Assembly (NCBI GenBank): GCA_013239625.1
Contig: MU055753.1
Coordinates: forward strand, 2,100,702-2,164,701
Length of the DNA: 64,000 nt
DNA from: Lama guanicoe
Lineage: Eukaryota
Reading direction: 5' to 3'
Shown here: positions 1 through 64,000 of the stretch, piece by piece
How positions within the stretch are numbered: the stretch's first letter is position 1
Layout: the number at the start of each line of letters is the position of its first letter
Notes under the pieces: model-generated
Told to the model about the DNA's origin: nothing
The model's input: only the letters and a program-made list of their open reading frames with translations
Database searches by the model: none
Translations under genes and position numbers: made by a program

Positions 1-1273
1 CTCCCATCAGAGAGGGAGGGTATAGGAGGAGCATGTCCTGCACCCCTATCGCCTCTCCCAATCTTGGGTCAGGGTTAGCAGGTGCCAGCCAGGGGGCCCC
101 ACTTGCCAGGCCCCTCCCTACCAGCTGGGCAGGCTGCTCTCTGCCAGGGAAACTCTCCTGCATTCCTGGGCCAGCCTGGCCAGCCCAGCCGCCACCTCAC
201 TTGCCTGTCCTCAAGTCACCTCTCAGGGCCGAGCCAGGTCACCCGAGGCTGCAACTCAGCCAGGCCTCCGGGCTTCCCACTAGAGGAGGAGGGTTCCTGC
301 TGAACTCCCCAGGCCTTGCTGTCCAGCCTCCCCCTCCTGGCCTCCTGGCCCAAGGATAACAGCGTTCTTTGAGGGATGCCATCTCTGCTAGGGTGTGTAA
401 CACAGTGATTGCTCCTGATGGGTTGAGTAATCAAGGTCATTGCCAAAGAGGAAACAGCAGCCTGGATTTGGCTGTCAAACAGCTGGGACCAGAGGCCTGA
501 TCTCTGTCAGCACCATCCTCACCTCTCACCTCTGGCTGTTCCCTCCTAGAGCCTGAGGTCTCTCCCATCACCACCAGTAACTTGCTACAGGAGCATGAGG
601 GCCCTGGCCCGAAGGAGGGGCCTGACACCCATGGCTGTCTCGCCCAGCCCCTGGAAGGATACCCACACTGCAGATCCAAGGTCTCCACATGACCCCCTCC
701 TGGTCAGCACTGCTCCCATGGCTGCTCTCATCCTGATCTTTATACATTCCCTGGGCTCAAGCCCTCTGGATGTGGGCTCCTCCTTCATGGAGATCTTGGG
801 CCCATAGGAGAGATGAGATTCTACCTCCAGGACAAGCTGGGCAGAGCTCTGTGAAGGCAGATGGGAAGACAGAGAGCTCAGGAGAGGCAGCCAGGCTTCA
901 CAGATGGGTGGTGCAAGCAAGAAGGGCTGCCAGGAGGAGGAGGCATTCAGTTAGGCTTGATCTGGATTAGGACCTGTAGAATCTGGATTTGTAGACACCA
1001 GGAGTAAAGGGCCTCCAGGCACAGGGGTGTTGTGAGCAAACATTCAGAGGCTGGAAGGCCTGAGCCTTCCTAAATGAGAAGCAGGGTGCATTAGGTTGGG
1101 GTGAGGATGCCTAAAGTGGGGACTGCTGGGCAGGGTGCATATGCACTTGATCCTGGGAGCAGACAATGGATCCATCTGGGTGTATGGGAAAGAAAGAAGG
1201 CTGTGGGGAGAACCGGGACAAGGCTCTGGAAAATTCCCAGAGGGAAAGAATAAGTCTGAAAGCACATTAGTGC

Positions 1274-1307
1274 TGGTGAGGATGGTGAGGATGGTGTGGA
1301 TGGTGAG
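1274..1307. repeat. 9-bp tandem repeat (TGGTGAGGA) x~3.7
   Basis: Read directly from the sequence. Confidence 0.8.
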
Positions 1308-1470
1308 AAAGTTGGGGGCTGGGGAGTGAATGGGAGCATCATACAAGTGGAAGCATCAGGCCTTTGAAGGAGCACAGGGTCAGGTGTTATCAATCTAATT
1401 AAATGATATTATACTTATTTTAGTATAATAAATGAGGCTGGAGGGAACTGCCTTCCCAGGGGACATTTGC

Positions 1471-1580
1471 TTCTTTTTTCTTTCTTTCTTTCTTTTTGAC
1501 AGAGGTACTAGGTAGGGATTGAACCCAGGACCTCCTGCATGCTAAGCAGGAGCTCTACCATTCAGCTATACCCACCTTCC
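1471..1580 (-). mobile_element. tRNA-Ala-derived SINE (camelid vic-1 type)
   Basis: Reverse complement gggtatagctgaatggtagagc...cttagcatgcaggaggtcctgggttcaatccc with A and B boxes and an A-rich tail; TSD gacatttgc (1462-1470) / gacacttgc (1581-1589). Confidence 0.85.
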
Positions 1581-3037
1581 GACACTTGCGTTTTAAAAGG
1601 GTGCCTTGTTAACACAGATCAATGAGTGACTGTTCAGCAGTAGACTTCCCACTCCCCGTTGCCGGCCTGCACGGACACTACTCTTGCCCCCATACTTCTG
1701 TTTGGCACTTCTATTTTAAAGAGTGGCCAGTCCTGACTGTGCCTTCTCAGCCCCCTAGTGTCTACCTCCTCCTCTCGCCCCCTGCATAGCACCCCCCAAA
1801 CTGCTTCATCATCCAACCCCATCCTCAGCATTGGGGACTGCGTCCCTCAGACTGGAAGGATGGGGATCCCATAAAAATCCCCCAGGTGTTCGGGCACACC
1901 ACAGAGGCGTGGCTCAGCCTGACCTGTTCCTGCCCTCCATGGCCGCTCAGATGCCTGGGATTGGTTCCTTCTTCAGGTCAAAGAGTGAACTCACCATGAA
2001 AGGGGTTGGGGCGTAGTGGAAATGCTGAGGGTGGAGGTGGGGAGAGGCTGTCCTGAGCCCCTGCCCCAGCTCTGATCGGATCTGCCCCCAGTGAACCAGG
2101 CATAGGCAGGGCTCTCTCTACAGGCAGATATTTCTGGAGTGTTGCTGGCAGGGAGCTGAGGACTAATGGCCTGGCTGGGGTCTTCAGGCTGGGGTGGAGG
2201 ATCCATAGATACTGGGTAGCAGGCCCTGTGTCTCTGTCCAGAGACGTGGGGGTAACGGATCCAGGGGAGATGGGCCTCAGAATGGTCCCACTCCAACTCC
2301 TCTGCCAGTCCCCTCACCCAGGCAGGGGTGCCATGGCCCAGCGGGGGATCCTGGGCTCCAACTGCAAGCATCCTGGGATGTCTTGGAGAGGGGTTGGCTC
2401 TTGGGCACCTGGAATCTTGGGGAGACTGACCCAAGGCCACTGGCTGGCCTCTCTCTACTCCTCTGAGACCAGAGAGACCTGTGGAGCTGAGCTGTCATCT
2501 CATGATTAAACCTTGGAGGCTTGCTTATGCTGGAACAGACTGTGAGCAAAGGCCCCAGGGCCTATCTCTTCCTTCATCCCAGCCCCAGGCTGTTGAAGAG
2601 GGGTGAGGGAGACCCTACAGCACCAGGGCTGAAGGCTAGATTCTCCCCAGAGCTTCCAGACAAGGATGAGTGTGGGGTGTGGAGGAAAAGCCCCTGTGAG
2701 GACAAGAAGGAGCCATCCTGCCCCAAACAGGAGAATCAAGCTATGACAGGATCCCCTTGCTGGCATCTTCTAACTGGTTTCTCCTGGGGCAGGTTTATCC
2801 ATTCTTACAGATAAGCTCTGGTCCACAGGCCTGGGCCAGCAACCATTGCAGGGGGCCAGACTTGTGGGGAACTGAAAGTCCCTGGCTTCTCCTGCCAGGT
2901 ACTTCTGTGGACTTCCCTTCTAAGTCTGCAGGAGGCTGGGTGTGGAGCAGAGGAGAGTCTACTCCAAGCAGCAGTGGGAGGGGAAGAGCAGACCTTCAGC
3001 AAAGTTGGCTAATCACCTTCTTTTTTCTTGCTTTCAG

Positions 3038-3064
3038 GAACTCAGGGGACTGAGGCATTAAGTG
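3038..3064 (+). CDS. PRSS27: PRSS27 (marapsin) coding exon 2, 27-nt micro-exon (signal/pro-peptide, G-T-Q-G-T-E-A-L-S-A)
   Basis: Pyrimidine tract ttttttcttgctttcAG before 3038, GTAAGC donor at 3065; 27 nt, phase 1-1, joins in frame to ACGRPR; not in the ORF track. Confidence 0.8.
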
Positions 3065-3494
3065 GTAAGCATCTAAGGCCCTTGGGTTGAGGGAACAGGA
3101 GTGGGCTTGTCTGAGAGCTGCAAGACTGGCCAGGAACCCCCACCCCTGGAACGAGACCCAGAATGAATGGGCAGGGCACAGGGAATCCCACAGTGCAGAC
3201 AAGTTGTGGTTCAGTGGAACTGGAGCCCAGGGAGAAGTGGAGGAGAAAGGTCTGATACACAGTGCAGATGGCAAAAGAAGGCCACTGAGGCATGAAGCAT
3301 GGAGAAAGGGGGGCAGGAAAGGTGACAGGACAGCTAAGGATAGAACTGGAGGACCATTCTGCTATAACAGACCCCCTTGGGGTCACCTACCCCATGTGGG
3401 ACTCTCCCAACACCCACTGAACTTCCAGGAGCCCACCTGGCCCTGAGATAAGACCCTTACCTGTGTTATCTCACCACCCCCTCACCCCATGACC

Positions 3495-3570
3495 GGAGGT
3501 GTAGGTCTGATGTCACCATTTCACAGATGAAGGGTGTGAGGCCCACGGGGTGGGGGACTTCCCCACAGCT
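3495..3570 (+). mobile_element. MIR SINE fragment
   Basis: ccatttcacagatgaagg..tgaggccca core motif. Confidence 0.55.
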
Positions 3571-3679
3571 GGGAATGGTCTGCCTGTGTCAGAGGCTGAC
3601 TCGTTGCAGAGTCTTTTGACTTGCCTAAGGTCACCGAGCAGGTCAGGGGCAGGGAGGCTGGGAATTGGGCAGAAAGTAA

Positions 3680-3928
<249 letters not shown>

Positions 3929-4037
3929 TAAGTCTGCTGAGACCCCACGCTCCCCCTCCCCACCCAACGCCAGCCTCACCGGCCTTTCTCTCTACTGGGG
4001 CGCAGACCCTGTACATGGTAACCCACGAACGCTCGGC

Positions 4038-4058
4038 TTCAGCACCGCGGACAGCGCC
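4038..4058 (+). promoter_or_regulatory. RE1/NRSE (REST binding site) with an abutting CACGTG E-box, in PRSS27 intron 3
   Basis: TTCAGCACCGCGGACAGCGCC, 20/21 match to the RE1 consensus TTCAGCACCACGGACAGCGCC, in a locally CpG-rich patch. Confidence 0.85.
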
Positions 4059-4589
4059 ACGTGTGGCGGGGCGCGGGCGCTCGGGCTGAACACCTACCCG
4101 CTGGGGAGGCTGTCCAGCACTGACCGGCCTTCCCAGACAGAGCTCCCTTTAGGTCCAACCACGGAGCCAGCTTCTGGCAGTAATCGTTGCTTCCCAGCCT
4201 TTGCCCCTCTCAGCCGAGCTGGGAGGGGTCCATTCCCCAGCTGCTGGCCTCACAAGTGAGGTGCTTTGTCAGGCCTGGGGTCCCATCCCTGCAAACGCTG
4301 GCAGGCTCCTTCCGCACCCTGGCCTTCTTCCCTGTCCCCTCTCCCAGACTTCAAATCCAGGACACTCCCTTTCTGGCTGGGACTCTGGTTACAAATGGAC
4401 TGGAGCAGAATGTCCCTTCCTCCTCCTCATCCTAAGGTCACCTATACCATCCCTATCCAAAGAGCCAAGCCACCCAATCCCTGCTATCATACCGTGACCC
4501 ACCTGGCCCAGACCTATAGGGTTTCCCAGGCATCTCAGCTTCTCTCACCATAGCTCTGCAATTCTTTTAAAACTTCACATCTTAAATTC

Positions 4590-4810
4590 AGAAATGTGGG
4601 CTCAGAGGGAGTAGGTCACTTGCCTAAGGCTGGGTCCAACCCCCAGCTGCACACCCATGGGTGGTCATCTCCAACTCTCACAGCAAACCTTTCAGGTAGG
4701 GATTGTTCCTGTCCCCATTTTACAGACAAGAAAACTGAGTCACAGAGAACTTGCTTGGTGACTTGCCCCAGGTTGCCAAGCTGGCCAGGGTGGAGTTGGG
4801 AACTAAAGCT
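4590..4810 (+). mobile_element. MIR SINE fragments
   Basis: ccccattttacagacaagaaaactgagtcacagaga..gtgacttgcccc core, plus ggctcagaggg..cacttgcctaagg. Confidence 0.75.
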
Positions 4811-5012
4811 GCTTCAGCTTCTACACCCTCAACCACCTCATCCTGATGTTTGTCCCCCTGGAGATTACTTTTTTGATGATAATGTGCAAAGAGAGATTAG
4901 GCACTGGGGTGGGCTGGGAGAGAGCCCAACTCCTAGTTCCCTTCTCCATTAAACTTCCCCTTGTTAAGCCCTAGTGGGGCTGCCTCACACCAGGTCTCTG
5001 CTCTCCTACCAG

Positions 5013-5284
5013 CACCTCTGAAACATTGCTGTACCAGGTCCTGCTGGGGGCGCGGCAACTGGTGAAGCCGGGGCCACATGCCATGTACGCTGGGGTGAAG
5101 CGAGTGGAGAGCAACCCCCTGTACCAGGGCATGGCCTCTAGTGCCGATGTGGCCCTGGTGGAGCTGGAGGCGCCCGTGACCTTCACCGATTATATCCTCC
5201 CTGTGTGTGTTCCTGACCCATCGGTCATCTTTGAGACAGGCATGAACTGCTGGGTCACCGGCTGGGGCAGCCCCAGTGAACAAG
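5013..5284 (+). CDS. PRSS27: PRSS27 exon 4: catalytic Asp (SSADVAL), CWVTGWG
   Basis: ctaccAG acceptor, G|GTAATG donor, 272 nt, in phase with neighbouring exons. Confidence 0.97.
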
Positions 5285-5658
5285 GTAATGGACATGGCCA
5301 GGAGAGAATGGGGGACAGGCCTAGAGAAAGCAGCTTGGGGGCCAATCTGAACCAACAATCTTTTTCTGTTAATATTGGTACACATGATTTCTACACAAGT
5401 GGGTGGAGTAAGTATGGAAAGGGGCCACAGGCTCAGGAGGAGGAGCCATGGGGAAGTGGAGAAAGGGGAACAAAGAGCCTAGCCTCGTAGATGGAGGGAG
5501 GGAAGAAGCAATTCTGTTCCACAAAGCTGAGGGCCAGAAGAGGTCTAAACCCAAGCAAGAAATGGGGAGGGACAGAGCTATGGTCCTTGAGAACCCAGAG
5601 TCATGGGGTCCTCAGTAAGACTATCCATTGAGCTGCAGGCTGTGTCACCCCTCCCCAG

Positions 5659-5828
5659 AGCGCCTACCCAACCCACGGATCCTGCAGAAACTTGCAGTGC
5701 CCATCATTGACACGCCCAAGTGCAACCTGCTCTACAGCAAAGACGCCGAGTCCGGCTTCCAGCCAAAAACCATCAAGGAGGACATGCTGTGTGCAGGCTT
5801 CGCCGAGGGCAAGAAGGACGCCTGCAAG
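5659..5828 (+). CDS. PRSS27: PRSS27 exon 5: LQKLAVPII...DMLCAG...KKDACK (S1-pocket Asp, trypsin-like)
   Basis: ccccAG acceptor, AAG|GTAGGG donor, 170 nt. Confidence 0.97.
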
Positions 5829-6191
5829 GTAGGGATTAGCGTGGGCTATGCAGGGGCTGAGGCCTGCTCCCAAGGCCTGGGTCAGGGTGGAAGCCAGTCT
5901 ACCTGGGACAAGGCACGAGGCCCCTGTTGGAGGGCCCTCCCAGGGGAGTCAATCAGTAGGTCTGCAGTGGGGCTGAGGAAACTGCTCTTTCAGCTTGTTC
6001 CTCTGAGGTGAATCAGGGTGGGAGCTGGGGATGCTAGAGAAATTGGCACCCCAGGCCAGAGAGGAAGGACCAGAGGGGAGTAGGGGGGTGTCCTAGCCAC
6101 GGGGAGGAAAACGGGCCTGTGGGTACCTGTGTACCACATAGGCTGGCTCTTGGGCCTCTATGAGCTTTGACTGTGCCTGTTTCACCCACAG

Positions 6192-6485
6192 GGAGACTCA
6201 GGGGGCCCCCTGGTGTGCCTTGTGGGCCAGTCGTGGATGCAGGCTGGGGTGATCAGCTGGGGCGAGGGCTGCGCCCGCCGGAACCGCCCAGGCGTCTACA
6301 TCCGGGTCACCTCTCACCATAATTGGATCCATCGCATCATTCCCAAACTGCAGTTCCAGCGGGCTAGGTCAGGTGGCCAGAAGCGGGGCTTCCGGGGCCA
6401 TCAGCTCCCCAGTAGGAACTTAGCGCCCTGCCTGGCAGCCCATGCCATCCTCCTGGTCCTCATTGCCCCGCTCACCTTCCTCTGA
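6192..6485 (+). CDS. PRSS27: PRSS27 last exon: GDSGGP catalytic Ser, SWGEGC, hydrophobic C-terminal tail, TGA
   Basis: cacAG acceptor; GGAGACTCAGGGGGCCCC; stop at 6483-6485. Confidence 0.97.
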
Positions 6486-6602
6486 ACCTCACTGAGGCCG
6501 GTGGCGCAGTGGAGCCCCGGGGCCCAGGGTGTACATTTGTAAATAGCTCCCCAATTCTCCCTTCTCTCAAGTGCTCACTTTTTAAATTTATGTTCATGAG
6601 CC

Positions 6603-6608
6603 AATAAA
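6603..6608 (+). terminator. PRSS27: PRSS27 poly(A) signal
   Basis: First AATAAA, ~120 nt after the stop, preceded by a U-rich stretch. Confidence 0.75.
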
Positions 6609-8249
6609 AACCCAACCTCAGTGCTGGCTCCCTGAGCATGGACTCTCAGGTGAAGGAGTCGGGGTGGAGAGGTGCTGGATGTGATGGTGCCGGAGGGGAT
6701 GGCGCTGAGGAGCTGTGAGTTGGGGGGTCAATGTTGGGTGGGAAATTAGAGGGCAAGGCTCCCCAGTGGAAGGGAACTACAGTAGGCACGCTGGAGGCTG
6801 GACATCACTGAGTCTAGGGCCTCCTTGTCTCCTGTGACATCTGTCACCAGACCCCCTCACAGGTGGCTTCCCTGCTCCCACCCCTGCCTCAGTGTCCTTG
6901 CCAACGTGGTCCTCACCACAAGTGTTGCCAAGGGGTGCCCTGTGTTGGGCACTGGGGGCAGTGACAGACACTAGTAGGGGCCCTGGGGGAGGGTCCAGGA
7001 GGGCCCTGCGGAGTGTTGGGGATCACAGCCCCCACTGCTTGTGTCTGAATCACCCCAAAACTTCTCTTGGTGATGCACTGCTCCTGCAGGGGCTGCTCCT
7101 GGTGCCCAAGGGCCCCCTTTACCCACCTCTTCTTTTCCTCTACCCACTCCCTCGGCCTCAACCTCCGTCAGTGAAAGCAAAGCTGCAGTGGGTAGGGAGA
7201 GGCTGGAGTTGGGGTCCACATCTTCTGGGAGACTTTGGACAAGTCACAGCCCCTTCTGAGCCCGTTTCTCTCCTGCCACCCAGGACAGCGCCCCCACCTG
7301 CCTCTCGGGTGACGAGGTGGATGGAGAACTTGCCTAAGGCTATGTCAGTCTCCTGTGCCTGCCCACCTCCTTCCTAGGCTCCAGCCGCCTGGGGACAGCT
7401 CTGCCAGGGATATGCAGACCCAACACCCCAGAGGCTAGACCTCCCCAGACCTCAGGGATGCAGGGGCCTGTGTGACCTACATCAAGTTCACACACAGCAG
7501 TCAGAGCTGTGATGCTGTCACACAGAGGAGCCAAGGCCCAGGTCACGCGGGGCCATGGAGGTCAGCAGGAAAGGTCCCTCCGGGACAGGCAGAGGTTTCA
7601 GCAGCTACCTGAGCCAGGACCCCTTCCTTCCTCCTTCCGCAATGTTTGAAGCTGAGGCCAGACTTGCTGGAGTCTTTAATGGTTTCTGCGAGGATCCCTG
7701 GGAATTCAGAAACAAGCTAGAATCCTGCACAGACAGCCTTGTGCTCAGCCCCTGCCCAGTGTCCCCACCCCCTTGTCCCTCATCCTGTCATCACCCCACA
7801 CAATCCCTTCCTAGTCCACCCAGTTTCAGCCTGTGGCCACCAGGAATCCAGCAGGAACAGGTCTCGAAGCTCAGGCCCCCGGCTCACTCCGGCCCTGCCT
7901 GTCAAGGCCCTGATGGTGCAGCTGCCCACGCAGGCAGCCCTGGGTTCTCAGTCTGGCCCAAGTGCGTCCACAGCAGGCCTTCTGTAGCCAGACGATCGAC
8001 TCCCCCATGTGGGCGGACTGCTGAAAGGCAGCAGGCTTCCGCTGTGCTCAGCAACCTTGAACGGGAAAGAGTCCTAGGGGGACAGGGCCTTGGACACTAC
8101 ACACACACACCCATGCCCACAGGCTAGTGCACACCACATGCATACGCATGCAGATGGACCCACCAGTGCACACATGCCTATGCACACCCAGGCACAGAGA
8201 AGCACACGCACGTAAGAGAGCACACACACGGACCCATACTCTCCCAGCT

Positions 8250-8345
8250 GGATATTAATGGAGCAAATCAATAAGCACTGAGCAGGCACCTGCTGTGGCC
8301 CAGTCCCGGGGAGAGGAGGAAACACACACTGAATTCCCCTCTGCT
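8250..8345. mobile_element. L2 LINE 3'-end fragment, after a CA-rich low-complexity tract (8098-8230)
   Basis: caataagcactgagcaggcacctgctgtggccca resembles the L2 terminus. Confidence 0.45.
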
Positions 8346-11239
8346 CTACTTTGCCTGGGCATGTTCCCGAGGGCAGGAAGGAGTGCTTGGTGGCCCTCTG
8401 GGGACTGGGTCCTCTGTGAGCAACTTCTCCAGAGCAGAATGGGCTCCAAGTTCTAGGGGAGGAGGCAGTGCAGGGAAGGGAGGAAGAGGTACAGGGCAGC
8501 AGGTGCACTGAGGCCTGATGGGGGAACAATTCCGTTGTGGGTGTCCTGAGGGTGGCTCCAGGGACAAGTTCTCGGTCATTCTGGCTGGAATCAAGGGGCT
8601 GGCCTGGGTCCTGCAGCCCTGGAGAGAGGCTAGCCCCCTGTGGGGAGAAGAAAAAGCTTCAGGTCCTACAGAGGTGGGCATCAGGGGAGGTTAGACAGAC
8701 CCTCTGCCACCTTGGTGGTGAGAGGCCAGGATGGAGATGGGGTGAGGACCAGGCTCCTCTTAGAGGAGGACCTGCCACCCCATCTGCCTCCTCTTGCCTG
8801 CTGTCCTAACTTTCCAGGTGCCCTGGTATCCCCCATCACCCCACTCATTCTCTTCCCTCTGCTACAGGAGTCTGGTTAGGGTTCCGCGGGGCTAACAGGG
8901 AGGAGAGGCACAGATGTCAGGGCTGCCCAGCACCCCCATTAACGCTCCACCCAGCCGGGCTGGGAGGGTGTCTGAGGCCCTGGGTGGGTCCCAGGTGGTG
9001 GCAAGCATATGATTCTAGGGCACAGGTCCTCCACCACCTGGGTTCCCCAAACACTAGCCCCACCCAGGCCCAAGTGGGAGGGGAAGGGACAACACTCTTG
9101 CAGAATCTAGGGTTTCAATGGGAAGCAGGTTTATGCAGGCCATTCACAGTTCACAGTAAGCTCAGTGTTGTGCCCCCAGCTGTTGCAGGTCCCCTCTCCC
9201 ACCTGGGTAGGGGTGCCAGGCAGGCAAGACTTTCCATGCTGCCACCAAGCAGCAGCTCAGAGCCACCGCCTGGTGAGTGGGCAGCAGTGACAGGGCCCCG
9301 GCAGCTGCAGCAACAACACTTCAGAGCACAGGCTGGCCCAGTCTGGGAGACTGTCTGCCAGCCTGCTGGGGGCAGAGGGGAGCAGGCACAGCCCAGGGCT
9401 GGGTCCACCTCGCAGCAACCACAGCAGCCTGCAGGTGAAGCAAGAGGAGGGGGCCACAACCAAGCCTGGAAATCCACACACGTGCACACACACCACATAC
9501 CATACGCTCATGGACATGATGAGCCCGTGGGGCCCCAAGGAGGAAAACTGCTGGGCCAGGACCCCTGAATCCTTCTGGCCTCAAGGATTAGGGGTGAGCC
9601 ATGGCCCTGAGGTCACAGGACTGGCTCTGTACCCTGAGCTGAGCTCCAGATCCTGGAGCATCTGTGCAGGGGACTGGAGGCCTCATGCTACCTCCTGGAG
9701 CTCAGGTGCTCAGAAGGCGGGGCAGGCAGAGGTGCAAATCACCAGACACCCCCCTAAATGCAGAGGTTGGGCAATGGCATTCAGATTTGCGATATTTCTC
9801 AGGGAACCACTGCTCGGTCCAAAGGTGCCAGAGTGGAGCTGCCTCTGCTCATGAATGCCGGCCACGCAGGCCCTGAGGCACCGGGGCTCAGCACACACAG
9901 GCTCTGCAGGACGGACAAATGGCTGCACTGCAGGCTCAGCCCTTCACTGCCTCAGCCGGACTCAGTGACCGATGGGCAGTGGGGCACCAGCCAGCCCCTA
10001 CCGCCAGCTCCAGGATAGAAGAAGCACCTGCTGGGTGGACACAAGGAAATGCAAGGGAGGGGAGGGGCAAGGCAAGGGGAGTAAAGGAGATGCCTGGCCC
10101 TGGAAGGTTCCGGGCACAGGCTCTGCAGGAGGCCCAGCAGCTGGGGACCCACCCAGGGAGTCTACACACTCCAAGCGCCCACCTCCCTCTTCTGTCCTGC
10201 CCACTGGCTTCCTGGAGCTACAGGGCTGGCGACACTGAGGCTTCCAGAAGTGCTGTGCCCCAGGTCCCTCCCCATGCCCTCCTACACCGGGTATGCTGGG
10301 CCTGGAGCATGGGGTCCAAGGGGCAGGCTCTGTCCCAACCCTGAGGACCCAGCAAAAGGGCCTTGGACCTCAGGACCCAGGCTGGATGGCTGTCTCCTCT
10401 CCAGTCCTTTGCTCGGTCAGCAGTCAAGCCCCGACCTCAGCTGGGACACCCGAGATGCTCTGGGGCCTCTCCCTAGCAGAGCGGCCTGGAAGCAAGTCCA
10501 GGTTTGCTGTTGGCCTCAAGGACCTGAAGATGCCAAGTTTAGTCTGTTCAGAAAGCAAGCTCCTTGGAGAATTTGAAGTCCCTCCCCATGTGCCCCAAAC
10601 TATACAGTGAACACCCCAGAGGCCCCTCCTCCCTGGCCCCAGCAGAAGGGTTCCCACCCCCAAGCCTGGGCAGTCAGACTGGCCCTGGAAACAGGATGGA
10701 CACTCCCCAAAAGCTGGGAGTTTGGGTAGCAGGAGACACCAGCATCTTGGGGTCAAAGACACCTTAGCCAACCTCAGGGAGCCAGCGCTCTCCCAGTAAA
10801 CACAGGAATGGGGATTCCCATAATGCCTGGTCATCCTGGAAGCTTTTGAAGAGCAGCCACCAGGGGGAGCCAGAGAGGCCATGGTGGAGCAGGGTGGACA
10901 AGGAATTTCAAAGAAATTTCCCTGAAGCTGGTGCTTCTGGCCAGAGAAGAGACAGGACAGGTGCACACACTTAATTCCATGGGCATCATTAATTTTTAAA
11001 AAAGCACTTGAAGATGATTTCCTTGTCCCCAGGGATGGGGGCATGATACCAGCAAGAGAGGTGAGGTGGCTGGGGCCAGGGGCCCGAGGGGGAAGATGGG
11101 AGTGTGTTGCTCTAATCTGCCAGCCCCAGGCTGGACAGTGGGTGTACGGGCGGACAGCCCGGGGCTGCCACGAGCCCAAGGCAGTGCTTCTGCGGCTGCA
11201 GCTCTTCCACGCATTTTCAGACACTAACAGTTATTATGC

Positions 11240-12933
11240 TCATTCATAAATACACAATTTTATTAGCTATTTTCAGGGGAAACTTAGGCATTAAACTGTA
11301 AGCTGATAAAATACGGATACCTAAAAAAGTACAAAAGTATAAATATCCCCTTAGAATAAATTTTAGTGAATTAAGTCTTAATATTTTTAAATTAAAAAAA
11401 CCCACAAGCCTATCTATTATGTCAAGGTCACAAACCAAACGACGCTAAGCGGCCAGCAGCGCCCCACAGGTGCACCCCGAGGCCAAGAAGGGCCGCCCAC
11501 CTCCGTGGGCTCCTCGGGGAGGCCGGGTCCCCAGGGGCTAAGTGTGCCCTATAGAAAGGTTGCTATAAACAGGTGAAGCCAAACATTTAACAAGATACAA
11601 CAGACCTTACAAAAAGGAGGAGGTAAGTCCTAGGTGCTAGAGAACTTGGTTAATCAGGTAATATTGGCAAAGAAGGAGAGGGCACAGGCGAGAAGCCTCC
11701 AAAAGCATCTGAACCTGATGTGCTGGGGCCTCGGCCTGAGGCGGGGTGGCCCCAGCGGTTGGTGCGCACAGCTCCCCTGGGAGCCGAAGGTTAGGAAGCA
11801 GAGAGCCGCCCACCGAGCCAGATCCCCCAGAATGACAGTCCCCATGACCGGCCGAGGCAGGTCTGTTCTCGAAGCATGCGGACAGTGGTTTTCAAAGGAA
11901 TCCTAGTAGCTCCAACATCATGTCAGGGGGCAGAGCCCATGCGGGCTGCGTGTGAAGTCCCAAACACCCCAGAAGTGTCAGAGAGAACTGCATAGTTATA
12001 CAAAGAGAACGAGAGAGCCGGCAAGAGAGAGATGTCTGTGATGCGCTGTAAACATCCAATTTTCAACATGACCCGGAGTTTCAGCTCCAGAAGCCAGGTG
12101 GACAGGCCTCCCACCCCGACCTCCATCCCAGGCGAGACCAAGGCACTGATGGGCGCCAGCTCCCCTCGAGCCCTCGGGTGGGTCGGATGAGGCAAAACTT
12201 GTACCTCCCTTTAAATGACTTAACAGATCAGCCCAAAAGGCAGCAGCCCTTTTAGGCATTTCTAAGAAGTAAAAGCATTGGGTAGTCTATCCACATTGGG
12301 AAAGAAAGGATGCAAAGGTTTCTCACACGAAAATTACAAATGGAGAAGCTGTGACTGTGCCAGGCCCAGTCAGGCCAGGGAAGCCCAGCTCTAAAGGAGG
12401 CCCAGGAAGTAGTGAACACGTGGAGGCTGGGAGAAGCCCCAACCGATCACATCTGGGAGGCAGAGCAGACGCCCTGCCCCAGGGCCCAGGGCCTGGTGTG
12501 TGCAAGGGCGACTAGCAGACACCCAGAGCCCAGGGCTGCGGCACTGTGGCCACTTACTACCAGCGAGGCCAGGGCTCCGTTACAGACTGTTTATGTAGCA
12601 CCAAGAACGCTGTCCTTTAAATGATCTTCGGTGATTAAAGGGGTCAGTCAGGAGCGTCCTGCCTCAGGCCCGAGTGGCACTTGGGAAAGCCAAGCTGAGG
12701 TCCCCATGGAGACGCCCACTGGGGCAGCGTGCCACCTTTGAGTGGGGACGCCTGTCCTCAGACAGCTGGTCCCGTCTCTCACCACCCACCTCAGAGGCAA
12801 AAAAGGAGTCACACCCAGATCTCTAGAGAAATTGTCAAAAGCAGGTTTCTTCTCACGGCCGAGCTTCCTCGACACAGCGGATCATTGCTTCTCAGGAAAA
12901 GGTACGTTTCCTCAGCTGTCAACACTGTGATCC
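11240..12933 (-). other. KCTD5: KCTD5 3' UTR (~1.7 kb)
   Basis: Lies between the stop codon and the poly(A) signal; 3' end approximate. Confidence 0.7.
11259..11264 (-). terminator. KCTD5: KCTD5 poly(A) signal
   Basis: AATAAA on the - strand at the end of an AU-rich block (11240-11430), with GU-rich sequence downstream. Confidence 0.75.
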
Positions 12934-12963
12934 TCACATCCTTGAACCTCGTTCTTGCAAAAT
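12934..12963 (-). CDS. KCTD5: KCTD5 exon 6 (ILQERGSRM*)
   Basis: ttttcAG acceptor; canonical KCTD5 C-terminus; TGA at 12936-12934. Confidence 0.95.
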   Translation of the reverse strand: MLQERGSRM

Positions 12964-15374
12964 CTGAAAATGCCAAATGCAGACAGTGAGGACTAGGGCC
13001 TTGACTGAAAAGGCAGCCGGCAGCCAGCTGGGAACTTGGTGGCCCTGAGTTGGGTGGAGCCCACCACGGGCCAGGGTCCAAGAGCAGGTGTGGCCCAGGC
13101 CAGCTGCAGGCAGAGACATCACTGTGCAGGCCTGGCTCCGCCCACCTTCAGGCCCCACACAGGGCAGGCCCCCCAGCTCTCCCCACCCTCCATCCTAGCC
13201 TGACGTCAGAAGGACTTGGAAAGTGGTGAACTGTGGAGGCTGTGAGAAACCACCAAGCAATCATGCCTGGAAGGCCGCAGGGGGCCTGTCCCCCCCATGC
13301 CTCCTGAGACTCATGGGCATAGCCCCAGGACCCGCGGCATCTCTCCCGATGGTCTCCTGAGGGTGAGAGGCTCTCAGTTCCTGAAGGTGCCAAAGCCCAC
13401 CTGGGGTTTAGCTGCCCATCTGACAGGCACTGACTCCTGACGTTCTCTCCAGCCCAGCTGGATTCTGAGCCAAACACACATATGTGTGACCAGGGTCCCC
13501 AGGGACCCACCCCAACCTACCCCTCTTCTTTCTTCCACCCTCCACTGCAAACCATGTCCCCTCCACCCTGCACCTGGTCAACAACCCAGACACCTGGGAC
13601 TCTGGGCCTGCCCTGTCACCCCCACAACCATACCTGCCAACTCGTTCTGCACACTGCCTGCCTGGCTGGGGTCGTAACTGTACCTGGACCACCCACCTCA
13701 AGGGAGTCAGCCCCCTCCTCGCTATAGCCAGACAGGACTCTATAGGCCACAAACCTGACCCCACTGGGGGACTATGCCATCCCTGTGGAGCCTGCTACCC
13801 CTCAACCACCATCCTTGACCCTCTCACTCCCACGCCTCCTCAGCGTCTCAGAGCCTGAGCAGTATCCCCATCTCCCTCACCACTAGAATTATCTGTGCCT
13901 CCCATCTTCCCCCAAATCAGGCTGGCAGCTCCTCAAGGCCTGGAGCCAGCTGGAGGTAGAAGCCCACATGAGCCAGGGGTCAATTTAGAGCTGGCAAAGT
14001 GTGCTGTCTCGGTATGTCAAGTGCGGCTGCTAAGCACCAGGTGATCAGGATCAAAAAGCCACACAAGTCCCAGCCTGGCCCGACCACGCCCAGGCTGGCG
14101 CTGAAAGATGACCCTCCCTGCAATCCCATCGGCAGCTCAAGAATGGCCTCCCGGGGGCATTTTCCACTTGAATTTCTGGCTGAGAGAGATACAGCCCTGA
14201 GGACACTGTGTGTCACTGAGCCCTGGCACAATACGGGGACATGCCCAGGAGGGCCTGGCGGGCAGCAGGTAAAGTTCTCAGGTTCTCAAGCACCTAGGCA
14301 ACCCTGACCTCCTGCTCACCAGCCAGGATGGCTGGCCAGAGCCATGCAGCCAGTCACTCACGTTTCCTGAGGGCTTGTTCTGAATGACTCAAGAGAAGCG
14401 CAGGTTCCGCGGAGATGCTGCAGCCCATCCTGATGCACGCCACAGCCCTGCTGTCCCTAGGCTGTGCCCACTGTGTCTCTGACGGCTCCCCAAGCCCGTA
14501 AGTTCAGCAGGGCCTGCCTTCTCACTGGGAAAGCCCGGGAAGACCTTGCCAGAGGGACAGAGTCAGAGGTCGTACATTGGGGTGGGTGAAGCTATGTCCC
14601 TGCTCAGCCCACAAGGTCCCTCTGGCCCCCAAGGCACTAGTCCCACAAGGGTCTGCCGCCCTGTCATCTTGGTTGTTTGCTGGGAAAGCTGGAGTCTGTG
14701 GGGGCCCGGGAACAGAGAGCTGCTCACTCTGTGGGGGCCCAGCAGAGCAGAGGGAGCATCTGAGTTCACGGGATGAAGTGGTGGAAGCGATGAGGCCCAT
14801 GTAACCATCACGTGGCCTGGAAGCGAGCTGACAACACAGGAGGAGCCACCCCACCAGAGCCGGAGCCCCAACAACTGTCTCCTAAGGAGGATCTGTGACA
14901 GTCACGGCCCTGTCTGTCCTGGTCAGACTCTCACCTGGGCCACTGCCCACAAGGTCTGAGTCGGGCCGCAGGGACTGGGTGGGATGAGCACAGTGTGCAG
15001 CACCCCCGTGGTGGGCCTAGGCGGAGTGGCATCACTTCACCCTGCGACACCCAGGCCCCAGGGCCCACTCCAAGGCTGCCCTGGTGACCAGCCCATGCTC
15101 GCCCCTCCCACAGTCCAGACCCCTGCGTTAGGGCCACCGAAGAAGCTCCTGTAAGCAGATGCAAAGTCTGTAACTAGGCTGGGGGGAAGTGGTGTTGAAA
15201 GAGGCCCCTCCTTCCTCCTGGAGGCTGGCCCAGCAGCTGCCAGCAGGCATGACTCCTCCATGCTCACGAGGGCTCCTGCCCGCCCCCCACATTCCCCCAG
15301 TCTCGTGTTCCCATCATGGTTCACCATCGGCCCAGGCCAAAGTCAAGCTGAACCCCTAAGGTGCAGCCACTCCA

Positions 15375-15600
15375 AACCGAAATGGGCCACAAATGCCAAC
15401 TACATGCCTGATTTCAGAGACTTTGAGAAGAGGCAAGTAAAACACTTCAGTGATTTTCTGGCTCAAATGACAATATTATGCGCTTACTAGGTAATAATAT
15501 TAGCATAAGTTTCACATTTCCTTTTACTTCCTTAACGTGGCTACCAGGAAGTTTAAAAGCACAGATGGAGGGCGTGCTGCACGCCCCCTGGTCAGTGCCA
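15375..15600. mobile_element. hAT-Charlie MITE (MER33/MER3-like)
   Basis: tttcacatttccttttacttccttaacgtggctaccaggaagtttaaaa signature. Confidence 0.6.
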
Positions 15601-15608
15601 GTCCAGAT

Positions 15609-15755
15609 CAGGGGCCAGCAAGCTTTTTCTTAAAGGACCAGATAGTAAATATTTAAGGATTTCTGGGTCAAACAGCAAAACTGTTATGTACTTACATAAT
15701 CACCAGAAAAATAACATTAAAAACATAAAAGCTGTTCTTAGTCTGTGACCCCTAG
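15609..15755 (+). mobile_element. hAT-Charlie MITE (MER58-like)
   Basis: caggggccagcaagctttttcttaaaggaccagatagtaaatattt terminus. Confidence 0.7.
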
Positions 15756-16849
15756 ACTAGACCTCTCATGGCTGGTTGTTGGCGTTCCGTGCTTGGCTGG
15801 CCGCAGGCTTTTCCCGAACTCCTCCCAGGAGGAGGCTGAAGGTCCCCACCTGCCGGGCTCAGCAGGGAAGCTCCCTGCTCTCTGGGCCTCGACCTCCCCT
15901 GCACCAGTCAAGGGAGCAGACCAGACGCCCTCTGATGACAGAGAACCTAGGAAGCAGCAGGGACTTGGGGAGCAGCTGGGGGCCGAGAAGGCATCATGGA
16001 GTCTCTACCATGGGGCCAACAGGAGAGTCCACACAGACTCCTCTCCACCAGCATTCCTCGCCTGTGGCATAGGGGAGCAGGGGTGTCGTGGGCTTGGCGT
16101 CAGGATCACGGCCCACCCTCTGTGGCATAAGCCCTGATTCCACAGCCCTGAGCCCATGGGTGGCCTGGCAACAAGATGGGAACACTGGCAGGCTGGGGGC
16201 TGCCTGTCCCCAGGAGGTGCAGGCCCATGTCCTTGCTAACATCCATGGGAAGGGGGCCTTTCCTAAGTCTGACACACACAGTGCTCAGGCCCCCAGCCAC
16301 AGTCCCAACCCCACCCACATGGGCATCCTTGGGGGACAGACAGCCGTGCCACTAGACAGACTGGCTCCACTGCAGATCTACACAGTTGGCATCTACTGTG
16401 GAAGGTTCTCTGTCAACTACAGGCATGAGATGGATGCAGTGGAGGAGGGGCTGGGGTCAAAGAAGCTAAGGTACCAGGTCAGTTTCCAGGGCAGCAGGCT
16501 CACCATGACATTTACACTTAATCTGAGTCATCCCCATCGTGACCCGTGTCCTCATCGTCACTCTGGCTCGGCATGCAGCAGGCGGCAGGGAGGAGAAGAA
16601 GAGAGGGCACCGTCAGTGCAGGGTGAGGCAGGAGGCCACGGAGGGAAGCCCACCCAGACAGGCCACGAGGAGGCAGTGGAGAGCACAGGTGCTTAGGGCC
16701 AGGGGCCGCAGCTGTGTGTGTGACGAGGCACAGGCCAGCCTCATCCAGATCACACCACGAGGAAGGTACAGGCTCAGTGTCTCACTAGCCCCGTCAACCC
16801 TGGGCCTTGGCATTCCCAAAGTTCCAGAGTTTTCTTCCCTCTGTGTCCT

Positions 16850-17380
16850 GAAGAACTAAACCTTGCCCAAACACAGGTCTGGCTTTTGCCCTCAGCTCTG
16901 GGGAGGCCATGACCTCCAGGCCACACCAGACAGTCTGACCGTGTGATGGAGGGTGGGGTCAGCTGGCCAGGGGCCTGGAGACTGTGATCAGGCACATGGG
17001 TGTTCTATCATTGATCAATAATCATGCCTACGTGCCCGAGCCCAGTAAAACCTTTGGACACAGAGGCTGGGGGAGCATCCGTGGTGGGCAATGCTCCGTG
17101 CACATCGCCACAAGCCCTGACTCCACGAGCAGCACCTTTGTGACGCAAGCTCCATGTCAGGCACACTTCCTGGCCTCCATCCGACACACCCTCCCCTGGC
17201 AGGTCTGAGCCCTACCCCTCTGTGCTTCCTGTGATAAACTGTAACCATGAGCAGAACCGCACTCAGTGAGTTGACTCCTCCCAACAGATCATGGAATCGG
17301 AGAATGGTTTGGGAAGGCCCTGAATTTGGGGTTGATGGCAGCCATTCCTGGGTGGACTGGTCCCCTCACAGAGTTGCCCC
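16850..17380 (+). mobile_element. Solo LTR, MER21(C)-like
   Basis: gtaaaacctttggacac..ggcaatgctccgtgc..gactccacg..gataaactgtaaccatgag..cagtgagtt motifs in consensus order. Confidence 0.65.
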
Positions 17381-19340
17381 ACCACCCTCATCCATTCTTT
17401 CCTGTTATTTCCACCTTGACAAAGGGTGGCTGGCCCATGCCTCGGGCACCCAGTGAGCAGGTCCACAGTGGTGACCCTCACTGCCCCCAGAACACGGAAT
17501 GCTGCCCTAACAAGATTGTGCATAGGGGTCCCTAAATTACGACTGCCAATCTGGCCGTGACAGTTTTCCATGGCTCTCTGGAGGCTCCGGCTATGATCCA
17601 CTTCCATGACAGCTCCTGCCACTGCCCCAACTTAGAAGCCACTGTGGCCGCCACACTTCAGAGCCAGGTATTTTTGGAGAGAGAAATAGGGCCTTGTTTT
17701 CAATGGCAAAGGGATTTGGGGTCACGCCTGGAGCTCCCTCAGCAGACGCATCCTTTCTGCAGCTGAAAAGCCACCTGACGGAAATGAGCTCGGGCGGCTG
17801 CCCTGGTGAGCTCGCCTATGAGAATTTTTCAAGTTCAGAAATAAAAGCTTCTAAAAATAGACAATGTACAACAAAGCCCTGCAAACGCTCAGAGAGAGAT
17901 GGCTCCTTGTGAGGCTGGGGGCTCCCAGGAGGTACAGTCGTCTCCTACCCCAACTCAACAAGAAGCACATCCCTAGGTGAGGCACTGGGGCCCCTCTGTT
18001 CCCAGTGGACCACGGAGACCCACGCTGACCCCGTGACATCCTGTCCTGAGAGGCAACGGAACAGCCTGGACCCAGCACACACAGCCACAGGCGCCCACGC
18101 AGGCCAGGGGGTGGGGGGTGGAGGGAGTGGTGGGAGGACTCTGGAGGCCCCAGGGCCCTAGTCATGCTGGAGTGAAAAGGCTGCCACGAGCCCGGTGGAG
18201 GACGGCCACAGGCGTGGCAATCTGCCATCCATTGCCAAGCCCACACCTCCCAGGAAGACCCTGAAAGGCTCACAGGGCAGCTCTAGGCAGGCAGGGGCCA
18301 GGGTGACATCTGGCCAAGAGCCTGAGAAGCATTTGGGAGTCCCTGGCTTAATGTCATCAGTTAAAACCCTCCTGTCTCCAGCCTTTCCCACACCCACTCC
18401 TAGCACCCCTTGACAGAACACCTGAGCTTTCCACCAGGGCCACCGAGCCTGGCCACCACAGATCCCCTGGATCCCTTCAGAGCTGGCTGCGGAACCATTC
18501 AGGCACCACCTGGCTCAAAGGTCCAGGAGTCCTGCCCAGGCCGATGGATGCTGGACTCCACAAGAACAGACATAGCTGGAGGCCCCAGCCTCAGGAATGA
18601 GCCCAGACAAGATGCCAGTAGAAGCTGTAGCCTCCAGGCAAGGCCAGCAGCTGCTCCCTACTACAGGGCTGGCCATGTTCACCCTGGCTCCTTGGGAGAC
18701 AGAAGAGTCAGACATTCAGCAGGGAGCCAGCGCAGTTCAACAGGAACCGGCCAGTGCTGGGCAAGGCAACACTCCATGGAGTCTAAAAATCACAAAATCT
18801 GCAGGACTTGCTCTGTTTACAAAGCAGCATGACTTCCCAGCCTGGGATGGATGTATCCAAGACAGGTGCAGCTCAGGAGGTCCTGCCCCCCAGCTTTGAC
18901 ATCCCAAGTCCCCAGAAAAATAGCCCACAGTGGCTTAAACTTAAAAGTGTAGCCCCTACTGGTAGGTTTGGAAGACAACACTTCCAGGAACAACCCTGCT
19001 GGTTAGAAGAGAGGTGGGAGGAGGGCCGGGGCTGTGGAAGCCACAGGGGCTCACCCTGCAGGGAGCCTGTGCCCAAAGACCGCTCGCTCCACCACCCGTG
19101 TCCTGTGGATGGACGTGTCCTTCATCCCAGGACTCTGCTTCTGATACATCAGGTGAGAATTACGTGACGACGGACAAGAAGTGCGAGGCTGAGCATGCCA
19201 CTAGGAAGCCGGTGTGGCCAGAAGAACCAACAAGGATAGTAAGAAATGACATAGCTTCAAGGAGAGAAACTCAGCCCTGCTGCGGGCATCCCCGACTTTA
19301 CCTGCACCCACTGCGGGCCGCGGGCCGCAGCATCACCCAC

Positions 19341-19466
19341 CTTGGCCTTCTCACTGGGCTCACTGGTCGTGCCATATGAGGAGTTGTGCAGTTCCTTGGA
19401 GACCACGCAGAGGAACTCAGCCTGGTCCTCACTCCCGTAGTTGTAGGAGGAGCCGATGCTGACCAG
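19341..19466 (-). CDS. KCTD5: KCTD5 exon 5 ([11 protein letters not shown]...EPSEKAK)
   Basis: 126 nt, cccAG acceptor, AAG|GTGGGT donor. Confidence 0.96.
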
Positions 19467-22178
19467 CTGGGAGGAGAGAAGGCCAGAGGGATGTGGGCAG
19501 AGAGCCACATGTGCACCTGGCTCAGCCCGCCCACCAGGAGGGAAACAGCCTGCAAAGACCCACGGCAAGGATGGCCAACACTCAGGGAAACCAAGGGACA
19601 GGGTTCAGCCAAGAGATTTTTAATGAACTTATGGAAAATCAAGTCCTCAAACCACCATACTCAGGCACACAGGCACCTGCACAAACATGCCACCACACAC
19701 ATAAAACATGTGGGATGGCCAGCTCTTCCCTGGGTTTCTGGCTGGGCCCATGGGGATGCCGAGGGACCCAGTGAGGGGAGCACAGTGCTGGAGTGTGGGG
19801 GGGGTGGGCAGGCAGTGGGATGGTGGCCCTCTGCTCCCTCCTTACACACTCACGCACGTGAGGGCGAACTCCTCCCCAGGGAAGCCAGGACTGACCCTTC
19901 CTCACCCTGGGGCTACTGACCGAGAAAGGCAGACACCAGTGGTGGGAGGGGAGGTCGGCAGGGGGCCGTGCTGGTTCTCACAGGCTCAGGAGGAGCCAAA
20001 AGTCCAGCTGCCCGAATCTCCAAGACAGAGGTTGGGCCATGGCTCCATGGGCCTCAGCCACAGTCTCGGTCTATATGGGCCCATGGCAGACATGCCCACA
20101 GCCCTGCATCCTCATGGGCCTCTAGGTCACCACCACAGCCACACAGGAGTCAAGGGCCGGCCCACTTGCTCCAGCCCATCCCAGAGCCACCAAGGGCTTT
20201 GTGATTTTAAATGCAAAATTACTCAAAAGAAAACCACTACAATTATAGCGAAGCTACCAGTGCTGATTATTAAGCCAACTCCTGGAAGGCCCTTCGACCT
20301 TCAGCTTCTCTGCTGATGAATCTGCCCAGGAGAGGTCAGGGAGGGGGACGCAGTGAGTACAGCCAAGCGAGAGGGGTGCTCAGGTCTGCCCAGAGACCAT
20401 GTCTTCACGAGGCACGCAAGCCCCTCCAGAACCCGCTGGGAGCCTCGCTCTGGCCTTGTCACTGATCACTGGGCAGCCTGGGTTCGCAATCGCCACGTCA
20501 CAGGGTCCCGGGTGCCAGCCCCACTTCCCCTGCCGCAGTTCCAGCCCCTGCTTCTGGGAGGCAGACAAGTGAACTAACATGCTTCTGGTTCTGGGGCTGC
20601 ACTGGCATAAACCTGGAGGAGGATGTCCCCGAGGGAGGAAATGGGCAAAACAGGTGAGACTCGGGGGAAGAGAGGAACCATCTCTGCGGTGGAGTTGGAA
20701 TCCACCCAGAGGAGCTCAGGATCAAGTCCCCAGGTTGGTCAGGGGGAGGGAGACACCCAGGCAGGAGGCAGGGGAACCTTTCTCCCTTCTAGCTGGAGAG
20801 CCAAACGGGGCTTAACTCTGACAAAGGGTGACCTAGTTCACAGATCCTAAACTGGCGACTGCCACTCAGGTTATGCCAGGCTCCCCACCTAGGGGTGGTG
20901 GGTAATTTCTGTCCCTGCATGAGCCTGGCGTGACTGTGACGGGGTCAGAGTGTGAGGAATGCAAATGCAACCACAGGAGCCTCCCTGGACTCCTGGTGGC
21001 TGCGCCCCCCCCACTGCAGGGTGGGACACAAATGCTGACTACACCTCTCTTTCATGACATTTTACGGGGACTCTAGGCATTCTACAACATGACTCATTAA
21101 TCAAAAGACTCCAAAAAAGAGGTAGCCTTAATTACAAGGGAGGTCAGGGTGATCCCTTAATTTCCTGCTGTGGACAGAACCTGCCCCAGACAGAAGCTGG
21201 CAACAGAGGAGACTCTCAGGAGCCAGAGGGGGCCTGGCGAGCAGGGTGGCTGCTACCTGGGGCTAGGGCCCCACACCTGCTCTCTACCCTTCCCGACCAG
21301 CGCAGGGGGCTAGGGCCTGGGCAGGTCATAGCCCGAACCTCAGAGTCTCTGCCTGAGAAAGAGGAAAAATGACAATGAGCTCAAGGGGAAGGTCCTGCCC
21401 ACTCCGAGGACATCCCTGCCATGTTCCAAGGTCCACAGGTAACGGATGGCAGTTCCGAAGGACGAGAGCCAGCGCGCACGTGGAAACAAACACCAGAGCC
21501 CATGGAGGGAGGGACAGAGGGAGGCAAAAGGACTCGGTATACACAGATTGTCACATCAGCCCCAGCAAAAGTAGAGCTGAGGAAAGTAAAGGGCACAGCT
21601 GGCCAGAACCTGCAGCATCTTTCCGATCAAGGGCAGGACGGGCGCTGAGGAGCCACAGAGCAGCCCCACCAGAAAGGGCATCTGTGCCAACGGCAGCACA
21701 GAGGTGCCAGGAGCTGCCATCTGCTCAGCCAACATGGAAGGGGCCAGCAGGGGCTGGGCAGACACGGGAGGGGACATGGAGGTGGGGCCAGGCTAGGAGG
21801 CACTCAGGATGTCAATCCCACACACACAGAGATGCTACAGAACAGCAGAGAACACCCCTCCACCCCAGAAGAATGGGCTAGAATAAGAATAACTGCAGAG
21901 AGAAGACTGGGGAGGAAGCGGGAGTGGGGGACCCTAAGAACAACTCCCCCCTGCCCCACCCAAGCGCCTGTGACCAATTCAATTAGGACCGGGCACAGGC
22001 ACTGTTCATGAGATATACCTAGGACGACAGTGACAGGGGCCCGTGTTCCCAGGAACCGCAGGCCGCCCAATGTCTCATTACCAGTCCCTGGGGCCAGCCG
22101 CCCTGGGGACCCTGTAGGGCCTTTATTATTAAAAGTTCCACCGCACTGCCAGCTCCCATCACCCAGGGGGCCCTTTAC

Positions 22179-22274
22179 CTGCTCAAACTTCCAGCCGTCA
22201 GACATGGTGGACACCATCTGCGTGAGCTCCTCTTCCTGACACTGTAGCACGCGGTACACGTGCTTCACTGGCAC
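22179..22274 (-). CDS. KCTD5: KCTD5 exon 4 ([12 protein letters not shown]...GWKFEQ)
   Basis: 96 nt, gcAG acceptor, CAG|GTAAAG donor. Confidence 0.97.
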
Positions 22275-24120
22275 CTGCGAGAATGACGGCCACGGGTGAG
22301 AGGGCCACTTGCCCCGCCTGGCCACCCTGCCCCCTGTGCTAACCCTGGGACTGCCTGGCAGGGGACCCAGGCAGGCAGACGTCTCCTTCCACCTCTCGGG
22401 CTCACGTCATGATGCCCAAAGGAACCCCAAGCGCATCCACCAAAGCAAAACAAACACACTGGAACAGCTGCCGTATTCTGCTTCCCCGTCCGCCTCTAAA
22501 AATATTTCCATTTCTAAATTCCAAAATAAAATGAGTCATGTCCCTGAAATCCCAGAAGCACCTGTGGCTAGATGTAAACACATGAGGACACCCATTTTCA
22601 TGCCTTAGGGGAATCACACCAAGTGTCTGAATTAAGGGAGGGCCTCAAGAGCCAGGCAGGGCCAGCCTCAGCCCTGCTCTTAGAAAAAGCTCTCAGACAC
22701 GCACAGCAGCTCAGATATGAGCCCGAAGATCTTCTGATCTGCTCACCCTCCGCTGAGCGACATTCCAAACGTGGTCTCGGGGAGCCACCAGCAGTAGATC
22801 CACCCTGACACAGCTGCCACTCCCGCTACAGGTGGCAGCCCGACACAGCACGCTAGTGACAAGGCCATAGCTCTTAGAACCCTGGCCATCATCACGCAGC
22901 CCAGGTGCTGTCATTTGTGATAATGAATGACACTGTGAGACCTAATCTGACCTGCTAGTCCCCTGGGCGGGGGAATCGTCACCTCTACCATGTGGAGGGG
23001 GAGACAATCAAAGAGGTTTGCTATGGGCCCAGGTCACATGGTTCATAATCAGGGCAGCTGGGCAGAGAGGAAGGAGGCGGCAAACTGGCCAGAAATGATC
23101 AGGGAGACTGTGGACACATCTGTCCCTCCTCTGTCCCTTCCCACTGTCCCCTCCCACTGTCCTGGCACGCCAGGAGCTCCTGCAGCAAAGAGAAAGCTGG
23201 GGGCTGCATGGTGGGGGGCCCCAGCCTCCCACTGCAGTCACTGCACTGTGCCCCTCCCCAGACCCTTGACCAGCCACTCTGAGTGGCCAGGTGGTCAGCG
23301 AGTCTCTTCACAAAAGCCAAGAGGTGGAGCTCAGGGCCTGCAGGTGCCCAGTGGGAAAGTCCATAGGGAGCGGAGAGTGGCAGTGGAAGGATTCTCAGTG
23401 GAGACTCTTCAGGTAGTGATAGCAGCTCTGAGGGAACAAGCGCTCTGCAGCATCTTCCTGGCGGAGGTAACTCACTGGGCAAGGGTCTGGCGCTCTGCTC
23501 CGTAGCACTGAGCTGGTGCCACAGCAAAAACTAATGCCTTAGACCCTCTGGTGCCTCCCTTCATGGATGGTGCTAGACACACCTTCTGTGACAACACTGG
23601 CTTGGTGGGCAGCAGAGTGGCCGTGCTGGCTCCAGCACTGCTCACTGTGGCCAAGTGTGAATGGGTCCCGTATAGGGATCTGCCCACAGGGAACACTGTT
23701 CAGCACAAAGGGCACTGGCTGAGCCCTTCTTTCCAAGCAAAGGCCAAGTCCACACACCTGCAGAACCCTACCTCCACTGTCACTACCGGCTCCCCCATGC
23801 TCTCCCTGGGCCACGTGGGCCCTTGGAACAGCTTGAGCATATGGCTGCCACAGGGCTTTTGCACTCATGCTGCCCTGCCTGCAATCTCTTCCCGAGGCGG
23901 CCACGCACTCAAGCCCCATGGAGGCCGCCTGCTCTCCTGCCCCTCTTCACCCCCATGGGACCTCTCGCCCCCTGGAGTGGGCATCAGCTGGCAGCACCGC
24001 AGGAGGCAGCTAGAGGGCGGGCCACGGGCGCCAGGGCAACTCCAGGGAGGAGGGAGGGGAGCGAGCTGTGCCTTCACGCCAGGCCTAGGAAGCTTCTGGC
24101 ACATTAGTCACTGGTCTCAC

Positions 24121-24212
24121 CTGTGATGTTTTGCTGTCTCGCTCTCTAATTTTGTCCTTTACAAGTTTTATTAGTGAGGTGATATTGTAAAACTCTGCTT
24201 CCTCCAGTACCC
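24121..24212 (-). CDS. KCTD5: KCTD5 exon 3 ([31 protein letters not shown])
   Basis: 92 nt, ttttctAG acceptor, CAG|GTGAGA donor. Confidence 0.97.
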
Positions 24213-26044
24213 CTAGAAAAAAGAAAAATAACTGCAGTTTTCACCAGATGAAAGAATATGGCTGTGCCTCTGCTGGCCTGCAGTGGCCCCGGCGCCCCGC
24301 TCGGCCCAGACCCCTGGAAGCGCTCAGCCCCCGTACTACCCTCCCACAGACTCTGTGCAGGCCCTGCGGGCTCTCGGGGCCCCAGGATGGGGGACAGAGG
24401 GCTCAGTCGAGGAAAGGGTATGTCTGCCAGATGCATGCCTGGCCCGAGTCCCTCCACGTGACCTGCTGGGTACAGAGTTCACACACAGTCCCCACGCAGT
24501 GCACTCGGGATGTCACTTGGGCCTCTCCCCTCCACACCTGCAGCTGTCTGTCCTAGGCTAACAGGTGGCCTTGTGCAGGTCTCCACGTCACTCAGGTAGA
24601 ATACGGCTGGTTGAGACGCTGCTCCCAGCTGCAGGACTTGTGCCAACTTGGGAACCCCCCTTTTCCCAAAGACTGCCGTCAGCAACATTCCCTCTTGAGG
24701 GGCTCTGGACCTCTAGGACACTCTGAAGAATGAATCGAAGGGGCTCTGCTTGGGGCTCCTTGTGGGTATTCCAGGTTTGGTGAATGCCTCCTGGTGCCGT
24801 GCCCAGTTGTCCTGACCAGGCCTTGCTCTGCACAGCAGGGTCCCTGTGCTGGCAGCACCAGAGGCTCAGAGATGTGGACCCTGGCCATCTGACCAGCTCG
24901 AGCTGGAGGCCAACGAGTTCCCTAGCGACTCGACAAAGCAGAGGGTGGGGACAGCAGCTGCCCAGGCAGACACCTTTCTCAGGGTCCCAAAGGAGGTGCA
25001 CCAAGAATGTCACTTCTTAGGATGACATGTGGAGACATCCTATCAACCCTTCCCCTTTGATCCACAGGTGGGGATGGTGGGGTGTAAATAAGCACTGGAA
25101 ACCATAGGATAAGCGCTTGGGCCTGAAAGGCACGGCCTCCCTCGGTCTGGACACTCCAAGGGCTGTGCTCAGAGGGGCAGGTGGAAAGGGCACATGTATG
25201 GGCGTTTCCCCTGAAGGCAGGTGAGCGAGGCCAGGTGGCAAGGCCTGATCCCCGGCAAGTACCCTTCCTAAACAAATCATGTTGGGAACAGGCTGCAAAA
25301 TGAAGTTTAGCCTAGAATGGCACAGCTGCATGCAGAGAAGACATGTCAGTGTGCACACATGAAAAAGATACTGCCAAAGACACACACAGTCGGAGGCCGA
25401 GAAGAGAAGCAAAGTAAGATGAGCTAGAGCTGAAGGAGGGAGAGGGCACAGCTCCATACAGGCAGTCATCCCGGGACCACAAGCACAGGAGAATGAAAGA
25501 GCCCTGGGCTCTCAGGACCCCAAGACTCCAAGCTGGGCCAATGCCCTAACCTGAACCAGCATCCCACTCCACATGACCAGAGGGGAACACAGCAGGGCAT
25601 CTGCGAAGGCAGGCAGAACTGGGGTCGGGGGGGACACAAGAATCCCCCAGAAGCAAAGAAGGTACAGGCCCAAGGGCTGTTAACCAAGGCAACCAGAAGA
25701 ATGAGTGCCTCTCAGGGGCAGGAGCCCGAGCCCCCGAGGCACCACAGACTAGACTCTTTAAGGCAGGAGAGGGGTTGCAGTCCCCAGCCAGCCCCGACCC
25801 GCGCTGGATTGTCTTCGCTCCCTGGAGGAAGAAAAGGGGAACGGTCAGCATCAAGCAGCCCTTTGGCCTTTGAGACAAGTGTCTGTTGCCTCGTGGGACA
25901 CATTTGTGAGGACGTGGGGGAGCAAGTGAGGAGACTCTGGCACTTGCAGGAGGGCAGGGGCTCTGGGACACACTTTGCAGGGTGACTTGGGCTTGGAGGG
26001 GCCAAGTCTAAGTGGACCAATGGGCAGCCCTGCCAGCGACTCAC

Positions 26045-26153
26045 CTTCCTCTGCGAGGTCTTTGTTAATGACCAACTTCCCGTGTCTCAGGTAGTTCAGC
26101 ACAGGCCCGAAGTAGGTGGGGTCTCTGTCGATTAAATAGGCACCTGTTTCATC
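26045..26153 (-). CDS. KCTD5: KCTD5 exon 2 ([28 protein letters not shown]..., BTB domain)
   Basis: 109 nt, ttgtAG acceptor, G|GTGAGT donor; IDRD motif of T1-type BTB. Confidence 0.97.
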
Positions 26154-28749
26154 CTACAAAGATAACACACCACAGTGAATTCTCAACGAGAAAACGCCAT
26201 CCCCACAGCCAGGCCACATGCTGGAGAGACGCGGGCAGTTTGCGTCTAACCCACAACCGGACCCGATCAGTGTTCGCGGCGCTGACCCTCATCTGTCGCC
26301 AGTGCACGTGAAGCCAAATTTGAGCTCTGTAGTGTCCACGTGGTCTCTCTTCATGTACTCTGAGGCAAGGGGACTGTGTATGAGGCCCCTTTCTTCACAG
26401 CTCCAAAATTCCTGAAAGTTTGTCCTTTTGTCATTTTAGGAACCACCCACCAAGAGTGACCTAATGCGCTCTCCCTCACAGGATGTTCTAAAGGCAGGGC
26501 TGAACCCCAAAGGGTCAGGATCTGAAGGATACTGCAGCCCAGGCCTCCCTTGCTCATTTCAGGGCTCCTCCTGGGCCAATGTGCAGGGCTGGAGGTCAGA
26601 AGCCCATAGAGTAGAGCCTTGTTTTCCGGGGCAAGGTGACCCCAGAGCTTCCCAGTGATTGTAGATCTCCAAGGAGGCCTCATGGGTGGCAGTTCCTGGA
26701 GTCTGAGCTATCTACAAACAGACCCTCAGAAGGTACCCTTCTGTACTTGGGCTGGCCCCAGCTCCTCCCCCAGGGACCAGGCCCTTTCTGAGTGTCAGGG
26801 ATTCTCACAGCCCATGGGCTTCAAAGTCAGCTCAGTGGCCACTGAAGCTGTAGCCAGGGAGGTGGCCACAGTCCTCACACAAAGAACCCGCCAGAGTGGA
26901 GCCCTGTGGAAGCCCACAGAGTGCACGGGTGTGGGAGGGTCTTTGGCGAAAGACAAGAGCCACCGCTGTCTGCATGGAAGCGACAGAGCCCTGGCATCCA
27001 TTGCACGCCTGTCTGGGTCTGCTGGCCCACACTGCCTTCCAGTGGGGCTACCATGATGCTGAGGACCAAACAGCTCTTCCCTCCATACCAGCCCACCTGC
27101 CCTCCCCAGGCAGAGGTGCCTGGTACCTGATCAACGGCTCCAGGAGGGCAGCAGGTGCCAAGGCCTTGGCTCTGAGACAAGAAGGTGACTGTAAATCAGT
27201 AGGAGAGTCGATGTGGCCTCCCTGTCCAGAGGGCGCCACCCGGGACACAGGTGAGGTCCTCAGCAGGCAAGGGCCATGGAGATGTGGGAGCAGCTGGCCG
27301 GCTGAGGCCCCAGGAGCACAGTGTGAGGCATCTTGCCAGGGGAGGTGGTGTGCGCCCACAGGCACCAGAGCTCACACCCACAGGGAGGCAGGAGGTGTCT
27401 CAACCATGAAGCAACATGCTGTTTTAGGGCCCTATTTCTCATTCACAGGCATCACATTCTGGCATTTTGTGTAGCAGAACTTGGTGGTTTCAAGGGCTTC
27501 CCTCTGTAGCCCATAAAGCCATGAAAGCCTACTCTTAGATGAAATCAATGAGGGGTGCTGGGACCCAGAGCTGCATTCACTGGTTGGCAGGCCCCACTCA
27601 TCCCAGAGCCTCTGCACCCCTTCTCTCTCCCGGAGACCACAGGCACTCGGCCCAGTCCCCGGCCTCGAAAGGTCACCGCCAGGTCCCACCATGGGCCTTC
27701 TGTGCCCAAGGGCAGCACCCAACCACACACGAACCCCCAACTTCATCCTCATGTCCTATCCACTGAAGGAAGCACTGATCAGACCCTATCCCATGGGCCC
27801 CTGCCCCCCGGCCTGGCTCCCTTAGCCTTTTCTCCCAACTCCTGGAGACCCCTACTGTTCCCCAAGCAAGGATCAGCTTCCAGAAGAATGGTGCTTCAGC
27901 GGCTGTGGTGGTGAAAACGGCCCCCATTTCCTAAAAAGGGCTGAGATCTGGGAAGAAAGGGGTGGGGCTGCCACAACCTGGAATCCAGAGGCTCTTCTCT
28001 GTCCCCCCTCCCATGAGAGAAGAGCACAAGCGTGACATCTGCCTGTCACCAAGCCCAGGAATTATGCGTCGGTGCACTGCTACCTCGGCAGACAGCTGGC
28101 AGAAGGTCTTCAAGGAAAGATCAGATTCAGCTAGGGCTCATCTCCACCCTCAGGACACCCCAGGGAGCCTTCCTCGTCACATGGGCCAAGGCATCTAGGG
28201 CTAGGCATCTCGCTCAGCACTGGGATCCAGGGGAGAGGAAGAGGAAGAGTACTCAGCCAACAGTGTGCTGAGAGCACAAGACACAGAGATGTGACCCGGC
28301 CTTCGAAGCCTGGAGGGACAGGGGATGGGACAGAGAAGGAGACAAGGGGCCAGGTGAGAGGGCCGCTGCCCAGAGCAGAGGGAACATGGACGGGAGCCCA
28401 GACAAGGCACTGGAGAGCTGGGGATGGGCCTCCAGACACTAGGCTGACGCCGAGGAGGGCAGGGCTGGGGAGGCATGTGCAGGTCACGCTGCTCTCCCTT
28501 TCTGAGGCTCCAGCCCCACAGGAGCAGTTTTTCCACTCAAAAACCCCATGGTCAAGTCACTGAAGGAAGTCCTACCCCAGGCCTGGCCTCTCAGCTCAGA
28601 GCACACTGCGCCCGTGGGGCACTCCCAACACCAGCCATGGGCTCCTCCAGGCCAGGCTCATGCATGGCCCCTGGCACCACAGATGGGGGCACAGAGCCAA
28701 GGTGTGATGGAAGCATGGAAATCCAAACCCCTCAGGGCCCAGACTCATG

Positions 28750-28855
28750 ATCAGCTACTCCAAGGTGCATCACTCCTTCGATCCAGGCCTCAGTTTCCCC
28801 ACCTGTCAAATGAGATATTCAGCCAAGATGATGCCAGGGGCCCTTCTGGCTCTAG
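28750..28855 (-). mobile_element. MIR fragment
   Basis: ggcctcagtttccccacctgtcaaatgaga. Confidence 0.6.
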
Positions 28856-31800
28856 GGGTCAATGTCTCTTCCTTGGGGCGACAGGGCTGGGCTCATGGCC
28901 TGTCAGGGGCGGAGGGGGGCACAAATTCCAAGGCAGTGGAAGCCACGTGCCCTGGCCACAGAGACAGGGAAGCACAGAGCCAAAGCCCTGGAGAGTGGGT
29001 GCACATTTGGCCCGGCCCTCGGAAGCCTGCGTCCCCCGCACCAACACCCCACGCAGGAAATGGAAGCAGAGCCTAGGCAGTTCACGGCTTAGCTGAAAAG
29101 GCCATGTGAATTCTGCACTTGAATCCTTGCTGTCTTTAATACAAAAAAGTTTTCCCAGAAACCTCAGGGAGGCCATCCTGGGCACTCAGTCAAACATCCT
29201 GATTGAGAAAGCTGAGGCGAGAGCACCCCTGGAGAGAGAGCAAGCCAGGGGCTGGGCACTCAGACCCACAATAGAACCTCGGGGAACACCAGCCAGCACC
29301 CTGGGGTGACCCCGGACCCAATGCCCAAGCCCCTCTGAAAGTACAGGTGAGGCCAGAGTGGGCTTCAGACGACACCAGGCTTCTCCCACGTGGCATCACC
29401 ACGCTGAGGGCGGGACGCTCAGTCCGGTGGCTGTCACGCTGGCCCCAGCAGTCCCTCCCAAGAGGGGAGGGCCACCCACCTCGACTGGGATTGCAGGCCC
29501 ATGGGTGGACCCTGAGATGCTGAAGGGCCTTGTATGACAGGCTGTGTCATCCACAACCAGTGACAAGCCAGCCCAGCCAGCCCCGCTACTGACACGTGGC
29601 ACTTCACGCGGCTCCCTCCGCAGACTCCACGGGGCTCTCTGACCCAATTTCTTCTCATGGCTTCATTTTGATCAGATGGGCTTCATTAAGAAACAAGGCC
29701 AAGGCCCCATGGCCAGGACGGGCCAGGCAGTAGCGTGCGGGAACAGGCTCCAGTACTGGGCGCATCAGAAAGGAGACTTCAGCTTTGACAAGAAGTGTTG
29801 GGGGGGGGGGGCCTAAATTCCCCTGGGACCAGAGGACCACAGACCAACTGTCACTTAGATGCACACAGCTGGGAGCAATGTGAAAACCAGCATCTGCATG
29901 GGAGCTGTGCTCCAGAGGGGATGATGGCAGCAAAGGCCGGCCCTGAACATAGGTCCTCAGACATTGCTGCTGGGCAGAGCCGACCAGATGGCGACTGACA
30001 ACAGCGTGAGGGCCCTCAGCACCTCACGTGGCCCCAGGCCTCCATCCTAAGACAGAAATGAAGAAAAAGACCAAACACAGAAAAACAAAAAGTATCCCCA
30101 AACCCTAAATTCTGAAGTCTTAGGCTCCCTTATGCAAAAGCATAGAAACTGTCTCTGTGATACCCAAGCCAGCAGCAGGGGTGCCCGCAGAGCGGCTGCT
30201 GGCACGCTGCGCTGACGTCGTTCCACTGCCAGCACACAGGAGAACCTCAACATGTGCTCTCGGGACGGTCACACTTACAAGAGACCGCAAGGAACTAGAG
30301 GGAGACATTAACGCTGGCTGGGTGCAAGACACGTGGATCTCTCTTCTTCCTCCCTCTCTCTGTCCTCTTCTTGGTTTATGTAACAAGTGTGTGCTACATT
30401 TATATAGTGGCGAGGTTTGGATTTTTTTTTGTAAAAGAGCCAGAATTAAGATTGCTTTCTCAACAAATGATTTTCCTCTATTGACTTTCCCCACTTCTCA
30501 CTGAATGAGCGTATGACCTATTTGTGAATTGTTGGCTTTTAAAATATACATCTAGTCTAAAGACATAAAAAGCGGAAATGCTGGACTTTGCTCTTAAATA
30601 TTCCATGGACACCACTCCCTGTCCATTACATACTGCTTGGTTGGGGTGGGGGCTCACAGGTGCCCACGTTGGCTGAATCCCACCCCAAGGAGGCTTGGCC
30701 TTGGAGGCCAAGCTACCGCTCTCCAGGGTAACTCTGATCCCTGCATCCCTGAGCCTAGGCAGCTGCCAGGCCACAGAGATGACCAACTGGCCATAACCAG
30801 GGGCACCCTGCCCGCAGTCATTTCTCCAGACAAACAGATGCAGAGCAGATAATCCTGACTGGAAACCCTGAGTGAGCCCCACCCTGTCCACTCCCTTCCG
30901 AGCAGCCCGGCATCCTCAGCCCACAATGCTGCTTAGGAAGCAATGCTCTGAGAGGGCCACTCACCAAAAAACTCCTGAGACCGAGGTTCTCCTGCGTACT
31001 TGCGCCAGCTCTGACGTTAAAGGCAGTCTCAAACGCGCCGCCCAGCAAAGCATTGTGGGTCCGGTGTGGGCCGGCCACCCCCTTGACTGGACCATGCACA
31101 TGGTCCTGAAAATGGCCATCAGGAGCAAGGGTCGAGAATGTTAGGCTCTCATGCAAGATTCTAAATGGAAGTTCATTCAGTTGACACGTCTTACTCTAGC
31201 TCCGTGGGGCCTCTGCAGAGCATGCACACCCAGCTCCTTTCAACCACCTTCCCAATTTCCACAGACACACCAGGAAATGGAACATGATCACTACTCTGTG
31301 GCAAGAGAAACACATGGCTGCTGGAGACTTGAAATGAAGAGGGCTGAGCATCCCAAACTAAATGCAAGATATACTGTCAAACTTCCCCATTCAAGTCTAA
31401 CTGTGAAAGCATAGTATTAACTGTGCATCGACACTGGTAATTCACCGATTTAGTAATATTTAGTTTTTACTCTGAAATTATCCATTTTAAGTAACTGTTT
31501 CACTTAAAACCTTCACCTCTGCCCTCTTTTCTCTTTTTTCTAGTTTGTCAAATCCATTACCCAGGAGAGGCCTCAGACATCACCAACTACAGATGAGGGA
31601 ACGGAAGCCCAGAGACCGGGGGCTTGTCCAGGCACTGGATGCACAGAACGGGCCAGGACCCCACTGAGAACTGCGCTAACATGTGTGGGAGTGCCAGCTG
31701 CTTCTGACTCGGCTTTCCTTTGGAGACCCCATGATGCCCTGTGTACCCCCAGAGGTTGGGATTCCTCCTGGCACATGCATGGAATAAAGGGAAAGCAAGG

Positions 31801-32422
31801 GCTCTGGGTGGAGATGGGGTGCACATGTCAGGGCTCCGGGTCATTCCCACCCTCAGGAAACGATCCCTCTCAGATCCCAATCAGCATCCAGCTCTCAGGG
31901 CCCTGACCCACAGGGTGACTCCTCAGCCCCAGAATGTGGCTTAGAAACAGAACTCAGAATGACACACACAACTCGAATGAGGCTCACAAAGAGGCAAACA
32001 CAAGCGGACTTTGGAGGGACCCCCATGCATGAGGCTCTCAGTTCTTCTCCTGGAACAAACGTGCTTCAATTCACCTTCGGTGGGTCCCAACCAAGCCCCA
32101 TGAACACATGGGGACGGCTCACAGGGACCTTTCAGTTCCATAGGACCAGGGCCCACTTAGAGCAGATGCTACATCAACTGTGCAGATGCAAACAGGAGCC
32201 AGGTCACCCCAGGGTGTGGGGCAGTCGTGGGCAGGACACCGTGGGTGGACCTGCCAGCGGAGAGCCACCTGTCCAGGTCACAGCACCATGAATATTCATG
32301 TCCCAAGGCCAGGGGACATCCATATGTCCCGATTTCCGAGGCCCTTCCCTCCTTAGGGACACTCCAGCTATGGAACACCTGCACATAAATCTACAGAAGT
32401 CACCTTACTTAGCTTGGTGGCC

Positions 32423-32446
32423 TGTGTGTGTGTGTGTGTGTGTGTG
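32423..32446. repeat. (TG)12 microsatellite
   Basis: Read directly from the sequence. Confidence 0.95.
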
Positions 32447-33569
32447 TTGTGTATGTAACATAAAACTGCTGGCACAAGAAAGTCAACTTGAGATGGAAAC
32501 AGGCGGGAACGACAACTGCCTGGGAGAGAAGCAACAGGAGGAAGAACCAGGGTCCCCAGCTGCAAACCTCCCATGTGGCTCTGCTGGCCTGGAGAAGTAG
32601 CTCCCTCAGGCCCACCATCTCCAGTCCCCTGGATGCCAGCCACTCAGGGCTGTCAGACAGGACACTTTGCAGCCAGGATGCCTCACCAAGGGTTTACATC
32701 CAGCCCACTGCTTCTGTGAGGCACCTGAGCCCTCCCCGCCAGCTGCTCCCACAGCCACCGCCCTGCTGGCTCCAAGGTGGCCTCTGTTCTCTGCCTACGC
32801 TCGGCCCCGCTGGTACATCCAGTGCAGAGTTCACCCTTCCCTCTTGCTGGGGCCAAAGGACAGGCCCAAAGCTCCTATGCCCTTGTCCACCTCCCCTTCC
32901 TCACCGGGGACTGTCTGGCGCCCAGCACCACCTGCCTCTCCCTCTCTTGTTTCAAAAAACCTACCTCAGCCTATCTCTAGCAGTGAGGGGCTAGCCCAGC
33001 TCATCACCTCCATAACCAGCCCCAACCAAGCCTGCCTTGCAAAACCAGGCCAAGATCCTAGAAGCCTGATTGCCAAGGAAACTAGATCCCACCAGAACAT
33101 GGACAACGGGGAGAGATGCGCAGTGCACACCCTACCCACCAACTCAGGGGCCTCCTGGATGCCATGAGCCCACCCCAAACACACACAGAGGATGGTACCT
33201 GAACTCGGGTTGTGTTCTCCAGGTTCAAGGGCATCAAGTTTCTTATAAGAAAACTCGATGGCTGCCCAGGAAGCTGTGCCCCTCCCCCTTGGCACAGGTT
33301 CCAGTGCCCAAAGCTGGGAACCCGCCCTGCAGGGCCTGGCCTAAGATCAGCCCAGAGGGTGGGGTGGAGCATGAAGTGGCAGCCTGGGAAGTAAGGAGAC
33401 TGAAGGGGCCAGCAGCTGGAGCTCCCCGCCAGCACAGAGGTCTGTGCTGACTGAGTATGTTAAGTGACAAACAGGAACAAAGACATATTGGGAGGGGAAG
33501 GAAAAAAGCATTCCTGGTACATTCTAAAAACAAAGTACAAAAGTAAAATAAAGAGTATTAATCTATTTC

Positions 33570-33745
33570 CTGCAGTGTCCCAGCACCTGGCATGGGGAGG
33601 GGTTACACCTCTCATCTTCCTTAATTCTCACAACTCCTCCTCTGTGACTAGGCTCAGAGAGGTACATTAACTTACCCCAAGTCACACAGCACATTATGTT
33701 GGGGGTGGAGTCAAAGGCAGGCCTGAGTCCAAAGTCTAACTCTGC
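33570..33745 (+). mobile_element. MIR fragment
   Basis: aattctcacaac..aggctcagagagg..aacttaccccaagtcacacagc. Confidence 0.65.
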
Positions 33746-36700
33746 CACAACGAAAAATGCTCTGTATCCCCCAGCACCCACATTCTGCCTATTCTATTCG
33801 GATCAGAATGTGACAAGCATTCTGAAATTTGAGGGGAGCTGTCCAATTAAGGCCCAGTGAGAGCACAGTGCTTGAGGTGGCCTACTGACACCCTGGCCAC
33901 ACAGACCCCTCTCTGGGGGCCAGAGCCAGCTCCTTCAAAGGACTTGAAAAAGATTGCTGGCCCATTGACTGCTGAGCTGACGAATCTCTGGAGAGAAACC
34001 ATAAGCACTTACTCCAAGTAAGCACGGCCATGGACAGCTCCTAGAGGAGTGGGCATCCCTGTGTTCCCACAAAACTATTTGCAAAATCAGGCAGGTGGAC
34101 CACAGTTTTGTGACCACTACTCTAAACAAGACCAGTCACTGCCCTGCTGGACAACAGCAACTAAAGGCTGCCAGTGCAGTTGGCAGAAAGAGGAACTGCT
34201 TTGCAGCTGACAACCACTTCCTCCCGGCATCCTTCAGATGGCCCAAAGCGGGAACCTCTGACGCCCCGAAGCAGCTCTGCTCACAAAAGGCGAGTCCTTT
34301 CTCAGGACTTTCTGCACCAGCTTGTGGGCTGGCTAGGTCTAAAGGGCCTTTGTACGGGGGCTTTGTGAAAAGGTGACCGCAGCATCCACTAAGAGTGAGC
34401 AACCTGTTGCACTGAGGCACCACTGCTCAGGTCCTGAACCAGGCAAGGAGCGGCATGTGGTCAGGGCCACATCCTCCATCAGAGTGTGAAATGAAATGCA
34501 CCAGGGTCTCAAGACTCCCCTTTTGGCCTCTCATTGGAGCACGCGACACTCGCAGCCTTTTGCCTCTGACTTAGTCACACGGGACATAATCTGCCGTTTC
34601 ACTCTAAGTAATCCCTACTTCTCTTGCCAAGCAGCTTAAAAGATAGTCCTTCCACCCACACCCCCATCACTTAGTCCTGTCTGTAAAATTCCTTTCACTG
34701 TCTTTCTAATCCTGAAACTCTAGCCAACACCAAGTACACCAAGGGTGAGCACTGGCAAAGAACTGCAGATGCCATGACCTGTCATGTGAAACACAGTTTT
34801 CTCCAGGCCTAGCTCAGCTGCAGAGACTGACCCCCTCCTCCAAAAAACAAATCCTACTTAATCTGAATGGTTTCCAAGCACCAAGTAGTAGTATTTCCTG
34901 TTTCCCTGTAACTCCTAAAGCATCTCTACACTGAAGCAGGGACTGATTCAGCTCTGAACAGACTCTAACCTGTTTTCAACAATGCCACTGGGCCAGGTAC
35001 CATGGTATACCAAGAGACATACCCCAAATGAATCACATGTCGAGCATTCACAAAGCACTTCCAGTATTACACCTGGCCTGCCCCTAATGGAACATGGGAG
35101 AGAAAAATGTCCCAGGATGGCAGGTAAACAGATGCCGAAGTGAATAACGCAGACACAGCCCTGCTGGGGGAAGCATCAGGAGGAAGCGAGAATTCACACT
35201 TGGGCTGTCCGTAAAGAGACCTCCCTGGCAGCAGTGGGCCCAGACTCAGAACTTGAGACAAGAGGTTAATGGTTTAGAGGCTTGTGGCATAGTGGGCAGT
35301 GGGCCCCAGGCTCAGTCCTGAGACAGGGAGCATGAGGAATTAGGGGAAGGGAGACCAGTTGCAGCCCAGCTCCCCACCCCACCCCCAATCCTGTCTGTCG
35401 GCTATTTAAAAAAGCACTCCTCCAGGAAAATGTCCTGTAACCACCTCTCCCATCATGGCTCCATGGCCAAACTCCCCACCAAGACATTCTGCATTTAATA
35501 GCAAACTCCAGGCACTCTCCAAGCCCATCAGGTTCCTGGAAGATTCCAGGTCTTTCATTTGTTGGAACTCATCCCCTTTAAGCTTCCCCACCCAACTCCT
35601 ACCCAGGCACTCCGCAAGCACAGCTGCTCAATAAACACTAGTCAAATGCCCAGCAGGAAATCTTCCATCAGCCCTAAGAATATCTACCAGGTATGCTTTC
35701 ATTAACCTGAACTGTGAGGTCAGGGCTTGGGAGATTTTTACAGGTGAATCAACATCCTGTGTCTCTTCTATCACATAATTACTAGCGTCCCACATCCCAC
35801 TTGGCTAAACATCCCCTCCCCTCCACCCTTATCCTCAGATTCCTCACTGAAGGTTTAATTACCTAGGGGTGAATCTCTGGGACATTTCTTCATCAGAACC
35901 AAAGGGGGAAAAAACTGAGAAGAATGAGTACCTTACACATTTTCTCATCTGAAGTACAACACTCTACTACCAAGACTAATGGAAATTAACATTACTCTTT
36001 CTGGCAAAAGTCACATCTGTGCCTAAAACCAATCCTCATTTACTATCAACTATTTTATGAGACAGAAACTGTATCTGCTGCATTACAGTCACATTTGAAA
36101 TTTTGAGTTTACAATTTGGAAATCTAAAATTGGTTAAGTGGATGATAATGTAAAAAGGCAACTACAACACAGATATATCCTGATAGATTAATAACCCTCC
36201 CCCAAAGGACTCCTATACAATAAAGCATACTTTTTAAATAGTCTTGACAGTAAAATAAAGGGATGAATTGACTTAACTGTGCAAAGTAGTTAATTGGCTC
36301 TGAACCTATTGTCTCAGTTAGTAGACAGTCATTGCCTTAAAACAACCCAATGAACAAGAGCCATGGGAAATCGGACTCAATATATAAGACAGAAACGCTC
36401 AAGTCGAGATGCAAGTGAATGACCACCAAGACTCACTATTTAAAAAGAAAAACGAAACAGTAAAACATACACTCACGCTTTAAAAGGAAAACACAGCTAA
36501 TAAAAGCCTATTTCTATCCTGGACATGACTGTTATTTTCTGGGAGGTCAAGAGTGGAGAGCTTAGCCAAATGACGAATGGAAACAGTGGAGCGTTGGGGA
36601 GAGAGGGAACTGGAGCACTGACATCTCAAACCCTGATTTCTACCCATGACGGTGGTTTTGTGGTAACTCGAGTTCTCATTTCCTGATCATAAGATCGTGC

Positions 36701-37539
36701 CACACTGGGGATGGTCTCCGTCAGGCTTCTGGAACTTGAAGAGGGATCTGAATCTTTCTGGGAAGCCGATGCCTGGCAAACGTTGGGCTGGCAAGGCACA
36801 AAGCCAAGCGCAATTACGTAGGCTCAAGTGAAAGACACGGGAAAGTTAGAATAAGGCTTGTGAACTGCCTAGGATAAATATAGGTAACAACTATTCTTCC
36901 AACAGAGCCTTTTCTGAGTTTCAGCGCTGTACAGACATATTCCTCTTCACCACACAAGTCTTGTAAAGGTAATAATCACAACAGTTTCTATTATCATCCA
37001 CACAACAGTACAAACATTTAATCTGATGAAAGACAAGCTGCAAACCAACCTAGAGATTCCTATCCTTCTGAGAGGTCAGTAGAAAAACTGGGTTAATTAG
37101 AAAGCAGATTGAAAAAGATTTTCTATCTGGCTTTTCCTTGACACCCTTAAGCCACCCATTAAAATGAGCAACATTTCCTTTGAAAAAATCACTCTATGGA
37201 CGGCACCTTTTGAGACTGCTGAGTGGCTGCGTGTCGTGGCTGAAAACGATGGAGTGCCAACTCTCTAAATGCAAGTCACTGGGAAAGGCAGGCCACCCGT
37301 GTCAACCCCCCTACGCCAACGTTAAGTCAAACGACTGGAATGTGAGATGAGAAGAACGCCAGGGTTCTCTGATTCCAGAGCCGGTGAGTACACTGGGACG
37401 GAGAAGAGGTGTTCACACCAGGGGCAAAAGAATCTAGGGAGGAAAAAGTAGATCCATAGCAGAGTCCCAGGTCTGGGAAATCTCCACCGAAAAGCAGAAA
37501 GGGTGAGACAGAGGGACACCTCGAGGTGGAGTGGCTGGG

Positions 37540-38380
37540 GTACTTTCGAGGATGGTGGGCGCCAGAGCGCCGTCCTGTCCTTCCCCGACCCAGGACAAGG
37601 AGTCGGGGTTGGGGGCGGGGAGCGCTCGGGTCGAGCTGGCGACCAGGGGAGCGCAGGGCTCGGAGCCCGGGCGGGTCTCCTCAGCGTGGGGCAGGGGGCG
37701 TGCAGCGGGGCGGCCCGCAGCGAGCCGCCGACCGGGGCGGCCCGCACCCTCGTGGCTGGCCCGCACGGCCCTCACCTTGTCCGAGTCCAGGTCGGGGTCG
37801 GCCTGGCACAAACGGTACAGGAAGGATTTCGGATCCCGGCACAGCGTCTGCCGGGTGGTGAGGAAGTAGGTGCCGCCGACGTTGAGCCGGACCCACTTGG
37901 ACACGCTGCCGGGACGCTGGGCCAAGGCGCCTAGCCCCGCGCTGCAGCGGCGGCACAGGCCGCCCCCCAGCCCCGCCCCGAGGCCGCCCGGGGCCGGCGG
38001 TAACAGCTCGCAGTGATTCTCCGCCATGATCCCAGCAAGCCCCGCCACAGCGCCTCTCCACCGGAAGCGTCCGGCCTTTAATACAGTCCTCCGAGCTCTG
38101 TCCCGCCCACGGGTCCGCCCTCGTAAAGCACCCACCCTGGCGTCACGCGGGAGGCGGAAGTTCCGGTCCGGAAAAACGGCCGGCCGTGCCCCCTTCCGGC
38201 CGGAGCCTGGCGCTGCGTGGTCCGCGACAGGGGGCGGTGGATCCGAGACTGTAGGGTTTGAGAAGGGCTCGCCGGCCGCCGCCGGGAGCGTGCGGTGTCC
38301 GGACGCCGGATTCCTGGCCCCGAATCCAGGTAGCCCGACAACGCCCGACCCGCGCCCTGGCCAAAGGAAGAGAGCTACGT
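37540..38380 (-). promoter_or_regulatory. KCTD5: KCTD5 CpG-island promoter: ETS sites, GC boxes, CRE half-sites, TATA-like TATTAAA (38083-38077)
   Basis: Very high CpG density; CCGGAAG at 38061, CGGAAGTTCCG at 38155-38165, CCGCCC boxes, GCGTCA and ACGTCA. Confidence 0.9.
37776..38027 (-). CDS. KCTD5: KCTD5 exon 1 coding part (MAENHCELL...[11 protein letters not shown]...DSDK)
   Basis: atcATGG Kozak context, 252 nt, AAG|GTGAG donor; the six exons total 705 nt = 234 aa plus stop. Confidence 0.97.
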
Positions 38381-38408
38381 CAGTGAACGTCTACACTCTA
38401 CATGCTTT

Positions 38409-38414
38409 TTTATT
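38409..38414 (-). terminator. PDPK1: Probable distal PDPK1 poly(A) signal
   Basis: AATAAA on the - strand at the end of the AU-rich UTR block, followed by GU/U-rich sequence, immediately before the CpG island. Confidence 0.7.
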
Positions 38415-38523
38415 ACAAGACTACCGAGCATACGTGGAAAATTCATCATCCGGTAACTACATCTAAAGCACAAATATCTGAAAAAAAGAATAAACAGATT
38501 CATTAAATTATGATATGATTAAA

Positions 38524-38663
38524 NNNNNNNNNNNNNNNNNNNNNNNNNNNNNNNNNNNNNNNNNNNNNNNNNNNNNNNNNNNNNNNNNNNNNNNNNNNNN
38601 NNNNNNNNNNNNNNNNNNNNNNNNNNNNNNNNNNNNNNNNNNNNNNNNNNNNNNNNNNNNNNN
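38524..38663. other. Assembly gap (further gaps at 40008-40148 and 63296-63515)
   Basis: N runs. Confidence 1.
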
Positions 38664-40305
38664 TATATTAGATTTTAAATAACACAGACTGAACTAGAGG
38701 CCAACAATAGCCAGCAAATAACCTTATATAAGAATAAAAATACAAAAGTGTATATCCTAATATCATTGCATTATTTGTTTTCATAAGTTTTTTTTCTTAA
38801 TTTTTGCTTTGCCTGTACATCACAGTTACAGCTACAGACCAGGTAGAGAATATTACACGTTCTAACTGACTGCCACCAACCTGAAAGACAGCTAACGTAC
38901 TATTTGATTCATCCTATTTTGTGTTAAGGAACAGCTACAGCAGCTCTAAATATTGCAAAAAATTTAATTTTGTCAATGTCCAATCAGTACTTACGATCGT
39001 GATAGAGGCTTTTCACCAGCAAAATGACCCCTATTCAGTCACTCAGCCAGACGGGTTAGATTAGGGTGGATTACACAGCTAAAAAAGGTGTGCCTTTTGT
39101 AAAAGTTCTCTGTACATAAAGTTTGGTATTTCTTCATATCGAAGAAATGAGTTCTGGAGGAAATTCAGGTATACATGTAGGCTAGTTCAGTTGCCCACCA
39201 AGGCTGTCTGAGCTACAGATAAAACTGCTCTTTGCTGGAAGAGCTTTCTCCCCAGACCGGTTCTCGAGGCAGCCTGATTTACAACCCTGCAATCTTGAGC
39301 CAGCAGCCTGCACCCCTTGGAGGCTCTGGGAGTGACTCCTGCCCTGGTTTAAGGCACTTGCCATGTAGGCTGCCTAAGAGGGAAGGACCACACCCACTTG
39401 AGTCACCATCAGTTCATGTTACGTTTGGATATGAAAAGAAACAATATGGAAAAACGCATATGGCAACATCTCCAAGAATAGTACCTTCACCATGCTCGCA
39501 GGGTGGCTGCAACCTCTGCAGTCTGGGCAGTAAGCATCCTCAGTCTGTGGACTGACCAGGAGAGAGGGGGTCTTGGAGTGTCAGGGGAGGGGAGAAGACC
39601 TAATTCTGCACAATCTGGCCATCATCTCTGGCATAATCAAGTGGCATGGAGCATGGCACCTAGAAAAATTTCTCATGCATCTTTTCCCTCAGAACTGACA
39701 GACCCCAAACTAAAGTGGAAAAATTAAGAAAGAAACCAAATCTGGGTTGTCTGGACTTAAAGATAACTAGGCAACCTGCAACACTATGGGCAAGAGGGTA
39801 AGAGAAATCCTTAAATCCTTATCAGCCAGGGCAATTACATTCTACAATGGAAAAACCTAGCCAGTGTGCTCTACTGTACTAAGATGGCCGGAGTCCCTCA
39901 ATTTGAAAAACATTGGGGAGGTGGGAGCGCAGGCCAAATACACTTCTATAAAATCCAACTGTCTACATGGTTGTTCAAGTAGAGTCTTTGTTCTTTTACT
40001 GATTCCANNNNNNNNNNNNNNNNNNNNNNNNNNNNNNNNNNNNNNNNNNNNNNNNNNNNNNNNNNNNNNNNNNNNNNNNNNNNNNNNNNNNNNNNNNNNN
40101 NNNNNNNNNNNNNNNNNNNNNNNNNNNNNNNNNNNNNNNNNNNNNNNNAAAATATCACCAAGCACTTGAAAGCCACAGCAGCAGGGATGGGAAGGTAACA
40201 TGCAAGCATAACCAGATTCTTTCCATGAAAATAAGGAAATCGGCTTTTGGAAAAATCTGTCACAAATGGCCACCAGTAATAACATCATTTTAGCATTTAA
40301 AAAAA

Positions 40306-40365
40306 AGAGAGCAAAAGAGAGCGAGAGAGAGCGAGAGAGAGCGAGAGAGAGAGAGTGAGAGAGAG
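40306..40365. repeat. (GA)n / (GCGAGAGAGA)n repeat in the PDPK1 3' UTR
   Basis: Read directly from the sequence. Confidence 0.9.
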
Positions 40366-40509
40366 CAGTCTTATTCAAACATTCTTGGGAACACACAACT
40401 CACCAGAAATTGATTTGTTCAGAATCTGTAGGACACAGCTAAGGAAGTCCTGTACTGGAACTCTGAGCATCTGAACATCAGAGCAAGACAGAGGAAGAGA
40501 GTCTATACT

Positions 40510-40900
40510 ATCTTTAAAATGAACAAACTCTTTGACCCTAAAATACCACTGCTAGGAATCTGGACAGGGCAGGGCAGGGCAAGGGGAGGAGATCAGAGTT
40601 AAAAATCAAAGACTTATAAGGATATTCATTACAGCAGTTTTTAAATAGTGAAAAACCAGAAACCATCTAAATGCTTTAGAGCAGTAAAGTGATCAGATAA
40701 ATTATGATAAAAAAATAACCATTACACTCTACAATCATTAAAAACAAAGTTTTTGAATTTTGTTCATGACGTGACATTAAGTGAAAGAAGCTGGATGCAA
40801 AATGGTATATGTTGTATGTTCCCACTTAAGTTACAAAAGCAAACACGTGTGCGGGCAGGGAGGCAAGGGTGGCAGGCTGTGCACCAAGAAGGTCACAGTG
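40510..40900 (+). mobile_element. Ancient L1 (L1ME-like) 3' fragment within the PDPK1 UTR
   Basis: tttgaccc..ccactgctaggaat; aaggatattcattacagca; ttaagtgaaagaagc motifs. Confidence 0.6.
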
Positions 40901-43900
40901 GTCTTTTCTGGGTGCTGAGCCTACAATTGATTTTTTCAGGAAACAAATGTTTTAATAAAGTACTAAATCACCCAGAGCCCCCTGTCCTCGGGGTCTGTGC
41001 CAAAGGCCATCTCCTGCAATTCCTTCAGGCTCGCGCCACAAACACCACAGGGCTGCCCAAGGGGGATGAGGCAGGTACAGTTCCCAGCAGCTTCGGCATG
41101 ACCCCAAGAGCCACCTTTCACAAAGCAAGTCTGTGACAAACCTCCCCACAGTCAAGGTTCAGCGTGGCAGGCACACAGAGGTGCCTCTCACAGGGTGGGG
41201 CTTCATGCTCCACACAGGGCTGCCCAAAGTGCACCGCCCAGGTCAGGTCCACAGAAAGGGAAGGAAACCACCCCATCCAAACCTGGCTTCCTCGTGTTCC
41301 CAAAGAGGCAAGGCACAGTGGGCTGTCTGAGCCGGTAGAGACCCTGACCCTCCTGGCCATCCTCCCTCCCCTCTGTGCCAAGAGTGGCCACATGGTGCAG
41401 GACCATCTCTGCTTGACAGGTGCTGGGTTTGGCATTACACCTGTCCTTAACCTCTCTCAGTAAGATACATACTCCTGGACCTATTAAACAAAAGGGCATT
41501 TTCTTTCTTACCTTGGACAAATCCACATTTCTATATATTTCTAGGTATGCCTGCGTGTGTGCATAGACTGACACCTACGTGCACATCTTAGAACATAAGG
41601 CACCTGCATGCCAGGATAATGGCTCAAAGGATGAGTTGGATAAAACTAAAGTTGACATGAATAAGCATAGGGTAAGAGTATGTAGGGGCTTCCAAAAAGA
41701 GAAAGAAAGAAAAAAAAAAAAGGAAAGAGAATTCTGAGTGAGTGGAGAAAGGTGACCCACAGAGAAGGGCTCAGCTGTCACTGGCTCAGGCAGAGCAGTC
41801 ACTTCAGCTCTGCCAGCTGTGAGCTCAACCTCGAACCCCTTATTCTCTGGTTTTGGAGGTTAAGATGGAGCTTGTCGGTTAAGCCCAGGAGGTAGTGGTG
41901 TGATCCAGACGGAAGAATGCGACAGATGAGTCGTGTCTCCCTGAGCAGCCCAGCTGAGCGCTCCTTTTAAAGCCAACATCAGGTCTGCTTGTTTCCCTGT
42001 AACCAGACACCCAGGAAAGATGCTGTGCACTAGCGGCCTCCCAACTCTCCTAAATGCACATGCGCAGACGCGGACGCTCTGACAGGAGTGAAATATAAAC
42101 ACAGGAGTACCCCTGAAATCAAAGTCCTGAAAGAAAGGGTCAAGACAGACTCACTTTTTGAAAAGCAGGTGAACACAGGCAAAGCTTTTCCAAAGTGAGA
42201 GGACAGAGGGGCCTCCATCTACAACCACATGCCCAGGGCAGTGCTCTGGGACGCCCCAAGGGCAGGCATGCCCCCCAACACCTTGGCATCCCCAACACAC
42301 GCAGCGCACACACGCACACACTTGCTCTTGTGCAGCTCTCGCAGAGCAGAGAACAAGGCCCAAGCAGAAACCACTGGCCAACCTGGCTACCACCTCTGCT
42401 CCCACCCAAACTCCTCTCCCTACCCAAACACAGTGGAATTCTCCACATCTGCATGTTTTTCCCAACTTAAGAGCCACTATTATCACTGAAACAACTTAAG
42501 ACATCTTTCCTCTCAGTTTGGACCACTGGTTACACAGGGTGGTGGATGGTTCGAGATAGGACATGAGGGCAGGGAAGTAGTTGGGATCTTATCTGCGGGA
42601 GCTTTTTGTTGGCGCCTTTGGGAAAATTATAGGAAATGGCAAAGTCACTCCTCCCCTGGGGACAGAAACTGGTCTGTGAGCAGCAGCCTGCGGGTGGCAG
42701 TGCTCGCTCCTTTCCCGCTGGGACAACCTGGGCAGGGAGAGGAATGGCCGAGCCCCGCCAGGCTGACAGGAGTTCTCTCTGTCCAGGGAGCAGCAGCAAA
42801 GAAAATCAAAGGACTAGTAAGTCCTGGACCACCCTTAGTACAGAGCAGGGTGCTGCCACAAAAAAAGCTAAAGGAAATCACCCTGCAACTGGAGGAGAGA
42901 CGGCTGGGGCTCGGGTTCAAGTGTGGTTATTTCTGCCCCTCATGCAAGGTTAACACTTGTTTCCAGGCAAAGTCCATCTGATGGGGACCAGATGACCTGG
43001 CAACACAAGAAGGCTTTTAGATTTTCACTGTGGATGTGTGAAAACGCTCTGAGTTAGACTACAAGAGTTAGGGCACAACGAGGGTGTGTGGGAGCCAGCC
43101 CTCCTCCATGCCCCTGGCTGTGAGGGAGGACAGCCCAGTCTGCAGATACCAGGCACCCTCAGGGCCAACTTACCCTGCACACCCCACCTTTCAAACCAGA
43201 GGGGCTGTCAGCTCACACTCCCCTACACGGGGGCCACCAGGCCCGTCTGCCCCACTGCCCTGGCCCCACACGGGGTGGGGGGGCACGGAGCCCCATCACC
43301 TGGTGCACTTGGCACTCAGTGGGCCCAGCGCTAACAGTGCTCCTTCCAGGCAGGCACTCAGTTTCTGGCCCCAGGGGGCAACCCGCTCAGAGGGATGGAC
43401 ATCTGAACGCTCTACTGGCCCTCACCTCGGCAGTGGCTCTGTATTTTACCTGGACAGCCTGTTCTACTCCTTACCGCCTGAGCCTGCCTGGCTGACAAGA
43501 CACGAGCACTCACAGACAGACAGCAAGAACTGCAGACGTCTCGCAGCCAGGGCTACTAGAGGAGGCGAGCATGGGCCCACAGGGATCAGGCCATCAACTA
43601 GGGACGTGAAGAAAGGAGCATACGGACAAAAGCCAAGGACCCTCCTGCCCTACAGAGATCAGAAGCCACCCCAGCAGAGTCCTGCATGGCTCCCTGGTGA
43701 AGAGTTCCACGGTAATCTGGGGGCAGACAGAGCCCAGAGACACGCCTGGTCCCCTGAGCCGCAGCAGGACTGGCAGATGACAGGGCACGCGATGGAGAGC
43801 TGGTGACGCGAGTCTGTCCACTAATCTGGGTGGGAACCAGGCAGACGTGCACAGCACTGGGTTCCCATGGCGAGGAGGGTGCGGGAAGCCTCCACAGAGC

Positions 43901-44118
43901 ACAGAGAGCAAGCAAAGCGACCCTGAATTCCTTTTCGTTATTGGTTTTGTTCTTTGTGTGGTGGGTATTGTTTTTCTTCTTTTCTTTTAAATTAAAAAGC
44001 TGCAAGGTTCCGCCGTCTGCGTCCCCCTTGAGATGGCTGGCAGGTGGTCTGGAAGCGTCCCGGGTGGCGGCGAGCCATGCTGGCATATGTCCTGCAGCGA
44101 GTGCAGCAGCCGCGGGCA

Positions 44119-44235
44119 TCACTGCACAGCGGCGTCTGGGTGGCTCTGATATCTGTGCCTCCACACCTCCTGGATCTTTTTGCACCATTTGTGAGCATTC
44201 CCACTCGGGTCCATCAGGTAATACGTCCTATTCGG
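44119..44235 (-). CDS. PDPK1: PDPK1 exon 14 ([17 protein letters not shown]...DAAVQ*), end of the PH domain
   Basis: 117 nt, ctgcAG acceptor, TGA at 44121-44119. Confidence 0.97.
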
Positions 44236-44638
44236 CTGCAGAGACAGAAACGTTTAATGTTCTTGAGGGAGTCCCACCACAACCAGCACCTCCACCCATC
44301 AGTGAGCAACTGGAAGAAATTGCCATCCTACTGCAGCCGCTGCAAGTACCTTCTGGAAGCACGTGAGCATGCGGAATTTTTTCCCTCCACATATGTGCAG
44401 AGATTAAACATGCACGTGATGACCTACACAGCTCCCTTGCATCACTCCTGAACTGAAAAACAAGCATAGGTACCTCCCGGCCCAAATCAGAACTGAGCCA
44501 CAAACGTGGGAAAGGCGGAGACCACCGCCCCACTCCAGCTGCCCCCTCAGTTCCACAGCATTTGGATGCTCTGAATAGAGGCACAAAGATCCAAAGGCCT
44601 CCAACTGCCCTGCAAAGAACCTGTAGGGATAAACTCAC

Positions 44639-44791
44639 CGTGTGGACAAAGAAGGTTTTAAAATTTTTGGCCTCTGGTCGGAGTTCTTGCGACCATGGAA
44701 TTTCACCTTTCAAGACTTTGTTGACAGGATCCACATAATATAAGTGTGGCCCTTCTGTGAGCAGTAACTGTCGTCGCCGTGCAAATAAACC
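44639..44791 (-). CDS. PDPK1: PDPK1 exon 13 ([11 protein letters not shown]...FFVHT), PH domain
   Basis: 153 nt, phase 0-0, ACG|GTGAGT donor. Confidence 0.97.
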
Positions 44792-45798
44792 CTGATGCAA
44801 AAAAAGAAACAAAGAAAGAAAAAGGACACTGCTTGTTAAGGCTCAAAAGTGGGTGCTGACAGCACTTATCACTGCCTCAGAGGCTGGACTGTCAGAGGAG
44901 CTCCAGGCACAGGGACCACTGCCAGCCACCTGCCCACTCACCTGCGACAGAGGGGCGTGCACACCTCCCTCCTACTTGGACACAGCCCCTTGGGTCAGAA
45001 AGAAATGGGAAGCACTCAAGGCCTGGCCTGCCTGCCCTGCTGAGCGGGACCCCAACACCCCTATTCCAGGCTTCGCTACTCTGGTTGCCATGTCGGGGAG
45101 TGGCAGCATAGGTAGGTGCACCTGAGGCCAGCACATTGGCTCAGGTCCCTGTCACTGAGCCAGCTCCAAGGAGCCTGTCACCAGCAGTCAGGGCCCTACT
45201 ATTTCTCATGCCCTCTGCTCCACACCAGGGCACAGGGTTCTGCCTGCTGGCCGGTCACACCACAACCCTCCTTCATGGAGGTTCCCACCACTGAGGATGC
45301 ATGGGGGTGGGTGAGGCTGAGCATGGCCAGCAATGGAGGCCAGGAGCCTCGACTAAGAAAGGTCCACATCGGCAGAAAGAGAACATTTGTGGTGTGTGAT
45401 ATTTTTGACACAATTCATTTACTTAATATTTTCAAGAGCAATTAGAATGAAGTCATAAACAACTTGCCAGGACTCAAGCAGAGCCTCCTCAACAGGACAG
45501 AAACTTTGACCTCAGTGAAGCTAGCCTCAGGGAGAAATCAGAACGCTGGCTCCCCAGTCAGAAATGAGAGGCTGCATTTCTGTCTGCCAAGGCCTGCCAT
45601 GTAGTTTCAATCGCCTCTCCCGAATGGCTGAAATCTTCCTTACCTATCAAATTTAGAGATGATCTCTTAAAGGGAACCAAGACAGAGGTGCTATGTGCAT
45701 GAGTTATAGCAGGAGCCTGAGGAGCAAGGCCTGATCCTGAGTGAAAATCAGGAGGAAGACATAGACACACAAGAAGGAGTGGTGGGAATCTAACTTAC

Positions 45799-45856
45799 CT
45801 TTCGCTTATCTACTGGACCCATTTTTAGTATTAAATTATTTTCTACAAACTGGTGC
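45799..45856 (-). CDS. PDPK1: PDPK1 exon 12 (HQFVENNLILKMGPVDKRK)
   Basis: 58 nt, ttatAG acceptor, AAG|GTAAGT donor. Confidence 0.96.
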
Positions 45857-45908
45857 CTATAAAAAGAATAAAAACAAGAATGAGACACTCATATAAGAGT
45901 CAGAGACA

Positions 45909-46006
45909 TTTATGTCCATGAATGACTGAAAAATTGTGCTGAACACTGGAATTTGACACAACATTGTAAAATGATTATAAATCAATAAAAAATGTTAAAA
46001 AAAAAA
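45909..46006 (+). mobile_element. Young, severely 5'-truncated L1 3' end with poly(A)
   Basis: Perfect 14-bp TSD aagagtcagagaca at 45895-45908 and 46007-46020; AATAAA and A tail. Confidence 0.9.
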
Positions 46007-47302
46007 AAGAGTCAGAGACAGAAATTCTCCAAACTCCTCCCTTCGAAACCAACTTCCCAATGGCACTGTGAACTTTGCTTTAAGCAAGGGTCCCCCTTCA
46101 GAGATCCAAACTCACTTCAGTAAAATGAGAAAACTCCAAAAGTAACTTTGCATGCAAGTTCCACTGCTTTATAGAATTTCAATCTGTATTTGGACCAGAG
46201 TCCTCAGATTCTAGAAATATCACCCTTTCTCACCTCTGACTCAGCAGCATTTACGGAGGAAAGGCAGAGGGGAGGCAGTGTAGCAGACCTGAGCCCAGGA
46301 TACACATCCTTGTTACTTTAAACAAAGCTGGGGTGAGACGCAGAACCCCACTAAAAGGGCGGAGGCCACTGGGAATCAACCTCAGGACAGAAACTGTTGT
46401 TTTTAAGTTACCTCCTCAAGCTGGGACCTCTGACTCAGTGCTCAGAAACCACTGAGCTGTTCAGAATCACAAATCCCTAAAAGATCCAGGTTGGAAATCT
46501 GGTTTGAGAACATCTTATTTGGTGTTTCTACCACAGAAATAAAGCATTTTATCTGAATATGGCAGGAATTTAGAAAAGTTTCAAATACAGGTTTTGATTG
46601 AATACACATTATTAGCAAGTCTAGTCCACTTTGATTCCTAGGAGCTTAAAAGAGGCTATTTTAACACCTGCAGGTTCTTTCCTTCGGTTAAAGTTAACAC
46701 CTACTGCTTTATATTCTGATTTTACTGGCATTCCTGACCTAAGGTTCTACTTCAGAAACACTAAAAAAGCATAAGACAACTGTCACCCCCAACAGTGACA
46801 ATTTTACCACGTAAGTGTCTGAGCACATCCACCTGCTTTTCCCTGGTTCCTCCTGGGACACAGCACACGTGCTAGAAGGTTGGCCCAGCTGCTGGAGCCA
46901 CATCCTCTCATCCCCTGGGTCTGCCTAGCCTAAACAACCAGACCAACGCCCACTCCACAAAGCCCTCTGGGCTTACCCACCGAGGTCCCGTAACCAGGGA
47001 CCTAGGCCCAAGTCAACCGACACAGCATCATATGGGTTTTGAAAACAAGAATAATTTTAACAACAAAAAAAAGTACTGTGACCTTCATGAGGAAAGGCAC
47101 CATGTTTCTTTTCCCTCTCCAAGTATTTAAAAACTAAACCAACAAACAAAACAAGACTTGAATAAAGAGAAAACAATCAAGATTTCTGAGAAGGAGATGT
47201 AACAAGGATCTCCTGCAGCACAGGAGTACACGGGTAAACAACAGAGCCAGACAGAAAGCTCTTCTGACCAACGGGTCCTGCTGTATAAGACTTTCATGTG
47301 TA

Positions 47303-47455
47303 TAACACAAGATCTTATGGCAGCTCACAGAGAAAAAAATGTGACAATTTTGAATATATATATGTATGTCCATGTATAACTAAAAAATTGTGCTCTACAC
47401 TGGAATTTGACACAACATTTTAAAATGATTATAGATCAATAAAAAAAGAAAAAAA
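47303..47455 (+). mobile_element. Second truncated L1 3' end of the same family
   Basis: Shares aaaaattgtgct..cactggaatttgacacaacatt..aaaatgattata with the 45909 copy; degenerate TSD aagactttcatg / aagaatttcatg. Confidence 0.85.
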
Positions 47456-47679
47456 AAGAATTTCATGCATAGTAAAGAGTCGCAAGTTGATAATAAGTGG
47501 AAGACCTCAATTAAATTATACTGGGACCATTTCAGAGCACAGCCACCACCAGGAGAGCTGAGCGAGTCCGTCAGAATCCCAGTGCAGCTCTGCTGACCAC
47601 CTCAGGAGAGTTCCCCACGAGAGGCCTCTATGCAGCTGAGGAAGGACCAGGGGACCACAGCCGCTCTGCTCTAAAATGC

Positions 47680-48830
47680 CATCTTTCAAACCTTCAGGTC
47701 TCGGGATTCCTTTATACTCTTAAATGTTACAGAAGATCCTAAAGAGCTTTCCTTTATTTGAGTGAGATTCACTGATATTTATGTATAAGCAATTAAAACG
47801 GAGACATTTTCAAATATTTAATTCATTAAAAAGATAATAAATCTATTTCATATGAATATAAGTAATACTTTAAAAATAACTTCTTTCCAAAACAAAGACA
47901 ATGAGAAGTATGACACTGCTGCACATTTTGCAAATCTCTTTACTATCTCTCTTCAAAGAAGAGAGCTGAATTCTCAGATCTGCCTCTGCCTTCACTCTAC
48001 GTGATATGTTGTCCAGGCTGAAGTACATGAAGAAATCAGCTTCACTCAGATAAGGAATTTTAAAAGGAGGAGTATTTTAATAGTCTTTGGAGATATTTGA
48101 GGGCATTCTTCTTTGATAAAACACCAAAACTCCACATGTGTAGTTTCTTACAGGTTTGCTGCCATGGGAAATCTGAATTCCCAAGAATGAGTTTTTCAAA
48201 TTCTGTGACATTAAAAACCCTCAGTCTACCTTGCATTTTGAATGGGTCTCCATCCTTCTATGGTTTTATGGCACCATACACTCGTCATCTAGAAAAGAGT
48301 GGCTTACTGAGTTATGGAGATCTTCCAAAGATTGACAAATTTCATTCTACAATATCAACAAATCAATGCATTAATATCGCTTCCTATCGCCTCAGAAAAG
48401 TCTCTAAGTACCGGGAAGATATCAAGTTCACAGTGATGGATACAGTTTCCCAAAATTCTAATTTCACTTGAAGGTTTTGATTTTATCACTGGTAACAAAT
48501 ACCGGCAGCTGCTTTCCTCGAAGTGACAGGCTCATTCTGCTCATTTTCCAGAAAAATGTGGGACAAACAGCCAAGTCTGAATAACCATGGTTTGTCAGTC
48601 ACATCTCCTAGTGAAAACGGTCTTCCAGGAAAGGAGCGGCCAGTCTCTCTCCCAATGCAAACCCTCATGCAGGGTGTTCCTGAGGGAACTGTCACACCTG
48701 GGCTGCAGCAGGAGTGCTGTCTGCACGCTTCCCACCTCGCTTCCCACCTCGGTCTACAGCATGCTGACAAAACCAATCATTTTTAATGACTACTCAAGCG
48801 AGACTGGCTTCTTTTCCTTTCTTTTCATCC
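47680..48830. mobile_element. Charlie1-like hAT DNA transposon relic
   Basis: tttatactcttaaa..cctaaagagcttt; ataaaacaccaaaactc; gaagtgacaggctca; gtctgaataacca motifs. Confidence 0.7.
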
Positions 48831-50542
48831 AGTGATCGTCTGGCTGTGAAGAACCTGGTTCTCCGAACTCTGCTTGGTGCCACGGCCTGGGTCCGTGATC
48901 CGGCACTGCAGTTTAACCCATCTTTGCTCTGGCACCATCAGTGCACACGGCAATACATTTGCTCCAGAACAAACCATGAAATTCAAAGGGGTGCTCAGCA
49001 CTATCTGTGCTTTCTGCCAAGCACTTGGGTAAAAGAACATCTTTCCTCGATGGTAAAGTTGGGGTGAATACCAGACAAATCCAAACAAAGTGGCGAGTCT
49101 AGTCCCATCTGTAGACTCATTCACTCATAAGGCAAAAGTACAATTTGGAGGTAGACACACCAACTCACTCTCTGAGTCTGCAGCCACATCTTTAACCCAG
49201 CGAGTTACTGTGTCATGGGGGACAGCAGCGCTGGGCCTCCTCCCAGTGACTTGCACCCCGCACACTCAGTGTTGTCAATGGCCTGAAGCTCCTCGACCTC
49301 CCAGCTCCAGTGGGGCTCCTCCCACCTCCACACCTGACTTCCCTGTACAGTGCTTTATAGTGGATTTCCAATGTTTGGCCTTGAAAAAGCCCACATGTAC
49401 ATTTAAAATACTCAATTCCTTTCTCTTAAGAACTCGGAATGCTCAGTCTCTAAATGATGCCGCAACTTACATGGCACCAAAATAACACGCAAAAACCTTC
49501 TCTTCACAGACACAACACAGAAAGGTATTCACATCTATAAAGCCAGGAAAAGATAGCTTTTGTCCTATTTCTGTATCACTTTTACAGTTTTGCCCAGTTT
49601 CTGTGGAGTAGACCCCTCCCTTCCGTGAGTCAGAGAACTCAATGTCTTCTCTTTAGCATCTTTATCTTTAGACTTAGGCAGTGCCACTCTGGGTAGCAGT
49701 ACAAGTGCTCCCACATTCTGGGGTCCTCTTTCCCTCAAATCCTCCTTCCTCAACATACTGCCCCACCCCACCCCACCCCACTCGTGCAAAAGGTGAAACC
49801 ATCAAAAGGCATGAAGAAATTGTCAAGGTAAAGCACTTCTCAACAGGACCAAGATGGAAAACAGAAAATAAACACATAACCAGGCTTGACTTTGTGAGAA
49901 TTTACAACTTCCAAATAAAAAACAGCCACAAACAGGATGAAGAGATAAACTGAAGAAAAATGCTTGCAAAATTAACAGAAATACTGTTCATATCCATGGC
50001 TCTGAAGTGTCAATTTTTTTTAAAAAGATGCAAAACATACAAGAAAAATAGTCAAAAGTATCTCAAAATATAAACACAAATGGCCAATGAACATAGATGT
50101 TTGCCTCGACAAGTATACAAACTCCAGTTCATGTGAGCCCATTCTGAGAGCACTGAAACACTCAAGGGCAGGCAAGGTCATCAGGAAAGTAGGTTGACAG
50201 CAAACACACCAGAACACCCTGAATGTCTCACCGAGGGCAGCGGTTATTTAAATCATGATAAATTCATATCCGAACACAGATGCTGGCGTGCCTGCATGCC
50301 GACCCCCAGGGGCTACAGCCCTGAGGGTCCCAAAGCCACTCACCACAGGCTGACCCTCCCAACACCCATTTCCAATTGGACACATTGAGGCAGCTGGGCA
50401 GGTGGGAGGGTGCAGAGCCCTGACAGGTGGCAGTGACAAAGCCAGGTGCCCCGCTCTCTCAGTCACCTCGTCTGGCATTTCTTTCCGAGCGTTCGACCCT
50501 GCATTTTTAAACAGAGCACTACTTCCATCTGTAAGTTCTTAC

Positions 50543-50760
50543 CAAGGGTTTCCACTGGCCTGCTTCTCCAATAACAACCTCTTCTCATCTTCAGAAAACT
50601 GTAAGTCCAGCTCAAAAGAGTTAGTGTCCAGGTCGTGGATATACTGCTCGATGTTGCTGCCTGCCCTCTGTGGAAGCCCTGCATCCGCAGCTGACAGGGA
50701 GTGGGAGGAGGATGATGAGGACACCTGCATGCAGCCAAACTGGCTCAGGAGATTGTCGTA
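50543..50760 (-). CDS. PDPK1: PDPK1 exon 11 (YDNLLSQFG..SSSSSSHS..GNPW), linker
   Basis: 218 nt, GT-AG borders. Confidence 0.97.
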
Positions 50761-52942
50761 CTGCACAGACAAGAGCACAAAGTGAGAACTACGCCTTAAC
50801 TTTCCCTCCAACCCAAAGCTCTAGACACTCTCTGACCTGTCAGAGCAAGCGCACACCCGAGGTCCTGAGGGCCCTGTGGGAGACAAGCCTGGCTCTGTTA
50901 ATGCTGGTAAGTGCGGGCCAGCTCCAGTTTCTCCTCTGCTAGACAGCTGGCCACCAGACTAAGGGCTGGATCCTGCTTGCTCTGGGTCCCCTTCTGATGG
51001 GAATGTCAGAAGATGTTCGCTCCAGAGAGGAGCTTATCCTCAGTCTTCATCTCCAGGAAGGGGAGATCAAGGACCTGGAGCCTGCTGAGCCCTGGAGGAT
51101 TGGGACCCTGTAAGTCAGGCGCCCTCCTCCTTTGGCCTCATGGTTCCAAGTTTCTGAGTCCAGTCGTCACAACTTCCAATTTGACTAACTGAATTCAATT
51201 AAAATATGTATATTCCTTTTAATCGCAACAGATTAATTAAGCTTGATGTAAACAAAGTTGCCTGCTATTCTAGAGAAAACTACATACCAGTGGTAACACA
51301 GAAAATGGAATTACTCACAAACATGCCAAACGGGCACATGCGCTCCTGGGGCTGACCAGGCCAAAGATTCCCCAGAAAAGGTGTGGGGAGGAGTGGTGTC
51401 GCCCCCACCAGGCCACAGGCCCCACACCAGAGCTCTGCTGTGCCAGTGGTGAGAGAAAGGAACAGATGCCATCAGACGGCCAAGACCAGAGCACAGAAAA
51501 TCCTTCCAAGTGCCCTGTGGCTCCAAAAAGGCCCTGGCCACCACCCACAGAGGCTAGCCCCCTCCTGCAGACCCTGCGCCCACCCTCCTCACTTGTCGCC
51601 CAGAGCAGCCTTCTCCCAGGTGCTCACCCAGTGCCAACAACAGCCTCAGCCTCCCTCACTGGCTCCTGGGTGGGAGTAGCCCCTGGACACTCCCTCGGCC
51701 TCTCCAGCTAAGACTTTGTTCTAGTGCATTCTCCATTTCCTGAGAACTCCCTGGCTGGAAGCTGCCTCTGTGCAGTGTCTCAAAGTTTATAGAGGCTTCT
51801 ACAAGCCCCCCTCTTTCCCCTCCTGGGGTGTTTCAATGAGCCTGTGAAGCCAGTGAGACGGAAGTTACCAATCATCCCCATTTCTGAAATGGGAGAACCG
51901 AGGGTCAGCACGGAGCTATGGGTTTATTGCTGCCACCACCGCCTGCTGGAGAGTTCTGTCTTGGGGGCCCCACTGCACTGTTCCCCATGGGAAGCTCCAG
52001 GGGTTCTATCTCTGCTCTCTACTCTTCTCCCCTTAGCAGTACCTCGGACAGACCCCCAGCACAAAATCCAGGCCAAAAGGAAATGTGATGATGTGGCTAC
52101 GTGGTTGAAGCAGAGGTGTTCCCCATGGAGCAGTGAGGACACTGCCAGCTGTGCTGGTCCAAAAGTGGTCCCAGGGGTGCCACTCCCGCATGGCTCACTC
52201 GGAGTCCAACCTCAAGTGCCACCATCAGCCACCAGCAGAGGATCAGGAACACAGAAGATGCCTTGGGTATTGGGTAAAGGCACTTTCAATCCTCAGCCTC
52301 AGCGCCAAGCCCTCTTCCTTCCTGTTAAAAGGACTCCTCCAGAACCTCTCGGATGAGACTGTCCCAGTGACATGCTATCAACATCACAGAAAAGGAGCAC
52401 CTCCTTGAGCAAGTTTCCTCTGTATCTGACACTCTTCTGGGTCAAAGTCTTTTTCAAAGCTCACTAAACTGTCCAAAGGACGGCATCTGGTATAGGGAGC
52501 TCTGCCTGAATACTCTCCAAGGCTAATAAACCACACAGCTTTTAAAGCTGAGGACAAGCCATCTAACAAAAAGTAAGCTGTGAACACACAGAGCCGGTTC
52601 TCAGACAGCAACACTTGAGTACCGAGAAGCCAGAGCTTTCCACATGGCAAACATGACTGAAACAGCAGACAGAGGACCTGCAGAAGACATTCAAGTGTGC
52701 AGGCACACACAAGCGCGCGTATACGCCTGGTGAAGCCAAGTACCCGGCACTGAAATCTTGAGACAACCGGGGCCCATGTGGCTCCCTCAGAGCTCGGCCA
52801 GCAGAGCCTGCTGCTTCCCTGGGACACCCCTGCTAAAGGCCCTGGAGGACCTGCCCGCTCCTCTGGCCATGATCCACTTCTGCACAACAGCACGAGCAGA
52901 GCTCGCCTCTGTGGGGCCGCTCCTTTCCTATGGCAGTCTTAC

Positions 52943-53116
52943 GTTTCCATAGCAGTCTTCGTCGTCTTCTGACATGGCTGGCAAGTAAGCTGTGAGCTTC
53001 GGAGGCGTCTGGTGATGCAGATTCTCCCATGTGATGGACTCGAAGAACGGATGAGCTTTCAGAGGGCTGTACCCTTCCATTTCTTCACAGCCTAATCGCT
53101 TTGTAGCATCTAAAAC
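52943..53116 (-). CDS. PDPK1: PDPK1 exon 10 (VLDATKRLGCEEM...EDCYGN)
   Basis: 174 nt, ttAAG acceptor, AAC|GTAAGA donor. Confidence 0.96.
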
Positions 53117-54101
53117 CTTAAATCAAAGTCAAGGCAAGTTAGCATTGTGGTTAAAAAGTAATTCTGACCAAAAAATTCTTTTGGAGTAGTTCTTTTCGAT
53201 TCTCAGGATCTCCTGGAAATAGGAAGGGCACTGCAGCCCGGGGACAACGGAGTCACCCTCTGGGGTTCCTTTCACATCCTCCCCCAACCCCTACAGGTGA
53301 AAATGAACATCATCAAAAGTTAACGAATAGCAGGAGGTATTCTTTTAAAATACACAGTTAAAAATCCTAAAACAAGAAACACATGAACTCGTGGGCTTTA
53401 ATAACAAAGAGAATGAAGAGTTTATGTGGACACGAAGCTCTCACAGACAGGGAGAAAAGTGCCTGTGTATCCCACAAGCACTTGATCTCAAAGGGCCCCA
53501 CAAGGATCCGACTGTGCCCCCCAGACCCACAGAAGATCAGGCACATCTGCACTGAGGGGACAGATACAGGAGGGACAGGTGGGAAAGGCTGACTGATCCT
53601 GCTCCCCCAAATCAAGTGAAGGGAAGACGTGGAGCCAGAGCACAAGAGGCAGCACACTAGAACAGAAACAGACACTCTTCCTGGATAAATCAGTTTACCT
53701 TTGCTATATGTTACCTGGGTTGATCTCTAAAACCTTCATGTAGCTGACTCTAAAGCTGATAACCAGAGAGGCTGCTTAAGTAGGATTTACCATCACCTGG
53801 CATTGTAATACACCCAGTTGCTCCAGCGTCTGTTAACTTAAAATGCTATGTGTGTTGATGAGCAAATGCAAAATGACATAGTAACTTCCTATCTTACTGA
53901 GGTCAAGAATCAAGCACCTGGAACCTGAAAATGTCTTATAAGACTGAAGATATGAATCTACCTATAATCACTATCAACCCTAAAACGCCCTTTTATTAAG
54001 TACAGGCACCTCCAAGGAAAGGCCCTCTGACCACAAGTTCAGAGGGACTCAAGAGTATGGCTACTGGATCATCTTACCAGAAGAAAATTCAAAATATTTA
54101 C

Positions 54102-54198
54102 CAGCAGTTTTTCCACAAGGTCTCTTGCCTTAGGAAAGAATTTTTCAGGAAAGTCATATTCCAACTTAATGATCTTCTGAAATATTAGATATTCATTT
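54102..54198 (-). CDS. PDPK1: PDPK1 exon 9 (NEYLIFQKII...LVEKLL)
   Basis: 97 nt, ttacAG acceptor, CTG|GTAAAT donor. Confidence 0.95.
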
Positions 54199-54439
54199 CT
54201 GTAAATAAGAAAAATCACCATTATGTGCAGGGTCACAGAAACCTCCCTGGTACAGAGCTGTATCTTTCCTGGGACAGTGGTCTCCCTCTGTCCCCAGAGA
54301 GCCACCACATTCATTGAAGAACTGTCATAAAAGTTCCCCCACCTTGGCCCAGCCCCCAGGACTGTCCCTCCCACTTCTCTGTCAGGCTGCTGTGAGGGGC
54401 TTGGCGGGGGTGGTGATTTGAGAGAGGGGGGTCTCTTAC

Positions 54440-54508
54440 CCGGCTCGGAATGGTGGTAGGCCTGCCACGAGCTGGTATATAATGCATCCAAGAGCCCAAA
54501 GGTCTGAA
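54440..54508 (-). CDS. PDPK1: PDPK1 exon 8 (SDLWALGCIIYQLVAGLPPFRAG), kinase subdomain IX
   Basis: 69 nt, phase 2-2, GG|GTAAGA donor. Confidence 0.96.
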
Positions 54509-56079
54509 CTTTAAGGGAAGGGAAAGACAAAGAAGAATGACATTTGTAAAATCTCAGTGACAAGCAGTCACCTCCATCCTGTCTGTTCATACCACCCGTT
54601 TCAGCCTCAGATCTATTTCTCTCCTTTAAAACCAGGTCAGCGTGAGGGTGGAAACCTGCTCTGGGCTCCCTGAGAGGCCTCCCTTTGAACCTGGGACTAG
54701 AGAATCTCGCACACACACTGGAAGCACTGCTGGGCCAGGCCATGCACCTCCCTCACAGCTCTGCCACCTCCCTTGGGGGCAACCAAGGTCCTCACAGATG
54801 CAGTCTGGTCCTGAACAGGGAGCAGCGGCCACTCCTGACCACAGGAAACACTCTGACAGGAAAGCACCTTCTTCCAGTGCTGGAGCGCAGGGCACTGAGA
54901 AGGCTGCCCCTGTCACTGGCAGGCTAGCACGGTTAAGGACAGTCTCAGAGTCTCTCACAATTCACTGTTTACCCCCAGGACACAGACACAAGCTCACGCA
55001 TGCCAAGCAGCCAAATCACAGTCTGGAGGATGTGCACAAAGCAAGCTTTCTCTTTCCCTTCTCAGACTCACCCTCCTTTATAAACATTTTAATTATACAT
55101 TTTAAAAGACACACACTACAGCTCTGAATTTCCCGAAGTCCTTTCCATAAACAGCTGGCAGGGACCCTGGAGGGGCTGCTCTCCTCACCACCCTCCTTCC
55201 CGCCCTGCTCCCGTTCATTCTCTCCCCTCAGTGCATCTCAAGAGTTCACAGCTGAAGATCTACTTTGCATATTTTATTTCCTCTGTAGGAAAAATTTTTT
55301 TGTATTTATTTTTGCATTCAATTCTCAGCTCAGCCTTATGAAAGCATCAAGATGCAATTCACCCTACATGGCCAGTTGCCTCTCCCAAAGCCCTAGATGT
55401 ACGTACGCTCATAGGTTGCTCAATACAGTCAGTTTCTGGAAGAGGCCACAGCCTGGCATTTTGGAAGATGAAATTGTAGGGTGTGGGCAAAGACAACAAG
55501 CCAGTGAGCATGCTGGGGGCCTTAGGTGAAGGCTCTGTCCTCGTACATGTACGGACAGCACCACAGGCCCGAGGCAGATGCAGCACTTGATGTGGGTTAA
55601 AAATGTAAGAAGTCAGATATCCAAGTCACAACACACAGTTGGAGTGAAGGACATTTTAAAAATGAAGGTACATTCTACTCAACAGTCCTCACACTTGGTT
55701 ATCTCTATCATTTAGTGTCATTAAAATGGGGAGCTACACAAGAAGAACGCTGACAGAGAGGCACTGGCCTTTCGACATGGAAGTGGCCAGAGAGGAGGGG
55801 CAGGGCTGTGGGGTGGGGCTGCCTCTGCTGTTTTCATAGGGTCATCCCCAGGGAGTGGGACTGCAAGCAGGACCGGTTTGTCATACAATAAAAACTAAAA
55901 GGGGAAGCCAGTGAAACATCTCTGGAAAGTAGTATATACCAATGATTTTTTTAAATGCTGTTAAACAAAGTCATTCTACTTCCTGAAATTCTAACAGAGG
56001 CACTTGGGGCAGACTCTCCCATGGAACAGGCAGGAGCACTCTTCTTCCCCACAGCACAGGATCTGCTGCACACAAGAGG

Positions 56080-56480
56080 CACACTAGTTTAACTGTGCCA
56101 AATAATGCGAAATACTTCAACGTCCAACAATAAAGGAAAAGTTCAAAGAACTACAAAAAATCCATATGCTGGAAACCCATACAGCTGTTAAAGATCTCTG
56201 TAAATAATTTTAGTGACATGGGGAAATGTCCATCATATTATCACAAGGGTCAGAATTCAAAACTGGTTATTCAGTATGACTGCAGTTGCATGAAGATTAG
56301 GTAAGCACATATAAAACACACAGAAAAAAGTAGCTGGAAGCATATACCAAGTCATGATCTGCAACCTAAGTGGGTGGGAGACTGTGAGCGTTTTGGGTTT
56401 TTTAATTTTCCGTATTTTCTAAAAATTCTTTCTTTACCTTGAAAGGTACCATTTTTTGAATGAGGAAAAAAATTCTTAAC
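56080..56480 (+). mobile_element. Ancient L1M 3' fragment
   Basis: Degenerate L1 3' UTR motifs (gacatggggaaatgtccatcatat; ctggaagcatatacca). Confidence 0.5.
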
Positions 56481-56779
56481 TTCCTTAAAAAATAAATATC
56501 ACGATTCAAAAAATTAACAGCATAAAAAAGATATACAGGCTGTATCTCCCTCACTGCCCACCCCCAACAGATAACCAGTCCCCACTTCCTGCATGTCCGC
56601 CCAGAGCGCTGCAAAGGGCAGGCAGGGAGTCTGGGACCTCTGCATCTCACTCAGTAGAGCTTGGAGACTTTCTCCCATCAGTGCTAAAGAGCTAAACCCC
56701 ACAGTGAGGAAAAGCTAGTTCTCAGGCAGCAGTGACATACACTTGGAGAAACTGGCCAAGAGTGCACACCACCCAGAGG

Positions 56780-56997
56780 AGGGTTGCTCAGCCTGGGCCC
56801 TGTGGACATCTGGAGCCGATCATCCTTGTTGTGGGGCCATTTCTGCACTGCAGGATGTGGAGCAGCGCCCCTGCCTCCACCCACTGGATGCCAACAGCAC
56901 CCCCTCCCCATCTCTGCCAAGCTGTGACACCAAAACTGTGTCTCGATACAGCCAAATATTCCCTGGCGAGCAGAACTGCCCCAGCTGGGAAGCCTTG
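56780..56997 (-). mobile_element. MER20 (hAT-Charlie MITE)
   Basis: ccttgttgtgggg..cactgcaggatgt..ccacccactggatgccaacagcaccc..tgtgacaccaaaa. Confidence 0.85.
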
Positions 56998-57056
56998 ACC
57001 TACAACAGTGTCTGGCCCACAGTAAGAGCTCAAAGTCTGTTGACTGATTAAGGTAA

Positions 57057-57079
57057 AAACAAACAAACAAACAAACAAA
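57057..57079. repeat. (AAAC)n microsatellite
   Basis: Read directly from the sequence. Confidence 0.9.
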
Positions 57080-58148
57080 GAGCCCAATGGCCACAATGAT
57101 GCCCAAGTTTTTCTAAGCATCCTATCCATCATCATTTTTGTGCCCCGTGGCTCCACCCACTGAAGAATTTTTTTAAAGCCATCGAGCTTAGAAACATAGA
57201 GCTGCTGTGCCCAGAACCACTCACTCCTCTGCTGCCTCTGGCAGTCACTCGTCACTCTAGGAAGGCAGCCCACTGCAGGCTGCCAGTGCAGGACACTGAC
57301 CATGTGGCTGTCTGTCAAATCCAGGGATGGTGCCAGTAGGCTGAGCATCTGGCCCAGGGCAGAAGAATCCAAGAAAAAGCTTCAACCACAGAACCTGTCA
57401 TCCCCAAACTCTGAAAGCCCAGTTTCTATTGCCACCTGTCTTCCATCTGCCTCATGCCCACTAGATAGCTCCCTAGACTCATCCCACCTTCTGGCCATTG
57501 GCGCCTCATTTTCTTTACCTCCACTCCCAACTGCCCTGCCACCGACCCTTCTCCATTCCCCAGCCCCCTGCACTTCTAATTTTCACAACTGAGGCCTCCA
57601 CCCAGGCCCTCAAACCTGTGGCCACCACGAGGCCTACCCCTGGTAGTGCTGGCTGGGCCGCAGCTGAGATACTAGCTCAGTCCTATCCCCTCCCACAGAC
57701 ACTGCCTTCTGGGCCTGTCCTGCACTCTGCAGAGCACATGACACTGAACACCTGACCTGCAGCTGCTGCCACAGCCAGGCTGCCCAAATCGAAGGCAGTA
57801 CCAGGAATCCCTCGGCTCCGGGACACAGCAGGAAGTCTCGTGCACATAATACAAACCTGTGGGCCACACTTCTCTCCCACTGAACAGTTAGCTGTTCCTA
57901 AAGGAACAAGAGCAAATCTCAAAGCATAAAGCAAAACTGCCCCAGAAAGTGTAAGTAGTACAACAAAGTAGCACACAGGTTATCAAAGAAAAGACACTGG
58001 TTAAAAGACAAAATGCTAACTTCTTCCAAAATAGGCTTGGCTATGTAAAGGCCATGAAAGGTGCTCTCTTTACTATTAATCTCACCTGGAAAAAAGCACC
58101 AGCTACTTGAGCAAAAAGAGAATTATGGATCAGATGAAAACAGGTTAC

Positions 58149-58224
58149 CTTTTACAGGCCGATTTCTCTGTGAGCAGCTCTGGAGAAACATACTGGGCTG
58201 TTCCTACAAACGAGTTGGCCCTGG
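58149..58224 (-). CDS. PDPK1: PDPK1 exon 7 (ARANSFVGTAQYVSPELLTEKSACK), activation loop with the Ser241 equivalent; exons 1-6 lie outside the window
   Basis: 76 nt, catcAG acceptor, AG|GTAACC donor. Confidence 0.97.
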
Positions 58225-58389
58225 CTGATGGGAAGAGGGAAAAGGGAAAAGGTCAGGCTGAAACACAGAGCATTTTGCATCATGGACGTGGCACAGTCGG
58301 CGTTCACCTCTCAGGACGCCATGGTTTACATGGGCGTAAACTGGTCACCTGGAATTGGCCTCACACTACCGAGAGCAGGACTTGGTCAC

Positions 58390-58660
58390 GGCTTCCCCTT
58401 GCACCACCTGCTTGGACCCTCCCCTCCCAGGGTTGGCTCAAAGGTCACCTGCTCAGTGACACCTGCCCTGACTGCCTGGGCATCCCCTCCTGAACCCCTA
58501 CCAGCCTCACATTCTCCTGGCACCTCTCAACTGCATACCTGCCATGCCCTCGCCCAGAATTCTGTCAGCTGGGAGCATCTGGAGGCCGCTGGACCTGCGG
58601 TGCTTAAAACAGCCCCGGGCACGCAGCAAGCACCCACTGAACACATGTAGAATGTGGGAA
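58390..58660 (+). mobile_element. L2 3' fragment
   Basis: aaggtcacctgctcagtga..cctgac; acagccccgggcacgcagcaagcacccactgaaca. Confidence 0.5.
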
Positions 58661-59677
58661 CAGAACGGCTCTCCTTCAGGCTGCATGCAGGGGAGGGATA
58701 CTCTATCTTCATAATAGCTCGGGAAGGTTAGGGGCTCTAAGGAAGTAAGACTCGGGCGCCCCAGTCAGCGAGCCCCAGCAACACTCCACCACCGACAGTG
58801 CTGGACTGTGCACGCAAGCTCACCAAGTTCGACTGCAGACTTGTAGGGTCAGGCAGCAGCCAAACCCTCTGGACCCACCCACCCCAGCAGAAAGGAGGCA
58901 CCGACACCTGGCTCACCCTAGCGGGTTCTCTGTCAGGGCTGCCCGGCTCATTAGTGGCCGGGCAGCCCTGACAGAGCAGCACGGTGGGCACAAGCCCACC
59001 TGCCCCACCACACCACTCCTAACGCATCCCCTGTGGGGTGCCTTCCAGCATCGTGGACAGAACAGCTGCTTTCAGCCTTACCCATGACCAAAGGATACAG
59101 GATCAGGGGTCCCCGTGTGATGGCCGCCCACTATCTGAGGGCAAATCACTTCTCCAAAGAGCATGTGAAGTGCTGTGTCACCTGAACCAGTTTCCTAGTG
59201 ACTTCTGCGGCACTCACAGCAAACTGCCTCCCTCCCACGACCTTCCATGCCCGCACCACACAACCAGCATCTTGTAACGTACTCCAAATGGCCATCAGCA
59301 AGGCTCTAGTTCTGCTCAGACCGCCTTTCCCACCAACAGGAACCAGCACAGCAACCCAGAGCACATGGAAAACACAACACTAGGGTTTAACACCATTTTG
59401 CTCTGGACAAACAAGGCCCTTTTACCTGGCCTGGCCCTTCTACAAATCAACTGTCCTTTTTCTCAACATCTTTATCAACCTGGGCTAGAAATTAATTGTC
59501 TCTATGCGCAAGTTTTCCTGAACCAACTTGGAAAGTGCACCAGCTAAAATACTACACCAACACACCTACCACGGAGAGGTCTCTGGCTCTTTGGGATCCC
59601 TTCCAAAATCAGGCTGCACTATAAAAACAGTAACAGGCCCCTGTAAAGGGTCCTGCTTATTTGTCCCACTGTCTCAA

Positions 59678-59875
59678 CTCTGCTCAACTGGGCCCCTGGG
59701 GACATCTGGCAACATCTGGGGACATCTCAGACTGCCACAATGGGGACAGGAAGGGACTGTCACCTAGTGGGTAGGAGCTGGGGACAGAGCTAAGTATCCT
59801 GCAGGGCATCTGACAGCCCCAGAGCCAAGAATTCTCCAACCCCACGTGCCTTCAGGGGCTTAACTGAGAACCCTT
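59678..59875 (+). mobile_element. MER20 (more diverged), inverted relative to the 56780 copy
   Basis: ccctgggacatctggcaacatctggggacat..ctagtgggtag..gctaagtatcctgca..gacagcccc..aagaatt..tgagaaccc. Confidence 0.75.
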
Positions 59876-60899
59876 GCGCAGCCCCCATGTAGCCTTACAG
59901 GGACAGGGCTCTCCACAGACACAAGCCCCTGCCCTCCAAAGACCCAGCCCTAAGCTCAGCAGAAGCAGCCTGCTCAGTTCTGAGATATTCTAAGATACTC
60001 TAGAGGAAAGAGACTTGGGGAAGGGAGAATGGCTGAAAGTTCCTTCCTTTGTCTTTCCTTCTCAAAGTCAATCACCCTGTTACACAAAATGTTCCAGTTT
60101 GGGGAAAGCTTACTTCCCTTCTTGCACTGAGGGAAGGCTCAGTACTGTGCACCTCAGCTTGGGCCTGACTCAAATACCTTGACTGGGGTACAGCTGCTAC
60201 CTGCAGTAAAACACCGCAGACCCATGCTTTGTCTGTCTACAAAATTATTTACCGCATACAGCCATAAATAACATAATGCCCGAATTAAAGTGCAGAAGAA
60301 ACCCAGGGCCCATGGCCACCCCAATTCAGCATGCAATGACCTGCTCTGAGACAGGCCCACTGGCCATGGTGACCATTATCTCCCCACCTGCCACCCCTGG
60401 GATGGGGAGCCAGCAAGGCTCCCCATGGGGGGACTTCCTGACTGCAGGTCCAACAGCTTCCAAAGGTAGATGTACAAAAAGCACAGACAAGGCCATGCTG
60501 CCTCTTGCCCCATTTGTTCCCAGATGCAGCCCCTGTCCGTCTCTGTGCCCCAAGTGACTTTGCATACTACAGCCCTGGAGCCAGCAGGAGCCCCCTGCCC
60601 AGGGGGAGTGCAGGAGAGAAATGGGGGTTATTCCTCATGGCTTCCCCCCATGCCATACCTCTCTCCCACCACAGTGACCCCCTCAGGTGCTGGTCCCTCC
60701 CACCTGCACCCCCTCCAGGGCTGAGAGGCTCACAGTCAGCTACAGGAATCCAGCTTCCTTAGGCCCAGCTGTCTGTAACTGGTCCCCTCAGTAAGCTACT
60801 CTCCTGCAGAGACTTCACGGCTGCATCTGCATCCTGCCAGGACCCTGATACTGCCAAGAACACTGAGGTGATTCATGAGAGGAAAAAAACAAACCAAGA

Positions 60900-61440
60900 G
60901 CCAAAACCAAATGAAACCATTCAACCACGCAATGAATCAAAGGAATGCTAATGAACACATGCTAGCCTATCAAATCAGCAAAGATAAAAAAGAAGGAAAA
61001 TACACAAGTGTTGGCAAGGATTTGAGGAGGCAAACCTCACAATGCTATGGTAGGAATGTGAAATGGTGTGGCTTTGGGGGAGCAGTTTTCCAATAAGCAT
61101 CAAAAGCCACAGAAAAAAGGCCTGCCCTCAGACCCAGCAATTCCACTTCTGGCACCTGATCCTCCAGGAGGTCCTAGCACTGACAGCAGCACAACGTGGA
61201 TCCTTTGAAGGCCAGGCCTGCACTTGATACTTTACCTGTTCAGTGTTTCTGTTCTACATTATAATTGTGCATTGTTTCTCTGATTTATATTTCTTAAAGT
61301 GCTATACTTAAAAAGTTCTAGAAGTATATTATTATATGGAAAGATATGTACTACAGATAATTAAATAAGTAATTCAGGCTATCAAATAGTATGTAGAGGT
61401 ATCTGTGCTTTTAAGTAGCTACATTATGCACAAAACAAAG
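60900..61440. mobile_element. Old L1M fragments
   Basis: cctatcaaatcagcaaagat..gtgttggcaaggat..ggaatgtgaaatggt..gacccagcaattccacttct. Confidence 0.65.
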
Positions 61441-62484
61441 TGTACAGGACACCCACCCCACCCACCCCCAGCATGGCTGGGCTTTAAAGAGCAAATCATG
61501 ATGGCATTAGGATGCTGTTGTTGTTAAAGCTTTCCAGGCCTGGGTCCCTTGTCCCCCATGACACCTGCTGTTTCCTCTTCCCCAGGAACTTATGCCCACT
61601 TTCTTTAAGGGGACTCCAAGTCCCTGAGGGTAAGAAAGTCACCCCCCTTGGAAAGGAGCTCTTTTGCTAGTCTAGAGATGAAGGACTCTGGAGCGCGGAA
61701 AAGAATGACTGTCCTCAGCATGATGTTCTAAATAACAAGGTCCAACAGAAGGTCTGCTGATAGTAATTCTTAAGTAGTGGTGAGCATAAACAACACATCA
61801 AGAATCTGTGATGACTATGACAGGACATGAAAACAACTGTGATTTCTCCTAATGCCACAGAGGTTTGTTGCCTACCTTCAGAACTGAAGGAAATACATGA
61901 TTTCACTGTAAGGTTAGTGAAAACAAGTAATTTTCTACTCTCCAGCTTCACGAATGGCAGACTTCTATCTTGACACCAGGATAAGAGCCTCAGAGAGTGC
62001 ATTAGAATATCACAGAGATAGTGCAGTTACCTCTCCCAGAAGCTCTAAGATTAGCCAAACGTCCAACTTCTCCAACTACTGGAAAATCAGGCCCAGAACC
62101 CACCATTGGCCAACGCTGCCTCCTCCATGCCACTGACTCTTTCAGGAGGCCACAGGGTCAGCATAAAGGAAAAGAAGGGTCTTGAGCTGGGCTGTCTCCA
62201 CCTCCAAGTGGTTCAAAGAAACTGACCAGCATCCTGGGCCATGGACCACTCTGGCCACCACACATCTGCAAGTCAGACTCTGAGGTGCCAGCGGTGAAGG
62301 AGGGACCTGAAATGCTCCTGAGGCCAGAAGACACCCACACTCTTTCAAAGCCTAAGGTGCAGACTGCCGATGTCTTGCCCATAAACCCACATGTGAAGCA
62401 GAGCAAACACAGTCCACAGAATGTGCTTTATGAGCTCGGGGACAGAGGACAAGCAAACTGAATCCAGAAACACAGAAAAAGAAG

Positions 62485-63295
62485 TATGCACTGTGACCCA
62501 GCAGGATTTATTACAGGAATGCAAGGGTGGTTCAGTACATAAAAACCAATCAATATATTACACTACATCATCAGAATAAAGGACAATAACCACATGACCT
62601 TCTCAACAGATGCAGAAAAAGCATCTGACAAAAATTCAACATTCCTTGATGATAAATTACAAAACAAACTAGAAACAGAAGGGAACTTTCTCCACCCGAT
62701 AAAGGCGCCTCTGAAAAACCCACAACAAGCATCATACTCGATAGTGAAAGACTGAAAGCTTTCCCCTGAGATCATTAACAAGAGAAGGATGTCTGCTCTT
62801 GCCACTTTCATTTAGCACTGTACGGGAGGTCCCAGCCAGGGCAATCAGGCAAGAAAAGGAAATAAAATGCAACCAAATTGGGAAGGAGGAAGTAAAACTC
62901 TCTCTAATCATGGATGACGTGATCTTGTATTTAGAAAGTCCCCAGGAATCCACTAAGAAACTATTACAACTGATGAACAAGTTGCAGGATACAAGATCAG
63001 CATACCAAAAAATCAACTGCATTTCTGTAAACTTGCAATGAACAATCTGAAAATGAAATTAATAAGACAATTACATTTATAATAGCCTCAAAAATAAAAT
63101 ACTTAGGAATAAATTTAACAAAAGAAGTGCAAAGCTTATACACTGAAAAATTACCCCAAAAATGTTCAAAGAAATTGGAGAAGATCTAAATCAACAGAAT
63201 GATATCCTATGCTGAAGGATCAGAAGAATTAAAATTGTCAAGATGGCAATACTCCCCAAACTGATCTATTCATTCAACACAATCCCTGTCCAAAT
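62485..63295 (+). mobile_element. L1 ORF2 reverse-transcriptase fragment, decayed
   Basis: ggaatgcaagggtggttca; gatgcagaaaaagca; ORF-track peptides ARAIRQEKEIK..DDVILYLE and MAILPKLIY; contains stops. Confidence 0.93.
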
Positions 63296-63515
63296 NNNNN
63301 NNNNNNNNNNNNNNNNNNNNNNNNNNNNNNNNNNNNNNNNNNNNNNNNNNNNNNNNNNNNNNNNNNNNNNNNNNNNNNNNNNNNNNNNNNNNNNNNNNNN
63401 NNNNNNNNNNNNNNNNNNNNNNNNNNNNNNNNNNNNNNNNNNNNNNNNNNNNNNNNNNNNNNNNNNNNNNNNNNNNNNNNNNNNNNNNNNNNNNNNNNNN
63501 NNNNNNNNNNNNNNN

Positions 63516-64000
63516 TACAATGCTGTGTAATTTCTGGCATACAGCATAAAGTTTCAGTCATACATATACATTCATATATTTGTTTTCATACTTCATTTGT
63601 TTTCAACTCTCTAGGATATATACCTAGAAGCCAAATTGCTGATTATAAGGTAACTATGCTTAACCTTTTCAGGAACTGTCAGACTTTTCCAAATCAGCCA
63701 CATCATTTGACATTCCCACCTGCCGAGTATGAGGACTTTAACTTCTCCACATTCTTAGTAATGCTCGTTATTGTCTGTCTTTTTGATCACAGCCATCCTA
63801 GTGGGTGTGGTGTCTCACTGTGGTTTTGACTTGCATTTCCCTAATGATATTAAGCATCTTTTCAGGTGTTTACTGGCCATTTATCTTCTTTGGAGAAATA
63901 TCTATTCAGACCTTTGTCCATTAAAAATATTTTTTGTTGTTGTTGTTGTTATGAGTTCCTTTTATATTCTGCATATAAGTCCCTTATTAGATACATGATC
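63516..64000 (-). mobile_element. L1 on the - strand: a 3'-end fragment (63516-63590), then the ORF2 C-terminal region
   Basis: cagtcatacatatacat; ggatatatacctagaag; cattcccacc; ctcactgtggttttgacttgcatttccctaatgat. Confidence 0.88.

Follow-up and report, generated by a model that had tools for sequence, protein, structure and literature searches.

A conserved canonical RE1 in an intron of guanaco PRSS27 and its possible role as a local damper

What does a canonical RE1, the binding site for REST, do inside a non-neuronal protease gene? An initial annotation of a 64-kb stretch of DNA from the guanaco (Lama guanicoe), referred to here as the window, placed such an element in an intron of PRSS27 and proposed that REST may keep this gene or the neighboring proteases off, or may act at a distance on KCTD5 and PDPK1. 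The element is a real and conserved canonical RE1; it has been catalogued before and is ordinary in kind. The effect that it might have on its host gene was examined by bringing together the sequence context, the published occupancy and reporter tables, and the published lists of genes that respond to the loss of REST.

The element TTCAGCACCGCGGACAGCGCC lies on the forward strand (positions 4038–4058) and matches 19 of the 19 specified letters of the RE1/NRSE consensus, which is composed of a left half (TTCAGCACC), a 2-bp spacer, and a right half (GGACAGCGCC). The consensus used is that of the initial annotation and the standard one, and it agrees with the top-scoring human oligonucleotide. 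When as many as three mismatches to TTCAGCACCNNGGACAGCGCC are permitted, this site is the sole match in the window, whereas shuffled sequences carry a mean of 0.01 matches, with one match in one of 100 shuffles. Across 2.05 Gb of the genome, a search with a free spacer yields 29 exact matches (16 forward and 13 reverse) versus none for a reversed control pattern. Its GC spacer is the commonest one among these exact matches (seven of 29).

The host is a predicted trypsin-family gene with six exons (Table 1). All five of its introns have GT-AG boundaries, and its 975-nt frame lacks an internal stop and carries the His, Asp, and Ser motifs. On the basis of this predicted structure, its location next to KCTD5, and its match to a human exon labeled PRSS27, the gene is assigned as an intact orthologue of PRSS27 (marapsin), for which we take MPN to be an alias. 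The RE1 is located 110 bases into intron 3 and about 4.5 kb downstream of the PRSS27 start codon, and the promoter nearest to it is PRSS27's own. Among 24 listed sequencing runs, 14 contain at least half of the words of positions 3000–6600, and the fraction in six RNA runs ranges from 0.08 to 0.42.

Table 1. Positions of the RE1, its host gene, and neighboring features (window coordinates except where noted)
Feature	Position	Strand	Basis or remark
PRSS27 exon 1, carries ATG	L030:9504, 497 nt before window	+	predicted (splice signals, frame)
PRSS27 exon 2, 27 nt	3038-3064	+	predicted (splice signals, frame)
PRSS27 exon 3	3765-3927	+	activation site MVGG, catalytic His motif TAAHC
PRSS27 intron 3, 1085 nt, RE1 host	3928-5012	+	gene model
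CpG-retaining patch, RE1 at center	3940-4130	.	18 CpG, o/e 0.81
Canonical RE1/NRSE	4038-4058	+	left half 4038-4046, spacer GC 4047-4048, right half 4049-4058
CACGTG E-box	4058-4063	.	absent in human; probably incidental
Intronic 11-mer TTAGGTCCAAC, orthology anchor 3' of RE1	4149-4159	+	identical in human oligonucleotide, by eye
PRSS27 exon 4	5013-5284	+	catalytic Asp motif DVAL
PRSS27 exon 5	5659-5828	+	gene model
PRSS27 exon 6	6192-6608	+	GDSGG; stop 6483-6485; AATAAA 6603-6608
RE1 right half-site GGACAGCGCC	7283-7292	+	2 in window vs 0.10 in shuffles
KCTD5 first coding exon, candidate distal target	37764-38024	-	E 5e-53; 34 kb from RE1
PDPK1 PH-domain exon, candidate distal target	44615-44794	-	E 1e-31; promoter past window end

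Several other features of the neighborhood were recorded. The order PDPK1-KCTD5-PRSS27 is kept in the guanaco window. A PRSS22-like gene, so named for its sequence, lies head-to-head with PRSS27 about 32–35 kb upstream (L033:4880-7844, reverse strand). In human, SRRM2, ELOB, and other proteases lie between PRSS22 and PRSS27, so that the human and guanaco orders would differ by an inversion. On the 3' side of the PRSS22-like gene, some 51 kb before the window (L035:8825-8845), there is a second RE1 with an intact core, GCCAGCACCACGGACAGGGCT, and four flank mismatches. In the 60 kb that precede the window, a counterpart of the PRSS27 RE1 was sought in the paralogue PRSS22, both beyond its His exon and on its upstream side, where human has a peak; with as many as four mismatches permitted, the only hit was one in which all four affect the core (L033:8891). 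A CpG island at L030:7950-8950, 1–2 kb before the window, has 71 CpG in L030 8001-9000 and holds TGACGTCA and GC boxes 0.5–1.5 kb upstream of the PRSS27 start codon; such an island is unusual for a tissue-restricted protease. Intron 1 of PRSS27 contains a short tRNA-like interspersed element (window positions about 1495–1580), which resembles a camelid SINE, and two tRNA-Ala calls upstream (L032:8282-8353 and 8665-8737) may be similar interspersed elements.

The human orthologue of the guanaco element is present as oligonucleotide REST_chr16:2765548-2765748 (hg19) in the reporter library with which Mouri et al. (PMC9903721, Tables S2, S8, and S9) covered RE1s genome-wide; a motif entered this library if one or more of four lines had a REST peak over it. 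By eye, the opposite strand of this oligonucleotide runs from the last part of the corresponding TAAHC exon through the donor of that exon to the motif TTCAGCACCGTGGACAGCGCC, which lies 59 bases on. The guanaco and human RE1s are identical at 20 of 21 letters and differ at spacer position 11 (by eye), so that the human spacer reads GT. The two sites also share the intron, the strand relative to the gene, CpG-rich flanks, and the exact 11-mer TTAGGTCCAAC on the 3' side (by eye). In contrast, the human site is closer to the donor (59 versus 110 bases), has no E-box, and has an extra GACAGCGCC between the donor and the RE1 (by eye).

Occupancy of the orthologous intron is documented in published tables. 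Rockowitz and Zheng (2015; PMC4499139, Table S2) list a human ESC REST peak at chr16:2765509-2765776 with a score of 1324.7 and a weak mouse ESC peak at chr17:24042897-24043107 with a score of 78.8, both of which are labeled "conserved" and assigned to PRSS27. For comparison, that study reports that only 15.3% of human REST peaks are conserved in mouse, and its table has a further peak, close to PRSS22, for human alone. MPN and PRSS22 both figure in the list of Jurkat REST ChIP-seq targets that Wagoner et al. (PMC2883591) reused, and among the other non-neuronal genes of that list are ALB, CEACAMs, CMA1, KRT10, SCEL, and S100A7. Strong REST binding, which the initial annotation anticipated, and conservation across mammals are therefore borne out for the human and mouse orthologous intron by these tables and by the 20 shared letters. 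The surprise that was expressed at a non-neuronal host is overstated, since the Jurkat list contains many such genes. Because the guanaco site combines the motif with two bound orthologues, REST very probably binds it in the guanaco itself.

The mouse gene has a second peak (mm10 chr17:24046086-24046281; PMC4499139) that is stronger, with a score of 464.8, that is non-alignable to human, and that lies 3.18 kb from the intronic peak. At a similar distance, 3.24 kb on the 3' side of its RE1 and slightly beyond the 3' end of PRSS27, the guanaco has just an isolated RE1 right half-site, whose left half is degenerate. This half-site may be a decayed counterpart of the second mouse peak.

The motif has kept 20 of its 21 letters while its neighboring bases and its spacing from the exon (110 versus 59) have diverged, and the mouse peak has been kept as well; this pattern suggests selection on the 21-mer. 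Since the site is present in the guanaco lineage, in human, and (as a peak) in mouse, we infer that it was inherited from their common ancestor. Delivery by a transposon or by duplication was considered and rejected. A BLAST comparison of 3-kb loci with the motif masked revealed no flank similarity near the motif between the PRSS27 RE1 and the 28 other exact-match RE1s, and thus nothing points to a recent duplication or to carriage by a transposon. One 34-base match to these other loci is found about 700 bases from the RE1.

A further claim was that the element occupies a CpG-retaining patch in a CpG-poor intron, and the counts agree with it. The patch has a GC content of 0.70 and an observed/expected (o/e) CpG ratio of 0.81, versus 0.10 for the other 882 bases of intron 3, which hold six CpG. 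Such a patch is typical of strong RE1s in general. For 22 of the 28 other perfect RE1s, the CpG o/e within 100 bases (motif excluded) is greater than that at 300–600 bases (median 0.55 versus 0.29; Wilcoxon p 2e-4), and for 23 of the 28 it is greater than that at 900–1500 bases. When 12 island-like RE1s are dropped, a local CpG excess is seen in 14 of the 16 perfect RE1s with CpG-poor flanks, and eight of the 16 have an o/e of at least 0.5, a value that is reached by 6.3% of 2361 random centers in the window. The pooled CpG profile of the perfect RE1s has its maximum at the motif, from which it falls off across some 500 bases. Some of these other loci (L002, L008, L018, L021, and more) have narrow CpG-dense patches, with 28–33 CpG within 100 bases on each side.

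Regions bound by REST are known to be hypomethylated, and they gain methylation in knockout cells (PMC3868540, PMC4499139). The guanaco element has in common with the RE1s at REST-dependent low-methylated regions described by Feldmann et al. (2013; PMC3868540) the 21-bp motif of two halves with a 2-bp spacer, and its CpG retention is as expected of a methylation-protected site. We infer that protection from methylation in the germ line or early embryo has preserved the CpGs of the patch.

The final base of the RE1, at position 4058, is also the first base of CACGTG, as the initial annotation had noted. From this overlap it was proposed that REST competes with a bHLH-ZIP factor (USF/MYC) for the site; such competition would make a switch. 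A post hoc local Markov estimate gives ∼7e-4 for ACGTG directly after the motif and ∼1e-2 for any CACGTG within 40 positions, and therefore a CACGTG near an RE1 is not a frequent accident. However, the human RE1 is followed by CGCCGC rather than ACGTG (by eye), and hence the composite of RE1 and E-box is not conserved at the human site. Among the 28 other perfect RE1s, a CACGTG within 30 bases occurs only once, and there it lies on the opposite (5') side; two further perfect RE1s are followed by flanks that begin ..CACG without a complete E-box. The hexamer also occurs 21 times in the window. Competition at the overlapping E-box is thus not borne out and is extremely improbable, although a function restricted to this species is conceivable. 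Because the human site lacks CACGTG, the E-box next to the guanaco RE1 is probably incidental, and it plausibly arose by CpG decay in a CG-rich flank.

Evidence that the element can silence comes from the human copy. Its FIMO score is 32.398 (MA0138.2; PMC9903721, Table S8), which is above the silencing threshold of 20.86 and which applies to a copy that is one spacer letter apart from that of the guanaco. Scrambling the RE1 within the human 200-mer raised reporter output in GM12878 cells with all five enhancers (PMC9903721). In the GM12878 rows, the scrambled minus native differences (log2) are 1.92, 2.02, 1.51, 1.50, and 0.62, with logP values of 2.08, 3.17, 1.68, 2.03, and 1.10, respectively. 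These skews have P < 0.05 in four of five cases and FDR < 0.05 in none, the best logFDR being 1.29. The silencer activity claimed for the element is therefore upheld in sign for the human 200-mer in this line, short of significance at an FDR of 0.05.

The same reporter data bear on another explanation, namely that the GC- and CpG-rich patch would act as a cryptic promoter or enhancer within PRSS27 if REST did not hold it down. The native 200-mer is positive (log2FC 1.9–5.0) and the scrambled version is positive as well (3.8–5.6; PMC9903721), and hence the flanks may activate, as a patch with this GC content might. However, these values include the paired enhancer, and REST binding accounts for the patch as a by-product. 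We therefore consider a cryptic promoter to be very unlikely.

If REST kept PRSS27 off, then the gene should be found among those that rise when REST is lost. PRSS27 (or MPN), KCTD5, and PRSS22 are absent from the lists of genes up more than twofold after REST knockdown in HEK-293, MCF10a, and T47D cells (two replicates; probe presence aside). Likewise, Prss27, Kctd5, Pdpk1, and Prss22 are not named in the significant-gene lists for Rest-knockout mouse myofibres, muscle stem cells, and myoblasts in 10 supplement files (PMC12343973), in which Snap25 rises by 7.2–11.4 log2 in the muscle populations. PRSS27 is thus unlike RE1 targets of the SNAP25 type, since it is non-neuronal and is not derepressed in these six settings. 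The proposal that REST is the factor keeping PRSS27, PRSS22, or KCTD5 off finds no confirmation in the lists from these settings. The lack of a response indicates that PRSS27 is not kept off by REST alone, and, because MCF10a cells are epithelial, it also counts against a simple damper. Among the six settings, stratified squamous epithelium is represented at most in part, by MCF10a.

When five strong RE1s were edited by CRISPR (PMC9903721), expression of a nearby gene rose in three cases (in two of them a distal gene), fell in one, and did not change in one. Given this mixed outcome, a distal target and the lack of any effect are both live rivals to a local action. The edited RE1s of SLC5A5 and DLGAP4, whose hosts are non-neuronal or are not the targets, are strong and intronic, like the PRSS27 element, and demonstrate that the target need not be the host gene. 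Those two sites differ from the PRSS27 site in that a target was found for them by editing; in the passage of that paper that names its edits, the PRSS27 site does not figure.

One possibility, which we judge to be somewhat unlikely, is that the RE1 is bound and conserved and has little or no effect on its neighbors, any repression being redundant with a lack of activators. PRSS27, KCTD5, and PRSS22 would then be expected to remain unchanged, as they do in the six settings, and one of the five edits of strong RE1s indeed changed nothing nearby (PMC9903721). Also consistent with this possibility is the report that co-repressors are assembled only at the strongest REST sites and that the effects are context-dependent (PMC4499139). 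However, the near-complete retention of the 21-mer amid diverged flanks, together with the kept mouse peak, suggests selection, and the settings covered stratified squamous epithelium only insofar as MCF10a represents it.

Another alternative is that the RE1 acts distally on PDPK1 or KCTD5 instead of on its host. PDPK1 rose 2.44-fold on REST knockdown in MCF10a cells, and the conserved gene order and the precedent of the DLGAP4 and SLC5A5 elements, which regulated other genes, are compatible with such an action. This rise occurred on knockdown with a single shRNA, was not seen in HEK-293 or T47D cells, and made PDPK1 one of 379 genes that were up in MCF10a alone. In human, a partial PDPK1 duplicate lies near the PRSS27 RE1 and could cross-hybridise on arrays. 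Moreover, Pdpk1 and Kctd5 are absent from the mouse knockout lists, and the promoters are distant from the element (34 kb for KCTD5 and more than 60 kb for PDPK1). Of the distal action suggested in the initial annotation, a weak hint therefore persists for PDPK1, the part concerning KCTD5 finds no support in these lists, and we regard distal action as unlikely.

The reading that we favor, with a probability of roughly 0.5, is that the bound RE1 acts as a local damper on PRSS27 and not as an off-switch. According to this proposal, the canonical RE1 in intron 3 of the predicted guanaco gene would be occupied by REST, as the orthologous sites are in the human and mouse tables, and would repress in a motif-dependent manner, as the sign of the reporter skews suggests for the human 200-mer in GM12878 cells. 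REST occupancy would keep the flanks unmethylated, such that their CpGs escape decay and a patch results, and the E-box would be a lineage-specific by-product of this CpG-rich flank. Recruitment of co-repressors would then lower the output of PRSS27, with REST being one of the restraints on the gene and not the only one. Such a damper would matter only in cells that have the epithelial activators of PRSS27.

In favor of the damper are the motif, its orthology (including the synteny with KCTD5 and PDPK1), the occupancy, the FIMO strength, the reporter sign, the CpG patch, and the identity of the nearest promoter. Weighing against it, PRSS27 is not up in any of the REST-loss data sets considered, the mouse intronic peak is weak (78.8 versus 464.8), and no reporter skew has an FDR below 0.05. 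In addition, edits of strong RE1s changed distal genes in two of three validated cases and nothing in one of five (PMC9903721).

A broader and quite doubtful extension is that REST gates a set of squamous-differentiation genes, and that it sets a ceiling for wound- or inflammation-induced protease output in stratified epithelia. Among genes picked by eye, REST peaks are listed at PRSS22, KRT10, SCEL, S100A7, and RHCG, and CNFN, CYP4F22, LYPD5, and ABCA12 are up after REST knockdown in single lines only. We take these genes (KRT10, SCEL, CNFN, ABCA12, and the others) to have roles in squamous differentiation. PRSS27 is raised in psoriasis, in wounds, and in Netherton skin (PMC10844249, in part from the title of its reference 71). 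Searches of the full-text literature, which leaves most subscription journals outside, found no paper linking PRSS27 to REST, RE1, or NRSF; one review (PMC5067692) contains these terms in unrelated contexts. The same literature yielded no description of a role for REST in squamous epithelium or keratinocyte differentiation. PRSS27, KCTD5, and PDPK1 are not named in the 10 supplement files of Rockowitz 2014 (PMC4055426), which may hold coordinates only.

The REST site in PRSS27 is already known from the human and mouse catalogues, and the guanaco site adds a third mammalian lineage to it. The CpG patch and the E-box need no special explanation. The locus is of mild interest since a conserved RE1 of top strength resides in a host gene that has no response in the tested REST-loss settings, and the element may matter in stratified epithelium. 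The PRSS27 RE1 also lends itself well to asking why certain RE1s of the greatest strength and conservation sit in genes that are unresponsive to REST loss. If REST were shown to limit PRSS27, this would reveal a direct role for REST in squamous epithelium.
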